Source: a bacterium
GTDB taxonomy: Bacteria; Sysuimicrobiota; Sysuimicrobiia; Sysuimicrobiales; Kaftiobacteriaceae
Direction of reading: 5' to 3'
NCBI GenBank assembly: GCA_044868695.1
Contig: JBIOWP010000130.1
Location: 1-27,154, forward strand
Length of the DNA stretch: 27,154 bases
Of the stretch, positions 1-27,154 are shown piece after piece (positions within the stretch are counted from its first letter, which is position 1; each line of letters begins with the position of its first letter). The translations under genes and the position numbers were made by a program. The notes under the pieces are model-generated. The model had not been told where the DNA came from. It saw only the letters and a program-made list of their open reading frames with translations, and made no database searches.

Positions 1-15
1 CTGAACTACGGACCC
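1..15 (-). tRNA. Possible 5' end of a tRNA gene running off the left edge
   Basis: Minus strand reads GGGTCCG-TA-GTTCAG, the typical acceptor 5' strand/U8A9/D-stem start. Only 15 nt are visible. Confidence 0.4.
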
Positions 16-27
16 ATTTCGCATTTT

Positions 28-50
28 TGGTGGAGGCGGTGGGAATCGAA
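28..50 (-). repeat. att site: displaced 3' fragment of tmRNA
   Basis: Identical to 6561-6583. Minus strand reads TTCGATTCCCACCGCCTCCACCA (T-loop to CCA), and identity stops in the T-loop as expected for a crossover core. Confidence 0.9.
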
Positions 51-69
51 TCGGTCGCCCACCGTTTGT

Positions 70-191
70 CGTCTAGTTGTGTCTAGTCACGTTGGCCGCT
101 GTCAATGCGGCGTTTCGTGACTTCCGCGAACCCTCGTTCCCCCGTCTAGTATCGTCCAAAAACGTCTACTTTGGTCCCAAAATGGTCCCAA
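70..191. repeat. att arm region: 10-bp-periodic repeats and TGGTCCCAA pair
   Basis: cgtctagt 70-77, tgtctagt 80-87, cgtctagt 143-150, cgtccaaa 153-160, cgtctact 163-170, ggtcccaa 173-180 and 184-191. Confidence 0.6.
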
Positions 192-530
192 CGAGTTCCC
201 CGCGCGGCGGGACGTGCGGGCATCCGGCTGGCCAGAGCAAATCGTCCCACCATTCGGCCGGTGTGATCGGGATGCTGTCGAACAAGTGACCATACGTCTT
301 CATCGAATAGCCGGCGTCGGTGTGCCGCGCCCATTCGCCGATCTGCTTCGGGTGCTTTCCGCTTGCGATCAGCAGCGTCACGAACTGATGCCGCAGGTCA
401 TGCCAGGTGATCGGGTTCCGGATGCCCGCGCGGGTCTGCGCCTTCTTCCATTCGCGCGTGATCCATGACCCCGCGCCGATGGGCGTCAGTCCGTCCGTCG
501 AGAAGGCGTACCCCTCGCGCCAGGAGGCGC
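166..530 (-). pseudogene. Tyrosine integrase, C-terminal catalytic fragment only
   Basis: WHDLRHQFVTLLI...WARHTD...MKTYGHL contains HxxR, H and Y. The N-terminal two-thirds, including the first catalytic Arg, are missing. The gene points toward the att site. The 5' boundary is approximate. Confidence 0.8.
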
Positions 531-559
531 AACCGGAACGGGCGTCTGAGGTTGGCTTC

Positions 560-853
560 ATGCTCCTGGCCGAGAACCTGCGGAGCGTCCTCTACCGCTA
601 CGGCGGCGACGAGACTATGCGGCCGGAGTGGGCGCGGGAGCCGTACACTTGGCGGGATCCCGGCTACCGCCTCACGGTCGCGGAGGCGCTGAAGGCGCTT
701 GACTGCCTTGAATACCAGTCCTGCGAGCATCCGGGCTGGCACGACTCGGAGGCGGCGCAGTTCGCCGAGGCGTTGCGGCGCGCGCTGGTTCACGCCTTGA
801 AGGGTTACGAGGCCGCGCCGTGGGAGTGGACGAAGGTTCCCGCGGGGGTTTGA
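560..853 (+). CDS. Phage/ICE-type hypothetical protein, probably N-terminally truncated
   Basis: MLLAENLRSVLYRY...KALDCLEYQSCEHPGW...PWEW resembles a mobile-element hypothetical family as I recall it. It has GC-rich codon usage and its stop lies just before the RBS of the next gene. The start is uncertain. Confidence 0.6.
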   Translation: MLLAENLRSVLYRYGGDETMRPEWAREPYTWRDPGYRLTVAEALKALDCLEYQSCEHPGWHDSEAAQFAEALRRALVHALKGYEAAPWEWTKVPAGV

Positions 854-864
854 GGGAGGCGGTC

Positions 865-1911
865 ATGGGCCTGGAGGCAATTCGAAGGCTATTGTTCGGG
901 GAGCCTTACGTCGACGTGCCGGTTGTGGTCGAGCCGGAGCCGCCCGGACCGGACGTGCGGGAAGATCCGCAGCCCCGCGACCCGACGATGCCGCGGAGCT
1001 TCGCGGAGTTCGTCGGGCAGGAGGAGGCCGTCAGGCTCCTCAAGGCGGAGGTCGCTGCGGCGAAGCGCGAGGGGCGCCTGCTGTCGCACCTTCTCCTCTA
1101 CGGCCCGCCGGGGGTCGGCAAGACGGCGCTGGCCTTCATCCTGGCCGAGGAGATGGGCTACGCGGTCTACGAATCGACTGGCGCGGAGTTCCCGACGCAG
1201 GCGGAGATGATCCAGACGCTCGGCCGGGTCGGGGAGCTGTGCGCGAATGCTGGCAGGCCGGCCGTGTTCCTTCTGGACGAGGTCGACGGCATGGCGCGGA
1301 CGGCCTCCTACCCACTCCACAGTCTCATGACCTCGGGTTACGTCCAGTGGCGGGGGGCGAAGTACGGCCCGGCAAACGTAACGGTCCTGGCGACGACCAA
1401 TCACATGGCGCGCGTCCACCGTGCGCTGAAGTCGCGCTTTCAGGAGGTCGTGCTCATCGACTACTACTCCCCGGTCGAGCTCGCGGAGATCGCGTTCTGG
1501 TCCGCCGTCCGGATGGGATTCGACCTCACGGCGGAGACGGCACTGTTCATTGGCGAAAACGCGGCCGGCGAGCCGCGGAAGGTCGTGAGACGGATCCTGC
1601 GGACGGTCGCGAACCTCCTGGACGGCCGCGCGGAGGCGGACCTCGGGCTGGTGCGGGAGGCGCTTCACCTGTCGGGGCTACGGCCGAAGGGCCTCATGCG
1701 GTCGCAGTTCGACTATCTCCGGTTCCTCGCGTCGTGCGAGGACGGGACGGCCGGCGTCAATTCGGTGGCGGCCTTCCTCGCGGAGGATCCAGAGGACGTC
1801 AGGGGAGAACACGAGCCTTTCCTCATCCGGTCGGGGCTCGCCGTCGTGACGCGGAGCGGAAGGAAAATCACGGAGGCCGGGCTACGATACCTCGCGGAGG
1901 TGCCGAGTTGA
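865..1911 (+). CDS. RuvB-like AAA+ ATPase (divergent, island-borne)
   Basis: PRSFAEFVGQ, HLLLYGPPGVGKT (Walker A), LLDEVD (Walker B), ATT, LKSRF, GEPR and C-terminal EPFLIRSGL..TRSGR winged helix. GGAGG RBS precedes ATG 865. Confidence 0.85.
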   Translation: MGLEAIRRLLFGEPYVDVPVVVEPEPPGPDVREDPQPRDPTMPRSFAEFVGQEEAVRLLKAEVAAAKREGRLLSHLLLYGPPGVGKTALAFILAEEMGYAVYESTGAEFPTQAEMIQTLGRVGELCANAGRPAVFLLDEVDGMARTASYPLHSLMTSGYVQWRGAKYGPANVTVLATTNHMARVHRALKSRFQEVVLIDYYSPVELAEIAFWSAVRMGFDLTAETALFIGENAAGEPRKVVRRILRTVANLLDGRAEADLGLVREALHLSGLRPKGLMRSQFDYLRFLASCEDGTAGVNSVAAFLAEDPEDVRGEHEPFLIRSGLAVVTRSGRKITEAGLRYLAEVPS

Positions 1912-2228
1912 CGAAGCCGAGCCGGTATGTGACCGTCGAGGAGGCCGCCGAGCTATTGCCTGCGGGGAAACCCGGCAAGGCCCACATGACACGCGCCCAA
2001 CTTTACAATGTCATCCGATCGGGCGAACTCCGATTCGTGAAGAGAAAGGTTCTGCGCCGTGCCGATGTCCTGCGATTAGCCGACCGCCGCGCCCGGGCGA
2101 AGGCGCGCGAGGAGGCCGCTAAGGCCGCCAAGGAAAAGAGGCAACGGCTGGAGCAGAGGATCGCCGCCGCCGTCATGGCGGAGGACGCCGCGGAAGGAGG
2201 CGGGTCCGATGCACTTGGGAAAGTTTGA
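1908..2228 (+). CDS. Excisionase-like HTH DNA-binding protein with basic helical tail
   Basis: TTG start overlaps the upstream TGA (TTGA), with GGAGGTG RBS. Translation: MTKPSRYVTVEEAAELL...TRAQLYNVIRSGEL (HTH_17/Xis-like). It is the 3' part of the 1239..2228 ORF. Confidence 0.7.
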   Translation: MTKPSRYVTVEEAAELLPAGKPGKAHMTRAQLYNVIRSGELRFVKRKVLRRADVLRLADRRARAKAREEAAKAAKEKRQRLEQRIAAAVMAEDAAEGGGSDALGKV

Positions 2229-3036
2229 GGAACACTTGCGGGCGACGTGCGGGAGCGAGCGGACGGTGCGGGCCTACGTCGCGGACAGCAGGGCGTTCGT
2301 GCGGTTCCTCGGCGGGCGCCCTCCTGACATCGACGCGGTCGAGGCCTGGGTGTCGGGCCTGAACCACGGAGCCAACCGCCCCCAGACGATTCAGCGGAAG
2401 CTGTCCGCGGTCCGCCGGTACCTCGGCTACGAAGCGCGCCACGGCGACGAGGCGGCGCAGAAGTCGCTGCTGATCCTGCGCGACTACCGGGGCACGCCGC
2501 CCGTCCGGCAAGTCGACGTCGAGCGGGTGCGGGCGATCACGCGCGAGGAGTACGCGGCGCTGCGCGGGAAGGCCGACGCCCGGATGAAGGCCCTGCTGGC
2601 CGCGGCGTGGTGGACGGGGGCGAGAGTGAGCGAGCTTCTCGGCGACCCGCTGACCGGCATCCCCGCAATGACGGCCGCGGATGGGCTACAGCTCGTGCGC
2701 GAGGGATACGCCGTCACGCGGGGGAAGGGCGGCAAGGTCCGCGTCCTAGTGCTGCCCTCCGCGGGGCGCGCAGACCTGCGGGCTTACGCCGAGACCCGGC
2801 AGTCGGGCGCGCTGTTCGAAATCACGCCACAGGGCCTGAACGCCTGGCTGCACCGCGCTGGCTTCCCCGGCGGGATCCATGCGTTCCGCCACGCTTACAG
2901 GTCGCGGCTCCGGCAGGCCGGGGTCGGCGAAGAGATGCAGGCCCGGCTGTTGGGGCACGGGCCGCGAACGGTAACGCAAGGCTACGGGCCGGCGGAGGCT
3001 GAGGAGATGGCGGCCGCCGTCGAGAGGCTTTCTTGA
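2209..3036 (+). CDS. XerC/D-type tyrosine recombinase
   Basis: SERTVRAY N-terminal domain; TGARVSEL, GKGGKVR, HAFRH, LLGH, TQGY. The catalytic set R-K-H-R-H-Y is intact. Confidence 0.9.
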   Translation: MHLGKFEEHLRATCGSERTVRAYVADSRAFVRFLGGRPPDIDAVEAWVSGLNHGANRPQTIQRKLSAVRRYLGYEARHGDEAAQKSLLILRDYRGTPPVRQVDVERVRAITREEYAALRGKADARMKALLAAAWWTGARVSELLGDPLTGIPAMTAADGLQLVREGYAVTRGKGGKVRVLVLPSAGRADLRAYAETRQSGALFEITPQGLNAWLHRAGFPGGIHAFRHAYRSRLRQAGVGEEMQARLLGHGPRTVTQGYGPAEAEEMAAAVERLS

Positions 3037-3153
3037 GGGGGAGGCGACGGGAAAAGGACGGGTTGAACCGCTACGGACACGAGGGTTGTGTGATTGAGCC
3101 CATCTTCAGCAGATACTTCGCTCCTCCAAGAACGGACTGGTGAGAAACATTTG

Positions 3154-3759
3154 TCACCGAGACACCGGACCGGCGACTTCTCCCCCCGTTACGAGGCCCG
3201 TTGTCGGATTCAGGCGTAGGACGACCACGGCTCCTGGTTGCAGCTTATCTTGGGAGACAAATTGCCCCCCCAGAATGAATCGCGCACTCTCTGTGAGCGC
3301 GAATTTCCGACCGTCGGCAAATGACACCTCGGATCCATTGATCGCGGCAAGCTTGCCCTGGGCTTCGCGGGCCCGCACTTCGACGATATTCACAAAAGTT
3401 CCCGGTGGCCAAGGGCTCCCTCCACCGACTTCCACTACGAGCATAACGAAGTCACCTTTGAAGACTCTGTCAAGGCTGATCGGCGTAGTCTGATTTGTTT
3501 CAACATTCACTTTCGTGACCGCCGTTCTCTCCGTGACCACGAACGTGCGTCTGGTGGACCCCAGCAGGTCAACCACAAGCTGCTGGGGCGTGCTGTTCGT
3601 GTCTACCTGCACAACAACCCCCGGAGAATTTCCCCCCTTTGGGGGTGAACTTCCAGCCCAACTCATCTGCGAAAACGCTCGGGCTGGAAGCCCTGCAGCC
3701 AGGATGGCGGCCAGAATCGATGTAATCCCGAATGTCATCCGCACTCTGCTAGTTCTCAT
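3154..3759 (-). CDS. Secreted hypothetical protein with two beta-rich (OB-like) repeats
   Basis: Signal peptide ending ..PARAFS. Two similar units (V.ERTAVT..SLDRVFKGDFVML and L.ESARF..SQDKLQPGAVVVL). Confidence 0.6.
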   Translation of the reverse strand: MRTSRVRMTFGITSILAAILAAGLPARAFSQMSWAGSSPPKGGNSPGVVVQVDTNSTPQQLVVDLLGSTRRTFVVTERTAVTKVNVETNQTTPISLDRVFKGDFVMLVVEVGGGSPWPPGTFVNIVEVRAREAQGKLAAINGSEVSFADGRKFALTESARFILGGQFVSQDKLQPGAVVVLRLNPTTGLVTGGEVAGPVSR

Positions 3760-3794
3760 GTATTTTCACCCACCGATTTGTCTGCCCCAGGAAA

Positions 3795-4733
3795 TCAAGG
3801 GGTAGTCACCACCCATGAGGCATCCGGACCTCCGGACTCATGGAGCGTATAGGTTGGACTCTCAGTAAAGCACCATCCGCGGGTAAAATAATCAGAATTG
3901 GATGTAGTCAAGTTGACCCAGCGATTGTTCAGGAACACCTTCAGGAAGAGCACCGAAATCCCCACCGGACGACCAGGATCGCTGTTCAGTGATGGGCAGC
4001 TTGCGTAGGTGTACTTGAAGTAGTTCTCATGCTGCGACCACCCCCCCGGCACCAGGGGCTTGTTTGTTGTCGTCAACGAGTACATGACCTCCCAAGACCC
4101 TATGTCTTTTCTAAAAAGCAAGCTTGTGTAGGTGGTCTTGCTCTCCTGGATGACCTCCGTGAAGAAGAGGTGGGGCGTTTGGACCTCATACATGTACCGC
4201 TGGAAAAACGTGTCATCAATCGTGATCCTAGCTACAACACCGTGGGCTACGCAATGGTCCCATGTCCACACTTCCCGGAGCGTACTGGCTTGGCCGGCGG
4301 CGCGGAAGTAGGCTGTCACCGTTTCCAAACAGTTACCGGAATTCATCGCAGTGGGCGCATACAGATAGGCGACACCGGATGGAACTGGGGGTAATTGAAG
4401 CGTCAAGTGAGCTTGATGACCCCCATAGTAGCCCTTAGCGTTCTTTGCTGGTTGGGTAGGACCAAAATCTATCCCTGCCTGACCATCCCCCGGCGTGGGT
4501 GGTGAAGACACATACCGGGGAGGAGGAGTGGGAAATGGCTTAAGAACGATGTCTGCCGTTGCCCACGGGAGGAGATGAATCTCCTCTGGAAGCGCGGGCA
4601 TGGGTGCTGAAGAAGGGACGGCAAACTGAGCTACCGCCCTGGGGACGAACGACGCCAAAACAGCAACGAGGCCAGTTAGAAGCAGAACGATTACGAGCGA
4701 GTAACGAAATTGTGTCGCCGGGGTCATTGGCAA
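3795..4733 (-). CDS. Secreted hypothetical protein (Pro-rich linker plus beta-rich domain)
   Basis: 312-aa ORF with an N-terminal hydrophobic signal, a Pro-rich segment and an aromatic-rich domain with 4 Cys. Confidence 0.7.
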   Translation of the reverse strand: MPMTPATQFRYSLVIVLLLTGLVAVLASFVPRAVAQFAVPSSAPMPALPEEIHLLPWATADIVLKPFPTPPPRYVSSPPTPGDGQAGIDFGPTQPAKNAKGYYGGHQAHLTLQLPPVPSGVAYLYAPTAMNSGNCLETVTAYFRAAGQASTLREVWTWDHCVAHGVVARITIDDTFFQRYMYEVQTPHLFFTEVIQESKTTYTSLLFRKDIGSWEVMYSLTTTNKPLVPGGWSQHENYFKYTYASCPSLNSDPGRPVGISVLFLKVFLNNRWVNLTTSNSDYFTRGWCFTESPTYTLHESGGPDASWVVTTP

Positions 4734-4888
4734 TTACCATCCCGACGCTTTGACTGGCACTCATTGCATGACTCCCCGCTAGACGGTCGCGAGTATGATG
4801 TATCGTAGTCCGAAGTAGGCCAGTTAGAGCAGTTAGAACAATAATGCCAGGTATCGCTCCCGCGCCGCCTCCGGTGTGTGCTTGCCAT
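4724..4888 (-). CDS. Small Cys/His-rich protein (54 aa, putative Zn-binding)
   Basis: GGAGG RBS before ATG 4888. MASTHRRRRGSDTWHYCSNCSNWP...CNEC...NCQ. Confidence 0.7.
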   Translation of the reverse strand: MASTHRRRRGSDTWHYCSNCSNWPTSDYDTSYSRPSSGESCNECQSKRRDGNCQ

Positions 4889-5099
4889 TGAATAACCCTC
4901 CCCTTTTTGTGGAATCATTCAATGGTGAGTAAGCCTTTACCTGCCGCCGTGTATCTGACAGCGGGTGGCGACACCGGTGGAGTACGAACATACGTTGGTG
5001 GCTATCGGTTGTCGTCCTGGGGCAAAAACCTGAGTGATCCGGCAGGAGTCTCGTGCGACACTGAATATTGCTTTTACAGTGGGTTGTGGGTAGGGTGGA

Positions 5100-5172
5100 T
5101 GAGCGGGGATGGACTCGAACCCTCAGCCCCCTAGGTACGATGTAGGTGCGCTACCTGTTCTGCTACCCGCTC
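5100..5172 (-). tRNA. Degenerate tRNA-like gene, anticodon CGT (Thr-like)
   Basis: GAGCGGG/CCCGCTC acceptor stem, TA at 8-9, TTCGAGT T-loop, CCTA/TAGG anticodon stem with loop ATCGTAC. Mismatches in the D, anticodon and T stems, and no encoded CCA. Confidence 0.65.
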
Positions 5173-5187
5173 GCAATCCAGATCGTA

Positions 5188-5263
5188 TGGCGCGCCCGGT
5201 GGGATTCAAACCCACGACCAGCCGATTAGTAGTCGGCCCCTCTCTTCCCTGAGGTACGGGCGC
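5188..5263 (-). tRNA. tRNA, anticodon ACT, Arg-type class I body
   Basis: GCGCCCG TA CCTC AGGGAAGA GAGG G GCCGA CTACTAA TCGGC TGGTC GTGGG TTTGAAT CCCAC CGGGCGC G CCA. 76 nt, all four stems fully paired. Confidence 0.85.
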
Positions 5264-5266
5264 ACC

Positions 5267-5320
5267 AAAACGAGGCGGGCCAGCTGTTCGCGCAAGTCGC
5301 GATCAGCCGTGCCCGCCTCG
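5267..5320 (-). terminator. Long hairpin plus short T-run directly upstream of the tRNA(ACT)
   Basis: cgaggcgggc/gcccgcctcg outer stem with inner stems cggctg/cagctg and tcgcg/cgcga, followed by TTTT on the minus strand. Confidence 0.45.
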
Positions 5321-5377
5321 CTGTCAAGACGGAGGGGCTTTCACCGTCCCCACACCACAAGCCCTGGGGCACCCTCG

Positions 5378-5407
5378 ATTCTAGTTGTCCACAGGTAGAA
5401 TTGTAAA
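5378..5407 (-). promoter_or_regulatory. sigma70-like promoter for the RNA cluster
   Basis: TTTACA-18 bp-TAGAAT on the minus strand. The spacer contains TGTGGACAA (DnaA-box-like). Confidence 0.5.
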
Positions 5408-5544
5408 GACGTACTAGTGTTCGATATATTGGGCGACACCAGCCGAAGGATTAGTGTGGCAAGAGGTGGCTAGGATCCTCTCATTTCCCATCCTCCTCCT
5501 CCTACTTGGGTTTGCCTCGCTCTCGGCAAGTACCTTTCGTGTGT

Positions 5545-5970
5545 TTATCTCAGCATCTGAGCGGAGACCTTGCGGCAGACGGTCTCAGATCCGTTGTTTG
5601 GATTCACGCAGATGGTATCGTACCGCCCTGAATGGCCCGGCTCCCGTTCGTTGCAGGTGGGCTTGAAGTAGTCGTAGAGCCACCACTCCAAGTCGTCGCG
5701 ATCAGATGCCGACGGCCACACGGCATACTGGAACTGGCAATAGAAATCCCTGAGTTTTCGGGCGTTGCAGGGATTCAACTCATTTTCCGGGAGATGGTCG
5801 CGCAGACGGGCGCGCAGATCAAGAGCCTTTCCGACGTAGTGGACGAAATTCTTGTCGCCGGATAGATGCATCAACCTGTAGACGCCGCCCTCCGGTGGGA
5901 CCGTGGAGAGGGAATTCTCGCTCATCGGTTGCATGCTGCTCCATGTCACGGCGAAGTTTCGCGTTCCCAT
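5545..5970 (-). CDS. Stand-alone GIY-YIG nuclease family protein
   Basis: GGVYRL...HYVGKALDLRARLRDH...DDLE...FKPTCN matches GIY-YIG motifs with catalytic R, E and N. GGAG RBS before ATG 5970. Confidence 0.8.
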   Translation of the reverse strand: MGTRNFAVTWSSMQPMSENSLSTVPPEGGVYRLMHLSGDKNFVHYVGKALDLRARLRDHLPENELNPCNARKLRDFYCQFQYAVWPSASDRDDLEWWLYDYFKPTCNEREPGHSGRYDTICVNPNNGSETVCRKVSAQMLR

Positions 5971-6051
5971 GCTCGTCTCCAGTTCTGGTTCGGGGGCACT
6001 TACGCTCAACCGGCCAGCGACGTGCGCCCGGAATGTGTAGCTGTTTGTTGC

Positions 6052-6204
6052 CCCAGAAATTCTGGGTCGACGCCCCCAGGGGGAGGAGTTCGGCGGGAAT
6101 ACGTCGTAGCCGGTAATGCGACCGAGGGCACCGGACCGAATTCCTCGCCCCTGGGTCAGATCGGAAGCCAACAAGCCAAGCCCAAACTTGGCTTGTTGGT
6201 TTTC
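6052..6204 (+). ncRNA. Candidate structured RNA with terminal terminator-like hairpin
   Basis: Hairpin 6052-6066; long stem 6075-6093/6136-6155; inner gtcgta/tgcgac; 13-bp perfect hairpin ccaacaagccaag/cttggcttgttgg followed by TTTT. Confidence 0.4.
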
Positions 6205-6387
6205 ATACTCTTCTCATCGCTCAGCCCCCTCTCCGTCAGCTACCCTTATGTCTGTTCGGCTGTACCGAACACCACAATATCTGGGGCCACGCAGAGTCTA
6301 ATCCCCCATGTATTGGGTGTCAATGGTTCTCCCAGTAGCGACCGTCTGTTCGATTCGTTCATTGCTGGATGGGTTTCTGGGTGCCGT

Positions 6388-6451
6388 TGTGGATCACCTT
6401 GTGGGCAAAGTGCGAGTTTCCGTGGATAACACTGGAATTTGGCGTGGATAG
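6388..6451. promoter_or_regulatory. Cluster of DnaA-box-like 9-mers
   Basis: tgtggatca 6388, tgtgggcaa 6400, cgtggataa 6421, cgtggatag 6443. Each has 1-2 mismatches to TGTGGATAA, all in the same orientation. Confidence 0.35.
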
Positions 6452-6495
6452 GCCGGGGAAAGCAAAAGAAACCAGGTCAAGATCTTCCAATTCCC

Positions 6496-6514
6496 TGTCC
6501 CAATTCCGTCCCAA
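6496..6514. repeat. Integrase arm-type repeat pair
   Basis: tgtcccaa ttc cgtcccaa has the same GTCCCAA core, 11-bp period and orientation as 173-191. Confidence 0.65.
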
Positions 6515-6550
6515 AAAGCAAAGACGCGGGCGAAACCCCGCGTCCTGCTT
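6513..6550 (-). terminator. Rho-independent terminator downstream of ssrA
   Basis: aagcaggacgcggg gtttcg cccgcgtctttgcttttt on the minus strand. Confidence 0.8.
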
Positions 6551-6560
6551 AGAGATTCTG

Positions 6561-6910
6561 TGGTGGAGGCGGTGGGAATCGAACCCACGTCCTGGGATTG
6601 CGAGGGCGGGACGTCTACGCGTGTATCTCAGGGATGGGATCTCGCGGTCGGAAGCTCCCCCGAGCCGGATCCTCCGCACGCCAGCCCGTTAGGATTCCCG
6701 CCCGGCGTTCGGACAGCGCGCCGTACGGTAGCCGGCTGTTGGCGCCCATCCCGGACCACCGGCCCTTCCGGGTAGACGTACGCTGCTACTTAGGCAGCGT
6801 AGGCGTACTGTGTATTGGCGGTTATTCGCCGTCCAGGTATTTAACGAGGGCCCGGACCACCTCGACGCGCAGCCTCGCTTCTGCCATCCTAGTCGAGACC
6901 GTTCGCCCCC
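6561..6910 (-). ncRNA. ssrA: tmRNA
   Basis: 5' GGGGGCGAACGGTCTCGAC, 3' GGGTTCGATTCCCACCGCCTCCACCA with a G3-U pair. Tag ORF at 6819-6790 encodes ANTQYAYAA*. 350 nt long, with smpB nearby. Confidence 0.97.
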
Positions 6911-6920
6911 TTACACAATA

Positions 6921-6929
6921 ACTATACCA
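6921..6929 (-). promoter_or_regulatory. Extended -10 promoter of ssrA
   Basis: TGGTATAGT 10 nt upstream of the mature 5' end. Confidence 0.55.
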
Positions 6930-7006
6930 CGCTGTACCGGGGCGACTACCACCTGAGGCTCAGAGAATTGGGAAGATTGTGTGGATCGTGTGGATTGGGT
7001 CGGTGG

Positions 7007-7822
7007 TTATGTGGCGAGCAGCGCGGATCCCTTGACCGGGTCGAACTGCATCTCGTCCGCCGGCTCGGTCCGGATGCGGCCGAGGCGTGTGCGGCGGCGC
7101 CTCTCGATGCGGACCCGCCCCGCCTGACAGATCGGACACTGGTGCACGGCAATCCGCATCCAGTACCGGTCACCCGACGCGACTCTGCCGGCCCGCACCC
7201 GGGCCAGCACGGCACGTGCTTCGATCGGCCTGCGCTGGTTGATCGCGGTCTCCCACTCCTGCACGGCATTGACGTTGGAGCTTTCCACAAGGTGCTTCAG
7301 TTCGTAGAAGCGGCGATTCCTCCAGCAGAATGGCACACCCGTCAGATAGGAGATGGACCAGCCCGTCGCCACGATGGCCGCCAGGACCTCGATCAGCAGC
7401 CGCACCATTCCCAGCCATGAGGTCACCCAGCCAGGGAGCACGACGCTCCACGGCAGTTGGGTGAGGATCGCTGCGGCGCCTTGCTCAATCAGCATTTGCG
7501 TATACGTCAGGATGCCGACCACACCGCCCGGAGCGGCAGTCGCCGCGGCACGCATCTCGAAGGCCACGTAATCGAGGAGCATCGCCCCGGCGTAGGCCGA
7601 GGCACCGCCGAGCTGCGCGAAGATGCGCGTTCCCGCAGTGTCGTATCCGGACGTGAGCCTGATCGAGACGGCGACGCCAATCGCGGCCCCGATACCGATG
7701 AGCACCCCGCCGACCGGAATCGCTCCCAGCAGGTGGAAATGCGCCAGCGACACTGCGTGGGCCAGATACGCCGTCGCAGCGCTGCAGATCGTTGCCAGAA
7801 GGATCGTCAGAACTCCGGACAC
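7007..7822 (-). CDS. Hypothetical membrane protein with C-terminal CxxC domain
   Basis: About four hydrophobic helices, then PFCW and QCPIC. Purine-rich RBS before the GTG. Confidence 0.75.
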   Translation of the reverse strand: MSGVLTILLATICSAATAYLAHAVSLAHFHLLGAIPVGGVLIGIGAAIGVAVSIRLTSGYDTAGTRIFAQLGGASAYAGAMLLDYVAFEMRAAATAAPGGVVGILTYTQMLIEQGAAAILTQLPWSVVLPGWVTSWLGMVRLLIEVLAAIVATGWSISYLTGVPFCWRNRRFYELKHLVESSNVNAVQEWETAINQRRPIEARAVLARVRAGRVASGDRYWMRIAVHQCPICQAGRVRIERRRRTRLGRIRTEPADEMQFDPVKGSALLAT

Positions 7823-7874
7823 ACCTCTCCCCCCCTTCCCTACTGGTGTGCCCGGCTCTTAAGAGGTTCAGACG

Positions 7875-8333
7875 TTATCCACGGCGGCGTACGGCCTTTT
7901 CGATCCTCCGCTGAGCCTCGCGCGCTTCGATGGCTGCGCGCTTGTCGTATTGCCGCTTCCCGCGGGCCACGGCGAGTTCCACTTTGGCCACTCCCCGCTT
8001 GAAATACAGGCGGAGCGGCACCAGCGTGTACCCTTTTTGCTGCACACGGCCGAAGAGCCGGCGGATTTCGCCCCGGTGCAGGAGGAGCTTACGCCGGCGC
8101 AGCGGGTCGTGATTGAAGATGCTGCCGGCTTCATAGGGAGGGATGTGCACGTGGTACAACCACACTTCACCGTTCTCGACGCGCGCGTACGCCTCTCCAA
8201 TACTGGCGCGCCCGGCGCGCAGCGACTTGACCTCGGTCCCGGTCAGCGCCACCCCGGCTTCATACGTCTCCTCGATGTGATACTCGTAGCGCGCCCGGCG
8301 ATTGGTCGCCACGTTCGTGTCAGGGTCGTCCAT
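7875..8333 (-). CDS. smpB: SsrA-binding protein
   Basis: [38 protein letters not shown]. Confidence 0.98.
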
Positions 8334-8588
8334 CTACTTGAACTGCGCCCCGACCCCGACGAGGAGGAGACCGACGATCGCGGCGGCGATCTCAACGACA
8401 CGGGTGGACGGCTGTCCCATCCCGCCGCCCACGGCGGCGATTGCCACGAGGACGAGAATGAGCCACCCCGCGGTTTCGACGAAGGCCCCAAACGAGGTCG
8501 GACGGGTCTTGCGGAAGTAAGCCAGGTGGTGGGCGACGACGATCGCCAGCCCCCCGGAGGCGACGAGGATCCACAGCACCTCGCTCAC
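8334..8588 (-). CDS. Small membrane protein
   Basis: 84 aa with three hydrophobic segments. Fills the gap exactly, with a GTGA overlap to the upstream gene. Confidence 0.7.
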   Translation of the reverse strand: MSEVLWILVASGGLAIVVAHHLAYFRKTRPTSFGAFVETAGWLILVLVAIAAVGGGMGQPSTRVVEIAAAIVGLLLVGVGAQFK

Positions 8589-8977
8589 GCGCCGTTCCTC
8601 ACAGAGACAAATCCTATTCCTTCTGCGACGACAACGCCGTCGGCGCGCGCCACGGTTGCCCGAGCTGTTTTGAGGCCGCCCTTCGCGCCGGTCGGCTTCG
8701 CCGTGACGACCAGCCGATCTCCCGGCTTGGCTTCGCGCCGGAACCGCACCTCGATCTTGGCTGTCACCGCCTCCTGCCCGCGGACGAACCAGATGTTGGC
8801 GAGCGCGTCATCGATCAGCGCCGCCAGGATCCCGCCGTGCACCAAGCCTTCGTAGCCGGCATGCAGCTCGGACGGCGTGAACTCGGCACGCACGCCCGTA
8901 TCCGCGCGGGCAAACTTCAACTTCAGCCCGATGGGGTTGTCCTGCCCGCACACGAAGCACCGGTTGGCAGCCCGCAT
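8585..8977 (-). CDS. PaaI/hotdog-fold thioesterase
   Basis: CFVCGQDNPIGLKL..GYEGLVHGGILAALIDD. Start placed at ATG 8977. Confidence 0.9.
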   Translation of the reverse strand: MRAANRCFVCGQDNPIGLKLKFARADTGVRAEFTPSELHAGYEGLVHGGILAALIDDALANIWFVRGQEAVTAKIEVRFRREAKPGDRLVVTAKPTGAKGGLKTARATVARADGVVVAEGIGFVSVRNGA

Positions 8978-8979
8978 TC

Positions 8980-9513
8980 CTACCCCGTCTCCTTGGCGTC
9001 GTGCGACCTGCCCCACTCGCGAGGCGTTTCCCGGAGCAGTTCGACCGCATGGTGGAGAACCGGAAGGATGACGTCCAGCCACTCGCGGACGGCCTTCGGG
9101 CTGCCGGGGAGATTCACGATCAACGTGCGGCCGCGCACCCCCGCCACCCCGCGCGACAGCATCGCCAGCGGCGTCTGCGGAAGGGTCCGGCTCCGCGCGG
9201 CCTCGACGATGCCGGGCACCAGTCGCTCGACGACCTCCAGTGTGGCCTCGGGCGTGACATCGCGGGCGGCAAGTCCGCTGCCGCCGGTGGTCAGGACAAG
9301 GTCGGCCCGGAGCTCGTCCGCATAGGTGCGGAGACGGCGGCTGATCTGCTCGGCCGCGTCCGGCAGGATATCTCTGGCGACAACTGTGGCTCCCAACGGC
9401 GTCAGCGCCTGCGCCACGATGTCGCCGCTGGTATCGGCGTGCTCTCCACGCGCGATGGAGTCGCTCAGCGTCAGCACGGCGACCCGGACCCCGTCCAGGC
9501 CGCGGGTGGTCAC
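8980..9513 (-). CDS. moaB: MogA/MoaB molybdopterin adenylyltransferase family
   Basis: LTLSD..DTSG..TTGGSG..RDVTPEAT..NLPGSPKAV. GTG start overlaps the moaC stop. Confidence 0.9.
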   Translation of the reverse strand: MTTRGLDGVRVAVLTLSDSIARGEHADTSGDIVAQALTPLGATVVARDILPDAAEQISRRLRTYADELRADLVLTTGGSGLAARDVTPEATLEVVERLVPGIVEAARSRTLPQTPLAMLSRGVAGVRGRTLIVNLPGSPKAVREWLDVILPVLHHAVELLRETPREWGRSHDAKETG

Positions 9514-10001
9514 GGGCCCTCCGCCCGGTGGTAATCTCCGCTGCGGCCCCCGGACTTGCTGATGAGCCGGATTCGCTCGACGGTCATGGCCCGGTCCACA
9601 GCCTTGCACATGTCGTAGATTGTCAGCGCCGCCGCGGCCACCGCGACCATCGCCTCCATCTCCACACCCGTGGGCGCCACGGTCGTCACGTTGGCCTGGA
9701 TGGTGACGACGCCCACGCGCTCGTCAAGCGTGAAGGTGAGGTCCACGCCGGTCAGCGGCAGCGGGTGGGCCAGCGGGATCAGCTCGTCGGTGCGCTTGGC
9801 CGCCTGGACACCGGCGATGTGAGCCACCGCCAGCACGTCGCCCTTGCCGAGGGCGTGGGCCTTGATGGCCTCGAGGGTTTCCGGAAGCATGTGGACCTCG
9901 CCGCGGGCCACCGCCTGCCGCACGGTCGGCGGCTTCCCGGACACGTCGACCATCTTTGCCCTGCCGTGCGCGTCCAGATGCGTGAGGCGCTTTCTAACCA
10001 A
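9510..10001 (-). CDS. moaC: Cyclic pyranopterin monophosphate synthase
   Basis: LTHLD..MVDVS..KGDVL..LIPLAHP..TGVEMEA..YDMCKAVD..KSGG. Confidence 0.96.
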   Translation of the reverse strand: MVRKRLTHLDAHGRAKMVDVSGKPPTVRQAVARGEVHMLPETLEAIKAHALGKGDVLAVAHIAGVQAAKRTDELIPLAHPLPLTGVDLTFTLDERVGVVTIQANVTTVAPTGVEMEAMVAVAAAALTIYDMCKAVDRAMTVERIRLISKSGGRSGDYHRAEGP

Positions 10002-11235
10002 GCAGGCTCACCTCGACCTCTGCGCCTTCCTCCAGCGTGGTGCGCTCCGGCACGACGACGAGTCCATCCGCTCGCACCATCGACGTGATGATCGCCGACC
10101 CGCCGGGCAAGGGGGCCGCCCAGAGACTGCCGGGCCGCGCCACCAAGGAGACGCGCACGTGGTCCTCGCGGTCGCCGGTGGTGATCTGCCGGGTCAGACG
10201 TGCCCGCACGGTGCCGCCCGGACGGGGGCTTTCACGCAGCCCCGTCAGGCCATGCATAACCGGCCGGATGAACTGGTCGAAGATGACCATGGCCGAGACG
10301 ACGTTGCCCGGCAGTCCGAACACCGGCTTCCCGCCGGCCACCGCCAGGATCGTGGGTTTGCCCGGCCGGATTGCGATCCCATGGACCACGATGCCGGGTT
10401 CTCCCAGAGCCGCGATGGCGTCGGTAACGACATCTTTGTCCCCCACCGAACTCCCGCCGGCCAGCAGCAGCGCATCGCACTGCTGGTAGGCCTGCCTGGC
10501 GCATTCCACCAGCATGGCCAGGTTGTCTCGCACGATCCCGTAGGATCTGGGAACGCCGCCGGCCTCCACGATCAGCCCGGACAGCGTGTAGCTGTTCATG
10601 TCATGGATCTGACTGCCGCGGAGCGATTGTCCAGGGGGCACCAGCTCGTCGCCCGTGACGATAGTGGCAACGCGCGGCCGCAAATACACGGTCACGTCGG
10701 GCACGTCGAGCCCGGCGAGCAGTCCCAGGTCCTGCGGGCGCAGGCGCCGGCCGGGCCGCAGGATCACTTCGCCCGCTCTCACATCGGCGCCCCGGCGGAC
10801 GACGTTGTCGGCGGGCTTCACCGGTCGTTCGATGGAGACGGCTCCATCCTTGCGGACGACGTGCTCCTGCATCACGACCGCGTCGGCCCCGTCCGGCAGC
10901 ATCCCCCCGGTGGGAATCCGCGCCGTCTGCCCCCGATCCACCGCGAACGGCACCGCTCCGCCCATCGCCACCTCTCCCACGACGTCGAGGGTCACGGGCC
11001 TGCCGGAGGACGCCAGGGTCGTGTCGTGCGCGCGGACCGCGAACCCGTCCACGGTCGATCGGTCGAACGCCGGCAGATCCGTTGACGCCCGGACGTCCTG
11101 AGCCAGGATGCGGTGCAGCGCCTCAGGCAGGCCCACCCGCTCCGTCCCCAGCGGCTCCGGCCGGTAGGCCCGCGCAAAAACCTCACGGGCTTCCTGCGGC
11201 GTCATGAGCTTCGTAAAGGCTTTCATAGGCGGCAT
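9994..11235 (-). CDS. moeA: Molybdopterin molybdotransferase
   Basis: PAFDRSTVDGFAV, IPTGGMLPDGADAVVMQE, TGDEL, GGSSVG, RPGKP, GLPGN. Confidence 0.95.
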   Translation of the reverse strand: MPPMKAFTKLMTPQEAREVFARAYRPEPLGTERVGLPEALHRILAQDVRASTDLPAFDRSTVDGFAVRAHDTTLASSGRPVTLDVVGEVAMGGAVPFAVDRGQTARIPTGGMLPDGADAVVMQEHVVRKDGAVSIERPVKPADNVVRRGADVRAGEVILRPGRRLRPQDLGLLAGLDVPDVTVYLRPRVATIVTGDELVPPGQSLRGSQIHDMNSYTLSGLIVEAGGVPRSYGIVRDNLAMLVECARQAYQQCDALLLAGGSSVGDKDVVTDAIAALGEPGIVVHGIAIRPGKPTILAVAGGKPVFGLPGNVVSAMVIFDQFIRPVMHGLTGLRESPRPGGTVRARLTRQITTGDREDHVRVSLVARPGSLWAAPLPGGSAIITSMVRADGLVVVPERTTLEEGAEVEVSLLG

Positions 11236-12413
11236 CAGATCACGTTCAACGCTCGTCCGACCTGCTCGAAGGCATCGAGCGCCCGCTGGAGGTGAGTGCG
11301 GGTGTGGGCGGCGGTGACGATGGTGCGGACCCGGGCCTTCCCGCGCGGCACGGTGGGAAACGCGATCCCCAGCGCAAAGACGCCGGCAGAAAACAGCCGG
11401 TCCGAGAGGTCCATGGTCTGACGTTCATCGCCGATGATGACGGGGGTGATCGGTGTTTCGCTTGCGCCGGTGTTGAACCCCAACTGGGTGAGCCCCTTCT
11501 TGAAGAACCGGGTGTTGTCCCACAGGTGCTCGACGAGCTCAGGTTCCTCTTGCACGAGCCGGACCGCCGCAAGCGCCGACGCCGCGACCGAGGGCGGATG
11601 AGACGTTGAGAACAGCAGGGGGCGCGCGCGGTGAATGAGATAATCGATCAACACGCGGCTGCCGGCCACGTATCCCCCCTGGCACGCGAAGGCTTTCGAC
11701 AGGGTCCCCACCTGGACGTGCACCCGCCCGTGCAGGCTGAAATGGTCGACGGTGCCGCGGCCGTGCTGGCCCATCACGCCGCTGGCGTGCGCGTCGTCCA
11801 CCATCATGATGGCCCCGAATTCCTCGGCTAGTTCGACGAGCTCCGGCAGGGGAGCCACATCGCCGTCCATGCTGAACACCCCATCGGTGATCAGCAGCCG
11901 GTGCCGGGCCCCGCGGGACTCTTCCAGCAGCCGGCGCGCGGACGCGACGTCCTTGTGGGGGAAAATCTTCTTGTCCGCGCCGGAGAGCCTTGCCCCATCA
12001 ATGATGCTGGCATGATTCAGCTCGTCGCTGATGATGATGTCCTCTTTCCCCAGCAGGGCTGCCACGGTCCCCGCGTTGGCGGTGAACCCCGACTGGTAGA
12101 GGAGCGTCGCCTCCGTGTGCTTGTAACGCGCGAGCTCCTCCTCCAGCTCCTTGTGAATCGCCATGTTCCCCGCAATCGTCCGCACGGCGCCTGATCCAAC
12201 GCCGAGTTCGTCGACCGCGCGACGCGCCGCGGCCTTCAGCCTGGCGTGGCTGGCCAGCCCCAGATAGTTGTTCGAGCACAGATTAATCACTTCACGGCCG
12301 TCGTATCGCGCGACCGGCTCCTGGGGCCCTTCCAGGAGGCGGGGCCAGCGGAACAGGCCCCGCTCTCTCAGTTCGTCAAGTTCTCGCTCGAGATAGTGGA
12401 GTGGATGCGTCAT
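11235..12413 (-). CDS. kbl: Glycine C-acetyltransferase (2-amino-3-ketobutyrate CoA ligase; BioF-like PLP enzyme)
   Basis: NLCSNNYLGL, LNHASIIDG, DGVFSMDGD, DDAH, GTLSKA. Adjacent to tdh. Confidence 0.9.
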   Translation of the reverse strand: MTHPLHYLERELDELRERGLFRWPRLLEGPQEPVARYDGREVINLCSNNYLGLASHARLKAAARRAVDELGVGSGAVRTIAGNMAIHKELEEELARYKHTEATLLYQSGFTANAGTVAALLGKEDIIISDELNHASIIDGARLSGADKKIFPHKDVASARRLLEESRGARHRLLITDGVFSMDGDVAPLPELVELAEEFGAIMMVDDAHASGVMGQHGRGTVDHFSLHGRVHVQVGTLSKAFACQGGYVAGSRVLIDYLIHRARPLLFSTSHPPSVAASALAAVRLVQEEPELVEHLWDNTRFFKKGLTQLGFNTGASETPITPVIIGDERQTMDLSDRLFSAGVFALGIAFPTVPRGKARVRTIVTAAHTRTHLQRALDAFEQVGRALNVI

Positions 12414-12421
12414 GGTCGCCC

Positions 12422-13447
12422 CTACACATAGAGTATCACTTTGCCCGCGGCCCCCGTGCGGAGCAGGTCAAACGCTTCCTCGAACCGCTCCAGCGGAAAC
12501 CGGTGCGTGATCACCGGGGTCACATCGAGCCCGTTTCGCAGCAGCGCCGTCCCCTGCTCCCACGTCTGCCAGATCCTGCGGCCGAAAATCCCCGCCAGAT
12601 GCGCGCCTTTAAAGATCACGCCGTTGGCAAGGTCGACGGACACATTGGCCCCCGGCAGGCCCAGCACCGACACCCATCCGCCGTTTCGCAGGACGGCCAG
12701 CCCGTCGGCCAGACCCCGCTCGGATCCCGACATCTCCAGCACCACGTCCACGCCCTCGCCGCCCGCCGCCTCGCGGATGCGTTGGACGACGTCCGGCCCG
12801 CGGGCATCGATCACCAGATCGGCGCCCATCCGCCGCGCCAGGGCCAGACGCGCCTCGGAGATGTCGGTGGCCGCGACGAACACGGCACCGGCGAGATGGC
12901 AGATCGCGACGGCCATCAGGCCGATCGGCCCGCAGCCAATGATGGCGACACGCCGGGCCACGAGCGGCGTTTCCAGCGCCGCGTGGACCGCGTTGCCCAG
13001 CGGGTCCATGATCGCGGCGACGTCTCGAGGGATGCTGGGATCGATCTTCCAGGCATTGGACGCCGGCATCGCCACGTACTCTGCGAACGCGCCGTCCCGG
13101 TCGATCCCGATGACGGCGAGATGTTCGCAGACGTGGGACATCCCGTCGCGGCAGGCCCGGCACCGGCCGCACGCGACGTGCCCCTCCCCGCTGATGAAAT
13201 CGCCGGCGGCCACGCCGGTCACGCCCGGCCCGATCTCCGCCACCGTGCCGCAGAATTCGTGCCCGATCACCCGCGGCGGCACGATGCGGGAGCGGGCCCA
13301 CGGATCCCAGGCATAGATGTGGAGGTCGGTCCCGCAGATGCCGCCGGCAAACACCCTGACCAGGATCTCCCCGGGCCCGGGCCGCGGCACGGGCACCTGG
13401 GCAAGCTCCAGCCCGGGTCCTGCGTCGGGTTTGATCAGCGCTTTCAT
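12422..13447 (-). CDS. tdh: L-threonine 3-dehydrogenase
   Basis: GICGTDLHIY.WD.W, GHEF, EGH..CGRCRAC..C, DPLGNAVH, GCGPIG. Alternative GTG start at 13465. Confidence 0.93.
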   Translation of the reverse strand: MKALIKPDAGPGLELAQVPVPRPGPGEILVRVFAGGICGTDLHIYAWDPWARSRIVPPRVIGHEFCGTVAEIGPGVTGVAAGDFISGEGHVACGRCRACRDGMSHVCEHLAVIGIDRDGAFAEYVAMPASNAWKIDPSIPRDVAAIMDPLGNAVHAALETPLVARRVAIIGCGPIGLMAVAICHLAGAVFVAATDISEARLALARRMGADLVIDARGPDVVQRIREAAGGEGVDVVLEMSGSERGLADGLAVLRNGGWVSVLGLPGANVSVDLANGVIFKGAHLAGIFGRRIWQTWEQGTALLRNGLDVTPVITHRFPLERFEEAFDLLRTGAAGKVILYV

Positions 13448-13484
13448 CGCTGAACGCGGCGGCACAGGAGGCGCCCGGACGGGC

Positions 13485-15215
13485 TCAGGCGGATCGGGGT
13501 GCCGGGGCGCCTCCGTGCGGCACCGCGGACGGCGCGGCCAGAAAGCCGCGGTAGGTATCCAGCGTTACCCGGAGGCTCTGCGGCTGCTCGGCGACGAGGC
13601 GCGCGATGAGATTCATGGTCCACCCCACCGCTTCTTTGCGACCCTTCACCTGCGGATCGGACGTGAGCACGGTGTTCATCGCGTAGCAGCTGCATGCGCG
13701 GTGCAGCACCCGGAACAGCTCAAATTCCTCACGCAGGGTCTCGGGGACGTCGGGGCGGCGTTCAAACGTCCGGGAGAGATCCTCGCTGGTGACCCCGCCG
13801 CGCCGCGCCTTCACCTCATCCTCAAGCGAGAGGATGAACGCCTTCTCCGCGTCATCGTCGACGGCGCGGTACGCATTGTACGCGACCTCGCGCTTCCGAT
13901 CGGGCGTCTCGCCGATCAGCAGGGCGCCCATGAACTGCGGCAGACTCAGCCGCTCCGCGACCGTCCTGTCCGAGCGGTCCCGGCGCAGCAGGAAGACGGT
14001 GGACAGGCGGGCGGGCTCCATCGGGTTCGCAAAGATGCGCTCCGCCGGCAGCACTTTGCCGATATCCAGCATCGCGCGGGCATTGTCGAACGCCATCAGG
14101 CGGCCCAGCAGGTGTTTCAGGTCCTGGGGGGTCTGCCCGGCGAAGTACTCGGTCACCTCTCCGCCCTCGGCACGGATGGCGTCCACCAGATCGTCCATCA
14201 ATTCCGCCTGCTGCGCGAGATACTCGGGAGTCACCTCCGGCACGTTCTCCATCTTGGACCGCAGCAGCTGCATGGCCGACAGCGGGAAGTTCTCAACGAG
14301 GTTTGTGCGGAGGTAGAAGATCTTCTCTGAGGTAAAGGCGTACGCCTCAACCGGCGCGCTGAAGTCCAGCGCCGTCACCGGCACGGTCACCTCGTGGTTC
14401 TCCAGATCCATTCCCCTCACCGTGGCAGCGGCATGCCCCCGGACATCCGATTCCAGCCAGCGAAACACGGGATACCCCCGCAGTTCCGCGCCGTCGGGCA
14501 GGCGGACGGCCATCGGGTGGAGGCGGCGGCCGTCGGCCGTCCGGTACGTGTACCGGACGTAGACCCAGTCGTCGGAGTGGAACCGGGTATGCGGAAACTC
14601 GACCAGGCCGTAGGAAGAAGTGCTCTTCCCTGTCCCGGTCGGCGCGACATAGAGGATCCCCTGGCCATCCTTCTCCACGCAGGCGCCGTGGATCGAGTGA
14701 ATCCCGTGCTCCTCGGCCAGCACCCGGCCGACGGCCCCCAGAACCCAGCTCTTCAGCTGCCCGTAGTAGGCGGTGTTGAAAAAGATGATCGTATTAGACC
14801 GGCGGCTGTAATACGCGGCCTCTGGCTGATCCGTGATCCCGCCGAGCGCGTACACGCTGACCTGCGGCTCGCGCGGAGGCGTGAGACCCGTGACCGCGCT
14901 CCATTCCTCGGGGCTGTACCAGTTGTCCACCCAGAAGTCGTGCAGGTGCGCGGAGTTCGTCGTCGCCCGCACGCGCACGCCGTGGATGACGACATCGTGC
15001 CGGAACACCAGGGACCGTCCCGCGTGCTTGGTCAAATAGGATACCGCCGCGTCCACCAAGGCGTCCCGCCGCCCTTCCACGCGGTCGATCGACTTGTCGT
15101 GGATGGCGGTCCGGGTCTTCGTGCGGGTGATCACACTGCCCGCCCCGATCGCGACGCCCGGCCATTCGATCGCGTCGGGTGCCGGCGCCGGCGGGAAGGT
15201 GAACAGGTCTGACAC
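13485..15215 (-). CDS. Uncharacterised PEPCK/HPr-kinase-like P-loop protein
   Basis: HSIHGACV..APTGTGKST..FHSDDW is the H / P-loop / DD signature of the PEPCK-HPrK superfamily. GGAGG RBS. Confidence 0.7.
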   Translation of the reverse strand: MSDLFTFPPAPAPDAIEWPGVAIGAGSVITRTKTRTAIHDKSIDRVEGRRDALVDAAVSYLTKHAGRSLVFRHDVVIHGVRVRATTNSAHLHDFWVDNWYSPEEWSAVTGLTPPREPQVSVYALGGITDQPEAAYYSRRSNTIIFFNTAYYGQLKSWVLGAVGRVLAEEHGIHSIHGACVEKDGQGILYVAPTGTGKSTSSYGLVEFPHTRFHSDDWVYVRYTYRTADGRRLHPMAVRLPDGAELRGYPVFRWLESDVRGHAAATVRGMDLENHEVTVPVTALDFSAPVEAYAFTSEKIFYLRTNLVENFPLSAMQLLRSKMENVPEVTPEYLAQQAELMDDLVDAIRAEGGEVTEYFAGQTPQDLKHLLGRLMAFDNARAMLDIGKVLPAERIFANPMEPARLSTVFLLRRDRSDRTVAERLSLPQFMGALLIGETPDRKREVAYNAYRAVDDDAEKAFILSLEDEVKARRGGVTSEDLSRTFERRPDVPETLREEFELFRVLHRACSCYAMNTVLTSDPQVKGRKEAVGWTMNLIARLVAEQPQSLRVTLDTYRGFLAAPSAVPHGGAPAPRSA

Positions 15216-15395
15216 GAATGCCTCCTGACGCGGGACTAATCGAGTTCCCCTTCGACGCTGTGCAGAGGGGTCCTTGCCCGGCGCTCCGGACGGGATACAG
15301 TCGCGTTACACGTCCGTGACAGGCTGAGTATCCCCGCAGTAGACTATACGCAGAAACTGAGGCGCGCCGCATCGGCGCGCAGGGGGAGCGTAGTC

Positions 15396-15839
15396 ATGCC
15401 ACACCGCACCGCCGCGATCGTGATCATCACCATCGTGTTGTGGGGAGGGAGTGCCGCCGGCCCGCGCTCGACCCAGGCCGCCGGCGGCGCGGATGCCGCC
15501 GGGGTCCAGCTGGGAACCGCCATCCTGCATGCCCGCAATGCCGCCGGCTCGGGCGCGATGAGTGCGGCCGTCAGCCACCTCGGGCACGTGCTGAACTGCA
15601 TTGAGGGAACCAAGGGCAAGAACTTCAACGCATCGTGGGGCCACGTCTGTGAGGGCCAGGGTAACGGCATCCTGGTCGACATCAAGGACGCCAAGAACGC
15701 CGGCGCCGTGCAGCTCGTCCTGGACGCCGCCGACACGCTGGCCACCAACGGCGTCAAAGCCCGTGACCTAGCCGCCGTTCAAAACGCGGCGCGCGGCGTG
15801 GCGGCCCTGCTGCAGGTTGTCGGCGATGGCCTGCGCTGA
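15396..15839 (+). CDS. Secreted helical protein with His/Cys motifs
   Basis: Signal peptide; HLGHVLNCIEG and WGHVCEGQGNG. TGATG coupling to the next gene. Confidence 0.75.
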   Translation: MPHRTAAIVIITIVLWGGSAAGPRSTQAAGGADAAGVQLGTAILHARNAAGSGAMSAAVSHLGHVLNCIEGTKGKNFNASWGHVCEGQGNGILVDIKDAKNAGAVQLVLDAADTLATNGVKARDLAAVQNAARGVAALLQVVGDGLR

Positions 15840-16243
15840 TGCCGCTCCTGTACCACCCCCTGGTGGTGCACTTCCCAGTGGCCTTGTGGCTGACGAGTTT
15901 CGCCTTCGACCTGCTGGCGTCGTGGAAGAAGGACGCGTTCTTCGCCACCGGCTCCAGATACCTGATCGGGCTGGGTCTGCTGGGCGCAGGAGTCTCGATC
16001 ATCTCCGGATTTGTCGACTACCTGCCGCTCGTGGCTGAGGGGATCGGCCAGGCGTTCGTCGACCAGCACAAGACGCACAGCCTGCTGGCCTACCTGACCA
16101 CGGTCCTGTACGGGGGGATCTTCGTGGGACGGTGGCGCTGGCGGCGGATGCCGCCGTCGGTCTCCATCGGGGCTGCGCTCGTCGCGGCCGCGCTGATCAG
16201 CGTCACCGGCTATCTAGGCGGAGAGATCCGGCGCGTCATGTAA
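15839..16243 (+). CDS. DUF2231-like membrane protein
   Basis: HPLVVHFPVAL N-terminus, four TM helices, conserved H and TGYLGG. Confidence 0.8.
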   Translation: MPLLYHPLVVHFPVALWLTSFAFDLLASWKKDAFFATGSRYLIGLGLLGAGVSIISGFVDYLPLVAEGIGQAFVDQHKTHSLLAYLTTVLYGGIFVGRWRWRRMPPSVSIGAALVAAALISVTGYLGGEIRRVM

Positions 16244-16254
16244 TTCGGAACTAC

Positions 16255-16315
16255 GGGAGTAGGGATCAGGGAGTAGGGATCAGTTACTGCTCCCTAATCC
16301 CTGCTCCCTAATCCC
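16255..16315. repeat. Inverted array of heptamer tandem repeats
   Basis: (gggagta gggatca)x2 gttac (tgctccc taatccc)x2. Confidence 0.8.
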
Positions 16316-16333
16316 GCAGTTGGAGGGGGCTTC

Positions 16334-17086
16334 GTGTCTCAAAAGATCCTCGTGGTCGACGACGAGCCCCATATCGTGGAGCTGGTTAAGTACAACCTCC
16401 TCCAGGAAGGCTACGAGGTCCTGACCGCGCACGACGGCAGCGACGCGGTGACGCGGTCGCGGCAGGAGCGGCCGGACCTCATCATCCTCGACATCATGCT
16501 CCCGTATGTCGATGGGCTGGAGGTCTGCCGGCAGATTCGCCGCGAGTCGGCGGTCCCCATCATCATGCTCACCGCCAAAGACGGAGAGCTGGAACGCGTC
16601 GTCGGACTTGAGATCGGCGCCGACGACTACGTGACGAAACCCTTTTCCCCCCGGGAATTGGTGGCGCGCGTCCGGGCGATCCTCCGGCGGACGACCCGGG
16701 ATCTCACGCCGGGAGTGACCGGTCCGCTGCGCAGCGGCGGCCTGACGCTGGATTCGGCGACGCATGAGGTGACGCTCAACAGCCGGCAGGTGGAGCTGAC
16801 GGCCAAGGAGTTCGAGCTCCTGCGCCTGCTATTGAGCCATCCCAACCGGGTCTTTACCCGCGACTTCCTCCTGGAGCACATCTGGGGCTACGACTACTAC
16901 GGCAGCACCCGCACCGTCGACATGCACATCAGCCGGCTCCGGGAGAAGATCGAGGACCACCCTGCGTCTCCGACGTTCATCGTCACCGTACGCGGCGTCG
17001 GATACAAGTTTAAAGGCGGAAGCGAGGGAACACGGGAACGCGGGAACGAGACCCGGGGCCCGAGGCCCGAGGCCCGTCAGTCATGA
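16334..17086 (+). CDS. OmpR-family response regulator (PhoP/WalR-like)
   Basis: VVDDE, LDIMLP, MLTAK, GADDYVTKPF, RTVDMHI, TVRGVGY. Confidence 0.95.
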   Translation: MSQKILVVDDEPHIVELVKYNLLQEGYEVLTAHDGSDAVTRSRQERPDLIILDIMLPYVDGLEVCRQIRRESAVPIIMLTAKDGELERVVGLEIGADDYVTKPFSPRELVARVRAILRRTTRDLTPGVTGPLRSGGLTLDSATHEVTLNSRQVELTAKEFELLRLLLSHPNRVFTRDFLLEHIWGYDYYGSTRTVDMHISRLREKIEDHPASPTFIVTVRGVGYKFKGGSEGTRERGNETRGPRPEARQS

Positions 17087-18876
17087 GGTCTATCCGCTGG
17101 AAACTCACGACCTCGTACGTGCTGCTGGTCCTGCTCGTCCTGGTCATCGTGACGGCCTACGTCGTCCAGGCGCTCCACCGGCAGTACGTGAGCATGTACG
17201 CCTATATCGTCGCGACCCAGGCGAAGGTCATCTCATTGATGATGCGTGAGTACGCGGGCACCCGGGCGCTCGTGGAGCTCCAGCCGATGGTCGACACGCT
17301 GAAGTGGCGCAAGGAAGCCGCGATCACACTGCTGGATGTCCCCGGCTCCGCCGCGCAGCTGGACCCGTCCTCTCCCGAGCTCGCTCGAGCGTTCGGCGGC
17401 GAGGAGGCGCAGGCGGTCCGCTTCGACCGCGCCACGGGTGAGACCCGCGTCTTCGCCGCCGCGCCGGTCCTCGGCCCCGGGAATCGGGTGATGGGCGTAG
17501 TGCAGGTCTCCGCGCCGGAGGCATGGGTGTGGCGCCAGTTGCGGAGGATGGAACCGGCGCTGGCGACGGCGATGCTTTTGGGCCTGGTGGCGGCACTGCT
17601 GGTGGGCGCGCGCTTCTCCCGGCGCATTACCCGCCCCCTGCTGGAGCTCGGACGGGCCGCCGAACGCATTTCGACCGGCGACTTCGCCGGCCGGGCGCCC
17701 GTGGATGAAACCGAGGAGCTGGGCCGGCTGGGCCGCACGTTCAATACGATGGCCGACCACCTCCAGCTGACGGTCGCGGAGATCATCGCGGAGCGCAAGA
17801 AGCTCGAAGCGATCGTCAGCGGCATGACCGACGCCGTGGTCGCGTCCGACCGCCACGGCCGCCTGATCTTGCTGAACCGGGCCGCCGAAGAGCTGCTGGG
17901 GACCGACGGCACCCGGGCACTGGGCCATCCCGCGCGCGACGCGATTCGCGGGGACCGCCTTCCGGCAATGCTGGAGGACGCCACCGCGCACGGGCGGGTG
18001 TCTGCCGAAGAACTCCCCCCCGGGTCCGCCGGCGAGCGCGTGGTCGAGGTGCACTGCGCCCCCTACAGAGATGATCGCGGCGAGGTGATCGGCGCGGTGG
18101 CGGTCCTGCGCGACGTCACCGAGCTCCGGCAAACCGAGCGGCTGCGGCGTGAGCTCACCGCCAACGTCTCGCATGAACTGCGCACGCCCCTCACATCCAT
18201 CAAAGGGTTCTCCGAAACCCTGCTGGACGGCGCGATGAGCGACGAAGCGACCTGCCGGCGGTTCCTCACCATCATCAACACAGAAGCGGACCGCCTGGTG
18301 AAGCTGGTCGACGACCTCCTGGACCTGTCGCGCCTGGAGAGCAAGCGTGCCACGCTGGACCTTCGGCCGGTGGACGTCAGCACGCTGGTGGCGGACACCG
18401 TGGACAAACTGCGCCCGCTGGCCCGGACGCATGCGCTGGCCCTGGATCAGGTCGTCCCGGACGGCATCTGGGTCACCGGTGACCGCGACCGGTTGGAACA
18501 GGTCCTCACCAACCTCATCGGCAACGCGCTGAAATACACGCCGGCCGGCGGGCGCGTGGAGGTGCGCGTGGCGTGCGCCGATCGCGAGGTCGAGATCGCC
18601 GTCTCGGACACCGGCCAGGGGATCCGGCCGGAGGATCTGCCTCACGTCTTTGAGCGATTCTACCGCGCCGACCGCTCACGCTCGCGCGGGCCGTCGACCC
18701 TGGGACAGGACTGGGGGCAGGCTGCGGGAGCAAGCTCGGGGGGAACCGGACTCGGGCTGGCCATCGCCAAGCACATCGTGGAGGCCCACGGCGGGCGGAT
18801 CAGTGTCCGCAGCCGTCTGGACGAAGGCAGCACCTTTGCGTTTACCCTGCCGGACGGACGCACACAGGATAACTGA
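17083..18876 (+). CDS. Sensor histidine kinase, HAMP-PAS-HisKA-HATPase (PhoR/WalK-like)
   Basis: Two TM helices, HAMP, PAS, SHELRTPLTSI, NLIGNALKY, DTGQG, FERFYR, GTGLGL. Confidence 0.95.
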   Translation: MRSIRWKLTTSYVLLVLLVLVIVTAYVVQALHRQYVSMYAYIVATQAKVISLMMREYAGTRALVELQPMVDTLKWRKEAAITLLDVPGSAAQLDPSSPELARAFGGEEAQAVRFDRATGETRVFAAAPVLGPGNRVMGVVQVSAPEAWVWRQLRRMEPALATAMLLGLVAALLVGARFSRRITRPLLELGRAAERISTGDFAGRAPVDETEELGRLGRTFNTMADHLQLTVAEIIAERKKLEAIVSGMTDAVVASDRHGRLILLNRAAEELLGTDGTRALGHPARDAIRGDRLPAMLEDATAHGRVSAEELPPGSAGERVVEVHCAPYRDDRGEVIGAVAVLRDVTELRQTERLRRELTANVSHELRTPLTSIKGFSETLLDGAMSDEATCRRFLTIINTEADRLVKLVDDLLDLSRLESKRATLDLRPVDVSTLVADTVDKLRPLARTHALALDQVVPDGIWVTGDRDRLEQVLTNLIGNALKYTPAGGRVEVRVACADREVEIAVSDTGQGIRPEDLPHVFERFYRADRSRSRGPSTLGQDWGQAAGASSGGTGLGLAIAKHIVEAHGGRISVRSRLDEGSTFAFTLPDGRTQDN

Positions 18877-18891
18877 CGGAAACGGTCCCCC

Positions 18892-19602
18892 TTATCCGCC
18901 CAGGTACGCCTTCCTGACTTCCTCGTTCGCCTGCAGCTCCTCCGCCGACCCGGCCAGCGCGATCTCTCCGGTCTGCAGCACGTAGCCGCGATGCGCCACC
19001 TGCAGAGCCATGTACGCGTTCTGCTCGACCAGCAGGACCGTGGTCCCCAGCTTGTTGATGCCCGTCACCGTCTCAAAGATCTGATCCACGAGCACCGGCG
19101 CCAGTCCCATCGAGGGCTCGTCCAGCAGCAGCACCTTCGGCTCTGACATGAGCGCCCGGCCGATCGCCAGCATCTGCTGCTCGCCCCCCGAGAGAGTTCC
19201 GGCCACCTGGGCGCGCCGTTCCTTCAGCCGCGGGAACAACGTAAACACCCGTTCCAGGTCACGCTCGATCGCGCTGCGCTCCACCCGCCGGTAAGCACCC
19301 ATCATGAGATTCTCGTGGACCGTCAGGCGGCCGAAGATGCGGCGCCCCTCCGGAACCTGTACCACGCCCTTGGCCACGACTTCGTGCGCCGGCAGCGCGG
19401 CAATGTCCTCGTCAAACAGCGCGACGCGTCCCTGCCGGGGGCGAAGCAGCCCGCTGATGGTGTTCAGGGTGGTGCTCTTGCCGGCGCCGTTGGCACCGAT
19501 GAGGGTCACGATCTCGCCGGATTCGACGCGCAGCGAAATGCCTTTCAGCGCGTGGATCTGCCCGTAGTAGACGTGGAGGTTCTCGACATTCAAGAGCGCC
19601 AT
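18892..19602 (-). CDS. livF: Branched-chain amino acid ABC ATPase
   Basis: GANGAGKST, VPEGRRIF, LSGGEQQM, LDEPSMGL. Confidence 0.95.
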   Translation of the reverse strand: MALLNVENLHVYYGQIHALKGISLRVESGEIVTLIGANGAGKSTTLNTISGLLRPRQGRVALFDEDIAALPAHEVVAKGVVQVPEGRRIFGRLTVHENLMMGAYRRVERSAIERDLERVFTLFPRLKERRAQVAGTLSGGEQQMLAIGRALMSEPKVLLLDEPSMGLAPVLVDQIFETVTGINKLGTTVLLVEQNAYMALQVAHRGYVLQTGEIALAGSAEELQANEEVRKAYLGG

Positions 19603-19603
19603 C

Positions 19604-20389
19604 CTACCCCGCCGCCTCCGTCCCGGTCCGGCGGGTCCCCAGGTAGGCTTCGATCACCTTCGGGTCGTTTTGGACGACCGTGGGGGTGCCCTCGGAGATC
19701 TTCGTGCCGTAGTCGAGCACCGTCACCAGATCGGAGACACCCATCACGACGCGCATCTGGTGCTCGATGAGGATGATGGTGATCCCCAGCTCGTCGCGCA
19801 GCTGCCGGATGAACGCCATCATCTCCACCGTCTCGCGCGGGTTCATGCCCGCCGTGGGCTCGTCCAGCAGGAGCAGCTGCGGTTTGATGGCCAGCGCCCG
19901 GGCGATCTCCAGCCTGCGCTGTTCCCCGTAGGGGAGGTTCCTGGCCAGCGAATCGCCGCGGCCGGCCAGCCCCACGAAGGCGAGCAGCTCACGCGCCTGC
20001 TGCACCGCGCGCCGCTCCTCCTGCACGACCGCCGGCGAGCGCAGGATGGCTCCCACCCACGTGCTGCGCAGGTGGGTGTGCAGCCCGACGAGGATATTTT
20101 CTAGCACCGTCATGTTCGAGAACAGCCGGATGTTTTGATAGGTACGCGCGATTCCCAGCCGGGTGATCAAATCGGGAGTCAGACCGTCGAGCGGGCGGTC
20201 GGCGAAGGTGATCTGCCCTTCCTCCGGCCGGTAGAAACCGGTGACGCAGTTGAAGAACGTCGTCTTGCCGGCGCCGTTCGGCCCGATGATGCTGTGGATC
20301 GCCCGCGGCTCGACGTCCAGATCGAGATCGCTGAGCGCGACCAGTCCTCCGAAGCGCTTGGTCAGGCGGCGCGCGGTGAGGATCGGCAT
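19604..20389 (-). CDS. livG: Branched-chain amino acid ABC ATPase
   Basis: FGGL, GPNGAGKTT, LPYGEQRRLEIAR, LDEPTAG. Confidence 0.95.
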   Translation of the reverse strand: MPILTARRLTKRFGGLVALSDLDLDVEPRAIHSIIGPNGAGKTTFFNCVTGFYRPEEGQITFADRPLDGLTPDLITRLGIARTYQNIRLFSNMTVLENILVGLHTHLRSTWVGAILRSPAVVQEERRAVQQARELLAFVGLAGRGDSLARNLPYGEQRRLEIARALAIKPQLLLLDEPTAGMNPRETVEMMAFIRQLRDELGITIILIEHQMRVVMGVSDLVTVLDYGTKISEGTPTVVQNDPKVIEAYLGTRRTGTEAAG

Positions 20390-20390
20390 C

Positions 20391-22070
20391 TCAGCGCCCC
20401 CCCTCGCGCCCGCCCGGCTCTGCCCCCGCTGGTTCTGCGGCGTGAAGCTCGCGCGCCTGCGCGGCCGCCGGCCACAGTCCCTCGGGCCGCACCTGCATCA
20501 TCAGGATGAGGACCGCGCCGTAGACGAGGAAGCGAAACTCCGAGAACTCGCGGAGCAGTTCGGGCAGGCCCACCAGGAACAGCGAGCCGACGATCACGCC
20601 CGGCAGGCTGCCCATCCCGCCGACGATGATCAGGGCGAGCGTGTTGATCGACACGAGCAAGGAGAACGAGTGTGGAAACACCGACCCGATCATCACCGCG
20701 AAGATCGCACCGCCCATTCCGGCGAATGCCCCGCCGATGCCGTAGGCCAGCAGTTTTGCGTTGATCGTGTTGATGCCCATCGCCTCTGCGACATCCTCGT
20801 CCTCCCGGATGGCCATCCACGACCGTCCCAGGCGGGAGTCGCGCAGGCGCGCGGCGATGAAAGCGATCAGGGCGCTCGCCGCCAGGGTGATCCAGAAGAG
20901 CTGCCCGAATTCCTTGAACTCCACGCCGAAGAACACGGGTTTGGGGAGGTTCACGATCCCCCGTGATCCCCCCAGCCAGGGTTTGAGGAAGTCGGAGAGT
21001 ACGAGCAGCCGGATGATTTCGCCGAATCCCAGCGTGGCAATGGCCAGGTAGTCCCCCCGGATCCCCAGAATCGGCAGACCGAAAAACACACCGGCGAGGA
21101 GGGACACCAGGAGCGCGATCGGGACCGCCGCCCAGAAGGACAGATGCGCCAGCGCGTACTGCTCCGGGGTGGTAAGCAGGGCGACCGTGTACGCGCCGAT
21201 GGCGAAGAACGCGACGAACCCCAAGTCGAGCAGCCCGGCGAAGCCCACCTCGAGGTTCAGCCCGAGGCCCATCAGCGTAAAGAGGCCGACAAAGACCAAC
21301 ACTTGTGACAGAAACTCGCCGAGGACCCGCGGCAGGATGAACAGCGCGAGCGCCGCGCAGGCAAAGAGGAGATAGGACGACACCCGGCGGCCGCGGACGG
21401 CTCCGGCACGGACGCGGGAGCGCAGAAGGCCCCCCGCCTGCTGCCTCGCCAGGCTGACGGCGGCGGCGGCCACAAAGCACGTCAGAGCCCCGCGCGGGAG
21501 CAGCCCGTCGATATTGAAGAAAAATCCCCGGATTACCGGGCGGATCGTCCCTTCCTGTAGCAGCAGCTGCAGCAGCTCCTGAAAGAGACCCGTGAGGAAC
21601 ACCGCGGTGACCCCGGCGGAAATGGGCCGCCGAATGGGCGGCGGGACCAGAGAGGCCGCTGCTCCGGCCAGCACGACGGCCACCCAGGCCAGCACGACGA
21701 GCGGGATGCCGGATCGGCCGCGGCCGAACGACAGGATCTCAAAGAGCTGGGGGGACGAACTGACGAACATGTCGCGGAGGTTGACCGACGTCCCCACAAC
21801 GATGAAGGCGCCAACCACCACTCCTGCCGCGCCGCCCGCGACCAGGGCCGATCTTACCGCAGAACGCGCTCCCCCGGCGCGGTGTCCCGCCTGGTAGCCG
21901 GCCACCAGGCCGGTGAGCAGGAGCAGGGTGTGACCCAGCGAGATGACGCCGGCGATGATCTGCTTCGCCGCGAAGCTCTCGACCATCCCCACCAGGCCCA
22001 GGAAGACGGCCACCGCCCCGGTGATCGCTCCCAGCAGGAGATGGTCTGTCCATCGCGGCAGACGCGTCAC
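20391..22070 (-). CDS. livM: BCAA ABC permease with long N-terminal membrane extension
   Basis: GLNL.VGFAGLLDLG, RGDYLAIATLGFGEI, AIREDE, GGMGS. Confidence 0.9.
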   Translation of the reverse strand: MTRLPRWTDHLLLGAITGAVAVFLGLVGMVESFAAKQIIAGVISLGHTLLLLTGLVAGYQAGHRAGGARSAVRSALVAGGAAGVVVGAFIVVGTSVNLRDMFVSSSPQLFEILSFGRGRSGIPLVVLAWVAVVLAGAAASLVPPPIRRPISAGVTAVFLTGLFQELLQLLLQEGTIRPVIRGFFFNIDGLLPRGALTCFVAAAAVSLARQQAGGLLRSRVRAGAVRGRRVSSYLLFACAALALFILPRVLGEFLSQVLVFVGLFTLMGLGLNLEVGFAGLLDLGFVAFFAIGAYTVALLTTPEQYALAHLSFWAAVPIALLVSLLAGVFFGLPILGIRGDYLAIATLGFGEIIRLLVLSDFLKPWLGGSRGIVNLPKPVFFGVEFKEFGQLFWITLAASALIAFIAARLRDSRLGRSWMAIREDEDVAEAMGINTINAKLLAYGIGGAFAGMGGAIFAVMIGSVFPHSFSLLVSINTLALIIVGGMGSLPGVIVGSLFLVGLPELLREFSEFRFLVYGAVLILMMQVRPEGLWPAAAQARELHAAEPAGAEPGGREGGR

Positions 22071-22079
22071 ACCGTTCTC

Positions 22080-23141
22080 CTAGGCCTTCTTGGCCGCCAG
22101 GCGTTCGCCGAGGATGCCGGTGGGCCGAAAGATCAGCACGAGCAGAAGCATCGTAAAGCCGAACACGTCTTTCAGCTGGTTGGGAGCGGGGATCCCAAGT
22201 CCGTCCAGAAACAGGATCGGGCCGAGCGATTCGACGAGTCCGAGGAAGAGACCCCCCACCATGGCGCCGGGAATGTTGCCGATCCCGCCGAGCACCGCCG
22301 CGGTGAAAGCCTTGATCCCCGGGACGAACCCCATGAAAAACCACACCTGCTTGAAGACGAGCGCGTACAGTACGCCGGCGGCGCCCGCGGCCGCCGCCCC
22401 GATGGCGAACGTGACAACGATGATCCGGTTGACGTCGATGCCCATCATCGCCGCAACGTCCATGTCTTCTGACACGGCCCGCATGGCCGTGCCGACCTTG
22501 GTCCGCATGACGAACAGGTACAGGACCACCATCAGGAGCACCGCGCCCAGGATCGCCACCGCCTGGGTCCGCAGGATGCCGAGCCCGCCGAGGACCAGTT
22601 CCCCTTTGAAGATCCGCCACTCCGGATACGCTTGAAATCCCGCTCCAAAAAACCCGCGGAAGGCGTACTGGAGAAAGAACGACGCGCCGATGGCGGAAAT
22701 GAGGGGCACCAGGCGGGGCGCGTGGCGTAAGGACCGGTAGGCGACCCGCTCAACCAGCAGGGCCACGGCGGTCGAGGCCATCACGGCCACGGCCATGACC
22801 ACGACCAGCGTGACAAACGGATGGCGCTCCAGGAACCCGGACCGGTTCAGGGCGGCCGCGGCGAAATAGGCCGTGTAGGCCCCGCTCATGAAGATCTCCC
22901 CGTGGGCGAAGTTGATCATGCGCAGGATGCCGTAGACCATCGTGTAGCCCAGCGCGATCAACGCGTAGATACTGCCCTGGGAGAGACCAAAGATGACGAT
23001 GTCGAACCACTGATCCCGCACGTACTTGCCGGAGCTGAGCGTACCGACGCTCCCGACCACGACCACGAGCAGGACCGTGATCCGGAAGGTCCAGAGGAAC
23101 AGCGTAATCAGCGAAAAGCGCTGCCAGAAACCCCGCCGCAT
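22080..23141 (-). CDS. livH: BCAA ABC permease
   Basis: GSIYALIALGYTMVYG..INFAHGE, KAFTAAVLGGIG. ATG 23141 has a GGAGG RBS (alternative start 23156). Confidence 0.93.
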   Translation of the reverse strand: MRRGFWQRFSLITLFLWTFRITVLLVVVVGSVGTLSSGKYVRDQWFDIVIFGLSQGSIYALIALGYTMVYGILRMINFAHGEIFMSGAYTAYFAAAALNRSGFLERHPFVTLVVVMAVAVMASTAVALLVERVAYRSLRHAPRLVPLISAIGASFFLQYAFRGFFGAGFQAYPEWRIFKGELVLGGLGILRTQAVAILGAVLLMVVLYLFVMRTKVGTAMRAVSEDMDVAAMMGIDVNRIIVVTFAIGAAAAGAAGVLYALVFKQVWFFMGFVPGIKAFTAAVLGGIGNIPGAMVGGLFLGLVESLGPILFLDGLGIPAPNQLKDVFGFTMLLLVLIFRPTGILGERLAAKKA

Positions 23142-23227
23142 GCCCCTCCCCTGCATCCACTAACAGGGGGATGAGCCGCAGACTCGCAGCCCACCCCCCT
23201 GCCCACCACGCGGACGTACCGCGTCGA

Positions 23228-24493
23228 CTACTTCACCACTGGATAGATCGGCTTCGGGTTCGTCTTACCCGGATCCCACTTCGCCGGGTCCCCGGACGTA
23301 ATCTGGTAGACCGCGAGATGCGGGTCGGCGCAGTCGCCGAACTGGTTGCAGGTCAGCATCCCGGTCAGGCCTTTGAAGTTCTTCGTGGCGAAGAGCGCGT
23401 CGCGCAGCGCCTTCCGCCCGATGTACGTGTTGCCCTGAGCGTCTGTCTTCGCCACCTTCTCGATGGCTGCGAAGAGGACGTTGGCGGCATCATAGGCATG
23501 GGCGTGGAAGATTGACAGCGGCGCGCCTCCATACTTCTTCTGGTGCTTCTGCAGGAAGATCCCGTACGCCGGCCCCAGCACCTCGACCCGGCTGTCGGGA
23601 CTGCTCTGGTACATGCCCACCGCCGCGTCACCGGCCGCCTTGAGGAAGTTGGGGTCGAAGAGTCCGTCCGCACCCATCAGGTTGACCTTCTCCAGCCCCG
23701 AGACTTCCTTCGCCTGCCGGGCGACGAACCCACCCTCAGCCACGAAGATCGGGAAATACAGCAGCTGAGGCTTGGTGGCGGAGATCTTCGTCAGGACCGG
23801 CCGCATGTCGGTATCCCCGACGTTGACCGCCTCCTGGGCGGTAATCGTGCCTCCCTGCTTCTTGAAGCTGTTGGCAAACGCGTTCGCGAGCCCCTCGGCA
23901 TACGGGCTGCCGTCGTGAATCGTGGCCGCCCGACTGAGCTTGAGGACGGTGCGCACGAACGTGGCCGCGACCGCACCCTGCACGAGGTCGTTGTGAGCGG
24001 TGCGTAGATATCCAGAGTAGTCCGCGCTGCGCTTGGGATCGGTCAGGTCGGGCGCCGTGTTTGCCGGAGAGACGGTCGCAATGCCGGCCTTCCACAAGAT
24101 GGGCGCGCCGGGCCGGGCTTCACTCGAGCAGGTAGAGCCGACGGCGGCCACGATCTGTTTGTTTGCGGCGAGCTTCGTCGCCGCGGTCGTCCCGCCCTCG
24201 GGGTTGCATCCGGAGTCCTCACCGATGAGCCTGACCCGGTGCCCCGCCACGGTGCCCTTGTCGTCGATCGCGATCTCGATACCGCGCCGGCTGTCAATGC
24301 CCAGGTTTCCGTTCGGACCGGTGATGACCAACCAGTACGCGATGATGATCGGATCTCCCTTGTTGACCTTCACCACGCCGATGGGATCAGTCACCGGCCC
24401 CATCGTCGCGGCAGGCGCCGCGGGAACAAGATACGTTCCCGCCGCAAGCAACACCGCAACCGCTAGTGCCACCGATATGTGCGTTCGCTTCAT
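23228..24493 (-). CDS. livK: BCAA ABC substrate-binding protein
   Basis: Signal peptide, EDSGCNPEGG, VGSTCSS, RTAHND..QG, AYDAA, FKGLTG. Heads the liv operon. Confidence 0.88.
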   Translation of the reverse strand: MKRTHISVALAVAVLLAAGTYLVPAAPAATMGPVTDPIGVVKVNKGDPIIIAYWLVITGPNGNLGIDSRRGIEIAIDDKGTVAGHRVRLIGEDSGCNPEGGTTAATKLAANKQIVAAVGSTCSSEARPGAPILWKAGIATVSPANTAPDLTDPKRSADYSGYLRTAHNDLVQGAVAATFVRTVLKLSRAATIHDGSPYAEGLANAFANSFKKQGGTITAQEAVNVGDTDMRPVLTKISATKPQLLYFPIFVAEGGFVARQAKEVSGLEKVNLMGADGLFDPNFLKAAGDAAVGMYQSSPDSRVEVLGPAYGIFLQKHQKKYGGAPLSIFHAHAYDAANVLFAAIEKVAKTDAQGNTYIGRKALRDALFATKNFKGLTGMLTCNQFGDCADPHLAVYQITSGDPAKWDPGKTNPKPIYPVVK

Positions 24494-24689
24494 TCGCTAT
24501 CCGCCTCCTTATGATTTGTGGTTCGCTCGTTAGCCACGCCTACGACAGCGCCGGGCCGGCGCTCACCCCCTATCCCGGTCGTGATCCCCCTCCGTCACGC
24601 CCGGTGTCGCGTCGATGCCGTCGTATGCAAACCTATTCAACCGTCCAGGGTGGGATAGTGGTTCGCCGCTCCCCCAGGCAATCCTCCCG

Positions 24690-25961
24690 CTACGGGTAGA
24701 TGCCCCGGGTCATCAACGCATCCGCGACGCGCTCAATGGCCCGGATCAGGGCGGCGGTTCGCATGAAGACCTTGCGGTCCAGGGAGGTGCGCAGCACCTG
24801 GCCGAAACTGCGGACCATGATCCGCTCCAGGTTCTGGTTGACCTCCTCTTCGGTCCAGAAGAACTGCTGCAGGCCCTGGACCCACTCGAAGTAGGACACG
24901 ATTACCCCGCCCGCGTTGGCCAGGATGTCCGGAACGACAAACACATTCCGCCCCTGCAAGACCTCGTCGCCGTCGGGGGTCACAGGGCCATTGGCACCCT
25001 CGACGATCAGCTTCGCCTTGATCTTGGCCGCGTTGGCGGCTGTGATCTGGCCTTCCAGCGCGCTGGGGACCAGAATGTCGCACGGCACCTCCAGGAGTTC
25101 CTGGTTGGTCACCCGGTCGGCGCCCGGGAAGCCGGTCACCGAGCCGCGTTCTTCCTTATACTTCAGCAGGGCCCGGGGATCCAGGCCTTTCGGACTGTGG
25201 ACGCCTCCGGACGAATCGCTGGCGGCCACGACGGTGCACCCTTGCTCCTGCAGCAGGTAGGCCGCCACCGCGCCCACGTTGCCGAACCCCTGCACAGCCA
25301 CCTTGGCGCCGGCCAGGGACATTCCCAGATGCTTGGTGGCTTCCCGCGCCATGAACGTCACGCCCCGCCCGGTCGCCTCCACCCGCCCGTAGGACCCGCC
25401 GATGGCCAGCGGTTTGCCCGTGACGACCGACGGCGTCGAGTGTCCCCGGTGCATGCTGTACGTGTCCATGATCCACGCCATGATCTGGGGACTCGTGCCG
25501 ACGTCGGGAGCCGGAATGTCTCCTTCGGGACTCATCAAAATGCCGATTTCGGTCGCGTAACGGCGCGTCAGGTGCTCGAGCTCGTCGCGGGACAGCTCCT
25601 TCGGGTTGACGATCACCCCACCCTTCGCTCCGCCGTACGGCAGGCCGACCGTGGCGCACTTCCACGTCATCCACATCGCCAGCGCCCGCACTTCGTTGAG
25701 GGTGACGTCCGGGTGGTATCGGATCCCGCCCTTCGTGGGTCCCAGCACGGTACTGTGGTGCACGCGGTAGCCCGTGAAGATCCGGACGGAGCCGTCGTCC
25801 ATCTTGACAGGAAAGTTGACCGTCAGCTCGCGTTTGGGGTAGGCGAGAAATTCCCGGATGCCCCGTTTGAGCGGGAGAAGATCGGCTGCAATGTTGAACT
25901 GGCGCAGCGCCATCTGCCAGGGATCTTCCTGAGGAGTAATGACTGCCGCCTGCGCGGTCAT
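24690..25961 (-). CDS. gdhA: Glu/Leu/Phe/Val dehydrogenase (glutamate dehydrogenase)
   Basis: [51 protein letters not shown]. Confidence 0.92.
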
Positions 25962-26020
25962 TGCCGTCCCTCCTTGAGGAATTTCATCAAGCTGGTGTTC
26001 CCCACACGAGGCCTCCGGCC

Positions 26021-27154
26021 CTACTTCACCAGGGCCGAGACGGGCACCAGCGCAATCTCCTGGCGATCGAACTCCGCCAGCATCTCGTTGAGGACCCGCG
26101 GGGTCAGGCGTGTGGCGTGGCCGATCGCGACGGCTTCCTTTCGCTGGAGTGCCGTGTTGATGAGGTGGCGCATTTGGGCGCGGATGGCGTCCGCCTGGTT
26201 CCGGTTGTCAAGGAAAACCGCCCGCGCCGCGGTGGGCACCTGCAGCTCTGCGGCCAGCCGCCCGGCCACGGAGTTGGGCGACGTGACGCTGTCGACAAAG
26301 ATGAGGCTCCGCGACTTCACCACGCCCAGCACCGCCCGCATGACCCGCTCATCCGCCGTGCCCTTGGACCCCATGTGATTGTTGAGCCCGACCGCTCCGG
26401 GCACGACCTGCAGGTCGGCGGTCACCACCTGGGCGATTTCTTCGTCACTCATCGCGCTCGTAATCCCGCCTGGTCCCAACGCGTGGCCCCCGTCCTGCGC
26501 CTCGAGCGGAAGGTGCAGGAGCACGTCCAGCCCAGCCTCCTGCGCCCGCAGCGCGATCTCGCGCGAAAAACGCAGCCCGGGGAGCACGGAGACCGTGACC
26601 GGCCGGTCCAGCGCCAGGATGGCCTCGAGCTGGGCGAGGTCCCCACCGGCGTCGTCAAAGATGATGGCGACCCGGGCGGACGGGACAAAGGGGACCAGCT
26701 GGACCTCGTGGGTGATGAGCTCGAGACCGGCCCGGCGGAACCCGACGCGGATCAGCGTCGGCGTCTGAAGGAGGATCTGGCCGCCGGAGGGCGCGATCTC
26801 GCGTTTGAGCAGACGCGCGAGCATGGCCCCGCTGGTGCGCGGCTTGACTTCAAGCGTCCGTGCGGTCCAGCGAAACACCTGCCCGCGCTGCTGGGCGCTG
26901 CGCGGCTGCCCGGTCACTTTGATCACCGCGGCGCTGCGGTCCAGCGCCGCGCGCAGCGCGGTGTCGAGCGCGACGTCGTCAATAGCGGAGCCCGGGGGCG
27001 CCACCGGCGCGGGGCGGACGGCGGGGGGAGCCGCCCCGCGCGACCACCATCCCTGGGAGAGCCCCACCCCGGCGACCAGGCCCGCGAGCACCACTCCCGC
27101 GACCAGCCACGTGGTGCGTTCGGAGGCCGATCGCAGCCGGGATCTCCGTCTCGA
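26021..27154 (-). CDS. Divergent polysaccharide deacetylase (YibQ-like), 5' end probably beyond the window
   Basis: [37 protein letters not shown]. The frame stays open upstream of 27094 to the window edge. Confidence 0.88.

Follow-up and report, generated by a model that had tools for sequence, protein, structure and literature searches.

A distinct RuvB-like ATPase family with apparent loss of RuvA-control features, encoded beside a Xer-type recombinase in a decayed genomic island

We describe a RuvB-like AAA+ ATPase from a decayed genomic island that belongs to a distinct RuvB clade, undescribed in the open literature, whose members are labelled plain RuvB or AAA ATPase in databases. The clade displays what reads as a coherent loss of the features through which RuvA controls RuvB. 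The linkage of its gene to that of a short Xer-type tyrosine recombinase is recurrent; it is neither invariable nor shown to be obligate. RuvB is usually viewed as a motor that needs RuvA as its loader and nucleotide-exchange factor. We propose, with a probability of roughly 0.4, that the island paralogue is a RuvA-independent ring serving the neighbouring recombinase on the element's own DNA, with the recombinase-bound site or junction as its anchor.

Results

The window, meaning the whole stretch of 27,154 nucleotides that was analysed, carries the three overlapping genes at the positions given by the first-pass annotation (Table 1). The ATPase and HTH genes share a TTGA overlap at 1908, with GGAGG at 1896-1900, and the HTH and recombinase genes meet in a 20-nt overlap rather than in a 4-nt stop/start coupling. 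Contigs from a second study span both gene overlaps (X6 record 28, 1530-2741) with zero differences and also cover a junction at 524 (X5 record 18 and X6 record 26), which rules out an assembly artefact.

Table 1. Coordinates of the three-gene locus and of the island features around it.
Feature	Position	Strand	Remarks
Distal attachment site, exact 23-nt copy of tmRNA 3' end	28..50	-	Matches 6561-6583
3' fragment of island integrase	166..524	-	In relatives, the family adjoins tmRNA and tRNA genes; ends ~524
Paired 7-nt repeat, likely integrase arm site	174..191	-	Matching pair at 6497-6514; function inferred
3' part of plasmid/phage hypothetical gene	524..853	+	~36 N-terminal codons missing
RuvB-like AAA+ ATPase	865..1911	+	348 aa; ATG 865, TGA 1911; AAA+ core, lid and winged-helix head; own clade
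Shortened presensor-1 hairpin segment of ATPase	1327..1392	+	Residues 155-176; RuvB signature MED replaced by MTS
Xis-like HTH_17 protein	1908..2228	+	106 aa; TTG start; charged Ala-rich tail; without RuvA similarity
Short Xer-type tyrosine recombinase	2209..3036	+	275 aa; ATG start; six catalytic residues all present; own family
Low-GC cargo part of island	3050..6560		56.0% vs 69.5% for 560-3050
tmRNA gene	6561..6910	-	Last 23 nt form the proximal attachment site

How is this locus embedded in the chromosome? The exact 23-nt repeat, together with the 7-nt repeat pairs near both copies, indicates that 51-6560 constitutes a single island or several in tandem; the drop in GC content at 3050 falls just after the recombinase gene. 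Among the other 93 genomes of the phylum, 20 carry relatives of the island integrase, and three of the six relatives' loci that were read adjoin tmRNA. Integrase similarity stops at 524, and similarity to a plasmid hypothetical protein begins there on the opposite strand, ~36 codons in. We infer that the ~524 junction probably marks an internal deletion: two genes, each broken, were joined there, and the middle of a once larger element was lost, perhaps along with the operon promoter. The plasmid relative of the gene at 524..853 lies ~4 kb upstream of a MobF relaxase, and an atlas search with this gene gave no usable match. No sigma-70 consensus promoter was found in 1-3400, and no excision joint was found among the contigs, which drop rare variants. 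Since the integrase of the island is a separate, truncated gene, the recombinase is ruled out for that role, so a second job such as resolution is a reasonable one for it. The host of the island is a soil bacterium.

The first-pass annotation had called for a search for a separate host ruvAB, and the host does keep its own ruvC-ruvA-ruvB: ruvC-ruvA lies at the end of contig C157 and ruvA-ruvB at the start of C150. These genes rule out the island gene as a displaced housekeeping ruvB. The host RuvB is ~28% identical to the island ATPase and scores 429 bits against the curated model. The window itself is free of ruvA, as had been observed, with zero RuvA_N matches on the contig and the single match of the genome on C157. 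Two host XerC/D-like genes are found on C62 and C141.

The ATPase matches the Pfam families RuvB_N, AAA and RuvB_C and falls below both NCBIfam RuvB models (148 and 142 bits vs cut-offs of 282 and 299); its IstB_IS21 score, only 22.3 bits, is likewise below the cut-off of that model. The predicted structure has a mean pLDDT of 88.8, with values under 50 at residues 14-23. The poorly predicted part belongs to the extra N-terminus noted at the outset, where the ATPase is ~20 residues longer than host RuvB. Structurally, the best matches of the model are RuvB (Foldseek E 4e-27), vs 1e-12 for MgsA or RFC. Walker A, Walker B, the Arg finger, sensor 2 and the winged helix, which had been listed as kept from RuvB, are present, but Walker B is DExD and not the DExH of RuvB, and the RuvB signature residues are gone.

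One search returned 22 ATPase relatives at 46-75% identity, after which full-length matches drop to <=31%; a second search contributed 12 further relatives, and a search of representatives contributed more distant ones. Each family search scored 8000 candidates, and the first ATPase search missed one relative of 57% identity. In a quick maximum-likelihood tree the family forms one clade (31 rows) with SH-aLRT support of 99 and a stem of 2.5 changes per column; the root of this tree rests on long outgroup branches. Host RuvB lies outside the clade, among ordinary RuvB, and the comparison with housekeeping RuvB that had been suggested at first pass therefore does not group the island ATPase with them. 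The tree holds 87 rows: 31 family rows (two partial ones omitted), every second ordinary RuvB plus four others, 8 other paralogues and 4 outgroup rows. Here "ordinary" denotes the best match per locus of one contig scan plus one viral locus, a class that is not set by an adjacent ruvA. An AU test does not reject (p 0.458) a common clade of the family and six other paralogues (P0025, P0026, P0028, P0029, P0031 and P0129), and we accordingly do not take an independent origin from other element-type RuvB paralogues as shown. Those six have an altered hairpin and a Walker-B-to-sensor-1 segment of 48-49 residues (five of six parsed), and the tree places them with ordinary RuvB.

Where else does the family occur? 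No family ATPase is among the matches listed in the family-alignment scans of metagenome_contigs and genome_contigs (80 loci each, ordinary RuvB), and these loci serve as the control set only. Four scans of viral contigs found neither the family ATPase nor the family recombinase. Phage and plasmid collections gave 34 and 80 rows, and the 25 listed from each are all only 25-31% identical to the ATPase. Samples of 401, 251, 301 and 301 genomes around other loci, with 5-8 candidates scored per genome, gave no family ATPase either; the samples overlap, the 401 and 251 coming from one group and the last 301 from a class within that group. A RuvB-like domain fused to a recombinase was found in none of 44 of 150 listed representatives at a threshold of E 1e-6. 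PADLOC returned no specific defence-system match, only short P-loop matches for the ATPase and none for the other eight of the nine proteins.

What sets the family apart from ordinary RuvB? RuvA domain III is described as binding the RuvB hairpin and acting as a nucleotide-exchange factor (PMC9477746, available text), and the role of the hairpin is confirmed in PMC4677358 (excerpt). The segment from Walker B to sensor 1 spans 51 residues in host RuvB and in 75 of 80 ordinary rows (five not parsed). The same segment spans 42-44 residues in 32 of 33 family rows (one not parsed), and is thus 8-9 residues shorter, as measured with a pattern that adds one residue in some rows. The shortening relative to the canonical RuvA-binding hairpin, reported at first pass for a single protein, is family-wide. 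The predicted model retains a short two-stranded hairpin, with strands at 160-162 and 165-167.

The changes extend, beyond what the first-pass annotation had noticed, to the residues of the nucleotide gate. According to the available text of PMC9477746, Arg21 and Arg218 are sensed by Glu128 and Asp129, and how far the gate is open can be read from the Arg21-Glu128 distance. Published numbering was mapped by motif position and alignment to T. thermophilus RuvB. At the position of Arg21, the family (n=33) has Tyr in 19 rows, a gap in 4 and Met in 2, vs Arg in 78 of the ordinary rows (n=81). The Glu128 position is Thr in 27/33 family rows vs Glu in 80/81 ordinary ones, and the Asp129 position is His in 25/33 vs Asp in 78/81. 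The joint loss of docking site and gate speaks for an escape from RuvA control. In ordinary RuvB a change of Asp129 is reported to compromise branch migration markedly (PMC9477746, same text), and the members of the family may therefore be poor motors or scaffolds that depend on ATP.

Three positions of the active site differ as well: Walker B is DExD in 32/33 family rows vs DExH in 80/81 ordinary rows, sensor 1 is Asn in 33/33 vs Thr in 80/81, and the residue preceding the sensor-2 PR is Glu in 32/33 vs Thr in 81/81. The core ATPase residues K86, T/S87, D138, E139, N179, R191 and R238 are kept in all 33 family rows. R145, which is also invariant in the family, aligns with R104 of T. thermophilus RuvB, a reported DNA contact (PMC10272136, excerpt). 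The same paper also lists wing arginines and R101 as DNA contacts. Among the wing arginines, the last is Arg in 31/33 family rows and a middle one is Arg in 22/33, shifted by one column; the first is lost (Val in 24/33 vs Arg in 73/81), as is the Arg after Walker B (the R101 equivalent).

The recombinase matches Phage_int_SAM_1 and Phage_integrase in Pfam and has a SAM-like core-binding domain without an arm-binding domain. It had been called intact, and R139, K173, H224, R227, H250 and Y259 are indeed present and are invariant in 16/16 rows. Besides its own cluster, its family comprises 14 relatives at 46-82% identity, after which identity drops to ~30%. Scores against XerC and XerD are far below the cut-offs (61.6 vs 335 and 58.3 vs 330 bits), and the nearest solved structures are archaeal XerC-like 4A8E (E 6e-16) and XerD 1A0P (E 4e-13). 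No convincing target site was found, and the window shares no non-coding sequence with the second locus described below (genome G020). The sequence at 3036 agrees with the attachment core in 16 of 23 positions, a level that 19/200 shuffles reach, and was discounted.

Both families occur in the same 2/94 genomes of the phylum, adjacent to each other or one gene away and in different order, and linkage was read directly as DNA at these two loci only. In G020, which belongs to another family of the same order and also carries an ordinary ruvB as a fragment at a contig end, the operon runs ArdcN, LPD29, small ORFs, HTH, recombinase and ATPase with 4-nt overlaps. Its recombinase is 52% and its ATPase 58% identical to that of the island. 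As a control, a recombinase lies within 1 kb of ordinary ruvB in 0/104 loci that have at least 1.5 kb on both sides. The first-pass annotation envisaged a recurring set of RuvB-like ATPase, HTH protein and tyrosine recombinase. Of this, the ATPase-recombinase linkage stands, since it recurs in another element and, by an equal longest-contig figure, in two more. A fixed three-gene module finds no support: the HTH protein cannot be aligned with that of G020, no relative of it turned up in any of the 93 remaining genomes of the phylum, and gene order differs.

Co-location beyond these loci was approximated by identical longest-contig figures between 48 ATPase and 16 recombinase records, a rough proxy, given that search coverage is incomplete and that each figure refers to one exact sequence. 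Four exact matches (9804, 15247, 9019 and 8887) were found vs ~0.08 expected, two of the four being this locus and G020. The identities among the four pairs run parallel (76/72, 57/52, 49/49, 58/50, 48/50 and 48/44). On contigs of at least 4 kb, only 4/9 recombinase clusters and 4/19 ATPase clusters have a partner by this proxy. Those without one include recombinases on contigs of 413 and 245 kb and ATPases on contigs of 115 and 97 kb, and the closest relative of the recombinase (82% identical, on the 413-kb contig) has no ATPase match. Because only 8000 candidates were scored and one 57% relative was missed, some of the unpartnered clusters may be misses.

The middle protein scores 25.4 bits against HTH_17, just below the cut-off of 27. 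By sequence methods it has no RuvA_C match at E 0.1 and no alignment with host RuvA, and an atlas search returned generic HTH clusters only. The HTH protein thus appears to be neither conserved nor RuvA-like.

Discussion

How might such an ATPase work? We propose that it would form a ring-shaped DNA motor, predicted to be no longer under RuvA control. The ring would bind duplex DNA through its winged helix and would hydrolyse ATP with a rebuilt active site consisting of the DExD Walker B, the Asn sensor 1 and the Glu before sensor 2. The recombinase, bound to its site or to its own Holliday junction, might replace RuvA as the anchor, and the motor might then push the synapse or junction to products, by analogy with the action of FtsK on XerCD; these last two together form the weakest step of the proposal. 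Possible products would be element-dimer resolution, circularisation or rearrangement after transfer, and the HTH protein would be an interchangeable regulator. The island copy may be silent, since the deletion at ~524 removed whatever was upstream. A dedicated recombination or resolution module without RuvA was the central suggestion of the first-pass annotation. The separate clade, the host ruvCAB, the family-wide hairpin change and the recurrent linkage all favour it, but neither a fixed trio nor an obligate pair is retained. Against our proposal, tyrosine recombinases normally complete their reaction without a junction motor. In the one integron reaction covered by the accessible text of PMC4792948, RuvABC is without effect on attI1 x attI1 recombination.

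The comparison with known systems sharpens this picture. Like the RuvB of RuvAB(C) (T. thermophilus 8EFV/1IXS and S. thermophilus 7PBL), the ATPase has the three-domain fold, with full-length-chain TM-scores of 0.67-0.77 by query, and it has Walker A, the catalytic Glu, the Arg finger, sensor 2 and the winged-helix head. Unlike that RuvB, to which it is 24-31% identical, it has the hairpin segment that is 8-9 residues shorter, has lost the equivalents of Arg21, Glu128 and Asp129, carries DExD, Asn at sensor 1 and GEPR, and is sporadic and island-borne, without an adjoining ruvA or ruvC. The pairing of a hexameric motor, here a predicted one, with a Xer-type tyrosine recombinase recalls XerCD/FtsK (PMC5357621, excerpt). 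In contrast to XerCD/FtsK, however, the motor family is unrelated, there is a single recombinase that is ~30% identical to XerC/D, and no dif-like site was found. A RuvA-independent helicase activity is reported for Mycoplasma RuvB (PMC3364216); unlike the island ATPase, the Mycoplasma proteins are the housekeeping RuvB of genomes that also encode RuvA and are not element-borne, and the available portion of that paper reports no recombinase partner. In the available text of PMC7824862, the sole mention of RuvB-like ATPases is that they are missing next to the RuvC of jumbo phages. In the open literature we found no account of a RuvB paralogue that is carried by an element and paired with a recombinase, though subscription papers or supplements may hold one.

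A serious possibility is that the motor is RuvA-independent and acts alone. The ATPase and the recombinase would then be separate accessory genes belonging to one family of mobile elements and kept together only by a shared early operon. The ATPase would be a translocase or helicase in its own right, aiding the establishment or recombination of element DNA on entry. By the longest-contig figure most clusters of either family are without a partner, gene order is shuffled and the HTH gene is exchanged. The neighbours are also of an establishment type: ArdcN and LPD29 in G020, and on the island the gene whose plasmid relative lies upstream of the relaxase. ArdC-N and LPD domains have been tied to early invasion by conjugative elements and phages (PMC5512222, available text). 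Against such an arrangement, each of the two loci that were read has a member of this rare recombinase family directly beside the ATPase gene or one gene off, in two orders, although all other neighbours differ, and the identities of the ATPase and recombinase pairs run in parallel.

Could the ring be something other than a processive pump? On mobile elements, IstB, TnsC and MuB are AAA+ proteins encoded beside a recombination enzyme; they serve DDE transposases and are without the RuvB head domain. By analogy with them, the ATPase might help the recombinase, beside which it is encoded, by capturing targets or as a scaffold that depends on ATP. The trans-acting Glu128/Asp129 pair and two arginines that contact DNA are gone, which would fit such a role. 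We consider this reading improbable, because the complete RuvB architecture with its head domain is retained and the catalytic Glu, the Arg finger and sensor 2 are invariant. It is more improbable still that the HTH protein serves as an adaptor, loading the motor at a defined place on the DNA. An HTH_17-like gene is present in both loci read and overlaps the ATPase gene at the island locus, but the protein shows no RuvA_C match (E 0.1) and no alignment with host RuvA or with the G020 HTH, the G020 gene is not beside the ATPase gene, and such genes are common next to integrases (one is found at locus L239). Least probable of all is an action on the host system, whether by continued use of host RuvA or by poisoning of host RuvAB through joining its rings: both hosts that were read retain an ordinary ruvB and a short hairpin remains in the model, but the second half of the hairpin and the inter-subunit salt-bridge residues (R7, E115 and D116 in T. 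thermophilus RuvB, as given in the excerpted PMC10272136) are replaced family-wide.

RuvA independence is the better-supported part of our proposal, and it is common to the recombinase-serving ring, the ring that acts alone, the scaffold and the HTH-loaded motor. A broader generalization, which we consider unlikely as matters stand, is that the locus exemplifies a class of mobile-element machine. In such a machine, a RuvB-derived ring would have shed RuvA control in one concerted rebuild of hairpin, nucleotide gate and active site. A tyrosine recombinase on a Holliday junction of its own making would both anchor and trigger the ring, so that site-specific recombination would be directional and powered by a motor, an arrangement that may have arisen more than once in different phyla.

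If the recombinase is the new partner of the ring, the pair would constitute a second, independent instance of motor-controlled tyrosine recombination besides XerCD/FtsK, and might open the way to tools for directional recombination. Otherwise, the family would still be an unannotated RuvB clade. The family may thus be regarded as a natural experiment in which the docking hairpin and the gate residues have been removed and the catalytic core has been kept, which would make the proposed mechanism of RuvA gating directly testable.

Island Layout and Possible Origin

How is the integrase arranged relative to its target gene in related elements? At three loci (L237, L239 and L240), a relative of the window's integrase is positioned facing the 3′ end of tmRNA, whereas in the window and at a fourth locus, L241, the integrase sits at the far attachment site instead; one integrase family is thus found in two island layouts. 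The L237 island (genome G001) spans L237:5050-19277, a 14-kb tmRNA island, and carries genes whose translations resemble those of a type I-E CRISPR-Cas system, together with apparent arrays. Within the window, positions 3036-3058 match the attachment core at 16 of 23 positions, a score that is not significant alone (reached in 19 of 200 shuffles), and coincide with the GC change point at 3050. This core-like segment could be the relic joint of two tandem islands.

Island Cargo

Features of the low-GC island cargo.
Feature	Window positions	Strand	Remarks
Low-GC ORF	3154-3759	-	Hydrophobic N-terminus
Low-GC ORF	3795-4733	-	Hydrophobic N-terminus
tRNA-like gene, Thr(CGT)	5100-5172	-	ARAGORN call; Rfam 39.3 bits
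tRNA-like gene, Ser(ACT)	5188-5263	-	ARAGORN call; Rfam 60.7 bits
ORF	5545-6174	-	Weak GIY-YIG nuclease match (E 0.001, below cut-off)

The ACT anticodon is unusual in bacteria, and both tRNA-like genes may be pseudogenes. PADLOC gives no match for the ORF with the GIY-YIG similarity, and the two ORFs with hydrophobic N-termini have no family in Pfam, NCBIfam, PHROG or PADLOC.

RuvB-Like ATPases beyond the Window

In the second genome encoding both families (G020, locus L216), an 18-nt inverted repeat at L216:1051-1106 overlaps a promoter-like TTGACT-16-TAGGAT, read by eye, immediately before ArdcN, the first gene of the operon. Beyond the ATPase, the segment L216:4849-5540 contains a TIR_2-like gene (E 5e-5) and an apparent insertion-sequence end. 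Two further ATPase-recombinase pairs are possible and were left out of the pair count: P0118/P0064 and P0138/P0060, whose contigs, from different assembly sources, differ in size by just 8 and 11 bases, respectively. Compared with its counterpart in the matched pair P0119/P0065, P0118 shows 89% identity and P0064 shows 78%.

Finally, among the 44 RuvB-like representatives scanned, of 150 listed (domain threshold E 1e-6), the RuvB-like domain is fused to an XkdF-type phage protease in seven (P0153, P0156, P0158, P0211, P0226, P0235 and P0264), to an HNH nuclease in two (P0231 and P0271) and to a trypsin-like domain in one (P0185), while three contain a second AAA domain (P0172, P0200 and P0244). 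These architectures represent further unexplored uses of the RuvB motor.
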